Shown here: positions 1 to 64,000 of the stretch, in pieces
How positions within the stretch are numbered: position 1 is the stretch's first letter
How the letters are laid out: every line of letters begins with the position of its first letter
Source: Oceanispirochaeta sp.
Lineage (GTDB): Bacteria > Spirochaetota > Spirochaetia > DSM-2461
Direction of reading: 5' to 3'
Length of the DNA: 64,000 nt
NCBI GenBank assembly: GCA_963666275.2
Contig: CAXXOA010000001.1
Span: 1,664,001 to 1,728,000, forward strand
The notes under the pieces: generated by a model
Databases searched by the model: none
Seen by the model: the letters and a program-made list of their open reading frames with translations, nothing else
Told to the model about the DNA's origin: nothing
Translations under genes and position numbers: made by a program

Positions 1-474
1 CCGGGCCTCCATGGTACAGACTCCGAAGGACTGCCAGATACCGCCGTCCAGCTCAGTTCTTGAATAGAGTCCCGGCAGCAGCAGGGGCTGATCTTCGGGA
101 AGAGCTATGCGGTATTTGATCTTTTCCTTCCCCTCATGGCGCCACTCCCAGAAATGGGAAAATACAGCCGCACAGCGTCCCCTTTCTATCCGGGGCCTGT
201 AGAGCTTTTTCTGCTCCGCCTCTTCCAGGCGGACATTGGCGGCCCATATTTTGCGGGTTTTCAGCTGATCCATGGTTTTGAACCAGGGGGGAGTGAATAG
301 CCAGTGGAGGGGCTGGAGCTTTGTCGGGGCCTCCATGGTAAGAACCGGAAAGATAGGGGAGGCCATGGCGGAGATCTGATCATACAGAGGGAACTCATAG
401 ACACCCGGATCCAGATCCATGATCTGTGTTATTGTCTCTACGGTTCCTTTTTTGATTCCCGAGTAGTAGCACAT
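1..474 (-). CDS. SOS response-associated peptidase (SRAP/YedK-HMCES family), runs off window start
   Basis: Not in ORF track; my translation of the minus strand from ATG 474 begins MCYYSGIKK and includes ANVRLEE...RCAAVFSHFWEWRH. N-terminal Met-Cys and the F-W-E-W motif are SRAP hallmarks; GGGAGG RBS upstream; follows umuDC. Confidence 0.85.
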   Translation of the reverse strand, partial: MCYYSGIKKGTVETITQIMDLDPGVYEFPLYDQISAMASPIFPVLTMEAPTKLQPLHWLFTPPWFKTMDQLKTRKIWAANVRLEEAEQKKLYRPRIERGRCAAVFSHFWEWRHEGKEKIKYRIALPEDQPLLLPGLYSRTELDGGIWQSFGVCTMEAR

Positions 475-500
475 GGCATTCCTCCCTTCTTCTAATCAGT

Positions 501-1793
501 TCACAAACTTCGTTTGCTGCTCGCCCATGCAACCGGGGGCTGGTCGGAAGCAAGCTTCCTGCTCGCCCATGCTACCGGGGCTTCCTTGAGGCGGGTGGTG
601 TAGCAGGGGGAGAGGTGTTCCCGGCGCATTCCCCAGTCCGCCGTGGCTTCGCAGGCTGCCAGATGGACAGTGCGGCGGCCGAATTTCCGGTTCAGCCGGT
701 CCACCGTATCCATTATAAGCTTTTCCCGGGGGTCTCTGCTGAAAAAAAGGTCCCCCTGGGATCCGGCGGCCGGCTCTATGCCGAAAAGGAGAACCGTGGT
801 CCGCCAGTAGGCCAGTCCCGGTTCGTAGAGCCGGGTGAGGAGCTCCGAAGCGGTTTTGACAATATGGGGCAGATAGTCTGTGGGGGATACCTTCCGGGAG
901 GCGCTCCTCAGGCCGTCTCCCCGGAACATGGAGGATTCCAGCGTCACGCTCACAAGGCTTGTGGTGCACTCCTGGCCCCGGAGCTTCTCTACCGCCAGTT
1001 CGGTATAGCTGGAGACCGCCTCTTTCAGAAGGGAGAGCTCTCTGACGGGATTGCCGAACTGCCGGGCGCTTATAATTCCCTTGCGGGGATCCGGCGCCAG
1101 TTTCATTTCGTTCATGGGCACTCCCGCCAGTTCTCTCTGGAGCCGCCATCCCACAATGGTCATCCTTTTGCGGATCTCCCATTCGGGAATCCTTACAAAG
1201 TCTTCGGCCGTTTCGATGCCCCGGCTTTTAAGCTGCTCCGCAAAGGCCCGTCCCACCCCCCATATATTGTCCACAGGGGTCTCTCTGCGGGCCCTGGCGA
1301 TCTTTTCCGGCGTATCGAGGATAAGGATGCCTCCGCTGTTTTTGGCCAGCCTCTGGGCCACCTTGGCCAGGGCCTTGGTGGGGCCTGCTCCCATAGATGT
1401 GGGAATAAAGGTCTGCTTCTGTATCCGCTCCCGGATCAGGGCTCCGTACTCCTCCAGATTTCCGATCCCCTTCAGGTCGATAAAGGCCTCGTCTATGGAG
1501 TAGACCTCCACATGGGGAGAGAACTCCCTGAGGGTTTCCATCACCCGCAGGGAGATATCCTGATAGAGGGAGTAGTTGGAGCTGAAGTAGGCTATGCAGT
1601 GCTCTCTGATAACAGGCATGGCCTCGCTGAGCCGCTGCCCCCGCTTCAGCCCCAGGGCCTTGGCTTCGGAGCTCAGGGCGATGAGCCAGTGGTCGTTGTT
1701 GGAGAGCACCACAATGGGAACATCCTTCAGATCGGGCCGGAAGATCCTCTCGCAGGAGGCATAGAAGCTTTTGCAGTCCACCAGGCCGATCAT
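501..1793 (-). CDS. umuC: Y-family DNA polymerase V catalytic subunit UmuC-like
   Basis: LVDCKSFYASCE, VVLSNND, YSIDEAF motifs; C-terminal WGMRREHLSPCYTTR (DUF4113-like). Confidence 0.95.
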   Translation of the reverse strand: MIGLVDCKSFYASCERIFRPDLKDVPIVVLSNNDHWLIALSSEAKALGLKRGQRLSEAMPVIREHCIAYFSSNYSLYQDISLRVMETLREFSPHVEVYSIDEAFIDLKGIGNLEEYGALIRERIQKQTFIPTSMGAGPTKALAKVAQRLAKNSGGILILDTPEKIARARRETPVDNIWGVGRAFAEQLKSRGIETAEDFVRIPEWEIRKRMTIVGWRLQRELAGVPMNEMKLAPDPRKGIISARQFGNPVRELSLLKEAVSSYTELAVEKLRGQECTTSLVSVTLESSMFRGDGLRSASRKVSPTDYLPHIVKTASELLTRLYEPGLAYWRTTVLLFGIEPAAGSQGDLFFSRDPREKLIMDTVDRLNRKFGRRTVHLAACEATADWGMRREHLSPCYTTRLKEAPVAWASRKLASDQPPVAWASSKRSL

Positions 1794-2161
1794 GAGGGAA
1801 GCATCCTCAAAAGCCGGGTGACCACGCCGAAGATCCGGACATCTTCCTCCCTTTCGGGGAAAAACCGCTCGCCTCCCGATGAGACAACCATCTCTCCCCG
1901 GAACATTTCAAGCCTGCCCAGACAGAATTCGCCCTCAAGCACCGCCACAACCAGCTTTCCCGCCGAAGGATGGCAGGAGCTGTCTATGATAAGGTAGTCT
2001 CCCTCTTTTATGCCCTCATCGGCAAATCCGCTGCCCTGAAGGGTGAACACATACATGGCATGGGGCTTGGGAAAAAGGATGCCCGTCCAGTCTGTTTCAT
2101 CGTCTATATACGCCTCGGCGGGGGAGCCGAATCCGGTGGCGCGTACCATGGTCTTTTTCAT
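1790..2161 (-). CDS. umuD: UmuD-like S24-fold subunit, apparently catalytically degenerate
   Basis: TGFGSPAEAY, GDYLIID, GEF, IFGVVT align with UmuD; 4-bp overlap with umuC. Confidence 0.85.
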   Translation of the reverse strand: MKKTMVRATGFGSPAEAYIDDETDWTGILFPKPHAMYVFTLQGSGFADEGIKEGDYLIIDSSCHPSAGKLVVAVLEGEFCLGRLEMFRGEMVVSSGGERFFPEREEDVRIFGVVTRLLRMLPS

Positions 2162-2168
2162 ACCTTTT

Positions 2169-2198
2169 ATTATACTACTACACAGATGTATAGTTCAA
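2169..2198 (-). promoter_or_regulatory. sigma70-like promoter of umuDC with a palindromic operator candidate
   Basis: Minus strand TTGAAC-N18-TATAAT, then 7 nt, then ATG; imperfect palindrome ACTACACAGATGTATAGT (2177-2194) lies mainly in the spacer. Confidence 0.55.
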
Positions 2199-2265
2199 TA
2201 GAAAATTGGGTTTTCCTCCCAATCAGACGGCGGGAGTATTATACTTGATAGGACAGGAGGTTTAT

Positions 2266-3057
2266 ATGGACTTTAAAGGAAAGACCATCCTTATTACAGG
2301 GGGGGCCGGTGATATAGGCCTGGCTGTGGCCGGGAGATTCGCTAAAGCCGGAGCTGTGATCCTTCTGACGGATGTACAGAAGAAGAAACTCCAGGGGGCT
2401 GCAGAAACTCTTGCGGAAAACACGGGAGCCCAGGTGGAGACCTTTACAGCCGATGTGTCCGATCCCGGGTCTGTGAAAAAGATGGTGGCCTCTATAGAGA
2501 AAAAGGGCTTTAATATCGACATGCTCTTTAATAATGCGGGGTACCAGGGGGACTTCAAACCCACCCACCTCTACGATCCCGAGGATTTTCAGAAGGTCAT
2601 CAATATCAACCTGGCGGGAGCCTTCAATGTGCTGCGCTATGTGTCGGAGCATATGGTGGCCAACCGCTTCGGGGCTATTGTGAATACGGCCAGCATGGCC
2701 GGCGTGGAAGGGCCTCCCAATATGATTGCCTACGGAGCCAGCAAGTTCGGCGTGGTGGGGATCACCCAGTCGGCTTCCAAGGATCTGGCTCCCTACGGCA
2801 TCCGGGTCAACTCGATCTCACCGGCCTTTATGGGCCCCGGTTTTATGTGGGACCGGCAGGTGGAACTCCAGGCCAAAGCGGGAACCCAGTACTTTTCGGA
2901 AAACCCCGAAGAGGTGGCAAAACAGATGATAGGCTCAGTCCCCATGCGGCGCTACGGCAGCATTGAGGAGATTCCCGGGACAGTCATGTACCTGATGAGC
3001 GAAGATGCCAGCTACGTGACGGGAGTGAACATCTATATTTCCGGGGGGATCCGCTAG
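2266..3057 (+). CDS. SDR oxidoreductase, xylitol dehydrogenase-like
   Basis: TGGAGDIG, NNAG, YGASK motifs; FNNAGYQG, GPPNM and GPGFMWDRQVELQAK match my recollection of Gluconobacter xylitol dehydrogenase; AGGAGG RBS before ATG 2266. Confidence 0.85.
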   Translation: MDFKGKTILITGGAGDIGLAVAGRFAKAGAVILLTDVQKKKLQGAAETLAENTGAQVETFTADVSDPGSVKKMVASIEKKGFNIDMLFNNAGYQGDFKPTHLYDPEDFQKVININLAGAFNVLRYVSEHMVANRFGAIVNTASMAGVEGPPNMIAYGASKFGVVGITQSASKDLAPYGIRVNSISPAFMGPGFMWDRQVELQAKAGTQYFSENPEEVAKQMIGSVPMRRYGSIEEIPGTVMYLMSEDASYVTGVNIYISGGIR

Positions 3058-3172
3058 GAAATCCTAATGTCCTGTTGTTTCCCTCCTCCGGGAACGATCC
3101 GGAAGAGGGGAGGACAAACAGATTCTCCGCTGTTTCTTTCCTGGCAGAGCCGGGAAGGGGAAATGGGGGAAA

Positions 3173-5062
3173 TCAGGCTATCTGATTCTCTTCTTCAAAG
3201 CTGTCCGGCCCGGAGGAACTGTCATCCCCTATGATATCAGAGGTTGTATAGAGGGATACTGTCTCATCAATAGACAGGGCTGAGTCTCCGATAAGAGAGG
3301 AATTCTCTGCAACCTTTGAGAGGGTTGTATTGATTTCACTAATCTGAGTCTGTATGTCTCTGATATTGGCAGATACCACACCGGATGTATTTTTCAGATG
3401 ATTCACAAGCTGTCCCTGTTCTTCTCCGGCAATGAGTATGTGTCCTGTGTTCTCCTTGATAACCTGGGAGACATCGGTGAGAGATCCCATGGCTGAGAGG
3501 ATCTGGCTGCCTCCTGATTTCAGTTCATTCATCGTCTGGGTTATTTCCGCCAGGGATTCACTGAACAGGTCTATTTCGCTGCTGATTTTCTTAAACACGG
3601 AAGAGGCTGTCTCACTGGAATCGGAGGCTTCGGAAATTCCTGAAATAACCTGCTTCAGGGTGTCCGAGATCATCCGGGAGTTTTCTGAAGAGGCCTCCGC
3701 CAGCTTTCTGATCTCATCGGCTACAACAGAAAATCCTTTGCCCGCTTCGCCCGCATGGGCGGCTTCGATGGCGGCATTCATGGCCAGGAGATTGGTTTGA
3801 TCGGCAATGGCATTGATAATATCCGCAATACCCGAGATCATATCGATATGGTTGTTGATCCTGGCGATGGACTGGGAGTTGGCATCCATCTTCTCTTCAC
3901 CCGAAACTGTCATATCCACCAGCTCTTTCATGACAGAAGTTTTTTTGTGGGTAATAGAGTTTACATTATCGATGGAGGCAATCATTTCCGTTACAGAGGC
4001 GGTGGATTCCTCCACCATAGCCTGCTGTTCGATCACCTGATCGTTCAGGGCGTTAACAGAGACATTCATCTGTTCCATGGACACTGTGGAGGTCCTTATG
4101 GAGTCGTCCAGGTCATTTATATTGTCGGCAATATTCAGAGACTGTTCCTGAATGGTATGAGTATTGGTCTCAGCTTCCCGGACATGTGAGTCCAGATCTT
4201 TCTGTACTGAGATATTCTCACGGGATATCTTTTTAAGATTATTCAGAGACTCTGTCAGGTGGACCTGAAACCTGTTCAGGTTTTTCCCCAGAAAGGAGAG
4301 TTCATCCTTGCCTTTTTCATCAAAGACAGTGGTAAGATCTCCGTTTTTCAGAAAATCCACATTTTTATCTATCCCCCCGATCCGTCCGGTCAGACTCAGG
4401 GACTGACGCATACTGATGATAAAAAACAGGACAATGAGAAGAAATGCCACCAGAAAAAGGACACCTTCTCCTATACGGTTCATTCTGGTGATTTCCTGAT
4501 CGATGATGTCAATGTTATCGTCGACTGTTTCCAGATAGGCATTCAGAGCTTCTCCGCTGTAATTGATCTGATTAATCATATTGAAAATATTGAAGCGGAT
4601 AGTCAGCATCTCAATCTCTTTGGATTCATAGGATAGCTCCAGGAGATCCAGTATGCCTGCGCTTTCGTCGGCGCTCCCCTTAAAAAGGGTTTCCACGGCT
4701 TTATCAATGGAAGAGTAGTAGTTATTCCTTATGGTTTTCAGATCCTGCATGGAATCTATGGAATCAACCACTTCTCTGGAAAAGGTTGTAAGATATTTAA
4801 AATTCAGCAGATCGTCAAAGTACTGATCCGATGCCTTTCTTATTTCCTTAAACTTCTTATAACTGGGGGGGAAATCTCCAATTACAATTTTTTCCATGGC
4901 TACCTGCTCTTCCAGAAGGCTTTCATAGAAATGGGCCAGCTTTTCCTGTTCCTGTGAAATATTGTTTGTATAGTTGGAATAGAGGATAAAGCCAAGACCA
5001 ATAAAAAGCAGGGAGAGTCCCTGCAGCAGATTAACCAATTGAATTCTGTGCTTGATTTTCAT
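3173..5062 (-). CDS. Methyl-accepting chemotaxis protein (2 TM, HAMP, signalling domain)
   Basis: [38 protein letters not shown]. Confidence 0.95.
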
Positions 5063-5184
5063 GATTTTTCCTATTTCTCTTAGTGGGTAAATATTTATTT
5101 TATAAGCTAGTATTTTTACACAACTCGCAGAAGGTTTAAATGCTGTTTGTTCACTTTTTTTCTTTTTTATTTATAAATGAACAA

Positions 5185-5639
5185 ATTGAATAAATAATAC
5201 CAATCAGAACCCCCGGCGGCTGAGCGGAGCCTACCAGATTGAATAAATAACACTAATGAGAATACCCGGCGGCTGAGCGGAACCAACCAGATTTATTAAA
5301 TAACACTAATGAGAACCCCCGGCGGCTGAGCGGAGCCGAAGCCCAATTGTTTAGATGAAGAACCCAACCTTTACACCATAAGACTCTTAATATTCTCGTT
5401 CTAAAGAAAACATATATTTGTTCTGTTAAACACCCGGCTTCGGCTCCGCTCAGCCACCGCTGGTTCTGGGAAGTATTATTTGACTGGAGTGGATTATTTG
5501 CTCCGCTCAGCCACCGTTGTTTCTGGGAGAATTATTTCAATGGAATAGATTATTGGCTCCGCTCAGCCACCGCTGGTTCTGGGAAGTATTAGTTCTTTGG
5601 GGTAGATTATTGGCTCCGCTCAGTCGCCACTGGTTCTGG
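5185..5639. repeat. REP-like composite element A: 3 direct 53-bp units, ~90-bp conserved spacer, 4 inverted 56-57-bp units
   Basis: Core GGCTGAGCGGA at 5218, 5271, 5324; reverse core CTCCGCTCAG at 5444, 5501, 5557, 5614. Confidence 0.9.
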
Positions 5640-5855
5640 TGACTATTGGACTCAAAAGAATCATAAGATTTTCAAACTGGTTCTTAGGTCTCTTCAGAAG
5701 ATTTCTGGACTACGATTGCTGCCAGGAAATCCTTTATAATCGGAAAATTCATTCCGGCGGAAAAAAATATGATTCTGTCTTAACTTGGGCGCAGCACCTG
5801 ACCGTTTTACAAGTTCCGGAAGGGGGAATCCGTAGTAGAGCAGGAGAGCTCAAAA

Positions 5856-6716
5856 TTATGGGGATTCAATTGATGCGTTTCGGGCTAATCGAATACCAGG
5901 GCCTGCATCTATACCGAACTCAAACAATCCTGCACGATCATAAGGAGTGAAGAAAAACTGCTCAGATGTTCTGGCCGATCCTCCACGTGCAATACGATAT
6001 CTCTTTTCTTTTAATTTTAAATAATCTTCTAAAGAGGGACCTGTAGGATTAACTAGTAGAATTGACGGATTATTTGGATATTCTAATGATAAATCCCAAC
6101 ACCATTCATCAATGTTTCCACTCATATCATACAATCCAAGTTCATTGGCTTTTTTAGAGCCAACCGAATGCGTAGTATCATCAGAATTCCAATCAGTCCA
6201 AGCGACCTCATTAAGATCATTACTGCCTGAGTATTCATATCCTTTGGAAAGATTCCCGCCACGAGCAGCAAATTCCCACTCTGCATCTGTTGGCAATCGA
6301 TATCCATTTGCTTCTCTTATCCATTCAACATCTTCACCGTTAATCTTGTAGCATTCTTCTAGACCATATTTTCTACTGACCCAGTTTGCATATTCAATAG
6401 CTAATATCCATTTAACTCCAATAGGAGAATCAGGATATAGACTTTCTCTTCTCATATCATAATATTCTCCCTGCCATTTATAAGAAGTTCCTGTTTCTTT
6501 AAGAAATTGCTCCCATTGTTCGACTGTTGTTTCATACTTTGATATATAATAGCTGTCCAATTTTATTCTTACAGATTGAGTTGAAAATCCCTCCTTTCCT
6601 AAGGTAAACTCTCCACCCTCGACAAGAACCATATCTTGGTCGATAGTCAATTTCTCAGCAGAGCAGGCAGTTAAAAATGTAGCTAAAACTAAAGTAATAA
6701 CAAATCTAATTTTCAT
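5856..6716 (-). CDS. FGE-sulfatase (SUMF1/C-type lectin fold) lipoprotein; candidate immunity protein
   Basis: Lipobox FLTAC; YRLPTDAEWEFAARGG, ANELGLYDMSGNIDEWCWD, RGGS motifs; GGAG RBS before ATG 6716; AT-rich. Confidence 0.85.
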   Translation of the reverse strand: MKIRFVITLVLATFLTACSAEKLTIDQDMVLVEGGEFTLGKEGFSTQSVRIKLDSYYISKYETTVEQWEQFLKETGTSYKWQGEYYDMRRESLYPDSPIGVKWILAIEYANWVSRKYGLEECYKINGEDVEWIREANGYRLPTDAEWEFAARGGNLSKGYEYSGSNDLNEVAWTDWNSDDTTHSVGSKKANELGLYDMSGNIDEWCWDLSLEYPNNPSILLVNPTGPSLEDYLKLKEKRYRIARGGSARTSEQFFFTPYDRAGLFEFGIDAGPGIRLARNASIESP

Positions 6717-6727
6717 GCTATTCTCCA

Positions 6728-9700
6728 TTAGAAGTCCATCCATGATAAAGTCCTATAGCGGTATGAATTGATATCGCTCCATGACAATTGGTTCGGAAAT
6801 GGGTCAATTGGATCATAGCCATTTCGATACATATAATGGTGCTGTTCTCCTTTGTTCTTACCATATATACCAACATCAGCCATTGTATAGTCAGAATTCA
6901 AATAGCTTTCTAAACTGCTGAAATCTGATCCTTTCCCAAGGTATTGTGAAGAGTTAAATTCTGTTCCTAAAAGCTTCAGGTATGAATCATATTCTTTTAC
7001 GAGTCCATCATCTCTAATCAATCTATTATCATTTGCGGTCTTTAACGCATCCCCAATCATATCAAGACTAATAGAAGGATCTCTTAACTGATAAAGGTTC
7101 ACTGGAACGGTTGCATAGCAAAGTGCATTTGTACCGAAGCCAGCCTCCTTTTCTATCTCCATCTGAGAAAATAGATGTTCTGTTGCTGTTCCAGCTTCAA
7201 ATCTATTGGAAAAATCAGTTGTGGAAGAAAGCATATCAGAAAGATATTTTTCTCTATCAGTCGGTTTAGCTCCATATTGCTCAGCAACATTCATCATTCT
7301 CATCTGATCCAAGATTGAATCCATATTACCATCATTTCGCCACGCATCAACAAACATACGATCATAGTCCAAAGCTGCGCCCATTCTATCGGACCACTCG
7401 CCAGATAAGTTAATAGAGATATGGTCTCCTTCATCATCTAGAAAATGGCCATCTCTGAAAGTCTCTGCTGATCCTTGAGCTACTAGCATTTCATTATTTA
7501 GTCGTGATTTCTCTTCAGGTGATAATTCTAAGCCAAGGATTTTCTGAAGATGTTCAGTTCTACTTCCGCCAACGAAGTGCCCTATTTCATGCTCTTCACC
7601 GTTCTCATCATCATAGAAAACACCGCCACGACCATCATCGTTTAACGTTAATGAACCATCAGGGTTTTCTATCAACTTCCAATAATCCGCGGAAGAATCA
7701 TACCCCCCCAAAGCCTGATCAACCTCACTCCAGTCTCCAGTACTAACAGCCGTCAGATAGGCATTGGCTTCCTTCTGGTTGAAACCGTTTAAAGAGTTCA
7801 TTCCATATGTCTGGGCCAAGGTTGCTCCTATGCTCATATGGGCCAATGCGGCTTTCATGGTTTCTTCCTGCTGCCCGAACTCTCCCGAATCCACACCGTC
7901 CCGGAAGGCTTCATGGCTCATCAGTACGGCCAGATCCAGACTGCCTTTGCCGTCCATGTTCAAATCAATGATCCTTTTTCCATCGGAACCGACTGTAGTA
8001 TACCCATCATAATCCTGACCTTTTCCAGTTGTAAATGCGGCATCGCCGTTTATGATATCATCATACAGAGCGCTTGTCTCGTTCATTTCTGCGGAGTAGA
8101 GGGTGCGCATCCCCGCATAAAGTTGTCTGTCTACTCCGGACTGACGGATAGCTTTGTTCTGTTTAAAAACTTCCATACCGGCCATGGCCTTTTGCAGTGC
8201 TCCCACGCTGACATCGGTACCGCCAGTTCCCACATTCAACAGGCTTCTGTCTCCGCCCAGATTCAGTTCCAGCAGTCCCGATTGAACCAGGCCGTTTTTG
8301 CCCTCTATGCCGAACATTCCGAAGTTCATTACGTTCAATGTGGTTTCTCCGGTCATGCCGTATTGGATAGCAGAGGAGGTGAGACCACCGGCCAGGCCAG
8401 AGAGGGCGCTGAAATTGGCTTTTGTCTCATTGATATAACCGAAGGATGCCAGATCCATAGTGCTGGTGACTCCCGCACCGGCCATGCTGCTTATGTAGGA
8501 GGTGCTGGTATTGTCCCAGCTTGTCATGGTATTGAAAGTGTTCCAGTTGAAACTGTCTCCTTCGAAGGCCTGAATAGCGGCGGAGCTGTAGGTATTGGCT
8601 GCTGTGGAAGCACCAGCCAGGGCTGTATCGGTTACTACTTCACCGAATTGACCGGCAGCAGTATCACCGAATGTCAGTAGCTGAGAACTATCCAAGCCCG
8701 ATGAAGCAGCACCAATGCCATAACCGGCAGCTGATACTACCGCCTTCTTTCCGAAAGATCCCCAAGCCTGGCCCGCATCTGTCCCGTTTTGAACATCCAG
8801 AGCTGTAAAAAGGGCATCGTCCATCATACCTACCATAAGAGCCGCACCGGGGCCTAAAAAGGCGCTGGCTGTAATGCTAACGGCTATATCCGTCACACTT
8901 CTGATTGTGGGAGCCCCGATAAAACCGTCGGAACTGCCGTCGTTATCAGCATCATCATCCCAGAGTTTCTGGTTGTAGGTGGGAGTATTGACAGTCGCCA
9001 GGCCCCTGTAGAGACGGGCCTGCTGGATGCTGAAATCTTTGTAGATCCGGCCCATTTCTCCATAACCTTCGGTTTTCACTTTTTCTGGCTTATCCTCTCT
9101 CATCTCAGGGCCGTAGCCGACGTAATAGTTGAATAAGCCTATTGTCTTTGTATGTTTTCCTACATCTTGAACAACATCGTTTTCATCGGTATAGGATTTA
9201 TTGTATTGAGCTGATGCTTTAAAGGCATCTTCCTGGGCTTTCAGGTGGGCCAGAAACTCTTTATCCAGTCCTGTCCCGTTATCCGCTTCTTTGTCTTTCT
9301 GGGGGCCGAATATTATAGTTAGATAGCGGTTCATATTTTCACGAGCTTTATTCACACGGGCCTGAATCAGGACGCTGTTGAGCTTTTCCAAAGTATTGAT
9401 AGAAAGATCGACCCCGTGGTTAAAAGCCGGGGCGGTATAGTACTTATAGGCTTCTATTTTGTGATCCTCCATCTCAATACCGCCGAATACGGAAGAATCG
9501 ATTATAACTGACCTTTTATACTGTTTACCCTGTCGACTGTAACCGCCGGCATACAATGTACTGTCTACACTATCATCAACGCTTTCATTGGCGTTTTCAA
9601 TACTATCATCAACAGACTCTTCCGTTTCTTTCATCATATCAAGCATTTTGTACGCCTGGGCCAGAGCCAGGGACTTCTGCAATTCTTCCTTCAGATCCCG

Positions 9701-9889
9701 CTGTTGCTCTTCCAGGCCCAGTATCTGGCTGTCCGTTTCCGGCAGTGAGGGGAGAGCCGTGGCCAGAATGGCATTGTGATGACCCGTCCGGCTTGTTAAA
9801 GTCTTTATTGAATCCAGAAGGCTGTAAATGGTGGTCCCATCAAGTGCATCGGAAACAATATCGTGAACATCCCCGGGAGACGTCGTCAT
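6728..9889 (-). CDS. Large polymorphic-toxin-like protein, probably the 5'-truncated C-terminal part of a giant protein, with papain-like C-terminal domain
   Basis: 1053 aa; no signal peptide or RBS; Gly/Ala-rich hydrophobic middle; zincin-like SHEAFRDG...EE; DYWKL, then AT-rich tail with LCYAT...QHHYMY...IDPF (Cys-His-Asp order). Confidence 0.6.
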   Translation of the reverse strand: MTTSPGDVHDIVSDALDGTTIYSLLDSIKTLTSRTGHHNAILATALPSLPETDSQILGLEEQQRDLKEELQKSLALAQAYKMLDMMKETEESVDDSIENANESVDDSVDSTLYAGGYSRQGKQYKRSVIIDSSVFGGIEMEDHKIEAYKYYTAPAFNHGVDLSINTLEKLNSVLIQARVNKARENMNRYLTIIFGPQKDKEADNGTGLDKEFLAHLKAQEDAFKASAQYNKSYTDENDVVQDVGKHTKTIGLFNYYVGYGPEMREDKPEKVKTEGYGEMGRIYKDFSIQQARLYRGLATVNTPTYNQKLWDDDADNDGSSDGFIGAPTIRSVTDIAVSITASAFLGPGAALMVGMMDDALFTALDVQNGTDAGQAWGSFGKKAVVSAAGYGIGAASSGLDSSQLLTFGDTAAGQFGEVVTDTALAGASTAANTYSSAAIQAFEGDSFNWNTFNTMTSWDNTSTSYISSMAGAGVTSTMDLASFGYINETKANFSALSGLAGGLTSSAIQYGMTGETTLNVMNFGMFGIEGKNGLVQSGLLELNLGGDRSLLNVGTGGTDVSVGALQKAMAGMEVFKQNKAIRQSGVDRQLYAGMRTLYSAEMNETSALYDDIINGDAAFTTGKGQDYDGYTTVGSDGKRIIDLNMDGKGSLDLAVLMSHEAFRDGVDSGEFGQQEETMKAALAHMSIGATLAQTYGMNSLNGFNQKEANAYLTAVSTGDWSEVDQALGGYDSSADYWKLIENPDGSLTLNDDGRGGVFYDDENGEEHEIGHFVGGSRTEHLQKILGLELSPEEKSRLNNEMLVAQGSAETFRDGHFLDDEGDHISINLSGEWSDRMGAALDYDRMFVDAWRNDGNMDSILDQMRMMNVAEQYGAKPTDREKYLSDMLSSTTDFSNRFEAGTATEHLFSQMEIEKEAGFGTNALCYATVPVNLYQLRDPSISLDMIGDALKTANDNRLIRDDGLVKEYDSYLKLLGTEFNSSQYLGKGSDFSSLESYLNSDYTMADVGIYGKNKGEQHHYMYRNGYDPIDPFPNQLSWSDINSYRYRTLSWMDF

Positions 9890-9915
9890 ATCCGGAATTA
9901 GGGTGAAAAGAACAT

Positions 9916-10281
9916 TTATTGTTTGACCATAAAGAAATTATCTTCAACCATAATTCCATTATTTAAAATGGTACCAATATAATTGAAACCATCTGAGACA
10001 AAAGAAATTTCCTCTCCTAAAATTGTATATGATCCCATTTCAAACGCTATTGTTCCAGCGCTATTTTCCTTGTATCGATCCACGGAATAGCTGAACATCC
10101 CCTCAGTTTCGTTTTTATTCATTAAGCCAATTACAGCAATATCTCTATATTCCTCTGTTTCTGTAACACAAGTGTACAGAATCGGCTCACCCGATTGCCC
10201 ATTGGAATTTGAGCTATTTGTTGTAGAACAAGATGTGAGAAACAAATAAATAGATACGACAAGAATGAAGAATTTTTTCAT
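9916..10281 (-). CDS. Small lipoprotein of unknown function
   Basis: MKKFFILVVSIYLFLTSC lipobox; GGAAGG RBS; AT-rich. Confidence 0.8.
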   Translation of the reverse strand: MKKFFILVVSIYLFLTSCSTTNSSNSNGQSGEPILYTCVTETEEYRDIAVIGLMNKNETEGMFSYSVDRYKENSAGTIAFEMGSYTILGEEISFVSDGFNYIGTILNNGIMVEDNFFMVKQ

Positions 10282-10394
10282 TAATACCTTCCTTATTATG
10301 GTTTACATTTATATAATAAATAAACGTTCATCTACTTTATATGATTTATAAATGAACTAGTCAATCCTTTTAGAAGAATAGCTGCTACTAAAGA

Positions 10395-10854
10395 ATAAAA
10401 CTATCCAGAACCCCCGTTGGCTGAGCGGAGCCAACCATATTGAACAAATAAAACTAATGAGAATCCCCGGCGGTTGAGCGGAGCCAACCATATTGAACCA
10501 ATAAACCTAATCAGAACCCCCGGTGGCTGAGCGGAGCCGAAGCCCAATTGTTTATGAGAAGAACCATCCTTTACACCATAAGACTCTTAAAATTCTCGTA
10601 CTAAAGAAAACATATATATTATTCTATTGAACTGTGGCTTCGGCTCCGCTCAGCCACCGCTGGTTCTGGGAAGTATTAGTTCTTTGGGGTAGATTATTGG
10701 CTCCGCTTAGCTGTAGCTGTTTCTGGATGTAATATTTCTCTGGAGAGGATTAATATCACCGAAGTCGAAGTTGCCGTTAACAAATAATAAAACTAATGAG
10801 AACCCCCGTTGGCTGAGCGGAGCCGAAGCCCGGCTCAGTCGCCGCTGGTCCCGG
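10395..10854. repeat. REP-like composite element B
   Basis: Forward cores at 10419, 10472, 10525 (53-bp period); spacer homologous to element A; reverse cores at 10644, 10701; extra forward core at 10811. Confidence 0.9.
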
Positions 10855-10899
10855 AAAGAATGAATTCTATAAAGGGAAATCCATAGAGTTTTCCTCAAA

Positions 10900-11841
10900 T
10901 TAGGATTCGAGCATGTATTTCATAAGCTCATACATATGTGGCGCTTCGTAATCCAGGACCCGCCTGAAAGAGGGTTCCTCCATATCGCGCCCCAGGGATT
11001 GGGCTTTCTCAAGATATTCCAGGGAAAGAGGGAGGTCCTCCAAGCTGATACTGTACTGGAACAGGTTGAGCGCAGCAGCCACTTTGTCACCCAAATTAGC
11101 TTGCGGGTCTTCCAAAATCGGCAGGAGAATTTCTGTTACAGCCTTGTCGTTGCTCTCAAGTTCATCCCTGGTATAACAATCGGATAGGTTGATTTTTGAA
11201 TTATTATCATCAGAGTTTTCCAATTGCTTATAATAGGCGGTATCAGACAGGTCTGAGGCTTTAACCATGGATCCCATGGAAAAAATGACACCGTTGGTGA
11301 ACCAGTTGAAATTGGGCATTATCGCACCATTAAATACTGTGATTTTCCTTTTACCTGTTGCTTTCTCAGTTGATACAAGGCAGTTGGCAACAATTTCCAG
11401 AATATATTGTGATCCCTCGGGTGCCGCCTGAGAAGGGGTATGGAGGGAAGAATACAAGACAAGGTTTTCACCGTCTTTGAAGTAACTTCCCAGGGCTGTC
11501 ATTCTGTAGATATTGGGATCATCCGTTATCGGTATATTGTTGAACAGTCCATCCAACAGCTCCTTTTTTGCCTGGAGCGGCAGTGTTTCATGCAGTTCAA
11601 ATTGCTCCATAATTGAGTATAACCACACAATTTTACCGAAATCCCGTATAGTTACAGTCCCGTTTTCCGGTACAAAACGATCCAATACTCTTATTTCCTG
11701 TGGAGGAATTTCCGCTTTACTAAGACTTTCATCGCTGAAAACCCATTTCTGAGTTGCCGCATCCGAGTTGGTAGTACAGGAAGGGAATACTAACATCAGT
11801 AGTAAGGTAATAAGGAAAAGCCCTATTGTTTTTTTATTCAT
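10900..11841 (-). CDS. Lipoprotein of unknown function with helical/TPR-like C-terminus
   Basis: Signal peptide ending VFPSC; AGGAG RBS; lies between repeat clusters. Confidence 0.75.
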   Translation of the reverse strand: MNKKTIGLFLITLLLMLVFPSCTTNSDAATQKWVFSDESLSKAEIPPQEIRVLDRFVPENGTVTIRDFGKIVWLYSIMEQFELHETLPLQAKKELLDGLFNNIPITDDPNIYRMTALGSYFKDGENLVLYSSLHTPSQAAPEGSQYILEIVANCLVSTEKATGKRKITVFNGAIMPNFNWFTNGVIFSMGSMVKASDLSDTAYYKQLENSDDNNSKINLSDCYTRDELESNDKAVTEILLPILEDPQANLGDKVAAALNLFQYSISLEDLPLSLEYLEKAQSLGRDMEEPSFRRVLDYEAPHMYELMKYMLES

Positions 11842-11914
11842 TTCTTTCTCCTTTGAATTATGTTGAATACCCTATAAACACGTGGTTTGATCCCTGTGAT
11901 TCAAAAAAATTATG

Positions 11915-12710
11915 AAATGTTCTGAGAAGTACCATCCTCTCCACCAAAGCACTCTTAAAATATTCTCCCTAATGTACAGTTGTGTTTGTTATGTTAAACT
12001 CTGGCTTCGGCTCCGCTCAGCCACCGCTGGTTCTGGGGAGAATTATTTCTTTGGAGTAGATTATTGGCTCCGCTCAGCCACCGCTGGTTCTGGGGAGAAT
12101 TATTTCACTGGTGTCGATTATTGGCTCCGCTTAGACGCAGCTTTTTCTGGATGTCATATTTCTCTGGAGAGGAATAATGTCAGCGAGGTCGCAATTGCCG
12201 ATTACAAATAATTAAACCTAACTAGATATCCCAAGTCGTTGAGCGGAACCAACCAAATTGAACAAATAACACTAATTAGAACCCACCGTGGCTGAGCGGA
12301 TGGTTGCTGAACGAAGTCGAAGTAGCCGAAATACCCATCCCGGAATAAATAACACTAATGAGAAATGACGGTGGCTGAGCGGATGGTTGCTGAGCGAAGT
12401 CGAAGTAGCCGAAATACCCATCCCGGAATAAATAACACTAATTAGAACCCACCGTGGCTGAGCGGATGGTTGCTGAGCGAAGTCGAAGTAGCCGAAATGC
12501 CCATCCCGGAATAAATAACACTAATGAGAAATGACGGTGGCTGAGCGGATGGTTGCTGAGCGAAGTCGAAGTAGCCGAAATGCCCATCCCGGAATAAATA
12601 ACACTAATGAGAAATGACGGTGGCTGAGCGGAGCCGAAGCCCAATTGTTTTTGAGAAGAACCATCCTCTCCACCAAAACACTCTAAAAATGTTCTTTCTA
12701 ATGTACAGAT
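11915..12710. repeat. REP-like composite element C, including four 83-bp tandem units with a nested 24-bp motif
   Basis: Reverse cores at 12011, 12068, 12125; forward cores at 12290, 12373, 12456, 12539, 12622 (83-bp period); conserved spacer at both ends. Confidence 0.9.
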
Positions 12711-12757
12711 TTGACTCTACTAAGCAAAATTGAAGTAAAACAAACATAGTTTCAGTT

Positions 12758-13141
12758 ATGAAATATATGAAACAGAAACAGCGGGAACTGAAATCCGGAT
12801 ACATGTATATTCTGATCTGCGGAGACGGTTCCTATTATGTGGGCAGTACAAATAATCTAAAAATGAGAATGGATCAGCACAATAGGGGAGAAGGATCGAA
12901 TTACACCAGTAAACGTCTCCCTGTAAAGCTTGTTTATAAGGAATGGTATGAATCTGTAGGACATGCTTACCTGCGGGAAAAACAGATTCAGAAATGGAAC
13001 AGGGAAAAAAAGGAAGCTCTGATCAAAAAGAACCTGAAATCTTTGCATACACATGCCGCCTGCCGGAATAAATCCCACTCCCGCAACTTCCGTAAAGAAA
13101 AAACAAAAAGAACTCTCGGCAGAAACAGATTGATTAAATAA
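12758..13141 (+). CDS. Small GIY-YIG nuclease (UPF0213/YhbQ-like) flanked by REP-like repeats
   Basis: GYMYILICGDGSYYVGSTNNL..R..QH..G...YT..RLPV.LVY.E....A..RE.QI.KW.R.KKEALI; start may be 12758 or 12767. Confidence 0.92.
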   Translation: MKYMKQKQRELKSGYMYILICGDGSYYVGSTNNLKMRMDQHNRGEGSNYTSKRLPVKLVYKEWYESVGHAYLREKQIQKWNREKKEALIKKNLKSLHTHAACRNKSHSRNFRKEKTKRTLGRNRLIK

Positions 13142-13206
13142 CACTAATTAGAACACCCGGTGGCTGAGCGGATGGTTGCTGAGCGAAGTCGAAGTAGCCG
13201 AAGCCC
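13129..13206 (+). repeat. Single downstream copy of the nested repeat unit
   Basis: GGCTGAGCGGA-TGGTTGCTGAGCGAAGTCGAAGTA-GCCGAAGCCC with core at 13162; the unit's AT-rich flank overlaps the GIY-YIG stop codon. Confidence 0.9.
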
Positions 13207-13328
13207 AATTCTTTAACAAAAGCCCCAAAATTTTTTTCCCATTTTGAATCACCATCCCATTCCTCTGCGTAAAAGATTTACAAACCAGGAAAACCTGAAA
13301 GTGCAACTATTACAAAGGAATCTATTAT

Positions 13329-13802
13329 ATGAAAAAAAATAGGCATCTGCGGTCTGGAGGTGTTCTTGTACTGCTCCTGCTCACATCCTGTTCATCCCTG
13401 AAGATCTCTCCCCGTTCCACCCAGACCATCATCCAGCCGGCCTGGGAGGAGACCCGCAGTTCCTACAGCTACATTCCCGGCGTGATTCTGGTGGAAACCA
13501 ATATCTACGATCAGGAGATCCGGCGTAACGGGTCGGAGAACCTGGACCTGATACTGGACCGGCTGAATGCGGAAAACACGGAACATCCCTCCCGGAAGGC
13601 CTCGGTGGCCCTGTATCTCAGGGAGTATTCCTTTATGAAAGATTACAAACCCCTGAAAACCCTGTCTGTCAAAATTGTGGTGGAAGATGAACTGGGAACT
13701 CCCCTGGGCAGCTATTTTTACAGCACCGAATCTACAGACAGTTTTTTCTCCTCATCCTATCTGTACAGTCGGATTGAAAAAGGGATGGCAAAGCTTTTCT
13801 GA
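13329..13802 (+). CDS. Lipoprotein, first gene of TolC/RND operon
   Basis: Lipobox LLTSC; TGATG overlap with next gene. Confidence 0.75.
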   Translation: MKKNRHLRSGGVLVLLLLTSCSSLKISPRSTQTIIQPAWEETRSSYSYIPGVILVETNIYDQEIRRNGSENLDLILDRLNAENTEHPSRKASVALYLREYSFMKDYKPLKTLSVKIVVEDELGTPLGSYFYSTESTDSFFSSSYLYSRIEKGMAKLF

Positions 13803-15208
13803 TGTTCAGACCTGACCGGGCAATAATGCACTTTTTATTCCTCATGGCCCTGGTAACACCGGCGCTTTCTGCTGACGGGAGTATTCTGACTCTTCAGGAT
13901 GCCATGACTCTGGCATTAAGCAGGAACTCCTCACTGGCCCGGAGCCGGTATGAACGGGAAAACCTTCAGCGCCAGCTGCATCTGAAAATGCGCGAATTCC
14001 TCCCTCAGGTGGAACTGGGATATTCGGGGAATGATTCAGTTACCGTTGGCAGCAGTGATTCCCGGGTGGAAAAGCTCTCTTTGGGGATCGATCAGCTTGT
14101 TTTCAGCGGAGGCCGGGAGCTGGCCCGGGTCAGAGCCTTCCGCCGGGAACTGGATCTGAAAAATCTTACAGCCGCAGCCGAGCAGGACTCTCTGATGCAC
14201 AATGTGCTTCTGGCCTACGTGGATGTTCTGAAATATCAGAGGATAGGGGAGCTGACAGAACAATCCTACCAGATACTGCTGAAACAGAAAGCCATTGCAG
14301 AAAAAGAGTACGATCTGGGAGAGATCCGGAGGATAGACTACCTGGACATTGAACTTGAAGCGGCCCGCGCCGGATTGAGCCGGAAAGAAACAGCTCAGAA
14401 ATTGCTGGACAGCCGTTACGCTCTGGCGAATCTTCTCTTTTATCCCCTTGAAGAATTGCCTCTCCTTTCAGGAGCGCTGAATGAGAACTATCAGGGCCGG
14501 CTCCTGGAGCAGGCGGTTTCTCCGGCATTTATCGCATCCATGAAGGAGCTGGCCCGGAGCAGCAACAGGGATATACTGGAAAGCCAGTTTCAGGTTCTCC
14601 AGGCCCGGCAGCAGCTCAGGGAGAGCCGGTTCAACTGGATTCCTGTTATTCAGGCCAATGCGGATCTTTCGGTTTCGGGCCAGGAATATCCCCTGGACGA
14701 ACCGGCTTTTTCTCTGGGACTCACCTTCCGTTTTGATGTGCCTTTACTGCCCTCTACGGTAAATATGCAGGCCGGCCAGTCCAATCCGGAGGAATACAAC
14801 AGAACCCTCTCCACCACAACGGGACTGGCGGATAATCTTGAGGGGTTGAGAGATCCTCAGATCGCCGGGAATTCCCTGTCTCTAAAAAAAATGGACTGGG
14901 ACGAAACAAGGCGGTCTGTGGCTTTTCAGGTTCAGTCTCTGGCCAGTCAGATTGAACTCTCAGGCCGGGATATCGAACTGCAGCGGGAAAGGCTCACACT
15001 GCTGGAAGAGAAGCTTGAAATTCTTGAGATGCAGATGTCCCTGGGGGAAATCACCCGTCTGAAACTTGTGGAGGCCCAGGTGGAATATTCCAATCAGAAG
15101 ATCGCTCTCATCGAAAGTCTGGTCAAGCTCTATACAACGGAAGAGTCTCTGAAGCAGCTCTGCGGTTTGAAGAGCGATCCTCTGGATGAAAAAGGACTGA
15201 TACTATGA
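13802..15208 (+). CDS. TolC family outer membrane protein
   Basis: Signal peptide; LTLQDAMTLALSRN, two OEP-like repeats (YDLGEIRRIDYL / MSLGEITRLKLVEAQ). Confidence 0.88.
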   Translation: MFRPDRAIMHFLFLMALVTPALSADGSILTLQDAMTLALSRNSSLARSRYERENLQRQLHLKMREFLPQVELGYSGNDSVTVGSSDSRVEKLSLGIDQLVFSGGRELARVRAFRRELDLKNLTAAAEQDSLMHNVLLAYVDVLKYQRIGELTEQSYQILLKQKAIAEKEYDLGEIRRIDYLDIELEAARAGLSRKETAQKLLDSRYALANLLFYPLEELPLLSGALNENYQGRLLEQAVSPAFIASMKELARSSNRDILESQFQVLQARQQLRESRFNWIPVIQANADLSVSGQEYPLDEPAFSLGLTFRFDVPLLPSTVNMQAGQSNPEEYNRTLSTTTGLADNLEGLRDPQIAGNSLSLKKMDWDETRRSVAFQVQSLASQIELSGRDIELQRERLTLLEEKLEILEMQMSLGEITRLKLVEAQVEYSNQKIALIESLVKLYTTEESLKQLCGLKSDPLDEKGLIL

Positions 15209-16557
15209 ATCCTTCCAAAATTTTTCTTTTCTTCTTACCGGTACTTCTGATTCTTTCCTGCGGTCAGAAAAAGCCGGAAGTCCGGATTGAGCCTCTGAAC
15301 AGGGAAATCACAGCTCCTGCTGTGGAGATCCTGGAGTGCCGGACAGAAGAATATGTCAGAACCATCGATACTTTCGGAACCATTTCCTACGTCACCAAAG
15401 CGGAAATCTATCCTATGGGGGCGGAAATCATTGATCGTATGTTCTATGAAGAAGGGGAGACGGTCCGCTCGGGGGATATCCTGGCCAGACTGGACAGCCG
15501 AAAACTCTCTCTTCAGCTGAAAGAAGCCGAAGCGGGCATCCGGATAAAAGAGACAAAATGGAATCTGGCAGTTCAGCAGAGGGAAGAGGGACGGCGCAAT
15601 ATGGAGTCCCGGTTTCTTGAAATTGAGAATGCCCGGATGGATCTTGAAAAAGCGAGGATGGATTTTGACAGGATCAGCAGGATTTTTGAGAATAAAAAGC
15701 AGCTTTTTGAGGTCGAGGGCATCAGCCGGGAAGAGATGGCGTCGGTGGAGCTGGAGTATCAGGAAAAAGAATTTGCCTGCCGGAAGGCAGAAAGCGCCCT
15801 GGCAGTAAAAAGAATCGGTTTCCGGGAGGAAGATCTGATTCAGGCGGGGTATGAAATCCCTGAAGATCCCGCAAACCTGAAAGATCTGTATATCGATTAT
15901 AACACCCGGATGCTTCAGGCCGAAGTGGATGTAGCCGGCGCAGAGCTGGAAGCTGCCAGAAGTCAGTTGGACGCCCTCAGGCTCTATCTGAACGAGACCT
16001 CTATAAAGGCCCCCATCTCCGGGGTTATCGGCCGGAAATACATGGAAAACGGAGAAAAAGCGTCCCCCGAAAAGCCTCTGTATCTGATTTTTCCCGAGAA
16101 CAGCGTTTTTGCGGAAGCCCGGGTCAGCGAAAAGGAACTGACAGCTCTGAAACAGGGAATGCAGGGGGATGTGACCAGTGATACGGATTCGCAGATGAGA
16201 ACCGGAAAGATACAGAGAATCTCTCCCTGGGTGGATCAGGAATCCCGGACGGGGAGCTTTAAAATCCTCCTGGATAACAGGGATGGCCTTTTCAAGGTGG
16301 GTCAGTTTGTCAGAATAAGCCTCAAACTGACCGGATCCAGGGAAGGGATCCTGCTGCCTCCGGAAGCCATCCTGACCAGGGGAGAGGCTTCCCTGGTATT
16401 TCAGATACGGGGAAACCGGATTTTTGAAAGGGAAATCACCTGTCTTGAACCTGTGGATGACCTGATCCCTTTAGAATCAGGACTGGAACCTGGTAACCGG
16501 ATTGTCCTCAACCCCTCAGATGGATTGCGTAACGGCATGGAGGTTTCACGCCCATGA
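15205..16557 (+). CDS. RND periplasmic adaptor (MFP) lipoprotein with long coiled coil
   Basis: Lipobox LILSC; EGETVRSGDILARLD and IKAPISGVI lipoyl half-motifs; ISPWVDQESRT. Confidence 0.9.
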   Translation: MNPSKIFLFFLPVLLILSCGQKKPEVRIEPLNREITAPAVEILECRTEEYVRTIDTFGTISYVTKAEIYPMGAEIIDRMFYEEGETVRSGDILARLDSRKLSLQLKEAEAGIRIKETKWNLAVQQREEGRRNMESRFLEIENARMDLEKARMDFDRISRIFENKKQLFEVEGISREEMASVELEYQEKEFACRKAESALAVKRIGFREEDLIQAGYEIPEDPANLKDLYIDYNTRMLQAEVDVAGAELEAARSQLDALRLYLNETSIKAPISGVIGRKYMENGEKASPEKPLYLIFPENSVFAEARVSEKELTALKQGMQGDVTSDTDSQMRTGKIQRISPWVDQESRTGSFKILLDNRDGLFKVGQFVRISLKLTGSREGILLPPEAILTRGEASLVFQIRGNRIFEREITCLEPVDDLIPLESGLEPGNRIVLNPSDGLRNGMEVSRP

Positions 16558-17969
16558 GAATAGGTCTGTATTCAAAAGGAGTTTTTCTTCTACTGGTCCT
16601 TGTGACAGGCTGTAAAGGCCTGATCGATCTCGATAGAGAAAGCCGGTTGAAATCCTTTCCTGACGAACCGGGCTGGATCCTGGACGCGGAGGATTCTCTG
16701 GAACTGGAATTTTCCGAATCGGTGAATGCCTATTCTGTGGAACAGATCTGCTCTGTAAAAAATATTCGGGGCAATGTGGAGAGCCTCTATCACTGGGAGG
16801 ACGAAAGGATTCTCAGGATTGAACCGATTGACCCCCTCACACCGGGGCTGGAATATACTCTTCAGGTCAAAGGTCTTTACGATACAGCCAGGGGAAGGAC
16901 CCGGGAAGCCGATCTGACAATTCCTTTCTATTATATAACTGACCGTTATGATCCATTGAAAGTTCTGAATGTTTCTCCCGGCGAGGGGGAGATGATCGGC
17001 AGTGAAACAGGCATCACTGTTACATTCAACAGGGAGCCGGATCAGGCTGCTGTAATGAAAAATTTATCCCTCTCTCCTGCCGGGGAGTATGATTTCTCTT
17101 TTTCCGGGTCTACCTTATCCCTGGTGCCCGAAGATTCCTGGGAGAATCTGACTCAGTATACCCTGAAAATAGACGAAGAGGCTGTGGATCCCTCCTGGGA
17201 AAGTACGTTTTATGTTCTGGATGGGCAGAGTGTTCCCCGGGTAGCCCTGATGGCAGCGGCAATCAAGGATTACTCTTCCGGATTTCCCTACAAAACCACA
17301 GATGCGGATGTGCTGACCTATGAAGATGCACTGAGAATTACTTTCAGCGAAGATATGGACCCCGATTCGGTGGAAGAGGCATTCCGCATACTCCCTCCTC
17401 TGGCAGGGAGCCTTCACTGGGACGGTAATCGGGATATTATCTTTTCTCCCTCCGAAGGATGGGATATGAACACCCTCTATTCAGTCTCCCTTGGAAAAGA
17501 GGCTTCCAGCCTTCATGGAATAGAACTGGCGGCGGACTGGGAAGAGAATCTCCAGCCCCAGATCCCCGCCATAAGCCTGGACTCCCTGGAATGCCTGACC
17601 AGCGGTCTGACCCTGACAGAGTATGATACATCCCTGCCGGAGGATCTTCCGACTAATGCGGTCTCACCCTATGACATTACCTTCCGTCTGACTTTCTCCG
17701 AGCCTTTTTCGACAGACCGGGAAAAGCAGTTGGCTCAGGATCAGATCAGCTTTTATGAAACCTTCAGCAGCGACGGGAATCCCCGGGCAGCCTCCTGTTC
17801 CTGGGTCAGTGATTACACTCTGACCATACTGTATGCCGGATTTTATGCCTCCGCCGACAGGGATCACTACTATATTTTTGAACTCAACAGCGGAGCCGGA
17901 GGGATCCGCAACGACCGGGGGAGTTATATGGAGAACAGTGTAGCCCAGCTGTTCAGGAGCCGTCTGTGA
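16554..17969 (+). CDS. Ig-like (SbsA/Big_5-type) repeat lipoprotein
   Basis: Lipobox LVTGC; repeated I.FS..(M/V)D..S and P...L....YTL motifs. Confidence 0.75.
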   Translation: MRIGLYSKGVFLLLVLVTGCKGLIDLDRESRLKSFPDEPGWILDAEDSLELEFSESVNAYSVEQICSVKNIRGNVESLYHWEDERILRIEPIDPLTPGLEYTLQVKGLYDTARGRTREADLTIPFYYITDRYDPLKVLNVSPGEGEMIGSETGITVTFNREPDQAAVMKNLSLSPAGEYDFSFSGSTLSLVPEDSWENLTQYTLKIDEEAVDPSWESTFYVLDGQSVPRVALMAAAIKDYSSGFPYKTTDADVLTYEDALRITFSEDMDPDSVEEAFRILPPLAGSLHWDGNRDIIFSPSEGWDMNTLYSVSLGKEASSLHGIELAADWEENLQPQIPAISLDSLECLTSGLTLTEYDTSLPEDLPTNAVSPYDITFRLTFSEPFSTDREKQLAQDQISFYETFSSDGNPRAASCSWVSDYTLTILYAGFYASADRDHYYIFELNSGAGGIRNDRGSYMENSVAQLFRSRL

Positions 17970-19393
17970 AAAAGATCCTGCTTTTTTCGCTCTGTATGGG
18001 GGGGAGCCTTTTTTCCGGATGCGACCTTTTCAGACATATACAGCATATGGACCCGCCTGTGATTGACTCCTCCCTGCCGGAAGAGAACGATGTGGTGGAT
18101 GCGGATCTCCCCGCCATAGAGATCCATTTTTCCACCGGGATGGACACTGTTGCCACTGAACAGGCCTTTTCTCTTCAGGAGGAGGGGGAGGATCTGGACG
18201 GGGAATTCTCCTGGGAGGGAGACAGGCTGATTTTTACGCCCTATTACGGCTTTTCCGATAACAGAGATTATCTGGTCACCCTGAAAACCGGGGCAGAGGA
18301 CATCTGGGGGAATTCCCTGGAAAAAGAGTGGTATCTGAATTTTACGACCCGCGAAGACAGTGAGTCTCCCGAACTGGTCAGGATCGCCCCGGAGGATTTT
18401 ACTCTTCTGCAGGGAAGCCGGGAGGTTCTGACTCTGGAGTTCAGCGAAGGGGTGGACAGGCCCAGTTTCCGGAAAGGATTCTCCCTGTCACCGGATATCC
18501 TCTATTCAGAATCCTGGAATACAGAGGGATCCCAGGTGGAGATTACGCCTCTGGAAGATTATGAAGAGGACAGAGCCTATACTGTCTCCCTCTCCCGTGA
18601 GATTCTTGACCTGGCCGGGAATCCTCTGCTCAGGGAAGAGGAGTTCCTCTTTTACACCGGGGAGGTCCCGGAACCTCTTACTGTCTCCTTTGCAGTGAGT
18701 GAAACGGGAACAGAACTTGTGGAAGAGCCGCAGGGAGTGAATAGTTCTCTCGAAAAGGATCTGATTCTCAGGGCTGTATTCAATCGTTCCCTCTCCGCGG
18801 ATGAGCGGGAAGCGGCTTTTTCAATCCTTCCGTCGACGGAGTTTGAAACTTCCTGGACTTCCGGATTTACCGAATGCACCCTGAGCTTTCCCGAATCCCT
18901 CTCCTACGGCGGCTATTATGATTTCACCCTGCTGGAAACAGTGTATATCCTTCATATAGACGGCCCCGGGAGCCTCCCCCTGACTGTGAACAGGGCTGTC
19001 TTCTGTCCCGACGGCACGGCAGGAACTCCTGTGATGAATCCTCTGAGCCTCAACAGCTCTCTGGGAGCCCAGGATTCAACAACGGCTTTCTTAGATCTCT
19101 ACATTGCCCATTCGGGACTCTCAGCCATTGACAGGTCTTCCGTTCTGAATGCATTTTCTCTGGACTCTTCTGTGCTCTCCTGGGATTATTACTCCCTGGA
19201 TATCTGGGACGGGAGTCAGAGTCCTGCGCCGGATCCGCTTCCCGTCCCGGGGGAAAGTGTGATCCGGATTCATACGGGCGTCACCTGGACAGGCCTGGGG
19301 GGAACACTGACCCTGAAGCTCTCGGAGGCTCTGGAAGATACCCTGGGAAATTCCCAGGAGTCCCCCTGGACACTGACGGTCAGTCAGCTATGA
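17966..19393 (+). CDS. Ig-like (SbsA/Big_5-type) repeat lipoprotein
   Basis: Lipobox LFSGC; IEIHFSTGMD, AEDIWGNSL, ILDLAGNPL, LEDTLGN motifs; GTG start overlapping upstream stop. Confidence 0.8.
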   Translation: MKKILLFSLCMGGSLFSGCDLFRHIQHMDPPVIDSSLPEENDVVDADLPAIEIHFSTGMDTVATEQAFSLQEEGEDLDGEFSWEGDRLIFTPYYGFSDNRDYLVTLKTGAEDIWGNSLEKEWYLNFTTREDSESPELVRIAPEDFTLLQGSREVLTLEFSEGVDRPSFRKGFSLSPDILYSESWNTEGSQVEITPLEDYEEDRAYTVSLSREILDLAGNPLLREEEFLFYTGEVPEPLTVSFAVSETGTELVEEPQGVNSSLEKDLILRAVFNRSLSADEREAAFSILPSTEFETSWTSGFTECTLSFPESLSYGGYYDFTLLETVYILHIDGPGSLPLTVNRAVFCPDGTAGTPVMNPLSLNSSLGAQDSTTAFLDLYIAHSGLSAIDRSSVLNAFSLDSSVLSWDYYSLDIWDGSQSPAPDPLPVPGESVIRIHTGVTWTGLGGTLTLKLSEALEDTLGNSQESPWTLTVSQL

Positions 19394-22197
19394 ATCTGAT
19401 GGAGCAGACCGCGGCTCATCCCTTCCGGGTCCTCATGGTTTTCGCCGCTCTTATCCTTTTCGGCGGAATCTCCCTTTTTCAGCTCAGACTGGAGGAACTT
19501 CCCGAGCTGCCTCTGCCGGTGGTGAAGGTTGTGGCAGATCTGCCCGGTTATCCTCCCGCCGAGATTGAACAGCTTCTGACCATTCCCCTGGAGAATGCCC
19601 TTTCGGGTATACAGGGCGTTACCCGTATGGAGGGGCTCTCAAAAAACGGAACAGCCGCTGTGACTCTCCAGTTCGACTGGGATATTGTACTGGAGAATGT
19701 TACGCTGGAAGTCCGGGAATGTGTGGATGAAATCTATCCCTTCCTGCCGGAGGGAGTCAGGAAACCCGTTGTTTTTACAGACAGCCTCTCGGACCGGCCG
19801 GTGCTGCGACTCGTCTGTATTCCCCGGGAGGGCGCCCCCTGGGAGGATCTCTACTTTGCCCTGAAATATGACCTCACAGGCAGACTGAAAGAGGTTCCAC
19901 AGGCCGGGAAAATCAGCATAGCCGGACTGCAGAAGCCCGAACTCCTCGTGGAGACTGATATGACCGGTCTTTATGCCATGAACCTTACGCTGGATGATCT
20001 TGCGGGCTATCTGGGACAGTTCCTTATCGATCTGCCTGCGGGAAAAATCCGGGATGTCCGCAGAGAGAGGCTGGTTCAGATCTCTTCGGGAATTCAGGAC
20101 CCTGAGGGCATCGGTTCTCTGAGAATCACCCCCGGGTCGTCTGTGAAATTTGAAGATATTTCCCATATCCGATATGCCCCGGAAGAGGCGACGTCCCTGT
20201 TCCTCTACAGAGATAGCCGGGCTATTAGAATCGATATCTATAAAAACGGCAGCGCCGGTACACTCCAGGCGGCTCTGGCTGTGAAAGAGCTCATCCCCGG
20301 GATCAACAGGAGCAATCAGAACCTCTACACCCTGGAAATTCTGGAAGATGCCTCTTCTGGGATCACGGATTCCATCAAATCCCTCTCTGTTTCCCTGGTT
20401 CTGGGACTCCTCTCGGCAGGAGGGGTTCTCTTCCTTCTCTACAGGAACTGGCGCTTTTCCCTGATCACCTCACTGGCTATTCCTGTCTGCATGGTGCTGC
20501 TTTTCTTTCCCATGTTCCTGATGGGACTGTCCCTGAATACCATCAGTCTTCTGGGGATACTCATAGGCATCGGTATGATTGCGGACAATACGATCATTGT
20601 CCTGGAGGAACTGTCTGCCTCGGCTGACAGGACTCCCGGGGGGCAGGGGAAGATACTCAGGCGGATCACTCCGGCGGTTGTCTCCTCATCGCTGACGACG
20701 ATCCTTGTTTTTATCCCCCCTCTGCTGATTCCCGGCGTGTCTTCCGTCCTTTTCAGAGATCTCATCTATACGATTACTCTGCTTATCCTTCTTTCCCTGA
20801 TCACGGGGCTCTTCTGGTCGCCCGGACTGTTCAACAGTCTTGGTAAAGTCTCCCCGGGGCCGTTGAAGGAATCCCCGGGGGCCGGCAAAGTGAAAAAACT
20901 CTATGCTGCCGGTCTTTTCCATCTCCTCAGGAAGTGTCGCAGAAGGAAAGGAGCTGTCCTTGCGGTCTATGGGGGGATTGTCCTTTTACTGATTCCCCTC
21001 CTGTACAGCATGTCCCTTGTCCTGGCGCCGGATGAGCCTTCCGGGCATGTCCGTATCCGTCAGATTATGCCCGGAGACTGGACCTCCGAAGAAATCCGCA
21101 AGCAGGCGGGGACTCTGATCCGCCTGATGGACGAAGAGTTCCATCCCTCAGCTATAAGCGCCAGGGCCGGTTATGACAGGGAATCGGTCAGGCAGAGGGC
21201 GGAAAAAGACAGTTTTCTGAATATTGTGAACTACAGTATCGGCTTTTCCACCACCAGAACTCCTGAGGATATTGCTGAAATCCGTTCTTTTCTGATTGGG
21301 AGGGGGTATGATAGAATTCAGGTAGAGAAGGAGACGGGGACTCTGGAATCGGCTCTCTCTTCTCCTTCAAAGCCTCTGGAACTTCCCCTGATGCCCATAC
21401 TGAGATTTTATCCCCGCAGGGATGAGATGGCCGCGGCGTCTCTTACGGCCGCGGATCTGCAGAACACCCTGGGCGCAGCCATCAGAGGGATCCCGGCGGG
21501 TGAAGTCCCCTATGGGATGGAAAAGATTCCTGTCAGGCTCCGGGCACGGGAAGAGTACAGAAGCCGGGAGAGTGATATGGAGGATCTCAGGATCAGATCA
21601 TCCGGTGGATTCATCCCTCTCCGGGAACTGGGATTCCTTCAGAAAACCTATGAACCCGCGTCTTTCGTCCGTATCAACCGGGGGCAGGGCGAAATGGACA
21701 GAGCCACACTGGAAGCGGGAAGTTTTATCTGGCTCTACCTCTTTGCTCTGGTCCTTATGTTTTTTGTCCTGGCCATCCAGTCGGGTTCTCTGAAAAAGGC
21801 TCTCATACTGATGAGCTGTTTTCCCCTCTCCCTGCTGGGAAGCCTGGCCGCCCTGAAGATCTGTTCCTTCTCTTTAAACCTGTACGGTTTTATTGGGATC
21901 CTGATTATGCAGGGCACCGTGGTAAATACGGGCATTCTGATTCTGGACAGCAGCGGAAAAGGAAGTCTCAGCACTCTACTGGCTGTTTCTATCAGACGTT
22001 TCCGTCCCGTCTGGGCGACAGTTCTGACAACAGTGGTAGCGCTCCTTCCGGTTCTGGTTCAATCTCTGATACAGGGGGAGCCCGCAGGAGCCATGGCCGC
22101 CACTGTCATAGGAGGAATGCTCACGGGAACGCCTCTGATTCTGTTCTTTATTCCTCTGTTTTATGTTTCCGGAAGGGCAAAGGATAGGGGAGTGTGA
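19390..22197 (+). CDS. AcrB/CzcA-like RND permease, shortened (935 aa)
   Basis: LPGYPPAEIEQLLTIPLENALSGIQGV, GIGMIADNTIIVLE, RRFRPVWATVLTT; multiple TM segments. Confidence 0.88.
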   Translation: MNLMEQTAAHPFRVLMVFAALILFGGISLFQLRLEELPELPLPVVKVVADLPGYPPAEIEQLLTIPLENALSGIQGVTRMEGLSKNGTAAVTLQFDWDIVLENVTLEVRECVDEIYPFLPEGVRKPVVFTDSLSDRPVLRLVCIPREGAPWEDLYFALKYDLTGRLKEVPQAGKISIAGLQKPELLVETDMTGLYAMNLTLDDLAGYLGQFLIDLPAGKIRDVRRERLVQISSGIQDPEGIGSLRITPGSSVKFEDISHIRYAPEEATSLFLYRDSRAIRIDIYKNGSAGTLQAALAVKELIPGINRSNQNLYTLEILEDASSGITDSIKSLSVSLVLGLLSAGGVLFLLYRNWRFSLITSLAIPVCMVLLFFPMFLMGLSLNTISLLGILIGIGMIADNTIIVLEELSASADRTPGGQGKILRRITPAVVSSSLTTILVFIPPLLIPGVSSVLFRDLIYTITLLILLSLITGLFWSPGLFNSLGKVSPGPLKESPGAGKVKKLYAAGLFHLLRKCRRRKGAVLAVYGGIVLLLIPLLYSMSLVLAPDEPSGHVRIRQIMPGDWTSEEIRKQAGTLIRLMDEEFHPSAISARAGYDRESVRQRAEKDSFLNIVNYSIGFSTTRTPEDIAEIRSFLIGRGYDRIQVEKETGTLESALSSPSKPLELPLMPILRFYPRRDEMAAASLTAADLQNTLGAAIRGIPAGEVPYGMEKIPVRLRAREEYRSRESDMEDLRIRSSGGFIPLRELGFLQKTYEPASFVRINRGQGEMDRATLEAGSFIWLYLFALVLMFFVLAIQSGSLKKALILMSCFPLSLLGSLAALKICSFSLNLYGFIGILIMQGTVVNTGILILDSSGKGSLSTLLAVSIRRFRPVWATVLTTVVALLPVLVQSLIQGEPAGAMAATVIGGMLTGTPLILFFIPLFYVSGRAKDRGV

Positions 22198-25007
22198 AAG
22201 TTCGGTCTCTTCTCCTGGCCCTTCTATTCCTTCTTCCCTCGCTCCTCATCCTTGGCAGAACTTCGTTCTCCTATTTTCCCGACAGGAACAGCCGGGTCAT
22301 TACGGTTGAGATCGAACTGAAAGGGAGTTATCAGGAGGGGGTGGAACAGGTCATCACCAATCCCCTGGAAGAAGAACTCTCCCGCCTTGAGGGGCTGAAG
22401 AGAATTACCTCGGTTTCTGAAGATGAAAAGTCCAGGATAACCCTTGTCTTTCATAATCAGGTCAATCTGGACAGGGCCTATCTGGAGGTTTCAGACAGGA
22501 TTGACCGCATCTCCGCATCCTTTCCCTCCCACGCGGGGAAACCCCGTCTGCTAAGGAGCGACAGCGGGAGTTTTCCCGTATTCATTCTCATGCTTAAAAA
22601 AGAAACCCTCTCCGAAAGCAGGGAGTCTCTTGAAAAAAGGTTTCAGAGCCTGCCAGGAGTAGGAAAAGTGGAGATCGGCGGCATGGAAAACAGGGATGTC
22701 ATTCTGAAAACTGACAGCCCCCGCCTGGGCCACTACCGGCTCGGCATTGATGATATTGCTTCTCTTATAAGCAGAAACAACAGGATCCTCAGCGTTCCCG
22801 TCAGACCGGGGCTCAGTCTGACAAGTGATCTCCGTTACGCCTCACTGGATGACTACAGCCGTCAGAGTTTCGGCGCCGGCCTCTCTCTGGAACAGATTCT
22901 CCAGCCTATTCTGGAAGATGCGCCCCGCCAGTCCATAGCCAGGGTAAACGCCAGGGATTCCATTCTGGTCTGGATCCACCTGGCGGGGGATGGCAATGCG
23001 ATCCGGCTGTGCAGACGCCTTGTCTCTTTTCAGGCGTCCCTGCCGGAATCCCGGATCCTGTATAACAAAGGGGAAGTTATTGAAAAGGCACTCTGGAAAA
23101 CAGCCCGGGCAGTTCTAATCGGTATCGGCGCTGTTTTTCTTGTGACGGGACTCTTCCTGGGGAAAGGGAAAACTGCCGCTCTGATCAGTGGGAATATACC
23201 CTTTTCCCTGATAGTTGCCATGGCGGTTCTGACCTGGCGGGGCAGGGAGATCGATCTTATGGTCCTCTCGGGATTCTGCGTTGCTGCAGGGCTGATTATC
23301 GATGCAGGGGTTATCCTTGTGGAATGCGGAAAAAAAGAGGCCCGCCAGCCGATTATCTACTCTCTTGTTTCGACTATCCTTGTTTTTGCTGTATTCCTCT
23401 TTGCTCCCCGGCCTGTACAGGAACTCTATCAGGGCATGATCGGAAGTATTACTCTGGTACTGCTCATTTCCTGTGCCTATCTGTTTTCAATCCCCGGTGA
23501 TGTCCATTTAAAGAGCCAGGTAAAGCCTGGGATCACTCATGCCGGGAGTTATGCCTCTCTCTGGCATTATATGAAACGGTTCCGATGGGTTTCCCTCATT
23601 GTTCTGGTCGTAACAGCCGGCCTGTGTTCCTACGGCGCCTCCACCCTCAGCTTCCGGAGCGAACTCCTTCCCGGCGACGGAAATCTGACATTTTTCTATG
23701 AGTACCCTTCGGGGACACCCCGGGATGCGGTTCTTATGGATCTGGAGGATCTGGAGGAGACAATGACCACATGGGAGGAGGTCCGGTACTTTTCCAGTGA
23801 ATTCAAACCGGAAAAAGCCGTTTTCCGTTTGAGTCTGGCCTCTGATACGGATTCTGTCCGGCAGACTCTTATAGACAGAATTAGCGATATCTCCCGGGGA
23901 GTGGGAGGAGCACTCTTTTTTGACAGTGCCGGGGATAAGCTGACCTATGATGTGACCGTCCTGGCTCACAGCAGGGAGGTCCTGTTCCGTCAGGCCCGGG
24001 AGGCGGCGGATCTTCTGCAGGCCCATCTGCCGGAAATAAAAGTGATAATGCACTTCAAGGAACGGCCTCCTCTCCTGCGCCTCCTCATTGACAGGGACAT
24101 TTCAGAAAGTTCGGGGCCCGCCCCTGTCAGTCTCTATCGACAGGTTTCGCAGGTTCTCAACCGTCCTGTCCGATTGAAATGGCTTCCTGTGAAACCTGTG
24201 GTCCCCGGCCAGTACAGCTACGATGTGCGGTTCCGCACGGGGGAAGATCAGAGTCTGAACAGGGAAGGCCTTCTGGGTTTTCCCGTTGACACAGACCGTG
24301 GGGAAACAAGAAAACTGACTGAACTGATCAGGGAGGAGTCTGTACCTGATTACGGAAGAATACATCACTTTCAGGGGCGCCGGGGCGTTCAGCTCTCTCT
24401 GGAGTTCCGGGAGGGCCGCAAGGGAGATATTTCCTCTGAGGTGGAAAGGATCCTGTCCGGTATGGAATGGAGGGAAGGGGTCAAGGTCATTCATGGCAAA
24501 GACTACAGAGAACGGAACAGGGAGATCCGCATCCTCGCCCTTTGCGTGATTCTGGCGGTGATCCTGGTCTTTCTGCTTCTGCTCTATGTGTTTGAATCTC
24601 CGGTCATTCCCTTTTTCCTCATTCTTCAGATTCCCGGAGCGCTGCTGTTTCCTCTGGGGCTGCTGGCTCTTTTGCGTATTCCCCTGTCCTCGCCGGTTCT
24701 CTTCTCTCTTATCCTGATCATCGGCATCTCTGTGAATAACGGGATTGTTCTGTTTAGCGGAATGGAAAAGGGGAAACGGGACAGAGAATCCCTTGTTCAG
24801 GCTCTTCAGAGGCGGTCTGTGTCCCTGATGGCGGCGCTGGTAACCACTCTGGCGGGGATTGTCCCTCTTCTGTTCACAAAGGAAGGGCTGAACGATCCTT
24901 TCGGGGCACTCTCCTTTACCATAGGAACGGGCCTCCTGTATTCGCTGGTATCACTCTATCTGACCCTGCCGCTTCTGGAAGAAAAAAAGGCAAAAAAAAG
25001 CCCGTAA
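22194..25007 (+). CDS. Second AcrB-like RND permease, shortened (937 aa)
   Basis: VEQVITNPLEEELSRLEGL, GLIIDAGVILVE, GISVNNGIVL; multiple TM segments. Confidence 0.88.
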   Translation: MKVRSLLLALLFLLPSLLILGRTSFSYFPDRNSRVITVEIELKGSYQEGVEQVITNPLEEELSRLEGLKRITSVSEDEKSRITLVFHNQVNLDRAYLEVSDRIDRISASFPSHAGKPRLLRSDSGSFPVFILMLKKETLSESRESLEKRFQSLPGVGKVEIGGMENRDVILKTDSPRLGHYRLGIDDIASLISRNNRILSVPVRPGLSLTSDLRYASLDDYSRQSFGAGLSLEQILQPILEDAPRQSIARVNARDSILVWIHLAGDGNAIRLCRRLVSFQASLPESRILYNKGEVIEKALWKTARAVLIGIGAVFLVTGLFLGKGKTAALISGNIPFSLIVAMAVLTWRGREIDLMVLSGFCVAAGLIIDAGVILVECGKKEARQPIIYSLVSTILVFAVFLFAPRPVQELYQGMIGSITLVLLISCAYLFSIPGDVHLKSQVKPGITHAGSYASLWHYMKRFRWVSLIVLVVTAGLCSYGASTLSFRSELLPGDGNLTFFYEYPSGTPRDAVLMDLEDLEETMTTWEEVRYFSSEFKPEKAVFRLSLASDTDSVRQTLIDRISDISRGVGGALFFDSAGDKLTYDVTVLAHSREVLFRQAREAADLLQAHLPEIKVIMHFKERPPLLRLLIDRDISESSGPAPVSLYRQVSQVLNRPVRLKWLPVKPVVPGQYSYDVRFRTGEDQSLNREGLLGFPVDTDRGETRKLTELIREESVPDYGRIHHFQGRRGVQLSLEFREGRKGDISSEVERILSGMEWREGVKVIHGKDYRERNREIRILALCVILAVILVFLLLLYVFESPVIPFFLILQIPGALLFPLGLLALLRIPLSSPVLFSLILIIGISVNNGIVLFSGMEKGKRDRESLVQALQRRSVSLMAALVTTLAGIVPLLFTKEGLNDPFGALSFTIGTGLLYSLVSLYLTLPLLEEKKAKKSP

Positions 25008-25121
25008 GTCTGGACGTTGAACCTTACGGACCTGAAATAGCAATTCCTTTAAAAAAGGAAATGAATCTGTTGAACACTTAATGTGTTACATTATTAAGTT
25101 TCGGCGGGGGATTATTTTTCT

Positions 25122-26918
25122 TTAAGAAAAAACTGTTTTTTTTGCTTTTTCCAGCTGTTTTATCTGAAAATTCAAGCTTTCCGTCAGATTCCGGTAGAGT
25201 GTCCGGGAGTTTTCCATGGATTGGGAGGGGGAGGACTGGACCGAGGCTTCTGCCAGGAATTCTTCCAGAAGGGGGAGGATGAAGAAACCTATGATCTCTT
25301 TATTGCCCGATGAAAGGAGTTTGCTGTCAATGGTTTCAAGCTCTTTCAGGGTCCGGGAATCTACTGTATTTTCCGGAATATTCCGGGAGATCTCCCAGCC
25401 CCGGTTTGTCAGTTCCGAAAGATCCTGCAGTTCCTCAATAAGCTGAAAAATCACATTTTTTACCTGAACCGGAGAAACAGGAACGGAGACCTCCCGGAGA
25501 CTCTCTAAAATCTCATCCAGAGCGTCCCTGCATCGGGGCAGTTCCATAAGCTTTTCCGGAGGCTGATAGGGCATACCAGTAATTTTTACCCCTTTATCCG
25601 ATAGATTTCCGGTGTGTATCCGGGGATAATCGGCCATCTGCTGTTCAAACCAGGATATGTAGATCTTCATCCTCTGGTCTGTATACACAGCCTGATCCCT
25701 GTAATTTTCTGTCCTGTAGGGATTCCCGCTGTAAAGGGCATGCCATCCATGGGTTTCGGGGGTGCTGAAGCGATGGGAAAGAGTGTGGACCCTCTCTTCA
25801 AAGGTACTGCCTCTGTAATGGGTCTGTTTGTCCGGAAAGGAAAGATCCAGTCCGCCGCAGAAAATATCGCTTATTCCCATCTGACGGATCAGATCCCAGG
25901 CGGCTGTGGCCACAGAACCGCCCGATTTCAGTTTCCCTTTTATTTCTGTCCTCTCTTCAAGGTACTGCCCCAGGGGGAAAGGGGTGGAACAGAAAAAGAT
26001 CTTTCCCCGGGTTTTTCTGAAAACCGAAGGGTAGGAGGATACATCCGAAACAAGGAGGGATTTTTCAAGCCGGCAGCGGTCCAGATGGCGGGTATTCCAG
26101 TACTGGGGATCAGTCAGAATAGTAAAATCCGGCTCCACTCCCGCATCCAGACAGGGTTTCAGAGCTGTATCCACACAGATCAGGAGCATCCTTTCTCTCA
26201 GTTCCTTCAGATGAGGGACTAACCCGTTCAATCCGGGGCCGGCGGCGAGGAGCAGTCCGGGATACCCTGTAAAACGGTCCTTCAGGTGGTATATACCCGG
26301 AGCTCTGCTGAGCATTGGCATATTACGGGCAATGTTGCTGATCCAGAGGCGGTTGAAACGGTTATGGGTGTTGGTGTTGATCTCCCGTTTGGCAATATAG
26401 TCCCGGACAGCTTTTTCCAGTCTGTCATAGGAGTCCTGATCTGTCTGATAGATCGAGCGGATCAGGCAGGTCTGAATCTTTGTGGTTTTAACATCATTGA
26501 GAAAGAACGGAATCGCCGAAGGGTCGCTCCCCAGTAGGAGGCTCATCTTTCCAGACTGAAACAGATCCGTATAATCCCGGCTGGTCAGGGCCTGTTTGAA
26601 AAGCGCCGGATCCGGTTCGATGATTCCGAAGGGAATCTCCGGATAAAACCTGTGAAAGGCTTCCACCTGATAGCCCAGACCAAAACCCAGAAACAGGCAG
26701 TACCTGGTGGAACTGTCTATTTCCCGGCTTATCAGTTTCTCAGATTCCCGTTCAGGATTGTGACCCGAGTGAAGCAGGATCCCCCCTTTTTTCAGGGTAG
26801 GAGATCCGTTTCTGGCTTCCATTATTTCATAACTGTCTCCGGGAATTTCAGAGAGGGTCTCTTTGAATCCCGGAAAAATAGTTTCCAGGCTGTTCAGATT
26901 GGTATGGAGAAAACTCAT
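25122..26918 (-). CDS. Motility accessory factor (Maf/DUF115) glycosyltransferase-like protein
   Basis: FLGFGLGYQ, LAAGPGL, ICVDTAL, GGSVAT, GLDLSF motifs. Confidence 0.85.
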   Translation of the reverse strand: MSFLHTNLNSLETIFPGFKETLSEIPGDSYEIMEARNGSPTLKKGGILLHSGHNPERESEKLISREIDSSTRYCLFLGFGLGYQVEAFHRFYPEIPFGIIEPDPALFKQALTSRDYTDLFQSGKMSLLLGSDPSAIPFFLNDVKTTKIQTCLIRSIYQTDQDSYDRLEKAVRDYIAKREINTNTHNRFNRLWISNIARNMPMLSRAPGIYHLKDRFTGYPGLLLAAGPGLNGLVPHLKELRERMLLICVDTALKPCLDAGVEPDFTILTDPQYWNTRHLDRCRLEKSLLVSDVSSYPSVFRKTRGKIFFCSTPFPLGQYLEERTEIKGKLKSGGSVATAAWDLIRQMGISDIFCGGLDLSFPDKQTHYRGSTFEERVHTLSHRFSTPETHGWHALYSGNPYRTENYRDQAVYTDQRMKIYISWFEQQMADYPRIHTGNLSDKGVKITGMPYQPPEKLMELPRCRDALDEILESLREVSVPVSPVQVKNVIFQLIEELQDLSELTNRGWEISRNIPENTVDSRTLKELETIDSKLLSSGNKEIIGFFILPLLEEFLAEASVQSSPSQSMENSRTLYRNLTESLNFQIKQLEKAKKTVFS

Positions 26919-28807
26919 TTGAATTCCAGATAGATCGTTGTTTCGTCTGTGATTTCCGTATCAGCAGGGGGAAACTGAAAAACCGCCCATCCTTCCCCTT
27001 TGACGGTCACAGGGATCCCTCTGTTTTCCAGAGCATACATGACCTCTCTTTTGGACATACCCGTAAAATCAGGCAGCTTCTCTTCTATGGGCTTATAGGT
27101 ATTGTCGGGGATCCGTACGGCTCCCGAATGTTCCAGTATCTGATTGCCCCCGATAGGTATGCCGTAATAGGGAGAAAGGGCTTCCGCCAGCTCTTTGACG
27201 ATGGGCGAGGCGATCCTTCCTCCGTAGTAGCTCTGACCTTTGGGATACTCCAGAAGCACATAGATAATCAGTTCGGGATCCTCTGTGGGGAATGTGGCCA
27301 GTACGGACGCCATAAAATCCTCATCCGAATAGGTTCCGGTTTCGGGGTCTATCCTCTGGGCGGTACCGGATTTTCCGGAGATCCTGAGCCCCGGGACCTG
27401 AGCCCTTCTCACAGTACCGTATGGGGAGGCCACGGCCTGTTCCATCATGAGCAGTATTGTTTCGGCCACTTCCGGCGAAACCACTTCCCTGACAGTCTCT
27501 CTGCTGTAATCTTTGACGATACTTCCTTCGGGGGATACCACTTTATCGATGATCTGGGGCTTGAGCAGTACACCCCCGTTGGTGAATACGGTGGCGGCGG
27601 TGATCATCTGAAGGGCTGAGACTCCGATCTCCTGACCAATCGCTATGGTCGGTTTAGACCGGACAGACCAGTCCGAGGGGTTGTTCAGGATACCATTGGA
27701 TTCGCCTGGCAGAGGTATTCCCGTTTTATTCCCGAATCCGAAATTTTTAAGCATATTGTAGTGGTCGGTGGCACTGACCGAATCGGAAGCCATGGCTGTC
27801 CCCACATTGCTTGAGTGAACGAGTATTCCCGTGGGATCCAGTATCCCGTAATTGCCCAGATCCGTGATGGGAGGGATATTGTATTTTTTAAATACCTCGG
27901 GGTTATAGGAGTTCCTTGTATCAAAGGTGTCCTGGGGGGTTATGCCTCCCAGTTCCATAAAGGATGCCAGTGAAAAAATCTTCATCACCGAACCGGGTTC
28001 ATAGGTAAGGGTTACAGGCAGGTTGTTTCTCTGCCGGGCCGAATAGGAGGAAAACCTGTTGGGATCAAATGAAGGCAGAGAGACCATGCTGTAGAACTCT
28101 CCGGTTTTGGCTCCCATCACCAGAATCATAAGACCTTCGGGCTTATGCTCTTCAAATGCCTTCCGTGCTATTTTATCTGTAATGTACTGGGTATTGATAT
28201 CTATGGTGAGGTAAACGTCATTCCCGTAGAGGAGACTTTCATCGCCTGTGGTAATGGACGGGGGCGCCAGAACCTGGTTAAAGGTATACTCCAGGCCTTC
28301 CAGGCCCGTATTGTCTGTTCCCACGTATCCGATGAGATGGGCGGCCAGTTCCTTTTCAGGATAATTGCGGCCATGCTCCTTTTCAAGATGGATCCCCGGC
28401 AGACTGCCCTCATCCATCAGCTGACTGATCTTCCCGGATTCGGTGGGTGAAATAAGGCGTTTGATATAGGCGAAACCCTGTCGGGAAGGATCCTGAAAGC
28501 GGTTTAAAAGTTCCTGATAGTCCAGCCCCAGTGCCTCCGAGAGAAGGCGGGCTGTACCTTCCCTGTCCCTGATTTCCGGAATCCAGGCCGTGACGCTGTC
28601 CAGCCGGGTCTGAATCGCCAGGAGTCTGCCGTTTCTGTCATAAATGGCCCCTCTCTCCATGGAGGGAAAACGGGGTGTATCCTGATGGGAACGGTTCCCC
28701 GGTTTGAGCATTATAAAACCATATTGAATGATAAGAGCCAGGGTTATGCCGAAAAGGACAAAGAGAAAAATCCTGAACCGGTTCTGATTGAAATCATGAG
28801 AACTCAA
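26915..28807 (-). CDS. Class B penicillin-binding protein (FtsI-like) with PASTA domain
   Basis: RGAIYDRNG, GLEGLE, EPGSVMK (SxxK), SSN, KSGTAQ. Confidence 0.92.
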   Translation of the reverse strand: MSSHDFNQNRFRIFLFVLFGITLALIIQYGFIMLKPGNRSHQDTPRFPSMERGAIYDRNGRLLAIQTRLDSVTAWIPEIRDREGTARLLSEALGLDYQELLNRFQDPSRQGFAYIKRLISPTESGKISQLMDEGSLPGIHLEKEHGRNYPEKELAAHLIGYVGTDNTGLEGLEYTFNQVLAPPSITTGDESLLYGNDVYLTIDINTQYITDKIARKAFEEHKPEGLMILVMGAKTGEFYSMVSLPSFDPNRFSSYSARQRNNLPVTLTYEPGSVMKIFSLASFMELGGITPQDTFDTRNSYNPEVFKKYNIPPITDLGNYGILDPTGILVHSSNVGTAMASDSVSATDHYNMLKNFGFGNKTGIPLPGESNGILNNPSDWSVRSKPTIAIGQEIGVSALQMITAATVFTNGGVLLKPQIIDKVVSPEGSIVKDYSRETVREVVSPEVAETILLMMEQAVASPYGTVRRAQVPGLRISGKSGTAQRIDPETGTYSDEDFMASVLATFPTEDPELIIYVLLEYPKGQSYYGGRIASPIVKELAEALSPYYGIPIGGNQILEHSGAVRIPDNTYKPIEEKLPDFTGMSKREVMYALENRGIPVTVKGEGWAVFQFPPADTEITDETTIYLEFK

Positions 28808-29331
28808 TGGTATATCCTGCTCCCGGGGGTAATGACTTTTCCCACCAGTGAACTGACGGGGACAAAACCGTAATCTCTGGAATCGATCGAGTGAAAGGGA
28901 TTATCTCCCAGTACCATAATATATCCCTCCGGGATAACAGGATTTTGAAAGAGCTGCTCTTTCTGCCTGTTTGTCAGAAAAAACTTTTCCCCGTCTACAA
29001 TCAGCCAGGTATCACTGATCTGAATAGGATCTCCGGGAAGCATCCTGCACCTTTTCACCACAAGACGTCTATCACCGGGAGACCGGAAAATCACAATGTC
29101 ATTAACATCGGGCATCTGAACTTCAGAAAAAGGCTTTTTATAGGCCATCTTGTTCACAAGTATGGTCTGACCGTTATGAAGGACCGGTTCCATTGAGATT
29201 TCCTGTACCTGCAGTATATCGAACCAGGAGAACCAGATAAAGGCTGTTAAAAGAATAACAGCAAATGGTCCGCCGTATTGATTTAGGAGTTTTTGAATCA
29301 TAGGACAAGTTATATTAATACACCCCCTCAT
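28804..29331 (-). CDS. lepB: Signal peptidase I
   Basis: SMEP, VKR, GDNPFHSIDSRDYGFV; start uncertain. Confidence 0.9.
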   Translation of the reverse strand: MRGCINITCPMIQKLLNQYGGPFAVILLTAFIWFSWFDILQVQEISMEPVLHNGQTILVNKMAYKKPFSEVQMPDVNDIVIFRSPGDRRLVVKRCRMLPGDPIQISDTWLIVDGEKFFLTNRQKEQLFQNPVIPEGYIMVLGDNPFHSIDSRDYGFVPVSSLVGKVITPGSRIYH

Positions 29332-29359
29332 TTTTGTCGATATATTCCAGTAGAGAATT

Positions 29360-30439
29360 ATGGTTGTATCAGCAAAGAGGCAGGAACTGAAAAAGCCTGC
29401 GAAAAAAAAGACAAATCTGGAATTTATCTCATTAAAAAAAGCAGGAAATCCTGCTCCGGTTACGGAGTTTCTTCTGACAAGAGGGTATTCTGTTATATTT
29501 TCTCTGGCTCTTGTCTGTTTTCTTATGATCTGCGGGACCGAATATCCCTACAGATATATGAATCCCCTTATGGCGGCCGGTCTGAATCATCTCTCTTTTC
29601 CCGATGAGGCTCTGGATGCGGTTGAACCTGTCCGGATTCAGAAAGCCGATACAGGTATGAGGATGCCTGAGAATCCCGTGACGGAAAGAAAGGAACTCTG
29701 GGACGTTCCCCACTATACCTATTATCTCAACCAGGGCGATACCATTTCTCAGATCGCCCGGAAGAACTCTGTTACCATCAGTACAATCCTGAGTGTCAAT
29801 AAGATCGAAAATGTAAAAAAAATGGATGAAGGACAGAAACTCCTTATTCCCCGAACAGACGGCATCCTGCATACACTGGAGAAAGGGGAGACCCTGCAGA
29901 GCATTCTCGAAACCTATGAGCTGGATAGAGAGTCTCTGTATTATTATAACCCCCATATCCCTTATGAAACCGAAGAACCCCAGCTGCAGGAAGGGCAGGA
30001 GATATTCCTTCCCGGGGTGACCCTTCCTGAACGGGAACTCCGGAGTCATATGGGAGAGCTGTTCATTTATCCTGTTCAGGGACATGTGATCAAAAACTAC
30101 GGTAATATCCGTGATTCAGTGACTCAGATAGAATCATTCCATAACGGAATTGATATTAAGGGGAATTCAGGAGATCCCGTGAAAGCGGCTCTTGACGGGA
30201 AGGTAATTGCCATAGGATTTAATTCCTCCTACGGAAATTACATCATTCTGGAACATAGTGGAAACTATAGAAGCCTGTATGCCCACCTGAGAGATTCTAC
30301 GGTACAGAAGAATGAACGGGTCAGGCAGGGAGATCAGATCGGGGAACTGGGTATGACAGGATATGCCAGAATCCCCCATCTGCATTTTTCCCTGTTTAAG
30401 GGCAAAAAAAGTATTGATCCAATAGAGTATCTACACTAA
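29360..30439 (+). CDS. LysM/M23 family peptidoglycan endopeptidase
   Basis: Two LysM repeats; HNGID, YAHL, PHLHF. Confidence 0.92.
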   Translation: MVVSAKRQELKKPAKKKTNLEFISLKKAGNPAPVTEFLLTRGYSVIFSLALVCFLMICGTEYPYRYMNPLMAAGLNHLSFPDEALDAVEPVRIQKADTGMRMPENPVTERKELWDVPHYTYYLNQGDTISQIARKNSVTISTILSVNKIENVKKMDEGQKLLIPRTDGILHTLEKGETLQSILETYELDRESLYYYNPHIPYETEEPQLQEGQEIFLPGVTLPERELRSHMGELFIYPVQGHVIKNYGNIRDSVTQIESFHNGIDIKGNSGDPVKAALDGKVIAIGFNSSYGNYIILEHSGNYRSLYAHLRDSTVQKNERVRQGDQIGELGMTGYARIPHLHFSLFKGKKSIDPIEYLH

Positions 30440-30462
30440 GATAGAGAGGATTGAATAACAGG

Positions 30463-30482
30463 TTGTCCACAGGTTATCCACC
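30463..30482 (+). promoter_or_regulatory. Tandem DnaA-box-like pair
   Basis: TTGTCCACA (30463-30471) and TTATCCACC (30474-30482), each one mismatch from TTATCCACA. Confidence 0.45.
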
Positions 30483-30498
30483 AGGAGGTTCGACAACG

Positions 30499-30630
30499 AT
30501 GAGAAAACTGGTATTCTTTATTATTGCCATGCTGGCTCTTTTCAATCTGATAAGGGCTTTTGCAACTTATAACAATCAGACCTATCCGGATGATCCCATG
30601 GAGATTATCCAGTATGAGCCTGAGAGTTAA
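30499..30630 (+). CDS. Small 43-aa membrane/secreted protein
   Basis: Not in ORF track: MRKLVFFIIAMLALFNLIRAFATYNNQTYPDDPMEIIQYEPES; AGGAGG RBS; followed by terminator. Confidence 0.6.
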   Translation: MRKLVFFIIAMLALFNLIRAFATYNNQTYPDDPMEIIQYEPES

Positions 30631-30662
30631 GACTTATACTCAAGTCGAAAAATAGAAAACCA

Positions 30663-30692
30663 AATCCGCCTGTAAAAGGGCGGTTTTTTTTT
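30663..30692 (+). terminator. Intrinsic terminator
   Basis: CCGCC...GGCGG stem followed by T9. Confidence 0.8.
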
Positions 30693-30763
30693 GAACAATC
30701 CCGACCGCAACTGATTTTTTGTAATATTAGTATATAATATTCATTTATGGAGGATTGTTCTTA

Positions 30764-31552
30764 ATGAAAAACACAAAATTACTTTTCCTGTTAATGCTTA
30801 TATCACTCATTACCCTGAATGCCGGAGCAGCCACGCTGAAGGGGATGTCCCTGAACGGGTCCACAGGGCTTGTGAGCATCCCCAGCGGAAGGATCGGATG
30901 GGAGAAGAGTACCGATTTCGGTCTGGATTTCGGATACCACTCCATCATCGATGAAAATGAAAACTATATTCACATTCCCAAAGCATCCATCAGCCTTTTA
31001 AAAATGGCGGAAATTGGTTTTGCCTATGACAGCCAGGATGACAGGGACAATGAAGACATGATTATCCACGGAAAACTTCAGCTGCCCATTAAAGGCAATT
31101 CCGCAGTGGCGGTCGGTGGGAACTATCAGCTTCTGAAGCAGTTTGACGAGGACTATACGATTACCCAGATCTATCTGGCCGCTACCTATCCGGGAGAGTT
31201 CTTCAATATGCCTGCAGAAACCACCGCCGTTGTGGGAAAACGCTTTGGAGACACCGCTCCTGATGATGCGATTGATTTCGGTATGGGATTTGATCTTGTT
31301 CTGTTTCCTGAAACCTTCCAGGGCTATATACACTGGATTAATGACTTCTCCAATTTTTCCTATCAGCATCAGGCCTTTATCGGAGTCAATGCCAATTCCA
31401 GAGGTGTGTTCAATACAGGCATCCGGATTGACATCGCCAGTATTCCCGAACTGTCCAAATACAAGTTTGCCGTTGATGCCATCATGACCGATGCCCTGGA
31501 TGAAAACCGGGCCTTCTGTCTGGGTGTGTCTTTCGGCCTCCCAGTAAAATAG
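30764..31552 (+). CDS. Exported protein, probable outer-membrane beta-barrel
   Basis: Signal peptide; G.TGL..IPS motif; alternating amphipathic strands; C-terminal LGVSFGL. Confidence 0.65.
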   Translation: MKNTKLLFLLMLISLITLNAGAATLKGMSLNGSTGLVSIPSGRIGWEKSTDFGLDFGYHSIIDENENYIHIPKASISLLKMAEIGFAYDSQDDRDNEDMIIHGKLQLPIKGNSAVAVGGNYQLLKQFDEDYTITQIYLAATYPGEFFNMPAETTAVVGKRFGDTAPDDAIDFGMGFDLVLFPETFQGYIHWINDFSNFSYQHQAFIGVNANSRGVFNTGIRIDIASIPELSKYKFAVDAIMTDALDENRAFCLGVSFGLPVK

Positions 31553-31571
31553 GCAACACACTTTTCAATCA

Positions 31572-31603
31572 GCTCCCTTCTTCTGCAGGAGGGAGTTTTT
31601 TTT
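31572..31603 (+). terminator. Intrinsic terminator
   Basis: CTCCCT...AGGGAG stem followed by T8. Confidence 0.8.
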
Positions 31604-31742
31604 ATAAAGCCTGGAAAAGAAAAGCCCATTCTGTAAAAGGCCCCCGAGCCTTAAAGGGGAGTCATTTATCACGTGATTATTTCAACCGATTAAACAGATG
31701 AGTGCCACCCCTTTAGGGGCCGGGGGCCTAAACCCCGGATAT

Positions 31743-31768
31743 AAAAAAACGGCTCCCCGGGGAGCCGT
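31743..31768 (-). terminator. secA terminator
   Basis: Perfect palindrome ACGGCTCCCCGGGGAGCCGT with T-run on the minus strand. Confidence 0.8.
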
Positions 31769-31790
31769 CAGTAAAGCAGGCCTGATTGAA

Positions 31791-34535
31791 TCAGGCGCCG
31801 CAGCAGTTTTTATACTTTTTACCGCTGCCGCAGGGGCAGGGTTCATTCCGGCCTACCTTGGGGGTCGCCCGGCGGATCTGCATTTTCTGGGCGTTTGCCT
31901 CACTGCGTTCCTGGGATTTACCGGCGGCAAAACCGTTGACCGCAGAGTGGGACGCCTGGATAGGTCTTGAGGCGCCCTGGTACCTTTCTTTAGCCGGGGC
32001 TTTCCGCACCTTCACACGGAAGATTTTCCGGGCCAGACTGATCTGTATATCATCAATCAGCTGGTCAAAGATCTGAAAACCTTCGTTTTTATACTCTACA
32101 AGAGGGTTTTTCTGGGCATAGGATCTCAGATAGACCGCTTCTCTCAGGGCTTCCAGATTTTCCAGGTGTTCCTGCCAGCGGTTATCAAGGTTTTTCAGAT
32201 ACTCAAAGCGGATAAACTGGTTGAGCTGCTCTTTTCCCACCAGGGTATTTTTCTCTTCCAGATCGTCTTTCAGAAATTTCAGAAGAATTTCCTCTTTTTG
32301 AGAGTCTTCAACCTCCGCCAGATTAACGGTCTGTTCCTCAGGAGAGTAGTTGAAGTTCTCTTTCAGCCTTGTGATCAGCCGGGGAAGAGCCTCATCCAAG
32401 CCTTTGCGGGTATCGGTCCTGTAATCATCCATAAGGATGGAAAGGATTTCCTCACCGGTCTCCATGATCTTACCAGTCAGATCTTCGGAAGTCAGGATTT
32501 CATCTCTTGTGGAATAGATGTAGTTTCTCTGTTTACTCAGGACATCATCATAATCCAGAAGGTGTTTCCGGATTTCATAGTTTCTGTCTTCCACCCGTTT
32601 CTGAGCTTTTTCAAGAGATCTGTTGATAAGGGGATGGTGGAGAGGATCATCTCCCTCCATGCCCAGTTTCGTCATGGTTTTCTTGAAGTTTTCTCCCCCG
32701 AAAAGACGCATCAGATCATCATCCAGAGAGATATAGAACTGACTGAATCCGGGGTCACCCTGCCGGCCCGACCGTCCTCTGAGCTGGTTGTCGATACGAC
32801 GGGATTCATGGCGTTCAGAACCGATGACATAGAGACCGCCCAGTTGACGGACCTCCTCATTCTGTTCCCGCCAGGCTTCGGTTTCTTTTCTGATCAGGGC
32901 CTGGATCTCTTCTTCCGTAGCATCCTGACCGGCTTTTCTCCGGGCTCTGAACTCGGGATTTCCTCCCAGTTTGATGTCCGTTCCACGACCGGCCATATTG
33001 GTTGCAATGGTGATCGAACCTTTCGCACCGGCTTCTGCAATGATCAGAGCCTCACGGTGGTGGTTTTTAGCATTGAGGATTTCATGCTTGATACCGCGTT
33101 TTTTAAGGTTCTGAGACAGCTTTTCCGACTTGTCTACAGACACGGTTCCTACAAGGATAGGCTGACCTTTACGGCTGACTTTCTCGATGGTGTCGCATAT
33201 GGCATTGAACTTGAATTCTTCGTTCAGATATATAACATCATCTTTATCCACACGGTTAACCGGACGGTTGGTGGGAATCACCACAACATCCATCTCGTAG
33301 ATCCTGGCAAACTCCCGGGCTTCCGTTTCGGCTGTACCGGTCATACCGGAAATTTTATCATACATCCTGAAAAAGTTCTGAAAAGTAATGCTGGCAAGGG
33401 TCCGGTTCTTCTGGGCAATTTTAATATTCTCTTTTGCCTCAATCGCCTGATGGAGTCCGTCGGAATACCGGCGGCCCGTCAGGACTCGGCCGGTGAACTC
33501 ATCGACAATCTGAACTCCCCCGTCCTGAATCACATAATCCACATCATTATGAAAAAGATGATGGGCCTTCATGGCCTGGGTAAAATAGTGGATATATTCG
33601 AAATTCTCCTCATCAAAGAGCGAGCCCTGTATGAGCTTTCTGCTGTGGAGGAGTTTTTCGATATTGTTCATACCTTCATCGGTAAAAACAACTTTCTTGC
33701 TCTTCTCATCGAGCTTATAGTCACCTTTGGGCTGGATACCCGTCATGGGATCAACAGGAGGATAGTCTCCGGTTTTCGGATCTTTTTCACACTCTTTCAG
33801 AAAAGAGACAAGCTGATTCACCTGGGTGAATTTGCTTGTATCCTCCTGAATGGGGCCTGAAATGATCAGAGGGGTTCTGGCTTCGTCAATCAGGATACTG
33901 TCGATTTCATCGATGATACAGTAGGGATGGTTTTTCTGGGATTTTTTGTCTATGCTCCAGCGCATATTGTCCCTGAGATAGTCAAAACCGAATTCATTGT
34001 TGGTTCCGAAGGTAATATCCCGGCTGTATTCGATCTGCCGTCTTTCAGGATCCATTTCAGATAGAATCACTCCAACTGAAATACCCAGATAGTCATAGAC
34101 CGGTTTCATCCAGGCCGCATCTCTGGAGGCCAGGTAGTCATTGACTGTGACAATATGAACACCCTTTCCCGCCAGAGCGTTCAGATAGGCTGGGGCAACA
34201 CTGGAAAGGGTTTTTCCCTCACCGGTCTTCATTTCCATGATTTTCCCCTGATGAAGAACAATCCCACCCAGGAGCTGTACATCATAGGGCCGTTCACCCA
34301 GGGTCCTGCGGGCGGCTTCCCGGCAGAGGGCGAAGGCTTCGGGGAGAATATCATCCAGAGTCTCTCCGGCAGATAATCTTGACTTGAATTCACCGGTGAG
34401 TTCCATAAACCGGTGATCGGCCAGTTCCATGGCCCATTTCTCTTTTGCATTGATTTTATGCAGTATAGGAAGCAGCTGTTTCAGATCCTTGTCCTGTTTG
34501 GAACCCAGGAGAAGGGATAATATCTTATTTACCAT
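31791..34535 (-). CDS. secA: Protein translocase subunit SecA
   Basis: [57 protein letters not shown]; start at MVNKIL. Confidence 0.99.
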
Positions 34536-34541
34536 TGCTAA

Positions 34542-34601
34542 AATGTACGGCTTTTCGGTGATGCCGTCAAGATTGACATTATAAAGAGAGCTGTGTAGGA
34601 T
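34542..34601. promoter_or_regulatory. Back-to-back divergent sigma70 promoters
   Basis: Plus: TTGACA(34573)-N17-TAGGAT; minus: TTGACG(34570)-N17-TACATT, then 6 nt, then secA ATG. Confidence 0.6.
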
Positions 34602-34644
34602 AATTTTACCCTTCAAAGGGGATTTGGGGAGCCAGGTAAATCAG

Positions 34645-35814
34645 ATGATCAAACGCTTATCTTTACTTTTCTTTTTCATCACAGCCCTGTTTTTGACCTC
34701 CTGCCGGCCGGATAACCAGGTTCTGGAAAAAGAGGACCTTTTCATTATCCCCATGGGCGTAACCGCAGAGGAACTGGATTATTTTTTCCGCAGCGGATCA
34801 CTTCTGCCCGGGCTGAGCGATCTTTTTGTTTTAAACGGACGAATCTTTATAAGCAGCAGCCACGCCGGCAAAGTTATGGAACTCAACTCCTACGGCGACC
34901 TGCTGAGCCTCGTATACAATCCCCAGACCAATCCTGAGCCTGTTCATTATCAGAACCAGGAGGATGATCAGGAATCTCTCATCCGCATCAGAAAATGGAA
35001 CTTCCGCAATATAGAGCATATCGCCGTCAGTGACAGGGGCATGTATATCGTCGATCAGGTGGAAGACAATCTTGTCTCCCAGTCCGGTGATACTCTCTAC
35101 AACAGAATTGTCCTCCTTTTTGATGAAGAAGGGGAGTTTGTGGATTCTCTCGGACAGGAGGGAATCAATGGAACACCCTTTGCCTATGTGAAAGATCTTC
35201 AGGTTACCGAGCAGGGCAATATTGTGGTTATAACCCAGTCGGTTCAGGAGAATACAGTCTACTGGTTCTCTCCGGGGGGCGCTCTCCTCTATAAAATCAT
35301 TCTGGGAGAAGATCAGCTGCCCGTTCCGGAAGAAGGCTCATGGGGGCCTGGACAGGTGGAAAACATTGCCGCGGATCCCGAGGAAGATAAAATCTATCTG
35401 AAAGTTTCCTTTTTTCCCCTGGATGATACAGAAGAACAGACAGCACTTAACAGACTCTATACTCTGGATCTCAGAGAGGGTGAGTATACAGGCTATTTTG
35501 AAATTCCCCATTTTGAAATTAATCTGGGTGACCAGGTTATTGAAGGAGTCAATGAATACCTGGGTTCCGTCAGGGGGGGGCTCCATTTCTTTCTGGGCTC
35601 CGACTACGGCGGGCGTTATCACCTGACCATCATGGATGAAACCGGAGCTGTGAAAACAACCAGGGTTCTGAATATTGAAGATCAGGACATTATCTATAAA
35701 AATATCTATCTGAATCCCTTAGGACTTCTGTCGGGAATCTTTTATGAGGAAAACGGTGCCAGGATCTCCTGGTGGAGAGCGGACAGAATAGCAGAAAGGT
35801 ATGCGGAAGATTAA
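34645..35814 (+). CDS. Conserved lipoprotein, beta-propeller-like
   Basis: Lipobox FLTSC; LGQEGINGTPF motif. Confidence 0.75.
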   Translation: MIKRLSLLFFFITALFLTSCRPDNQVLEKEDLFIIPMGVTAEELDYFFRSGSLLPGLSDLFVLNGRIFISSSHAGKVMELNSYGDLLSLVYNPQTNPEPVHYQNQEDDQESLIRIRKWNFRNIEHIAVSDRGMYIVDQVEDNLVSQSGDTLYNRIVLLFDEEGEFVDSLGQEGINGTPFAYVKDLQVTEQGNIVVITQSVQENTVYWFSPGGALLYKIILGEDQLPVPEEGSWGPGQVENIAADPEEDKIYLKVSFFPLDDTEEQTALNRLYTLDLREGEYTGYFEIPHFEINLGDQVIEGVNEYLGSVRGGLHFFLGSDYGGRYHLTIMDETGAVKTTRVLNIEDQDIIYKNIYLNPLGLLSGIFYEENGARISWWRADRIAERYAED

Positions 35815-36304
35815 CAACGCACCTGAAACAAGAACAGAGGATGATCTCTATTATGAGTACTCCCGTTCCGAGCGTCTGTCTCAATCTCACTTTGTCAACG
35901 GAAGAAGAGACCGTTCCCGCCGCTACAGCCTGAGCAGACTCCTCCTGTTTGATTTAATTTTTCTTTTCGTCATAGGCGGTATCATCCTTCCATTTATCAT
36001 ACAGAAAAATCTGAAGGACAGCATTGCTCCACTCCGGTTTGAAATGGAGCTCCGCCGGGATGACCAGGATGTCCTGGTTTCCCTTTTTATACGCAGCCGG
36101 GGGGAAATCTCAGGCGATGAGGGATTGCTGAAGATTGAATTGATCAGTAATGGAAATCCTGTGATAGAATGGGAGGAGATCCCCCCCGAACAGGGGGCTG
36201 TGAGTACCCTCCGCCATCGTCTTACAGGGGCGGCTTCCCGACAGACGGTCATCTGCCGGATCATTTGGAACAGCAGAGATGTCCGGCTGAACGGACAGAT
36301 CTGA
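35801..36304 (+). CDS. Hypothetical single-TM membrane protein
   Basis: One hydrophobic helix; overlaps upstream gene. Confidence 0.65.
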   Translation: MRKINNAPETRTEDDLYYEYSRSERLSQSHFVNGRRDRSRRYSLSRLLLFDLIFLFVIGGIILPFIIQKNLKDSIAPLRFEMELRRDDQDVLVSLFIRSRGEISGDEGLLKIELISNGNPVIEWEEIPPEQGAVSTLRHRLTGAASRQTVICRIIWNSRDVRLNGQI

Positions 36305-36427
36305 GAAACAGGGAATTGACAGAAAATTCTAAAATAAAAAAGTTGACTGTTATTTTTCTATTTAATATCATTTTAATCAGAGACGGAGAGAGTTCATGTC
36401 ATCTGTTTCTGGAGGATTAAGAAAACT

Positions 36428-36838
36428 ATGCAAATTTACTTTTTAGTTGTTTTAACTGATATCCTGTCCGGATTGATCCTGAGCGGTTCTTTCCTGGAAG
36501 GGAAAATCAATGAGTTTGCCACCTGTAATGCTTTTCTGCAGAAACCGAAATTCAAGCTGATTCTGGGGATACTCACATCACTGACAGCGCTTTTTACTCT
36601 GCTTCTGAAGATAACCCCGGCGGATATCGTGTTCGTGGGTGATCTGCTTCCCGGTTTGTACGGACTCCTGGCGGGTGCCTATCTGATCATGTCATTTTTC
36701 TACAGCAGTCTGGAAGAGACCCGCAGCTGGATGAAAAGTTTCGTGGATCTTATGGAAGATCAGGGCCACATTGTGGGACTTGCGGGAATCCTTATCGGAA
36801 TCATCCATTTCCTTGTTCCTTCAGCGGTCATCCTCTGA
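36428..36838 (+). CDS. Hypothetical 4-TM membrane protein
   Basis: Four hydrophobic segments; GDLLPG motif. Confidence 0.75.
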   Translation: MQIYFLVVLTDILSGLILSGSFLEGKINEFATCNAFLQKPKFKLILGILTSLTALFTLLLKITPADIVFVGDLLPGLYGLLAGAYLIMSFFYSSLEETRSWMKSFVDLMEDQGHIVGLAGILIGIIHFLVPSAVIL

Positions 36839-37240
36839 GTGTCCATGGGAATCAATAGATCAATCGCAGGCCTTGCTGAAAAAGACGGACTGTTCTTTCT
36901 TGCCAAAAGAAAACCCGGTGGTGATCTGGGTGGAAAATGGGAACTTCCCGGTGGAAAGCTGGAAGAGGGGGAGACTCCTCAGGACGCTATGCTCCGGGAG
37001 TGGCAGGAAGAACTTGAAATAGAGGTTTCCACAGGAAAACTTGTCACTTCAACTACATTTTCCCATAATTCTAAAGAGTTCCTTCTTGAGGTTTATAATG
37101 TTTCCTTTCAGCCGCAGGAGATGACCCTTAACGAGCATGTGCAGACAGGATGGTTTTCAAGAGAGGACATAAATGATCTGGATCTGGCTGGGTCCGACAG
37201 AAAAGCCCTCTCCACGATCTGGGATGAAGTTAAACTCTGA
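36839..37240 (+). CDS. MutT-like NUDIX hydrolase
   Basis: KWELPGGKLEEGETPQDAMLREWQEELEI Nudix box; start may be ATG 36845. Confidence 0.9.
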   Translation: MSMGINRSIAGLAEKDGLFFLAKRKPGGDLGGKWELPGGKLEEGETPQDAMLREWQEELEIEVSTGKLVTSTTFSHNSKEFLLEVYNVSFQPQEMTLNEHVQTGWFSREDINDLDLAGSDRKALSTIWDEVKL

Positions 37241-37252
37241 TTTTCTTTAAAC

Positions 37253-37678
37253 CTACTGCTTTCTGACTTCCAGGGTTTCTTTCTCCTCAACCATTATATC
37301 ATCATATCGCCCGGTTTCCGCGTGTCCCGTAAAGAAGTGGAGAAGATCATCCATATCATCCTGCAGGGATACCAGAGAAAACCTGAGGTAGCAGGTATTT
37401 TCCTGAATCTCCTCCCTATAGGGGTTATATCCCATATAGAGAGGATCAATGAGTTCCCGGAGCCTGTTCCTCAAACCGCCGTAGAATGCCTTATCCATCA
37501 TAATCAGCTGCAGGGTTCTGCCCTGTTTCTGGAAAACCTGATAGATTCCCTTTTCGGAGGGAACTATTTTGTGAATCAGGTATTTGTCCATAAGAATATA
37601 AGGGGACCATTTGACGGTGAAGCATCCCACACCGTCTTTTACAGTTGTCAGTTCAGTGGCATAGACGGTATTCCTCAA
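37253..37678 (-). CDS. Hypothetical protein with degenerate GIY-YIG-like motif
   Basis: VPSEKGIYQVF...GGLRNRLREL; overlaps glgC stop. Confidence 0.6.
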   Translation of the reverse strand: MRNTVYATELTTVKDGVGCFTVKWSPYILMDKYLIHKIVPSEKGIYQVFQKQGRTLQLIMMDKAFYGGLRNRLRELIDPLYMGYNPYREEIQENTCYLRFSLVSLQDDMDDLLHFFTGHAETGRYDDIMVEEKETLEVRKQ

Positions 37679-38952
37679 AGTACAGTCCCGTCGGGAATAA
37701 TTGTATTCTTGGGAATAATGATTATACCGTCCCGGACATAATGGGTTGCCCGTTCCACGTCTTCCCGGACAATGTCATCCACACCGATCCGGCAGTCTTT
37801 TCCGATCCTCACATTTTTGTCAATGATTGTTCTGCGGATCTGAGATCCCTCGCCGACGCCCAGGTTGGGAATCTTGAGATTTCTGTTCTTATCGATATTC
37901 CTTTCATTTTCGTAATAGTCCGCACCCATGCAGTAAACTTCGTTCAGATTGGCCCCTTTGTTCAGTATACTCCGGACCCCCACAATGGAATCTGTAACCG
38001 AATCGGCATTGATAATAGACCCCTCTGTTGCCAGGGCATGCTGGAAATTGCAGGCATTGATCTTGGAGGCCGGGAGATCCCTTCTATGGGTATAGATCGG
38101 GTTTTCCTTGTCATAGAGATTGAATTTGGGCCAGGGCTTTGCCAGATCCAGATTGGATTCGAAGAAATTGGTAATCGTTCCGATATCCTCCCAGTAGCCT
38201 TTATAGATATGAGCCCTGACATGGGCTTTTTCAATCATGGCGGGAATGACTTCTTTTCCGAAGTCGGTAAAATCATTGTCCAGGCCTCTGTCCATGGCTG
38301 AGGCATTGAAGATATAGATACCCATGGAGGCCAGATAGTCTTTTTCATCGGGAATATTCTCTTCCAGCTTCCGGGACCGGGGAATCTTGTATTCATCGAT
38401 ATTCATATCGGGGCCTGGTTTTTCAAGGAACTGGTTGATATCTCCCTTCTTATCCAGCTGGAGGATTCCCAGCTGATCCGCATCTTTTCTGGTCACAGGT
38501 GTCGCCGCAATGGTCACATCGGCGCCGCTGTGAATGTGTTCATTGAAGAACTGCTTCAGATTCATTCTGTAGAGCTGATCTCCCGAGAGGATGATATAGT
38601 GAGTCGGTTCGTGGGCATGAAAATGGTAGCTGTTCTGCCGGACCGCATCGGCGGTTCCCATATACCACTCGGTGCTGTCAAATGTCTGCTCAGCCGCGAG
38701 TATTTCAACAAATCCCCCTGTAAAGGCGTCGAACCTGTAGGTGGAACTGATATGGAAGTGAAGAGACGCTGTGTTGAACTGGGTAAGAATATAGATATTC
38801 CGAAGCTTGGAATTGATGCAGTTTGAAATGGGTATGTCCACCAGTCTGTACTTTCCGCCGAAAGGGACGGCGGGTTTGGATCTTTCCTTTGTCAGAGGAT
38901 AGAGTCTTGTCCCTTTTCCTCCCCCTAAAATTACGCTGAGAATCTCTGCCAT
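37675..38952 (-). CDS. glgC: Glucose-1-phosphate adenylyltransferase
   Basis: GGGKGTRLYPLTKERSKPAVPFGGKYRLVDIPISNC, GTADAVRQ, SGDQLY, ASMGIY. Confidence 0.98.
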   Translation of the reverse strand: MAEILSVILGGGKGTRLYPLTKERSKPAVPFGGKYRLVDIPISNCINSKLRNIYILTQFNTASLHFHISSTYRFDAFTGGFVEILAAEQTFDSTEWYMGTADAVRQNSYHFHAHEPTHYIILSGDQLYRMNLKQFFNEHIHSGADVTIAATPVTRKDADQLGILQLDKKGDINQFLEKPGPDMNIDEYKIPRSRKLEENIPDEKDYLASMGIYIFNASAMDRGLDNDFTDFGKEVIPAMIEKAHVRAHIYKGYWEDIGTITNFFESNLDLAKPWPKFNLYDKENPIYTHRRDLPASKINACNFQHALATEGSIINADSVTDSIVGVRSILNKGANLNEVYCMGADYYENERNIDKNRNLKIPNLGVGEGSQIRRTIIDKNVRIGKDCRIGVDDIVREDVERATHYVRDGIIIIPKNTIIPDGTVL

Positions 38953-39173
38953 ATGCTACTCCTTCAAATGTTGAACAGGGGACTCAAACCTAACAAAACT
39001 GTCTCTTCCCAATCCTGAGGGATCTTTAGTCCTTACATCTTTTTCTCACATTATAATTCACTATGCAAGGGGGTCAAGTTCTTTTCATATTCCAGTTGTA
39101 TCGAACGAAGATTCTCGATTACTATTAAAGCGGGATAAGGAAAAAAGACTAAAAATATGTTAAGGTATCTGCT

Positions 39174-41483
39174 ATGAGTGAAATGCGCCGGTTTCTGGAT
39201 GATTTGGAGAAGAATTTCCGCTTTATGGAGAATGTGACCCGATGGGAGAAAATTCCCCCCCGGGAGGGGGAGTACAGTCCTGTCCCCGAAAGCCTTCCGG
39301 TGATCGTTAAACAGTCTCTGGCCAAAAAGGGGATTACCTCTCTCTACAGCCATCAGACAGCCTGTTACGAAGCGGCTGAGAGGGGAGAGAATATATGTGT
39401 GGTAACACCGACTGCGTCGGGTAAGACCCTCTGTTACAATCTTCCGGTACTGAGAACCCTCCTGGAGGAACCCGAATCCAGGGCTCTCTACCTTTTCCCC
39501 ACCAAGGCGCTCAGTCAGGATCAGCAGTCCGCTCTGAATGATATTGTTCTGGACGATGAAATTCCTGTTAAAATCTGTACCTACGACGGGGATACACCCG
39601 GATCACTGCGTATCTCCGCCAGAAAGTCAGGGAGGATCATCATTTCCAATCCGGATATGCTCCATTCGGGGATCCTACCGAACCATCCCAAATGGATCGA
39701 CTTCTTCAAATCCCTGAAATACATTGTCCTGGATGAAGTGCATACCTACAGGGGGATCTTCGGTTCCCATATGACCAATCTGCTGCGCCGGCTCAAACGG
39801 ATCGCCGCCTTCTACGGAAGCGATCCCCAGTTTATCTGCTGCAGTGCCACCATAGGCAATCCCGGCGAGCTGACCCAGGCGATCATTGAAAAACCTGTGA
39901 CCCTGATCAACCGGAACGGAGCGCCTTCGGGAGAGAAACATCTTATATTCTACAATCCTCCTCTGGTCGATGCGGTCCAGGGAATCAGAAGGGGAGTGGT
40001 CAATACCTCCCAGGCTCTGGCAGTGCGGCTCCTCAAGTCGGGGATCAAAACCATCGTGTTTACTAGATCCCGGGTAAAAACCGAACTTGTGGCCTCCTAT
40101 ATAAATAAGAAACTCAGCAACGTTTACAATGAAAACAACCGGCTCAAGGTGGAATCCTACCGGGGAGGATACCTTCCCGGAGAAAGACGGAAAATTGAAA
40201 AAGGTCTGAGAGACGGAGATATCCAGGGAGTGGTCTCTACCAATGCCCTGGAACTGGGAATCGATATCGGAGGTCTGGATGCGGCGATCCTGGCGGGGTT
40301 TCCCGGATCCATCGCCTCTACCTGGCAGCAGTCCGGAAGGGCAGGACGGACAAGCGATCTCTCTCTTGCCATTTTTGTGGCTTCCAGTTCGCCAGTGGAT
40401 CAGTACCTGGTGCAGACACCGGAATATTTTTTCGGAGCCAATCCCGAATCGGGGTTTGTGGATCCCGATAATCTGTTCATACTCATGGACCATCTGAAGT
40501 GCGCCGCCTTCGAGATCCCCTTCCGGAAAGACGAAGGCTTCCCCGGTGATGTCTCCTCTCTTCTCTCCTACCTGGAAGAGAACGGGGTGCTCAGATTTAC
40601 CGGCGACAGCTGGTACTGGGCCGACCGCTCCTATCCGTCTGAAAGAATTTCCCTCAGGTCAGGAGCATCGGAAAATGTTGTCATCATTGATACAACCAAG
40701 GGCCGGCACAATGTGATCGGAGAGATGGACAGCCACTCCGCCCGGGAGCTGATCTTCGACGAGGCGGTCTATCTCCACAGGGGGGAACAGTTCATTGTCA
40801 AAAAACTGGATCTTGAAAATCACCTTTGTATGGTAGAGGAGTCCAACCTTAACTACTATACCGATTCCATACTGAAATCTGACATCAAAGTTCTGGAAGT
40901 GGATGGGGAATCCTCCCACTGGGGACAGGTCCTGACCCACTGCGACATACTCCTCCGCACGGAAGTCTCCAAATATAAGAAGATCAAATTCCAGACCCAT
41001 GAAAATATTGGCTACGGCGATATCTTCCTTCCCGAAGAGGAGATGCATACAAGGAGTGTTTTTATCTCTCTCCTGCCCGGATCTCCCGCGGGGGATGCCT
41101 TTGTCATGATCGATGAGCTGATGCAGGCTCCGGTTCTGGCCCGGGTGGCCACACTGATCCGCAATACGGCTCCTCTGTTTCTCCTGTGCCGCTCCACCGA
41201 TATCGGGGTTTCCGGCAGAGTCAGGGATCCCCATTTCGAGTGTCCCGGCCTCTTTATTTACGATACCTATCCCGGGGGCATCGGTCTGGCAGATAATTTT
41301 ACCGAAAAAATGGAACAGATCTTTCAGGCCAGCCTGGATCTTGTGGCCGAATGTTCCTGCCGGGAGGGCTGTCCCAGCTGTGTGGGCCCCATCGATCAGC
41401 AGGATCAGTTTGATGCGAATCCGAAAAATCTGACAAGGAATTTTCTGGATATCTGGCTGGAAACGGTGCGGGAAAAGCAGTGA
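39174..41483 (+). CDS. DEAD/DEAH helicase with DUF1998 Zn domain (MrfA/YprA/Hrq1-like)
   Basis: TPTASGKT, PTKALSQDQ, DEVH, SATIGNP, QQSGRAGR, YDTYPGGIG, CSCREGCPSC. Confidence 0.93.
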   Translation: MSEMRRFLDDLEKNFRFMENVTRWEKIPPREGEYSPVPESLPVIVKQSLAKKGITSLYSHQTACYEAAERGENICVVTPTASGKTLCYNLPVLRTLLEEPESRALYLFPTKALSQDQQSALNDIVLDDEIPVKICTYDGDTPGSLRISARKSGRIIISNPDMLHSGILPNHPKWIDFFKSLKYIVLDEVHTYRGIFGSHMTNLLRRLKRIAAFYGSDPQFICCSATIGNPGELTQAIIEKPVTLINRNGAPSGEKHLIFYNPPLVDAVQGIRRGVVNTSQALAVRLLKSGIKTIVFTRSRVKTELVASYINKKLSNVYNENNRLKVESYRGGYLPGERRKIEKGLRDGDIQGVVSTNALELGIDIGGLDAAILAGFPGSIASTWQQSGRAGRTSDLSLAIFVASSSPVDQYLVQTPEYFFGANPESGFVDPDNLFILMDHLKCAAFEIPFRKDEGFPGDVSSLLSYLEENGVLRFTGDSWYWADRSYPSERISLRSGASENVVIIDTTKGRHNVIGEMDSHSARELIFDEAVYLHRGEQFIVKKLDLENHLCMVEESNLNYYTDSILKSDIKVLEVDGESSHWGQVLTHCDILLRTEVSKYKKIKFQTHENIGYGDIFLPEEEMHTRSVFISLLPGSPAGDAFVMIDELMQAPVLARVATLIRNTAPLFLLCRSTDIGVSGRVRDPHFECPGLFIYDTYPGGIGLADNFTEKMEQIFQASLDLVAECSCREGCPSCVGPIDQQDQFDANPKNLTRNFLDIWLETVREKQ

Positions 41484-42643
41484 AACCCGATCTATCAGCC
41501 AGGCTGAACAGGCTGAAGCAGACAAAGGGACTCCCTGTGGCTTCGGAAAAAAAAGAGGCTGTTCCGCCAATTCCTTCTGATATCCCTGATCTTCCCGAAG
41601 GGTGGAGGAGCGCGGGCCCCGATGTATGGATGAGAGAGATTTCAGATCCCAATCCTCTGGCAGACCTGGATTTGACCGGATATTTTGCCCCGTCGGATAG
41701 CTCCCCCGGGGATTGGCTCTTTTTCGACACCGAAACCACCGGACTCTCCGGCGGAGCGGGCAATACGGCCTTCCTGATCGGTACCGGCAGAGTCCGGGAA
41801 GACAGGTTTATAACCACACAGTATTTTCTGAGGGACTATCCGGGCGAACCGCTCATGCTGGATCTGCTCAAAAAAGAGTTTGGAAATACAGGGCTTTTTA
41901 TCTCCTATAACGGAAAAAGTTACGATACCCCTCTGCTGCAGACCCGATTCCTTATGAACAGGATGCCTTTTCAGTTCGGGGCACAGCTGGACCTTCTGTA
42001 TCCTGTCAGAAAGCTCTATAAAAGAACTCTTCCCAACTGCCGTCTGGGGACAGCCGAGACTTTTCTCCTGGCCAATCCCAGGCAGGGGGATATTCCCGGC
42101 GCAGATATTCCGGAAATCTGGTTCTCATTTCTGAAAGACAGTAATCCCGCACCACTTCTGCAGGTGTTCAAGCATAACTATCTGGATATTATCCGAATGG
42201 CCGAGCTCCTTGTCTTTCTGGAGGAGGCTGTCAGGGGGAATCAGAAGGGGAATCCCTACAGAGATAAGTTTGCCCTGGGGCGTTTTCTCCTGGAAAGGGG
42301 GGATATCCGGGGGCTGGAATATATGGAAAGTGCCGTCCGGAGGGGGGATCCCAGAGCGGAAACTTTCCTTTCGGTTCACTGGAAAAGGCAGGGGGAGTGG
42401 GAAAAAGCCTCTTCCCTATGGTCTGCCATCCTTCAGAAGCGTCCCGGTCTCTATGCGGGAGTGGAAATGGCCAAGTATCTGGAACACCGGGAACGGGACT
42501 ATACCGGCGCTCTGAGACTTGTGGAACAACTTCTGCGGGACCTGCCTATCCGGAATCCCGAAAAGAGGGCAGAGCTGCAGCATAGAAGGAACAGGCTTAT
42601 TGCAAAAATTGCCAAAGAAGCGGAAAATACAAGTTATGAATAG
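41480..42643 (+). CDS. RNase H-like DEDD exonuclease (MrfB/YprB-like) with TPR-like C-terminus
   Basis: FFDTETTGL, SYNGKSYD, HNYLDI; coupled to helicase gene. Confidence 0.9.
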   Translation: MKPDLSARLNRLKQTKGLPVASEKKEAVPPIPSDIPDLPEGWRSAGPDVWMREISDPNPLADLDLTGYFAPSDSSPGDWLFFDTETTGLSGGAGNTAFLIGTGRVREDRFITTQYFLRDYPGEPLMLDLLKKEFGNTGLFISYNGKSYDTPLLQTRFLMNRMPFQFGAQLDLLYPVRKLYKRTLPNCRLGTAETFLLANPRQGDIPGADIPEIWFSFLKDSNPAPLLQVFKHNYLDIIRMAELLVFLEEAVRGNQKGNPYRDKFALGRFLLERGDIRGLEYMESAVRRGDPRAETFLSVHWKRQGEWEKASSLWSAILQKRPGLYAGVEMAKYLEHRERDYTGALRLVEQLLRDLPIRNPEKRAELQHRRNRLIAKIAKEAENTSYE

Positions 42644-43019
42644 AAATCCTGCGGGCCTTTTGTTTGTTATCCTCTCTCTGATACTGATCTCCGGATGCAG
42701 TAAAACAGAACCCGATTACAGGGCGCGGGAAGCGGCAGGAGAGGTTCCGGTGATTGAAATGGGATCACCTGAAGAAACCCGGGAGGCCGAGCCTCTGGAT
42801 ATCGGGGCTCTGCTCTCAGACCTGCACAGTCAGGTTAAAACCCTTGAAGAGGGAATCAACGGGACAGATCCGGCTCTGAAGGAATCTCTGGCTCCTCTGG
42901 ATCAGTCTATTTCGGATTTAAGGAATATGCTTGAACAGTCCGGTCCCTCTGTGGACAAAGCCTGCACGGCCATCAAAGAGATTCAGGACGAAATGGAGAC
43001 AATCCGCCAGGGACTGTAA
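42636..43019 (+). CDS. Small coiled-coil lipoprotein
   Basis: MNRNPAGLLFVILSLILISGC lipobox. Confidence 0.7.
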   Translation: MNRNPAGLLFVILSLILISGCSKTEPDYRAREAAGEVPVIEMGSPEETREAEPLDIGALLSDLHSQVKTLEEGINGTDPALKESLAPLDQSISDLRNMLEQSGPSVDKACTAIKEIQDEMETIRQGL

Positions 43020-43055
43020 AACAGACTCGTCTTTTCCATTGAACTTTCAGGATCA

Positions 43056-43814
43056 TTACCAGCGGTTGATAATTCTCCGCCACCGGGGATTCTCTTCCAG
43101 ACACTGGAACAGACCGGAACTTATCATATCTTCCCGGGGGATGGTGGCCCATTTTCTGATTTGTATCATCTCAAGAATATCAAGGGATTCTTCCTGATGG
43201 CCCTGAGCCGCCAGAATGGAGGCATAGGGAAAGGCGCTGACTTTAGGATCCAGTTCCCAGGCTTTCTGAAACAGGGACAGGACCTTTTCGGGATGTTCCT
43301 CTCCGATCCACCAGACATAGCCTCTGTCGATACAGGAGAGAGCCAGGGCCGTTTTATCCCGATCCTCCCGGGGTTTCTGTCTCTCCCTTTCCAGGATCAT
43401 CATAGCTTCGATCAGTATACCCGCGTGTTTGAGGCGGACCTTTTCCAGATTAGACTCGAAGGCATTGACGGCTTTGCTGTTCCGTTCATTCCGTGCAATT
43501 CCCACGGCGGATTCTCCCACATCACTGGTGGTATGGATGCGGGCTCTGTGCTCCAGGAGGCAGCAGATAGCTTCTGTATTATTGTAATAGGAGGCATGCA
43601 TAAGAGGGGTCCAGGATTCATGATCCCTTCCGTTAATATCAGCACCACCCTGTAACGCCTGCTCTATAAGAGGGACAGATCCAGTCTGGCAGCCTAGTAT
43701 CAGAAGGGTAAAAGGAGCAATCCCTTTTTTTATCATCCTGTTCACTTCGCCCTGGGGAAGATCCCGGCAGGCGCTTCGAATTTCCTGTTTTATCTCCTGG
43801 GTCAATAAATGCAC
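43056..43814 (-). CDS. Ankyrin repeat protein with TPR-like C-terminus
   Basis: GADINGRDHESWTPLMHAS, GESAVGIA. Confidence 0.8.
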   Translation of the reverse strand: MHLLTQEIKQEIRSACRDLPQGEVNRMIKKGIAPFTLLILGCQTGSVPLIEQALQGGADINGRDHESWTPLMHASYYNNTEAICCLLEHRARIHTTSDVGESAVGIARNERNSKAVNAFESNLEKVRLKHAGILIEAMMILERERQKPREDRDKTALALSCIDRGYVWWIGEEHPEKVLSLFQKAWELDPKVSAFPYASILAAQGHQEESLDILEMIQIRKWATIPREDMISSGLFQCLEENPRWRRIINRW

Positions 43815-43974
43815 TGAAACCTCCGAATCTATAGGATCATATCAGAGCAGAGAGGCAATGTCGACCTGGCATTCGGCGGTAGTCAGAGGTTTTTCCGGGA
43901 AATTCTGTACTTCTGAAATCAGCAGACACTGTGAATCTCCCCTTAAAATCATCTCCGGGGAAATCCCCGGATCC

Positions 43975-44490
43975 TCAGGATAGGGACAGGAAGTCTCTGA
44001 CCATTTTTTTCAGAGAGTCAAAGGCAAAATTCTCCAGGGAGAGTTTGTCTTTTTCGATAAAAAGGATCTCCTGGATTTCATCTTCCTGGGGGGTGAAACT
44101 GCTGCTTTCGCAGCGGGCTGTAAAAAGCATATCGCAGGTCTTGTAGGTTATCCCTTTGTAGGGATAGGTATTCCCGCAGCTGCTTCGATAGGTCAGATCT
44201 GAAATCTCAACACCGATCTCTTCCCGGATCTCCCGGCGGCAGGCGTCCTCTGCGGATTCATCTGGATCCACAAATCCGCCGGGAAGGTCCAGAAGCCCTT
44301 TTCCCGGTTCACGTCCCCGTTTCATGATCACGAAATGCTCCTTATATTCCAGAAGGACTGCCACGGCCGCGGCGGTGTTCTGGTAGAATTGGAACCCGCA
44401 GGAGGGACAGCTGACTTTACGGCCCCTAAGGAAGTCCGGACTCTCATAGGAGCAGCGGGGACAATATTGAAACATAAAAAAATCCTCCAT
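43975..44490 (-). CDS. NUDIX hydrolase with zinc ribbon
   Basis: CPRC...CPSC; LPGGFVDPDESAEDACRREIREEIG. Confidence 0.9.
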   Translation of the reverse strand: MEDFFMFQYCPRCSYESPDFLRGRKVSCPSCGFQFYQNTAAAVAVLLEYKEHFVIMKRGREPGKGLLDLPGGFVDPDESAEDACRREIREEIGVEISDLTYRSSCGNTYPYKGITYKTCDMLFTARCESSSFTPQEDEIQEILFIEKDKLSLENFAFDSLKKMVRDFLSLS

Positions 44491-44526
44491 CTTTTTTCTC
44501 TTCCATTTTATGCCTATACTGGAGGC

Positions 44527-45093
44527 ATGAATAGTGTATGCATTTTTTGCGGATCAAGCAAAGGTTTTGATAAAGAGTACGCCCTGAGAACACAGGAACT
44601 GGCGACAGAACTTGTAAAACGGAAAATCCGTCTTGTATACGGCGGCGGCAATGTGGGCCTTATGGGACTTCTGGCCGAAACAGTACTGAAACAGGGGGGG
44701 CAGGTTACCGGGATCATACCCGAAGCCATCCATAGTAAAGTCCCCGCTCTGGCGGGAGTGGAGACCATCGTTGTGGGAACCATGCATGAGAGAAAGCAGG
44801 CCATGCATGACAGGTCTGATGGATTCATTGCCCTCCCCGGAGGGATCGGAACCTATGAGGAACTCCTGGAGGCCTTCACCTGGGCTCAGCTGGGGTATCA
44901 TCAGAAACCGGTGGCTCTGCTCAACACAGGAAACTACTACAAATCCCTGCTGGACCTGCTGAATCACACCGTGGCGGAAGGGTTTATGAAGGAGAGCCAC
45001 AGAAACACTCTTATCGCCGAAACTGATCCAGCTGCCCTCCTGGAGCTTATGGAATGTTTTAAGCCCCTCATAGAGGATAAATGGGTGAAGTGA
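44527..45093 (+). CDS. LOG family nucleotide phosphoribohydrolase
   Basis: LVYGGGNVGLMG, MHERK, PGGIGTYEE. Confidence 0.93.
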   Translation: MNSVCIFCGSSKGFDKEYALRTQELATELVKRKIRLVYGGGNVGLMGLLAETVLKQGGQVTGIIPEAIHSKVPALAGVETIVVGTMHERKQAMHDRSDGFIALPGGIGTYEELLEAFTWAQLGYHQKPVALLNTGNYYKSLLDLLNHTVAEGFMKESHRNTLIAETDPAALLELMECFKPLIEDKWVK

Positions 45094-46320
45094 TCAGCTG
45101 CGGCCTGTCAGGAAAGCGACCTTAAGGCCTCCGTTGGAAATGATATATTTTTTCTCCCATCTGAGACCCAGAAACTTTTCTGTCTGTGTATCCGGAACAA
45201 GGATTCCCCAGCGGCAGCCCTTATAGTCCCTGCGGATTTTCTCTCCCAGGGATGTAAAAAACTCCTTCCGGTTTTCAAGTTTCAGACGCAGACCATAGGG
45301 AGGATTCAGTATCAGAACCCGATCCTCTCCGGAAGGAGCTGACCTGGTCAGAAAGTCCTCTTCCTCTAACTCCCAGTTTTCAAGGAGTCCCTTGATATCC
45401 AGATCATACCGGGACGCACTCCATTTCTGCAGGATCAGCTCCCTGTTTGCCCGGGCGGCTTCCAGACTGCGGGGATCCCTGTCGGAGGAAACAATCCGGC
45501 AGCTGGCATGACTCTCTCTGATCTGCTGCTCCATATGCCATTCATATCGGGCGGGTTTGAAAGAGGGCCAGTCTTCGAAGGGAAAGCGTCTGTCGGGATA
45601 AACGGGAATGCGGGAGGTCATCACAAGAGCTTCCAGAGCAAAGGTGCCGCTGCCGCACATGGGGTCAATCAGAGTAGATTTTTCTGTGATCTCCATGATC
45701 TGAAGCAGGGACGCCGCCAGTGTCTCCCGGAGGGGAGCTTCGTTGATAAACTGCCTGTAACCCCTGTCATACAGAGGGCCCCCTCCCGCATCCAGGCTGA
45801 GCTGGAAACGATCATCCACACCGCGGATCAGGATGGTCTGAACAGAGGCCTCCACATGGGGGGCTGTTTCATCAATCAGTGAGGGAGACCGGCCTTCCAT
45901 CTTTTCAAATCTTTCGTTGATACTGCGTTTCAGAGATTTCCCTATATTGTCTGTCACATGCAGACGGCAGTGGCTGAGGGAGAATCTCAGTCTGTATTCA
46001 CAGCCCTCCCTCAGGTAGAGTTCCCAGGGAAAATCTTCGGTTTTATTCCTGAATTCCCGGAATCCGCCGGCCCTGAATGAGTGGAGTCTCAGATAGACCC
46101 TGGCAGGAGTCTGGGCCAGTGATACGGCTTTCCATAACTGTTCCAGAGAGCCCGGGGCTTCCAGACTTCCCGGATCATCCAGTTTTGTGACTTCCAGGTC
46201 AAACCGGGACAATTCTTTTGCTGCTGCTTCTTCCAGCCCGGGGATAACGGAAAAATAGAGAGTGTGCCGGCCGGCGAGTATGTGCTTTTTGAGGCGCCTT
46301 TCAAGGGCTTTCTGATTCAT
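45094..46320 (-). CDS. THUMP-type RNA methyltransferase (RlmL/RlmK N-terminal-like)
   Basis: LYDRGYR, APLRETLAA, DPMCGSGT, NPPYG. Confidence 0.88.
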   Translation of the reverse strand: MNQKALERRLKKHILAGRHTLYFSVIPGLEEAAAKELSRFDLEVTKLDDPGSLEAPGSLEQLWKAVSLAQTPARVYLRLHSFRAGGFREFRNKTEDFPWELYLREGCEYRLRFSLSHCRLHVTDNIGKSLKRSINERFEKMEGRSPSLIDETAPHVEASVQTILIRGVDDRFQLSLDAGGGPLYDRGYRQFINEAPLRETLAASLLQIMEITEKSTLIDPMCGSGTFALEALVMTSRIPVYPDRRFPFEDWPSFKPARYEWHMEQQIRESHASCRIVSSDRDPRSLEAARANRELILQKWSASRYDLDIKGLLENWELEEEDFLTRSAPSGEDRVLILNPPYGLRLKLENRKEFFTSLGEKIRRDYKGCRWGILVPDTQTEKFLGLRWEKKYIISNGGLKVAFLTGRS

Positions 46321-46367
46321 AGACCAGAAGGTAGCACAAACAGGGCCATTGGGGTAAGGTAGGAATC

Positions 46368-48830
46368 ATGAAAGATCGCACTCTTCCGGACAGGATAAGG
46401 GAACTTCCTGTGGCACAGCAGTTTCCCCTGATTCAGCAGCATCTTGACGGGGAGAAAAAACGTTTTGTTATCCAGGCTGATCCCGGCGCGGGAAAGTCTA
46501 CAGGGATACCCCTGTTTCTTCTTTCATCCGGTCATGTAAAAAATAAAATCCTTATGCTGGAACCCCGCAGAATGGCGGCAAGATCCCTGGCGTCCTATCT
46601 GGCTGGGCTACTGGGAGAATCTCCGGGTCAGTCCGTGGGATACAGAGTCCGGGGGGAGTCCCGGTGCAGCAGCCGTACACGCCTGGAGATCCTGACCGAA
46701 GGGGTTTTTGTCAGGATGATTCAGGAGGATCCGGAACTGGAGGGGGTGGACTGTGTCATTCTGGATGAATTTCACGAAAGGAACCTCTTCAGCGATCTCT
46801 CTTATGCCTTTCTGATAGATGTCATGGAAAATCTGCGGCCCGAACTGATCTGCTGTATCATGAGTGCCACCCCCGAACGGGAGAAGCTTGAAAAGAAATT
46901 CAGGGACGCTGTTTTTCTGAATGCCCCCGGGAGGATGTTTCCTGTGGATATACAGTACAGCAGAACAGCCGGATCTTTCCGGATTGAAGAGTCTGCTGTG
47001 GAACGTGCCGTCCGTACAGGGCTGGATCAGACCGAAGGAGACCTTCTTGTGTTTCTCCCCGGCGAGGGAGAGATCAAAAGGGTTGAAACCTATCTCCACA
47101 ACAGCCTGGATCCGCAAGCGGTCACACTATTGCCCCTGTACGGACGACTCCCTCTTTCCCGGCAGGAACTTGTGTTCAAACCCTCTGATAAAAGGAAAAT
47201 CATCCTTGCCACCTCTATTGCAGAAACAAGTCTTACCATTCCCGGTGTGACCGCAGTCATTGACAGCGGACTCGAAAGACACAGCGATTTCAACCGCCAC
47301 ACGGGACTGACAAGATTGGCCACCCGGAGGATCTCCCAGGCTTCGGCGGAACAGAGAGCCGGAAGGGCCGGTCGCGTCCGGGAGGGGCTCTGCCTCCGTC
47401 TCTGGTCCGAACAGGAACAGCCGGCTCTTGTGCCCTTCCGGGAAGCGGAGATTTTTACCTCCGATCTGTCCTCGCTGGTTCTGGAAATCCTCAGCTGGGG
47501 ATGTCAGGGGCCGGAGGATCTGGAGTGGATGGATCCTCCTCCCGGAGGCCACTACCATCAGGCTCTGAACCTTTTAAAGATGCTGCAGGCCGTGGACAGC
47601 GAGGGGAAAATCACAGCTCTGGGGCGGCGCATGTCCTCACTGGGGCTGGAACCCCGTTTGAGCCGTCTGGTTCTGACAGGACAGGACAGGGGAGAAGAGG
47701 AAACAGCCTGCTTCCTGGCGGCTCTGCTTTCAGAACGGGACTGGATGGGTCATTCCGGCTCGTCTGATCTGCTGGCCAGATTTCACAGGATAAGAAACGG
47801 AGAGGACAGACATCACCCGGTGGTGAAAAGGATTCTTTCCCTATGGAAATCTCTTCTGGGAAGAAACCCCATCGGGGAAAATCTCAATCCCCGGTCTGTA
47901 CAGGCTCTGTTATTGGCTTCCTATCCCGACAGGATGGGAGGCAGGATCAGGCCGGGAACTTTTCACCTGTCAGGAGGTGGCAATGCCTCCATACGGGATA
48001 CTGATTCTCTACAGAGTGAGGAGTTCCTTGTTGTTCTGGAAACCGGCGGCTCCGGAGTTCCTCCGGTTATATTTCTGAGCTGCCCCGTCAGATCAGAGGA
48101 GATACTCGATCAGTGCCGGGATATCCTTTCAGATGAAGAGGAGTATCACTGGAATGAAAAATCCGGGCGACTGGAATCCCGTTCCCTGGTAAAACTGGGA
48201 GAACTCCGTTTAAAGGAGAAGCCCCTTTCGGGTGGATCTGATGAGAAAGTCCTTGCCTATCTGAAAGGGTATTTTTCCAAAAGAGGACTCAGTCTGCTGG
48301 ACTGGTCCCGGGAGGATTCCATTTTCCTGAACCGATGCCGCTATATCAGGCAGTCCGGTTGGCCTGACTTTTCTGATCAGGGGCTTCTGGATTCCCTGGA
48401 TACCTGGTTTATTCCCTATCTGAACAGAGGAAAAATTACCCTGCCCCTCAAAGAGGGGCTGAAATCCCTCCTGAGCTGGGAGCAGATGACCCTGCTGGAT
48501 ACACTGGTTCCCGAAAGATTTCAGGTCCCTTCCGGCAGTCGGCTGAGGATTGATTACAGCGATCCGGAAAATCCCGCTCTGGATGTCAGGATTCAGGAGG
48601 TTTTCGGATTGGGGGAAACTCCTTTGATAGGGGGGACTGCGCCGCTTCTTATCAGGCTGCTGAACCCGGCGGGGCGCCCGATTCAGGTCACAAGAGATCT
48701 GAAAAGTTTCTGGGACAACACCTACTCTGAGGTAAGAAAAGAACTCAGAGGCAGATACCCGAAGCACTACTGGCCGGAGAACCCCTATGAAGCCGTTGCT
48801 ACAAGCCGGGTCAGGCCGAAAAAAAACTGA
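46368..48830 (+). CDS. hrpB: ATP-dependent RNA helicase HrpB
   Basis: GAGKST, DEFHER, ATSIAETSLTIPGV, QRAGRAGR, RGRYPKHYWP. Confidence 0.96.
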   Translation: MKDRTLPDRIRELPVAQQFPLIQQHLDGEKKRFVIQADPGAGKSTGIPLFLLSSGHVKNKILMLEPRRMAARSLASYLAGLLGESPGQSVGYRVRGESRCSSRTRLEILTEGVFVRMIQEDPELEGVDCVILDEFHERNLFSDLSYAFLIDVMENLRPELICCIMSATPEREKLEKKFRDAVFLNAPGRMFPVDIQYSRTAGSFRIEESAVERAVRTGLDQTEGDLLVFLPGEGEIKRVETYLHNSLDPQAVTLLPLYGRLPLSRQELVFKPSDKRKIILATSIAETSLTIPGVTAVIDSGLERHSDFNRHTGLTRLATRRISQASAEQRAGRAGRVREGLCLRLWSEQEQPALVPFREAEIFTSDLSSLVLEILSWGCQGPEDLEWMDPPPGGHYHQALNLLKMLQAVDSEGKITALGRRMSSLGLEPRLSRLVLTGQDRGEEETACFLAALLSERDWMGHSGSSDLLARFHRIRNGEDRHHPVVKRILSLWKSLLGRNPIGENLNPRSVQALLLASYPDRMGGRIRPGTFHLSGGGNASIRDTDSLQSEEFLVVLETGGSGVPPVIFLSCPVRSEEILDQCRDILSDEEEYHWNEKSGRLESRSLVKLGELRLKEKPLSGGSDEKVLAYLKGYFSKRGLSLLDWSREDSIFLNRCRYIRQSGWPDFSDQGLLDSLDTWFIPYLNRGKITLPLKEGLKSLLSWEQMTLLDTLVPERFQVPSGSRLRIDYSDPENPALDVRIQEVFGLGETPLIGGTAPLLIRLLNPAGRPIQVTRDLKSFWDNTYSEVRKELRGRYPKHYWPENPYEAVATSRVRPKKN

Positions 48831-49009
48831 TTTTTTTTTGCTCTTTTCCTTAATTTTTATTCTTTGCAGTGTAATCACTTCTTTTTGTCTTTTCCGCTCA
48901 GGGTTGGACCTCTGAGCGGAAGATGCTCCAAAGCTGTTTGACTTTTTTCTCCGGTGGACTAAATTTGAATTAGGCAATGAATTTCCACTTTAGCCAAAAG
49001 GAGGTCCTT

Positions 49010-49213
49010 ATGCTTCAGAAGCTCTATTTTGTAGAAGAAAATGAAGAAATCGTAGGTGTTTATGAGGATCACGATCTGGCCAGAGAAGAAGCGGAGTACA
49101 TGAAAGAAGATCACCCTCTGGACCACTTCCGTTTGTTCAGTCTTACCATGTTCGAGCTGGAAAACTACCCCGAAGCCTACGATTACGCCAGCGATGCCGG
49201 TATTTTGAACTGA
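49010..49213 (+). CDS. Small acidic hypothetical protein
   Basis: AAGGAGG RBS before ATG 49010; 67 aa. Confidence 0.65.
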   Translation: MLQKLYFVEENEEIVGVYEDHDLAREEAEYMKEDHPLDHFRLFSLTMFELENYPEAYDYASDAGILN

Positions 49214-49322
49214 TGTTTTATTATAATCCGCAGAAATCTCAACTCGAAAGGATAGGATTTATCCAGGGAAGCGGTATACTGTATAAAGAGGATGTATTCC
49301 ATCTTTATACGGCAGGTAGGAA

Positions 49323-50573
49323 ATGTACAGATTTTTTTATATAACCTTAATTTCAGCAGTGCTGCTGCTTTTCAGCAGTTGTGAATTTTTCTTTGGATCA
49401 GATGACAAAGATGAATATATCTATGATCAGGATGGAATCCCTGATGAATATGAAGTCGAAGGTGGATATTTCATGGGGTTTCCCGTTTATGCCTGGGGAG
49501 CTCGTCCGGAAGTCACTGACCTATTTATTCACGTGTCTACAATGAATGTAGTTGGAACATCAGCGGAAACTGATGCGGGGATGCTTCTTCAGAAGGCGGC
49601 GCTAGATAAAGTGGTTGCGGCATTTGCGAAAGAAAATATTGCTATTCATTTTGATGTAGGAACAACCGGATTATATAATGGTTATACTCCCATCGATTCA
49701 GGAGTTTATAATTTAAGCGGGGTTAATCATCAGGTTCCCTATAACAATGCCATTACTTTGCAGCAATCCCTGGTCAGTGACACCAATGATATTCCTGATT
49801 ATGTATTTGTCGATCAATATAAAACAGCATATTTTCCATCTGAAAGGAATGCTCTTTTTTATTATCTTACTTTTGGTTCATCTCAATCACCACCGGATGA
49901 AAATGGGGATGGCGTAGGTGGTTCATCCGGAATATCCTATCTGCGTGGATTGAACTTTTTAATTACATTAGGATTTTGGGATTTGCATTTCAATGACACT
50001 GCTCATAATAATTTAACAGTTAACTTCCAGGCATCAACAATTATGCACGAATTCGGACATACATTGGGACTTCTGCATGGTGGAGCAGAAAATCAGAATT
50101 ATAAGCCTAATTACTATAGTATTATGAATTACCTCTATCAATTGAATGGCCTTCCAACAATAGGAAATGTTGAAGGAGATAGATATTATTATGAATATAG
50201 TCAACTGGGTTATACTTCAATAGCCTATTTGAATAACAGCCCCATAACTGAAAATTTTGTTATGAACTATTCCCATGGCAAGTTGGCTGAATTGAATGAA
50301 ACCAAATTGGATGAAAAAGATGGTTTAGGTCATGACGATTCTACTTCGGTTAATTGGAATTTCAATAGTTCATCAACTGAATCTGGTGTTGTGTATGATA
50401 TTAATGGTTCCGGCTCTTTTTCTGTTCTCTCAGACTATGATGATTGGGATAATCTGTATTTTTATTTTGATGCTTTGTACAATAATTCCGGTAGAGTTCT
50501 GAAAGAATCAGAATGGGAAATTATTGAAGAGGAAAAACCTGACTTCTCGAAAATATTTCAGGATGTAAATTAA
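49323..50573 (+). CDS. Metzincin zinc metalloprotease lipoprotein
   Basis: Lipobox FSSC; HEFGHTLGLLH (HExxHxxGxxH); SIMNY Met-turn; AT-rich. Confidence 0.88.
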   Translation: MYRFFYITLISAVLLLFSSCEFFFGSDDKDEYIYDQDGIPDEYEVEGGYFMGFPVYAWGARPEVTDLFIHVSTMNVVGTSAETDAGMLLQKAALDKVVAAFAKENIAIHFDVGTTGLYNGYTPIDSGVYNLSGVNHQVPYNNAITLQQSLVSDTNDIPDYVFVDQYKTAYFPSERNALFYYLTFGSSQSPPDENGDGVGGSSGISYLRGLNFLITLGFWDLHFNDTAHNNLTVNFQASTIMHEFGHTLGLLHGGAENQNYKPNYYSIMNYLYQLNGLPTIGNVEGDRYYYEYSQLGYTSIAYLNNSPITENFVMNYSHGKLAELNETKLDEKDGLGHDDSTSVNWNFNSSSTESGVVYDINGSGSFSVLSDYDDWDNLYFYFDALYNNSGRVLKESEWEIIEEEKPDFSKIFQDVN

Positions 50574-51142
50574 TGAAAAATTTAATCAGCATAACGGTAT
50601 TCTTTTTTATACTGACATCATCCTGTACTTCATATGTTCCAAACAGTATTGAATTAAATGCTACTTTTCCGGAAGGTGTGGAATCAGGTAAAATTGAAAA
50701 TCTTGTGGTTAATGAAAATTATATACATTTCATTTCATCGAAAAACGGTAAAGAGATCGCCATAATAAGCCATCAAAAATTATCTGAAAATGTAGTAGAT
50801 CGTATTTCAGAATCTTCGTATTACTCCTTTTATACGAGAATAAACCCTGACGGGCCGGTTGAAGTGTTATCTCTGTCTTCAGAAGAAATCTTGAATGTAC
50901 TATTGGGCGATCAATTGAAACCGGGAAAAATTCCAGGATTATCTCTTTCATACAGATCTTTGCCGGGTGGGGATATTGCTTTATTTTCAGATATAGACGA
51001 GTGGGTTATTAAACAAGGAGTTGAAAAGGAACTCTATATTGATGGAGTAAAATATTCAGCCACTTTATTGGATATGATCAAAGGTGATCCCCAATTTGAT
51101 CAGCCTCCTTTGAGGATCGATCTGATACTGGTAAGACAGTAA
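50573..51142 (+). CDS. Lipoprotein of unknown function
   Basis: Lipobox TSSC; TAATG overlap with protease gene; AT-rich. Confidence 0.75.
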   Translation: MKNLISITVFFFILTSSCTSYVPNSIELNATFPEGVESGKIENLVVNENYIHFISSKNGKEIAIISHQKLSENVVDRISESSYYSFYTRINPDGPVEVLSLSSEEILNVLLGDQLKPGKIPGLSLSYRSLPGGDIALFSDIDEWVIKQGVEKELYIDGVKYSATLLDMIKGDPQFDQPPLRIDLILVRQ

Positions 51143-51179
51143 AAAAAAGCCGCAATCCCATGGATATGCGGCTTTTTTA
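51141..51179. terminator. Bidirectional intrinsic terminator
   Basis: A8-GCCGCA...TGCGGC-T6 between convergent genes. Confidence 0.85.
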
Positions 51180-51193
51180 TTAAACAAGTAGGT

Positions 51194-51694
51194 CTATTTT
51201 AAAGCTGCCAGAGCCGCTGCATAATCCGGCTCATCAGCAATCTCTTTTACCTGTTCGGTATAGAGAACTTTTCCGTCCTCCCCAACCACAACGACAGCCC
51301 TTGAAAGGAGTCCTGTCAGAGGACCTTCTGTGAAGACAACGCCGTAATCTTTGCCGAATGCGGGGCTTCTGAAAACAGAAGCGTTCTGTACGTCTTTCAG
51401 ACCTTCACTGGAACAGAATCTATCATGGGCAAAGGGCAGATCTGCAGAAATACACAGAACTTCTGTATTGTCCAGAGAGGATGCTTCTTTGTTGAATCGT
51501 CTTACCGAAGCCGCACAGGTCGATGTGTCCAGACTGGGAAAGATATTCAGTATGACCTTTTTTCCTTTAAAATCCGCCAGGGTCACATCGGACAGATCTG
51601 TTTTTACAAGAGTAAAGTCTTTTGCACTGTTTCCTACAGAAGGAAGTTCACCATAGGTCGCCACAGGATTGCCATGTAAAGTCAATTTAGCCAT
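51194..51694 (-). CDS. tpx: Thiol peroxidase
   Basis: [30 protein letters not shown]. Confidence 0.96.
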
Positions 51695-51780
51695 TATTTT
51701 AATCTCCTGATAATCACTAGTATTATGATAAGAATTATTATTCCTATCAAAATCAAATGCAAATAAAAATTGAAAATTCT

Positions 51781-53868
51781 TTAAAGGGTGCCCGATAAAT
51801 CCTGAATCTGTGCCATATTGGCATCGGAGAGTCGAAGGATCTCCTGGAGGTTCCGCTCCAGAATCCCAATGGATTCATTCATGGAGCCCGACGCATTGAG
51901 CACCTGGCCGGAGTTCTCTTTCAGTTCACTCAAGGCCGTATTTACCTGTTTATTCCCCGCGGCCATCTGATCTGTATGGACCAGGAACTCCTGAAGGGCC
52001 TGGGATATATTCTGCATCTCCTGCAGAACCAGACCGATATTTTCTCCTGTCTTTCCTGAAAAGTCAGAGGTTTCCTGAACTTTGTACTGAATCTCTCCAA
52101 TAAGAGAACTCACATCCTTCACATTATTCTCTGTTGTTTCTGCAAGTTTTTTGATCTCCGATGCCACTACGGAGAACCCTTTTCCCGATTCTCCCGCATG
52201 GGCCGCCTCTATGGCTGCGTTCATGGAGAGGAGGCTGGTCTTATCGGCGACTTCACTGATGAGCAGGATCAGATTTCCTATCCCCGAAATGGATTTTGTT
52301 ATCTCCGCAATGGAGGAAACTGTGTATTTCAGATCTTTTTCCCCGGTTCTGACAGAGCTGTCCAGGTTTTCCAGGGCTTCCTGACGGGTTTTGGAAATGC
52401 GGGAAAGATTTCCCAGAGCCCGGACCATCTCTTCAATGGCAGCAGAGGACTCCTGAAGGCTGGCAGTCTGGAGGGTAACGGAACTGTTCACCTCTTCCAC
52501 AGACTGGTTCATATTGGTGATGAGGTTTTTGCAGCTGTTGATTCTTTCGTGCAGCCTGCTGTAGAGATCCATCACGGTCTCTTTTTCTTCCAGAATAATT
52601 TTATGTCTGTAATGATGGCAGTTTTCAGGTTTATTCAGACCGTTGAATATGGCTACAGCCATTCCCTCGCAGCTGCCGTAACCGCAGGCGGCGCATTGAA
52701 GAAAATCCGCCTCACAGGTTTTTTTCATATCACTGTAAATCTGATTCAGCTGATTTCTGTCGGGCTGCCGGATCAGCAGACGGGAAGAAAGATCCTGGTA
52801 ATCTCTTTGAAAATCTCCGGGATGCCAGAGGGCGCTGATGGACCTGCCGACTTTTTTACCGGCTGATTTTTCTTTCCGCACTGTAGGGACAAAGCGCTTT
52901 TCCACACGGGAGGCCAGTAGATCATGGGATGTTTTCTGATGACGGGTCCCGGGGCCGCCGTTGCAGCCGTTTTCGCAATTCAGGCAGTCGATAAGAAGGG
53001 GAGCATATTTCCCTTTTATGGCATCAGGAAGATCCTGGAGATAACTGTATATACCCTGGCCTTCAATTTTTTTTGTTTTAAAGGCTATGCCGGGTTCATC
53101 CCTGTCAGCTGTAAGCATCAGTCCGCCGGGTGTTGAAAATCTGACAGCCCTTTCGGCAGAGGGGCCTGTAAATTCAGCGGGTTTAAACTTTCTCAGGCTG
53201 ATTTTCTTTTGTTCAATCCACTCTTCCAGGCTTCTCAGTGTCACATTGTAATCTCCGTGGCCTGTATCGAGGAATTCCCTTTTTTTTGCCAGGCAGGGAG
53301 AGACAATCAGAGTTTTATATTCTTTGTACTCAGGCCAGTTCTTTCTGATCATTTTTAATGTATGTACCATGGGGCTGTCCGCAGGAGCGAGGTAGGGTAT
53401 CAGCTCGGGCTGATACATTTCAATATAGGAAACAATGGAAGGGCAGGGCTGGGCAATGACACATTCCGGGCGGGATTCTTTTATATAGTTCAGATAGGAT
53501 TTCACTGTCAGTTCCGCTCCCAGAGAAACATCAAAAAAAGCGGCGACTCCCAGGCTTTTAAGATAACCCAGCAGATTCGGCCATGTATCAGGAAGACTGG
53601 CGGCAATCGCCGGGGCAGCAATGCCAATTATTTTCTCACCCTTCTGCAGAGCCTCCATGAATGGAGAAAAATCATCCAGCCAGGAACGGGCCTTATGATC
53701 ACAGGCTTCGATACAGTGTCCGCAGCCTATACAGAGGTCATGATTGATACTGACTGTCTTACCTGAACCGTCTATGCAGTATTTGACAGGACAGATGCTG
53801 ATGCATTTATGACAGTTTATGCAATTCTCTTCCACAATCGATATAACAGGAGTTATTGCTTTCTGCAT
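51781..53868 (-). CDS. Cytoplasmic chemoreceptor: 2x[4Fe-4S] + [FeFe]-hydrogenase-like domain + FeS + MCP domain
   Basis: [78 protein letters not shown]. Confidence 0.88.
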
Positions 53869-54125
53869 TGCGTACCCTTCTTCAATGGAAATTGTTTTTC
53901 ATAGATGATTTAATGTATACTGTTTGCTTTATAAGTATATTTCCAGGGGAAAGTAATTTCCAGAAGATTTGTTTTTGTGTTTATTTATTACGCCCCCTTT
54001 CATTCAGCCTGTTCCCATTACAGGAAAAGTTTATGGCCTGTTTCCCTTTCCTGTAAAAAAGTAGGAATTATTTTTTTGAAAATCCCGGGTAATTCCATAC
54101 TATTTAAAGGAAGAGGAAAACTTAT

Positions 54126-56372
54126 ATGGAAAAGAAAATCGCTTTCAGTATTAGAAAAAAAGCTCTTATATTGAATCTCTTCCTTCCTCTGCTGCTTTTT
54201 CTTGCCGGTTCTTCGGTAATTTTTAAAGTGCAGTATGAAATTTCATTCGAAGAGAAACGCTATCAGATGGAACAGGTGGGTTATCTTATCCGCGATAACC
54301 TGACCATACCGGTGGTTCAGATGTTCCAGACTCTTCAGGGGGCCTCCACGCATCCGGATCTCATCTCTTTCCTTGAAAATATACCGGATACTCTGGACTA
54401 TAGTCTGCTTCGGGAAACCCCCGGGTATGAACATATACAGCAGTTTTTCCAATCCCTCATCGGAGAAAAACCTGTTTCACTGCTCTATGCCGCATCCGAA
54501 AATAGCAGGGGGTTTATTGCCGACAGGGAACCTGAGCTGCCAGACTGGTACGATGCCCGAGAACGCGGCTGGTACACTCTGACCGAAGAGGAGTGGAACA
54601 GATGGGCTTCACGGCATGCCGATCAGCCCCGGTATACCATGGACGGGATGAATCGGAATAACAGTTTTACCATTACAGAACCCTATCCCAATGCGATCGA
54701 AGGCGAAGAGAGCCTGGCCATAACCATTGCGCATATATTACTGGACCGGAATCAGGCGGTGAGAGGTGTGATTGCCATGGATTACAGCATCATGGGGATC
54801 ATTGAGATGCTTGAATCCACAGAAAAGCGATACGGCATTCAGATTGTCCTCTATTCGGCTAGAACGGGAGATCTTATCTGGGATAAAGAGTCGGGAATGG
54901 CCGATCCGGAAAATCCCTTGACTCTCAATCAGAAAGTGGAGAGTTACGGTTTCGAAGGAGAAGAGGCTGCCGTACTCTCAGAAACCATTACCAGGGATAA
55001 TCTTGCTTTCTACGAAGGAAAAACCCGGAAATTCGGTGCCTCTCTGTTCCATTCCATCCATATCCCCGGCACTCCCTGGGGAATCATTGTGATTAAACCG
55101 AAGAGTGAAATTTCCGAACGGCTGATCCGGGAGATTGCTCCGCCGTTAATTGGGGTGGGAATCTTCTTTCTTTCCATCATGACCGCTGGATTCCTTGTGC
55201 TCATCAGAATTATCATTCGCCCCCTCAGTGAAACCTCCACTAACCTGGAAGTTCTCTCTTCGGGAGAAGGGGACCTGACAAGCAGACTCCCTGTCCGGTC
55301 GGCAGACGAACTGGGACATCTGAGCAGCAGCTTCAATCTGTTTGTATCAAAGCTCTCGGATATGATAAACAATATCAAAGAAGCTCTGGACGGTATGGAG
55401 GAGATCAAGGAGAACATCCTATCCTCAACAGAAGAGACTACAGGCGCTGTGGAACAGATCGGCGCCAACATATCCTCACTGGGGAACCAGATGCACAATC
55501 TGGATGACAATCTGGGAGCCAATTCGCTCTCAATGGAGAATATAAGCCGGAATATTGAAAATTTCGATCTTCAGATTGCCAATCAGGCCGCCATGGTGGA
55601 GGAATCCACCGCAGCGATTACTCAGATGATCGCATCTCTTAATAATGTCTCCCAGGTAACCGTGTCCAAAAAGAATACCACAGGGAAACTGGGAGCTGTG
55701 GCTCTGGAAGGTAAGAATCAGCTCAATGAAACATCACAGGCTTTTAAAAATGTAGTTGAGAATATGGACCGGATCAAAGAGATGGCCAATGCCATAAATA
55801 AAATAGCCTCCCAGACAAATCTCCTTTCCATGAATGCGGCGATTGAAGCGGCTCATGCGGGAGATTCGGGAAAAGGTTTTGCCGTAGTGGCAGAAGAGAT
55901 CCGTAAACTGGCGGATTCCTCGGGGACTTCCTCCCGGAACATAACCGAACTGATCAAGCAGATAGCCGATGGGATTACCGAAACGGAAGAAAAGGTGAAT
56001 ACAACCAACAGAGCCTTTGACCAGATCAACAATGAGATCAATTCAACCATCAATGCGTTCAGTGAAATCGAGATTTCCGTATCAGAACTGAACCAGGGGG
56101 GACAGCAGATTCTGGAATCTTCCGAAGAGATCAATAATGCCACTGTTACAATCCGTGACGGTTCCATAGAGATCAAAAACGGAATACAATCGATTCTGGA
56201 CTCTTCAGAAGAACTGAAAAATATATCAGGCAGGGTGAACGGAGCTTCAAGAGAAGTGAAAGCCGGTTCCGATGAAATCCTGACCTCCATGCAGCTTATT
56301 ATGCAGTTGGGCACCCAGCTGAATGATATCGTTATAGAGCTGCGGGAACAGTTCGGCAGATTTAAAACTTGA
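54126..56372 (+). CDS. Methyl-accepting chemotaxis protein with Cache-type sensor
   Basis: [25 protein letters not shown]...DELG; MCP hairpin motif. Confidence 0.95.
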
Positions 56373-56406
56373 AGGGTCCAAATGATGAAACGACCGGAGA
56401 CTGCTG

Positions 56407-57108
56407 TTGAAAGAAGAAGAGCTCTATCTGCCTTTGAAAAAATACCTGGAACATCAGGGGTATTCCGTCAGCGGGGAAGTTAAAGATTGCGATCTTGCCG
56501 CAGTCAAGGATGAAGAAATCATTCTGATAGAGTTGAAAACCCGGGTAACCACCACTCTTCTGATCCAGGCGGCCAGAAGGAAAGATATCTGTGATTCCGT
56601 TTATATTGCGGTGCCTGTGCCTCAGGGGAAACAGTCCCTGCCCAATTACCGGGGGCTGAAGAATCTTCTTCAGCGCATGGAAGTGGGGCTGATACTTGTC
56701 AGGTTCATGAAAACCAGGACAAGAGTGGAAATTGTCTTGCATCCCCGGACCTTTGAAAAAAGGGTTCGTCATAAGAAAAAAAAGGCTATTCTCAAAGAGA
56801 TCAACAGCCGGTACGCAGAGTTTCAGAACGGAGGGATTCCCACTGACAGGGAAAGAATGACCGCCTATAAACAGGAAGCCCTGCGGATTGCTTTTTTTCT
56901 GAAAGAATCCAGTCCTCTCTCACCGGCTCAGTTGAGAGAGAGGGGAACCCGGTCGGATAAAACACAGCAGATCCTTGCAGGGAATGTGTACGGATGGTTT
57001 GAACGGATTGCCCGGGGGCAGTATTGTCTCAATGATGCGGGTATGGTGGCGCTGTCACGGTATGAATCGGAATATCCCGGAATCAAAGAAAAGCTGAAGC
57101 TTCCCTGA
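56407..57108 (+). CDS. DUF2161 family putative PD-(D/E)XK protein
   Basis: EEELYLPLK, GEVKDCD, IELK, MTAYKQEAL, NVYGWFER..RGQY; TTG start. Confidence 0.85.
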   Translation: MKEEELYLPLKKYLEHQGYSVSGEVKDCDLAAVKDEEIILIELKTRVTTTLLIQAARRKDICDSVYIAVPVPQGKQSLPNYRGLKNLLQRMEVGLILVRFMKTRTRVEIVLHPRTFEKRVRHKKKKAILKEINSRYAEFQNGGIPTDRERMTAYKQEALRIAFFLKESSPLSPAQLRERGTRSDKTQQILAGNVYGWFERIARGQYCLNDAGMVALSRYESEYPGIKEKLKLP

Positions 57109-57197
57109 AGGGCAGATGGGAAATGCTCTTTCTGCTGTTCAGAGACGCCGGAATTTGCCATTCCTGTTATGAAAAATAAAAAAAGATAGTAAACCAT

Positions 57198-57234
57198 AAA
57201 AAAACACCCCGCGAAAAACTTCGGGGGGTGTTTT
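57198..57234. terminator. Bidirectional terminator
   Basis: AAAAAAACACCCC...GGGGTGTTTT between convergent genes. Confidence 0.8.
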
Positions 57235-57270
57235 AAATTCTCTTTTATGGAAAAAGATTTTTTATCAGTA

Positions 57271-58707
57271 TCAGCTGTTCTCTTTCTTCAGTCCGCTAAT
57301 GATATAGTCGATAACATCGGAGGCAGAAAAATCTGTCTTCTGTTTCAGGAGATCTTTCAGAGCATCCACTTTCGTACCCATGGTGATCAGAGCTTTTTCA
57401 ATGGTTCCGTCTTTATATATGGAGGGCATTCCCACTGTCGCGAGAAGGGCATTGCAGAGGCAGCGTTTCCCTTCGGTGTTTTCGTTGGTGACACCGCCTT
57501 TCTTTTCGAACTCCTCTTTGCTTTCAGCAGGACATCTGTAGCCTACAGAACCATCCTCTTTTTTATAGAGATTTCTCAGATACCCTAGATTGCAGATCTT
57601 CTTTCTGTTTTCAAACAGATTTTTATCGGCAATCGTATCAAACATACGCATGACTTTGAAGGGAAATCCTGTGGGAGAGGCCTTTACGTCGGTATAGATT
57701 TTTTTATCCTCACCAGTGATGGATCTGATAATCTTTTTTCTCAGGTCGGGAAAAATTCCTGATTCCCGGCAGAGAGCGAAGGCGGATCCAACCTGAATAC
57801 CGGCGGCGCCGTTTTTCAGAGCTTCCCTGAGTCTGGATGGTTCTCCGTAGGATCCTGCCAGCCAGAAAGGAACCCCCAGTTCCCGGATCTTCTCAATATC
57901 AACCTGGTCCCGGTCTCCATAGACAGGTTCGCCTTTGTCATCAAGAACCATTTTTCCTCTGGGAGGGGCATTATGGCCTCCGGCTTCATGATTTTCTATT
58001 ATCAGACCGTCGATAGGTCCTGTCGCTTTCTTTGTCATAAGAGTCGCCAGAAAATTGGAGGAAACGATGGGAAGAAACTGGGGCTTCTTCAAAGTCGGCA
58101 GCTTGCTTCCGAAGAGTGCCGCAGCATCGAAGGAGGAGAAAAAACTATCCTCTTTCGTAGCGTTCTCCACATTCAGCTTCAGAGAAGCTTTACAGGTTTC
58201 GACCATTTTTTTTATAATTCCGGGAAACTCAAGAGGAATGCCCGCTCCGACGATGACATAATCGATTCCAGCCAGAAGTGCTCCATAAAGGGAGGGGAGA
58301 CTGGGAAGCTGTACTTTCTCCAGATAATTCACACCGACTTTACCGGAATGACCCTCTTTGGCAAGAAAGGTTTCTACAAAATTGGCTATAACTGTCAATT
58401 CGTTCAGGCTGTTGTTGTTTTCAAGACGAAACAGCGGGAGCTGTTTGTAATGGTTTTTCTCTTTCAGACCGCCGGGAATAAAATATTTATCCATAACCCG
58501 TTTTGCCGCATCTTTAAAAGGAAAAGCATCAAGGGCTCTTCTCATATGCCCTTCTGGATCACCATCCTGCAGCCTTCTGGCCAGAACGCTGTCCAGACTG
58601 GTTCCGGAAATAACACCCAGCTGTCCTGTTTTTGATACTTCTCTGGCCAGCCGCCAGTTGGATACTCCGATCCCCATTCCGCCCTGTATGATTAATGGTT
58701 GACTCAT
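57271..58707 (-). CDS. Nitronate monooxygenase/FabK-superfamily flavoprotein with Cys-rich C-terminus
   Basis: IIQGGMGIGVS, EAGGHN, GIQVGSAF, SPTGFPF, C...C...CLC. Confidence 0.88.
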   Translation of the reverse strand: MSQPLIIQGGMGIGVSNWRLAREVSKTGQLGVISGTSLDSVLARRLQDGDPEGHMRRALDAFPFKDAAKRVMDKYFIPGGLKEKNHYKQLPLFRLENNNSLNELTVIANFVETFLAKEGHSGKVGVNYLEKVQLPSLPSLYGALLAGIDYVIVGAGIPLEFPGIIKKMVETCKASLKLNVENATKEDSFFSSFDAAALFGSKLPTLKKPQFLPIVSSNFLATLMTKKATGPIDGLIIENHEAGGHNAPPRGKMVLDDKGEPVYGDRDQVDIEKIRELGVPFWLAGSYGEPSRLREALKNGAAGIQVGSAFALCRESGIFPDLRKKIIRSITGEDKKIYTDVKASPTGFPFKVMRMFDTIADKNLFENRKKICNLGYLRNLYKKEDGSVGYRCPAESKEEFEKKGGVTNENTEGKRCLCNALLATVGMPSIYKDGTIEKALITMGTKVDALKDLLKQKTDFSASDVIDYIISGLKKENS

Positions 58708-58765
58708 GAACGTCCCCTTTATCAGTTTGCCTCATTGTATCTGTGTTTAAGGCAATTGTATAGTT

Positions 58766-58800
58766 TATTTTTGACACTGTAGGTTAAAATGTCAAAAATA
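58766..58800. promoter_or_regulatory. Perfect 11-bp inverted repeat, operator candidate
   Basis: TATTTTTGACA-N13-TGTCAAAAATA in divergent intergenic region. Confidence 0.5.
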
Positions 58801-59002
58801 GTCTCTTTACACTATGCGAAAATACCCACTGAGACAACCCTGCAGAGGGGATAAAAATCAGGAAAAGGAGAATTCCCGGTCGGCCCTGGTATTTACAGAC
58901 CCGGGTAGGGAGCTTTTGTATATTTGGCATTTCAATTCTTAAGATATGAGAGTAATATTAATACATACTCTATTTGTTTAAACCCGCAGGAGGATCATCA
59001 GG

Positions 59003-59929
59003 ATGAATCATAAAGTAATAGAATCTGCAGCAATTATCGGAGCGGGAGCTCTCGGTATTCTTTACGGGGAAGCTCTGAAGCAGCAGCTGGGCAGCAATCT
59101 CTACTATCTGGCAAATGGTTCAAGATTCGATAAAATCAGGGATGGCCATTTTCTTATCAACAGTATTCCCGAAAACTTCTCTGTCCGTCATTCGGACACT
59201 CTTGATGAACTTCCTGATCTTATCATTGTGGCTGTGAAAAATCATCATCTGGAGGAAGCCCTTGAAATTCTGAAAAAAGCAGTAAAACAGGGGTCTATCA
59301 TCCTCTCAGTTCTCAACGGAATCGACAGCGAAGCCTACCTGGAAAAACACTTTCCTCATGCCCATATTCTCTATTCCGTAGCGGTCGGTATGGATGCCGT
59401 CAGGGATTCCAATCAACTGACCTATTCAAGCAAAGGAAAACTCCTACTGGGAGCGAAGGATAATGATACGGAGAATCCGGAACTTCAGAAGCTCTGTCAG
59501 CTTCTGGACAAATGTCATATCCATTATGAAATTCCTGAAGATATTCACCGTTCTCTCTGGTGGAAATGGATGATCAATATAGGTGTCAATCAGGTTTCCG
59601 CTGTGACCGGAGCCAATTACGGGGTTTTTCAGAAAAATGATGATCTCAAAAAACTCATGGAAGCGGCCATGACCGAAACTGTCCTTGTGGCCAGGGCCTG
59701 TGGTGTGGATCTCAGAGAGGAAGATATTACCAATTGGTATCCCATCATGAACGGGCTGGGGCCGGATGGAAAAACGTCCATGCTTCAGGATATTGAAGCC
59801 CGGAGAAAGACCGAAGCCCCCTGGTTCAGCGGCAAACTGATCTCGCTGGCTGAAGAAAAGGGGGTTCCCGTACCGGTTAATCAGACCCTGTACCGGATTA
59901 TCCTGGCCAAAGAGGCCCAGTTCAGTTAA
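59003..59929 (+). CDS. panE: Ketopantoate reductase family protein
   Basis: IIGAGALG, AVK, LNGID, W.K..IN, KTSMLQDIEARRKTE. Confidence 0.9.
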   Translation: MNHKVIESAAIIGAGALGILYGEALKQQLGSNLYYLANGSRFDKIRDGHFLINSIPENFSVRHSDTLDELPDLIIVAVKNHHLEEALEILKKAVKQGSIILSVLNGIDSEAYLEKHFPHAHILYSVAVGMDAVRDSNQLTYSSKGKLLLGAKDNDTENPELQKLCQLLDKCHIHYEIPEDIHRSLWWKWMINIGVNQVSAVTGANYGVFQKNDDLKKLMEAAMTETVLVARACGVDLREEDITNWYPIMNGLGPDGKTSMLQDIEARRKTEAPWFSGKLISLAEEKGVPVPVNQTLYRIILAKEAQFS

Positions 59930-60017
59930 AGAATTTCAGAAGAATGAGTGTGAAATATCAAGCTGTTTCCCCATCAACCTGTATGAGAACAGTGGAGAAA
60001 CAGCCTATTCAGCCGTA

Positions 60018-60944
60018 TTATAAATTATCCAGCTTGTCTATTGTTTTATAGGTCTGGGTCCCTTCAAAAAGGTCCGTGTAGGTAAAAAGAGCCTGGAACT
60101 TTTTATTCAGCCCTTTATACACTGTATCTGTGATGGATATATATCCCGGTTCTGCAGCCTGTTTTTCCAGATGAGCAGCCAGATTAATCACCTCTGAAAC
60201 TATTTTTCCCGTATCTGTATGGTAGATCAGTTTTCCATTATGGACACCTATGCGCAGTTTGATAGGGTCCTCAATCGGGTTATTCAGATCAATATTGAAA
60301 AGAGAAATGGTCCTCTGCACTTCAAAAGAGAAGAGGACCGATCTTTCAATCTGATTTTTAAAGGCAAAAGCCAGAATTCCTCCGTCTCCCGCCCAGTTCC
60401 AGATCCTGCCGTCATAGTGAGACAGATGATGACGAAGAAACTTCCAGAGCTGTGTATAGACTTTTTTCATGGTTTTAACCCCATGTTTCTTAACCAGCTC
60501 CGAATTCCCCACAATATCGAGACTCAAGACCGTGACTAGATAGTTTTTTCCGTCTTTCAGGGCTCCCCAGTTGGGCAGTTCCTGAGGATCCTCTTTCAGG
60601 GGGAGGACTTTCCGCTTCCTGATGTCATAGACATAACCGTTCTGCATCAGCTGCTGAAGGAAGTAGTCTATTCCGTCAATACAAAGGGTTCGGCCCAGGA
60701 TGGTGCTGTTGTCCAGCTCCGCCAGGAGTTTGATCAATTCAGCAGTTTTATTATGTTCAACCATATACTCAACAAGTATGGTTGCTGAAAGTCGGGGAGG
60801 TATAGTGACATTTGAGGGCTTTCCGGACAGTTGATTCAGATCAAATCCCTTGGAAAGCATTTTACCTATCTCATCAATCTCTTTTGCCTTGATTGCCAGA
60901 GAGACTGTTTCGATTAATAGGTTTTTTAAAGATGGATCCAGCAT
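60018..60944 (-). CDS. Class III nucleotide cyclase-domain protein with N-terminal helical domain
   Basis: SLDIVGNS, AGDG, LRIGVH, VINLAAHLE; GGAG RBS before ATG 60944. Confidence 0.82.
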   Translation of the reverse strand: MLDPSLKNLLIETVSLAIKAKEIDEIGKMLSKGFDLNQLSGKPSNVTIPPRLSATILVEYMVEHNKTAELIKLLAELDNSTILGRTLCIDGIDYFLQQLMQNGYVYDIRKRKVLPLKEDPQELPNWGALKDGKNYLVTVLSLDIVGNSELVKKHGVKTMKKVYTQLWKFLRHHLSHYDGRIWNWAGDGGILAFAFKNQIERSVLFSFEVQRTISLFNIDLNNPIEDPIKLRIGVHNGKLIYHTDTGKIVSEVINLAAHLEKQAAEPGYISITDTVYKGLNKKFQALFTYTDLFEGTQTYKTIDKLDNL

Positions 60945-61119
60945 AGGATACTCCAAAAATAGAAATTCCATGCCATTATAGGAGAATTAATATCTAATAA
61001 CAAGATGGATTAAAATTCTCTTCTTTTTAAACTTATTATATAGTATTACTTTCGATTGGGAAATGTAAAAAAAAAGAATCGATTATAAACCTATTTCTAC
61101 GGGTATACAGGAGCTTCAT

Positions 61120-61653
61120 TTGAAATCATATATTCAGGTCTATACAGGAAATGGAAAGGGTAAAACCACAGCCTCTCTGGGACTGGCTCTGCGGGCTCTG
61201 GGAGCGGGCAAGTCTGTGTTCATCGGACAATTTCTCAAAAACGGCAATTACAGTGAAATAAAAATGCTTGATAAAATAGCTCCACTTCTGGGGCCTGATC
61301 AGAAGCTGGAGGTAAGACAGTACGGGGAGCCCCGTCTCATTAAACAGAAACCCCGACAGGAAGATAGGGATGCCGCCCGGAAAGGATGGGAATCCCTCTG
61401 CGATGCCCTCTCTTCAGAAGATTATGACCTTGTCATCATGGAAGAGATAAATGTGGCAGTTCATATGGATCTTATCTCCGAAGAGGAGGTCCTGCACATA
61501 ATGGACACAAAACCCTCCGGAGTTGAGCTTGTATTGACAGGACGTTATGCAACAGTAAATATAATAAACGCTGCAGACCTGGTGAGTCGTATTGATGATG
61601 TAAAACACTACTACCGGGCAGGAGTCAAAGCCAGGATAGGCATAGAAAGATAG
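61120..61653 (+). CDS. cobO: Cob(I)alamin adenosyltransferase (CobO/BtuR)
   Basis: YTGNGKGKTTASLG, QFLK, ELVLTGR, KH.Y..G..AR.GIE. Confidence 0.93.
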   Translation: MKSYIQVYTGNGKGKTTASLGLALRALGAGKSVFIGQFLKNGNYSEIKMLDKIAPLLGPDQKLEVRQYGEPRLIKQKPRQEDRDAARKGWESLCDALSSEDYDLVIMEEINVAVHMDLISEEEVLHIMDTKPSGVELVLTGRYATVNIINAADLVSRIDDVKHYYRAGVKARIGIER

Positions 61654-61654
61654 A

Positions 61655-63124
61655 TCAGACTCTTTCCAGGGCTTTGCGGTAGATCCTCAAATACTCCCTG
61701 GCCGAAGGGCCCCAGGAAAAGTCCTCTTTCATGGCGTTTTTCCGCATAAGATCAATAGTGGGTTTATCTTCCTGCCAGAGACGGCAGGCCCTTTCCAGGG
61801 CATTCAGGAATCCGGAAGGGGATATCTCTTCGTAAAGGAATCCGGTACCGGATTTTCCATCTTCAGAGAGTTCCTCCACAGTATCTGCCAATCCGCCTGT
61901 TCTCCTTACAATCGGAAGGGTCCCGTACTTCAGGGAGTAAAGCTGATTCAGACCGCAGGGTTCGTAACGGCTGGGCATCATGAAAAAATCGGCTCCCGCC
62001 TCGATAAGATGGGATAGCCTGTCGTTGTAGGTGATTTTTACAGAAAGATTCGGCAGTTCCTCCGAGAGTCTCAAAAGCTCTTTCTGGCACCACTCTTCAC
62101 CGGTTCCCAGTACGATGACCTGAACGGGATTGTTCCGGCAGAATTCGCTGAGAATCCCCTTATCGGGGTCACAGAGCTCGAATATTCCCTTCTGTTCCAC
62201 CAGTCTGCTTATCATGGCAAAAAGGGGTGTCTCTTCTGATACCTCAAGATCGAACTCTTTCTGGAGCCGTGCTTTTACAAGATCCTTTTTCTTGAGGGTT
62301 GATATGGTATAGTTGTCAGGGCTTAGATAGCTGTCTACAGCGGGATCCCACACGCTATAGTCCACTCCATTTACGATACCCACAAGGGATTCTTTTCTGC
62401 TGTAGAGGGAATCCTCCAGTCCGTGACCATAGGCGGCGGTCTGAATCTCTTCGGCATAGGTGGGAGATACTGTTGTGACAATGCCGCTGTGTTCAATTCC
62501 CGATTTCAGGTAATTCAATCTGCCTTCAGCAAGTATTCCCTTCTCTTCCATTTCCTTCTTTGTCAGGCCCGTCCAGGGTATGTCCCTCTGGGAGAACTCC
62601 CCCTGATACCCCATATTATGAATGGTAAAAACAGAGGCTTTAGGGCCGATTCCCTCCTGATCAGAGAGTTTGATATACAGAGGATTCAAACCTGTGGGCC
62701 AGTCATGACTGTGATAGATCTGCGGTTCCCAGTCCAGTTCTTCAGGAAGAAAAAGTGCCGCCCGGCTGAGTAAACTGTAGCGGATCCCGTTATCAGGATA
62801 GGCAGACGCCGGTGTGGGGCCGTAAATCCCTGTTCTGCTGAAGTACTTATCGGATCGGAGGAAATACACGGGAACCCGGGAGTCCGGTAGGACCCCTTCG
62901 TAGAGGCTTGCCCGTTCGATGCGGTTGGGAAAGGGGACCGGAAAGTTTTCTGAAATCACTTTTAAAGAGGACGCATCGATAAAACCGTAGAGCGGCATGA
63001 GAATCCTTACATCGGCCCCTTCTTTTTCCAGGGCTATGGACAGGGCGCTTACCATATCGGCCAAACCTCCGGATTTGGCAAAAGGGACAGCTTCGCTGGT
63101 TATCATTAATATCCGGTCTTTCAT
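61655..63124 (-). CDS. glgA: Glycogen synthase
   Basis: AKSGGLADM, HSHDW, FTIHNMGYQG, MPSRYEPCGLNQL; AGGAG RBS before ATG 63124. Confidence 0.97.
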   Translation of the reverse strand: MKDRILMITSEAVPFAKSGGLADMVSALSIALEKEGADVRILMPLYGFIDASSLKVISENFPVPFPNRIERASLYEGVLPDSRVPVYFLRSDKYFSRTGIYGPTPASAYPDNGIRYSLLSRAALFLPEELDWEPQIYHSHDWPTGLNPLYIKLSDQEGIGPKASVFTIHNMGYQGEFSQRDIPWTGLTKKEMEEKGILAEGRLNYLKSGIEHSGIVTTVSPTYAEEIQTAAYGHGLEDSLYSRKESLVGIVNGVDYSVWDPAVDSYLSPDNYTISTLKKKDLVKARLQKEFDLEVSEETPLFAMISRLVEQKGIFELCDPDKGILSEFCRNNPVQVIVLGTGEEWCQKELLRLSEELPNLSVKITYNDRLSHLIEAGADFFMMPSRYEPCGLNQLYSLKYGTLPIVRRTGGLADTVEELSEDGKSGTGFLYEEISPSGFLNALERACRLWQEDKPTIDLMRKNAMKEDFSWGPSAREYLRIYRKALERV

Positions 63125-63173
63125 GGGGAGCTCCTGTTCTGTAATTCTCATTTTTAGAATACCACTAAGCGGT

Positions 63174-64000
63174 CTATTCTTCCAGCGGAATCGGTAAATG
63201 TCCTGTGGGAGTGAAATCTCCCCGGATGGCTCCGAAGCCGGCGGCAAAAGACTCCCATCCCGTACCGTAAACAGCTACCGCATCCCTGACCCAGGGGGTT
63301 TCATTGATATAGACGGGAGTGAGTGAGGAAAGGACAATGAGTTTATCCTGAAGTGCCGAAAGCTCTTTCAGAATCCTCAGATCCTGATAGCGTGACAAAC
63401 TGAAAATAACAGTTTCAAAAGATTCGGCTCTGCGGAGAAGTTCATTTATGACCTGCCATTTCTCTTCGGTATCAAAAGAGTAGGGAATCCGCATCGTTTC
63501 CGCCTGGGGGAAAAATTCCAGTCCCTGACTCCGGTACTGGCTGAACATTCCGGCAATAAGGACAGAGGAGGAGTCTCCGATGGGGATCCTTTCATTTCTG
63601 AGAAGGGTTGTACTCCGGACGGCCTGACTGAAGAAAAAGGATTCTCCCCCCTCTGCAGGTATGGGGAGTGAGGGTTCAATCTCTGCCGGAAAGAGGGGGA
63701 CCCTGTCCTCTCTTTTCAGATACTCGATCTTTTTAAGAAGAACCTGACGGCAGGCCTGTTCCACGATTTTCCTGAATTCTTCATCCTCATTCATGAGAAC
63801 TGTCAGATGATCCCAGATTTTCTCATGATTTTCGGGATTTCTGCTGACAAGAAGGATATCACTCCCGGCTCTCAGGGACTCTTCGCACACTTCCGGCAGA
63901 GACAGGTCCCCCGCATGGGCGCCCTGCATAACAAGATCGTCAGTTATTATCAGTCCTTTGTACCCCATTTCCGTACGGAGAATATCTCTGAGAAAAAGAG
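63174..64000 (-). CDS. Glycoside hydrolase family 3 (beta-N-acetylhexosaminidase-like), 5' part outside window
   Basis: MGYKGLIITDDLVM, AGSDILL, C-terminal PTGHLPI. Confidence 0.85.
   Translation of the reverse strand, partial: LFLRDILRTEMGYKGLIITDDLVMQGAHAGDLSLPEVCEESLRAGSDILLVSRNPENHEKIWDHLTVLMNEDEEFRKIVEQACRQVLLKKIEYLKREDRVPLFPAEIEPSLPIPAEGGESFFFSQAVRSTTLLRNERIPIGDSSSVLIAGMFSQYRSQGLEFFPQAETMRIPYSFDTEEKWQVINELLRRAESFETVIFSLSRYQDLRILKELSALQDKLIVLSSLTPVYINETPWVRDAVAVYGTGWESFAAGFGAIRGDFTPTGHLPIPLEE

Follow-up and report, generated by a model that had tools for sequence, protein, structure and literature searches.

Hairpin arrays around a small GIY-YIG gene

Re-examination of the window, by which we mean the whole 64-kb stretch of DNA analysed, confirmed that the repeat arrays and the small GIY-YIG gene placed among them are real. 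The features that compose the locus are the following (position, strand, description):

5180-5343, plus: left arm of element A, three 53-bp units (core starts 5219, 5272 and 5325), only the last hairpin intact
5344-5435, plus: spacer A, the first 65 nt common to spacers B, C and D and to a distant copy E
5436-5640, minus: right arm of element A, four inverted 56-57-bp units
5856-6743, minus: FGE-sulfatase-like (PF03781) predicted lipoprotein
6728-9889, minus: 1053-aa orphan fragment, the C-terminal third of a ~3100-aa protein whose C-termini vary
9916-10281, minus: 121-aa predicted lipoprotein between arrays A and B, no family above cut-off
10381-10545, plus: left arm of element B, three 53-bp units (core starts 10420, 10473 and 10526)
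10546-10635, plus: spacer B, 58/65 identical to spacer A over the first 65 nt
10636-10835, no single strand: right arm of element B, two inverted units of which one is intact and the other degenerate, plus a linker common with C and one direct unit (10773-10833)
10900-11841, minus: 313-aa predicted lipoprotein, a resident gene
11915-12206, no single strand: copy C, a spacer without left arm, inverted 57-bp units and a linker
12207-12641, plus: array D, one degenerate unit of the 53 type, four 83-bp units whose loops each contain a nested 24-nt hairpin, and a final intact hairpin
12642-12757, plus: spacer D, the 5' leader of the nuclease gene
12758-13141, plus: single-domain GIY-YIG nuclease gene of clade Q, 127 aa (PF01541, 63.7 bits)
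13123-13202, plus: downstream unit with a nested hairpin, in the direction of the gene

The first-pass annotation had described direct 53-bp units, spacers and inverted units of 56-57 bp, and all of them are present, with two starts adjusted by 1 nt (spacers at 5344-5435, 10546-10635, 11915-12002 and from 12642). The full architecture, which had been counted three times, is found in elements A and B, but in copy C the left arm is missing and only the spacer and the inverted arm occur. The fourth spacer does lead into the GIY-YIG ORF, after which one more unit follows, and the AT-rich leader of this last unit overlaps the final codons of the gene. As for the spacer, presented as a conserved element of ~90 bp, only the first ~65 nt are common to all five copies (A to E, 44-58/65 identical), and beyond this point spacer D matches the others at only 11-14/27 positions. 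The hairpin at spacer D and the ~25 nt that follow it can be aligned with the short leader of the homologue in the nearest relative (G004), a likeness that is weak outside the hairpin. An assembly artefact is unsupported: the contigs assembled from runs X1 and X2, both of one sample that may be the source, cover 30/30 bins, with one other letter and three single-letter gaps, and the long pieces that span the region show no differences. An Rfam search of positions 4800-13600 gave no match to a known RNA family.

The basic unit of the arrays is a hairpin of ~23 nt whose stem varies and whose core is fixed; it can be written as 5'-CG[G/T/C]T-xyz-(T/C)-GA-G(N5-6)C-GA-(A/G)-z'y'x', where CG[G/T/C]T is the tag and the outer stem covaries; the core is presumably made of sheared G.A pairs and a GNA mini-loop. 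Among 152 cores picked without a stem requirement and uncorrected for relatedness, the three variable stem positions pair in 0.95, 0.90 and 0.88 of the copies, compared to 0.53, 0.32 and 0.36 with shuffled partners. In a separate count, pairing drops along the stem, being 0.71 at position 5 and 0.41 at position 8. Standard folding assigned no unusual stability to any of five stretches (z from -0.19 to 0.75) and preferred another short stem. In the window, the core TGAGCGRAGYCGAA is matched 12 times, each time inside 5327-13193, compared to 0.10 matches expected. The genome-wide count of the exact 20-mer, proposed in the first pass, yielded 8 copies, 7 of these in the window; since the stem varies, the true hairpin family is wider than this count, and we found 63 exact hairpin cores genome-wide, 59 of which fall outside ORFs of at least 200 aa.

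Furthermore, hairpins occur nested in the loops of other hairpins. Nested units of ~24 nt, whose inner stems differ from those of their hosts, were found in 10 copies in the present genome (G000) and at about 10 other loci, with none in a reversed-genome control, and the 83-bp period of the units preceding the gene arises because each carries a second hairpin in its loop. Elements A and B had been taken for non-autonomous derivatives of the nuclease-bearing copy, but the sequences give no clear sign of an origin by deletion from a transposon-like unit: only the hairpin and the ~65-nt leader are common, and a tblastn search (to E=10) for nuclease remnants in A, B, C and E returned only the gene itself and two chance matches on another contig (C2).

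Elements A and B bracket a cassette whose largest member, the 1053-aa fragment, has a full-length paralogue in the same genome (G000:C1, ~2247142-2256444), with the hairpin-plus-spacer copy E downstream. We infer that the ~3100-aa protein is polymorphic-toxin-like. The FGE-sulfatase-like gene, whose product is 71% identical to that of the gene following a full-length giant protein in another genome (G006), probably serves the upstream fragment as cognate partner or as immunity gene.

The nuclease and its position among GIY-YIG families

The nuclease is the sole small GIY-YIG protein of the genome. An overlapping weak T5orf172 score aside, PF01541 is its only domain above cut-off. Residues Y17, Y27, G29, R37 and E74 are invariant in 48/48 homologues; the catalytic Tyr, Tyr and Glu of the GIY-YIG core are present, and correspond to Y6, Y17 and E64 of SsnA by spacing rather than by direct alignment. 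The assignment to the UPF0213 type made in the first pass is borne out as regards similarity, the best solved-structure matches being the UPF0213 proteins 1ywl (E 8e-14) and 1zg2 (E 8e-11), and yazA occurring among the plasmid matches. In the best trees, however, the protein falls outside the canonical YazA group, which is set apart by a 96/96 branch, although a tree forcing it inside is not rejected (p=0.24).

The Ssn group is supported at 100/100 with our protein outside it, and placement inside is rejected in the 48-row tree (AU p=0.024), where, as in the 134-row tree that likewise leaves it outside, cd10448 is represented by NTS/SRM-flanked stand-ins (L215, L251, L299, L335, L339 and L351) and not by SsnA of N. 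meningitidis. Profile scores point in the same direction (66 bits for Ssn vs 149 bits for Q). Clade Q forms a separate group (92/82), and a weak branch (77/74) places Q and the YazA group on the same side. A sister relationship of Q and Ssn was dropped, as the 48-row tree sets Q between the Ssn and YazA groups and gives no firm answer. The clade occurs in spirochaete-like genomes, Bacteroidota and Chloroflexota; a scan of genome contigs with the single protein recovered 5 loci only.

Hairpins and nuclease genes across genomes

Enrichment of the repeats beside this nuclease clade, relatives included, is evident in 100 non-redundant loci with an A1-profile score of at least 130, the present locus included (a 90% identity filter kept 173/194 loci). 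A hairpin lies within 600 bp of 82 of them, compared to 0.7 in shuffles, and in 48 loci on both sides; the two flanking units have the same direction here and likewise in 18 of those 48. Adding a long-loop variant pattern, written after inspection of the missed loci, brings the count to 94/100 (shuffles 0.5). By tree group, hairpins flank 39/52 Q loci and 9/12 F loci, with 0/40 canonical YazA-like, 0/7 SLX-like and 2/23 Ssn-like loci; of 24 YazA-like homologues on viral contigs, the 11 left after the identity filter were all without hairpin. Within this comparison of loci, the hairpin is specific to clade Q and to the neighbouring F group. Moreover, its inner sequence varies with the nuclease sub-lineage.

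These data bear on one alternative, namely, that an ordinary UPF0213 repair nuclease happens to sit in a repeat-rich variable region whose hairpins act as RNA terminators or stabilisers. Such an incidental association would agree with the structure matches, with the tree that is not rejected and with the location of most cores outside long ORFs; it is largely refuted by the clade-specific flanking, is at odds with the branch that splits off the YazA group and with the absence of the gene from most relatives, and is, in our judgement, very improbable.

Among the genomes of the phylum, at least 10 exact cores occur in 15/40 with the clade and in 15/360 without it (odds ratio 13.8, kin not being independent), and within the genus the two gene-bearing genomes have 63 and 25 cores, compared to 0-5 in the nine without the gene. 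Repeats equally common in genomes lacking the nuclease clade, which the first-pass annotation had named as contrary to its proposal, are thus not what these counts show, but genomes rich in repeats and lacking the gene do exist. Half of the repeat-rich genomes of the phylum (15/30) have no clade-Q gene. Three of these (G045, G260 and G417) carry a hairpin-flanked F-group gene, and in nine that were examined (G323, G412, G100, G073, G333, G068, G371, G081 and G359) neither a Q nor an F gene was found; in G323, which consists of a single contig, the 64 cores form fixed doublets. G033 has 18 cores without the gene. It follows that the repeats persist longer than the gene or are driven by something else. 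The proposal that the nuclease is the partner of the repeats therefore stands as far as the co-occurrence of clade and hairpin across many taxa is concerned, with the reservation that repeats persist where no cognate gene was found.

The absence of a RAYT, noted in the first pass, holds for the window but not for the genome, which carries 7 Y1/RAYT-like genes elsewhere. All 7 are bracketed by GGGACGGAGG/CCTCCGTCCC, a motif different from the hairpin, and in four repeat-rich genomes the hairpin accompanies 0/12 Y1 loci; upstream of one of the resident genes (C1:510108), at a distance of ~280 bp, there is a degenerate hairpin. A RAYT flanked by the same motif, which would have spoken against the nuclease, was thus not encountered among these loci, and RAYTs were discarded as the hairpin partner on the basis of the motif. 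One could still imagine that another enzyme (RAYT/TnpA-like HUH or another factor) spreads the hairpins and that the GIY-YIG gene is a passenger, or a homing-type parasite targeting them as safe sites, as the repeat-rich genomes without the gene, the seven Y1 genes and the intergenic regions here, which are mosaics of several palindrome families, would allow. Apart from the motif evidence, G333 has 43 cores and no Y1 match, and the inner sequence of the hairpin follows the nuclease sub-lineage, so that we consider this scenario rather improbable.

The comparison of filled and empty sites, suggested in the first pass, gave a reciprocal result. The interval from the 313-aa to the 157-aa gene measures 1487 bp in G000, where it contains C, D and the nuclease gene, and 166 bp in G004, where it contains neither hairpin nor nuclease gene; in G004, the counterpart of the 313-aa lipoprotein (53%) has no hairpin on either side. 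Conversely, the nuclease homologue in G004 is located upstream of gapA, a site at which G000 carries one degenerate nested hairpin and no GIY-YIG gene. The alignment of the two genomes thus establishes that the gene-plus-array block occupies different sites in each, reciprocally filled and empty; the junctions are too diverged from G004 for a target-site duplication to be read. The gene is patchy, being present in 40/400 other genomes of the phylum (E<=1e-35) and in 1/10 other genus members, and is single in 32/43 genomes with a match at E<=1e-30. In the two genomes compared, clade-Q genes that reside together share only 60-65% identity, so that there is no sign of recent copy-and-paste of the gene.

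A nuclease-hairpin model and its relation to known systems

The locus likely works in the manner of the Ssn nuclease-hairpin systems, with a separate enzyme branch and a different hairpin, since the hairpin flanks most relatives and the site of the gene differs in the nearest relative. In particular, we propose, with a probability of roughly 60%, that the clade-Q nuclease binds its own hairpin in ssDNA and nicks beside or within it, which would give rise to new copies and tandem arrays and, on occasion, move the gene to another site. By analogy with SsnA, recognition would be limited to ssDNA and dependent on orientation, with a Mg-dependent nick. No strand-transfer step is known for a GIY-YIG hydrolase, and for this reason the duplications and insertions are ascribed to the host, which would repair the nick through template switch or recombination, a step that is less supported than the preceding ones. 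A, B and C would then be gene-less hairpin-plus-leader modules spread locally, in a BIME-like fashion.

It is also conceivable, albeit unlikely, that the nuclease recognises the hairpin without spreading it, as a domesticated modulator of ssDNA restriction or recombination, with arrays growing by replication slippage and the cassette moving by recombination between existing hairpins. SsnA is described as cutting NTS-bearing ssDNA and making transforming DNA integrate less, and NTS clusters as similarly lying near membrane-protein genes (PMC11893778); here, a variable cassette of surface or toxin-like type lies between A and B, copy E follows the full-length paralogue, repeats persist without the gene, and one gene per genome is the rule. 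Against such a role, the gene is patchy and changes site, and nested stems unlike those of their hosts are unexplained by local slippage alone.

Going beyond the nicking model, it is possible to hypothesize, although we regard it as doubtful, that a second, undescribed lineage of ~100-aa GIY-YIG enzymes autonomously drives a minimal mobile DNA. The enzyme would cut its own ~23-nt hairpin on ssDNA, new units would enter old loops, the gene would hop, and hairpin-plus-leader modules would bracket and move cargo, e.g., orphan polymorphic-toxin tips. This would amount to transposition-like mobility without a transposase and to a large new pool of stem-tolerant, core-specific ssDNA cutters. Even in the more limited case in which the clade is active, it would add ssDNA-specific cutters reading a fixed core on a variable stem, and the hairpin defines an exact candidate substrate for a cheap assay.

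The analogy with REPIN-RAYT drawn in the first pass, with a GIY-YIG nuclease in place of the RAYT, is supported in part and is not new. Chenal et al. 2025 (PMC11893778) described Ssn nucleases (cd10448, GIY-YIG_unchar_3) with NTS/SRM hairpins, already drew the analogy with REP, RAYT and BIME and left open whether Ssn-type genes spread their repeats. Among the matches listed in our literature searches, with subscription journals and figures outside their scope, there was no GIY-YIG-REP pair besides the Ssn paper, no item joining UPF0213 and GIY-YIG and, from 2025, no follow-up on the SsnA nuclease, and the spellings of the core motif gave unrelated matches only. The concept of nuclease-hairpin pairing is therefore already published, and what differs, as far as sequences can tell, is the clade and the hairpin. 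The present locus contributes comparative evidence for movement, through the reciprocal sites and the nested insertions, and extends the pairing beyond cd10448 to a UPF0213-like clade. It also bears on a gap in the 2013 REP survey (PMC3733652), which left unexplained the CGTC-tagged REPs without dedicated transposase of Bacteroidetes and Spirochaetes, among others.

In common with Ssn, the locus has a small single-domain GIY-YIG gene (<150 aa), flanking oriented hairpins that are also scattered and clustered genome-wide, conserved catalytic Tyr, Tyr and Glu, and a short conserved tag 5' of the stem. Different from Ssn, the protein falls outside that clade, and its hairpin combines a variable stem with a fixed inner core; the SRM pattern has no match in positions 5000-13400 of the window or at the 52 clade-Q loci, and its 54 matches in the genome overlap 0/72 cores. 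With UPF0213/YazA/YhbQ (including B. subtilis yazA, L348) the nuclease shares the N-terminal pattern, but canonical members are not hairpin-flanked and yazA belongs to a housekeeping operon, whereas clade Q is patchy. The CGTC REPs (PMC3733652) are likewise tagged hairpins without dedicated transposase; compared by their description in that survey, they have stems of 8-9 bp, whereas the tag here is CG[G/T/C]T, with an outer stem of 4-5 bp and an internal GA/GA loop; the hairpin may nevertheless coincide with one of the families of that survey. Finally, as in the REP/REPIN/BIME-RAYT systems, inverted hairpin doublets and alternating mosaics with conserved linkers occur mostly in extragenic DNA, with usually one enzyme gene per genome; however, different from REP-RAYT, the hairpin is without the GTAG tag and the enzyme is a GIY-YIG hydrolase rather than a Y1 HUH transposase.

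A covarying hairpin and its arrays

The repeats share a hairpin composed of a CG[G/T/C]T tag directly before a variable outer stem and a fixed inner core, GA-G(N5-6)C-GA, whose inner GA/GA pairs we take to be sheared and whose GC-GNA-GC loop is presumably a stable DNA mini-hairpin. The genome-wide count of the 20-mer suggested in the first-pass annotation gave only 8 exact copies in the 5.27-Mb genome, versus 63 of the core TGAGCGRAGYCGAA (reversed control, 0), because the three bases on each side of the core covary (CCC/GGG, GGC/GCC, CAC/GTG, AGC/GCT and TCC/GGA). Among 152 cores from homologous loci, picked without requiring a stem, these three positions pair in 0.95, 0.90 and 0.88 of cases, versus 0.53, 0.32 and 0.36 after shuffling; nearest-neighbour folding of the hairpin stretches did not reveal unusual stability. 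Furthermore, 59 of the 63 cores lie outside ORFs of at least 200 aa, which make up 81% of the genome. All 12 core matches in the window fall within 5327-13193 (0.10 expected), and every one of the 30 bins in 4800-13600 has contig coverage from two runs of one sample.

Repeat elements and nuclease gene (window positions unless a contig is named)
5180-5640: element A, three 53-bp units (left arm), ~91-bp spacer, inverted arm of 56-57-bp units
10381-10835: element B, three 53-bp units (left arm), ~91-bp spacer, inverted arm of 56-57-bp units
11915-12206: copy C, spacer and inverted arm
12207-12641: array D, 83-bp period, then a 116-bp leader into the GIY-YIG gene
12758-13141: GIY-YIG gene, 127-aa ORF, then one further same-direction unit
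Contig C1, 2257190-2257274: copy E, fifth spacer copy, outside the window

The architecture first described as threefold is complete, in arms and spacer, in A and B, but copy C is without the left arm; the nuclease gene was correctly placed after an array and spacer. Judged by eye, about 11 of 15 tandem arrays have an intact hairpin at their 3' end, and the copies upstream of it are truncated within the 3' arm. Array periods go down to 23-25 nt, and units of this size are also nested in the loops of other hairpins, with inner stems differing from the outer ones (10 copies here, 0 in the reversed genome, and roughly 10 more that are well formed in a scan of 172 nuclease and 35 repeat loci elsewhere). 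Intergenic regions with this hairpin also hold other palindrome families, of the CCCCTAAAGGGG, CCCTCTCCC...GGGAGAGGG and GTAGAGACGCG types (contig C1, 2257100-2257600; contig C2, 1472800-1473000 and 1802600-1802900).

The nuclease clade and the hairpin beside it

The nuclease (PF01541, 63.7 bits) is the sole small GIY-YIG protein of the genome, the one other hit being a 609-aa frame, and its best PDB matches are UPF0213 proteins. Y17, Y27, G29, R37 and E74 are invariant in the 48 homologues compared, of 120 listed. In a 134-row tree and a careful 48-row tree, the query and its homologue from G004, the nearest genus relative, are sisters in clade Q (92/82), which is separate from the Ssn-like proteins flanked by NTS/SRM (100/100) and from the B. 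subtilis YazA group (96/96). With the tree held to either placement, the query within Ssn was rejected (p=0.024) and the query within the YazA group was not (p=0.24).

We gathered 194 loci: 80 from the phylum (the top small GIY-YIG genes of a phylum-wide PF01541 list), 80 metagenomic, 24 viral and 10 others, with 173 left after a 90% identity filter. The proposed enrichment of the repeat next to the nuclease clade is evident in their flanks: within 600 bp, a pattern generalised after viewing, among others, the copies of this genome (4-bp stem, GA, G-N5-6-C, GA, stem) occurs at 82/100 loci with an A1-profile score of at least 130 (shuffles, 0.7), 10/25 scoring 90-130 (0.05) and 2/48 scoring below 90 (0.2). 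Post hoc addition of a long-loop variant raises the first group to 94/100. By tree group, the hairpin accompanies 39/52 Q, 9/12 F, 0/40 YazA-like, 0/7 SLX-like and 2/23 Ssn-like loci, and SRM accompanies 12/23 Ssn-like loci and none in every other group. The pairing of nuclease and hairpin is well supported.

The long-loop variant (stem-GAGT...ATCGA-stem) was noticed at clade-Q genes L035, L061, L072, L073, L076, L085, L089 and L102, where the inner part of the hairpin changes with the nuclease sub-lineage. Some clade-Q domains lie within long open frames of 295-635 aa (G235:C2:199222, G179:C1:1979450, G372:C22:167677, G056:C1:557268), possibly as in-frame insertions into host genes. In a spirochaete-like genome, an 87-aa GIY-YIG ORF bounded by a short inverted repeat lies inside an apparent 23S rRNA gene (L015:1441-1760; G033:C3:407460-407675) and reads as an intron- or IVS-like insertion.

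Across 400 other phylum genomes, kin among which are non-independent, at least 10 exact cores occur in 15/40 with a clade-Q gene (E<=1e-35) versus 15/360 without, two borderline genomes being put in the latter class; the counts come from tables, and the exact-core pattern overlooks other inner variants. Equal abundance without the nuclease, named beforehand as evidence against the link, is not what we see, but 15 repeat-rich genomes are without Q. Three of these carry a hairpin-flanked F-group gene, and neither a Q nor an F gene was found in nine of the 12 checked, which argues against an obligate nuclease-repeat link. Within the genus, the gene is present in this genome (63 cores) and in G004 (25 cores), and the nine other members have 0-5 cores. 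The one-contig genome G323 holds 64 cores, mostly doublets 35-36 bp apart; these are tail-to-tail, dispersed and of fixed spacing (L414, L418, L424, L430, L434), a cognate nuclease was not found, and they resemble REPINs whose driver may be another factor or may have been lost.

Filled and empty sites, and the origin of elements A and B

Orthologous filled and empty sites, whose comparison had also been proposed, were found in both directions. G004 keeps the gene order seen here (SDR, 92%; 313-aa, 53%; 157-aa; TolC-like). There, a hairpin-free stretch of 166 bp separates the 313-aa gene from the 157-aa gene, whereas in our genome this interval spans 1487 bp and includes C, D and the nuclease gene; element B is also absent from G004. 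The G004 homologue (61% identity; 65% over aligned core columns) sits between a lipoprotein gene and gapA, amid six hairpins, and the matching interval here is free of GIY-YIG genes; it contains genes for an amidohydrolase and a RAYT-like protein, plus one degenerate nested hairpin alignable with a G004 copy. It follows that the gene either moved to another site in one of the lineages or was acquired on two occasions, and this comparison supports a putative mobility of the gene/hairpin block. In the relative G003, which lacks the nuclease gene, a single hairpin lies upstream of the 157-aa gene. No target duplication is readable at the G000/G004 junctions, G000 being the present genome, and co-resident Q genes, compared in two genomes that carry more than one, are only 60% and 65% identical, so that recent replicative gene copying is not seen. 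Beside the SDR gene, a umuC/umuD-like pair at window positions 501-2161, conserved in G004, is presumably a DinB-type polymerase and an S24-type gene.

Since A, B, C, D and E share the initial 65 nt of the spacer (44-58/65), and the hairpin with about 25 nt can be aligned with the leader of the G004 nuclease gene, the spacer likely derives from the nuclease gene's leader. The view of A and B as non-autonomous derivatives of the gene keeps this leader-like spacer in its favour, but no nuclease coding remnant was found in A, B, C or E, the right half of B recurs in C, and same-direction flanks are nearly as frequent as inverted ones (18 and 20 of the 48 doubly flanked loci). A BIME-like mosaic arising by local duplication accounts for A and B no less well than a precisely deleted element would.

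A and B enclose genes for a 121-aa lipoprotein, a 1053-aa ORF and an FGE-sulfatase-like protein.

Genus-wide protein with variable tips (no Pfam family above cut-off)
Window 5856-10281: orphan C-terminal third and probable lipoprotein partner
L355:7143-17700: further locus of the ~3100-aa protein

The 1053-aa ORF corresponds to the final third of a protein of ~3100 aa that has matches in 9/10 other genus members. The full-length locus of the relative G006 matches the ORF tip (56%) and the FGE gene (71%); the full-length copy of our genome, with copy E just downstream, has a different tip, weakly M23-like and below the Pfam cut-off. We interpret the ORF as an orphan tip of polymorphic-toxin-like type, encoded next to its putative lipoprotein partner. 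At seven other genus loci scanned, no hairpin lies within 1.5 kb of the match, so a part for hairpins in cassette exchange is just a possibility.

Comparison with RAYT and Ssn systems

A RAYT flanked by the same motif, which the first-pass annotation had set against its own proposal, was not encountered: all seven Y1/RAYT-like genes of the genome are bracketed by GGGACGGAGG/CCTCCGTCCC, and the hairpin occurs at 0/12 Y1 loci of four repeat-rich genomes.

Y1/RAYT-like genes (L003-L009; ~165 aa, related)
Contig C1: 332266, 510108, 1353732
Contig C2: 584078, 585130, 1013443, 2114321

The GGGACGGAGG...CCTCCGTCCC motifs are inverted around these genes, often as short tandem arrays, and together they make up a distinct repeat-transposase family. 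Of the tandem pair on C2, one copy carries a frameshift, and TnpB was not seen in the 500-bp flanks of the seven genes.

CGTC-tagged REPs without a transposase have been described (PMC3733652). In the Ssn family, defined as cd10448, SsnA binds its own hairpin and cuts single-stranded DNA a few bases upstream of it, and the REP/RAYT analogy has already been proposed for Ssn (Chenal et al. 2025, PMC11893778); the main text of that paper makes no mention of 'UPF0213', and neither this term nor 'cd10456' appears in 12 of its 14 supplementary files. We infer that the nuclease, first annotated as an autonomous partner analogous to RAYT, drives the spread of the hairpin. By analogy, the locus likely works like the Ssn/SRM system, with which it shares the pairing of a nuclease with its own hairpin, although by clade and motif this nuclease is not a member.
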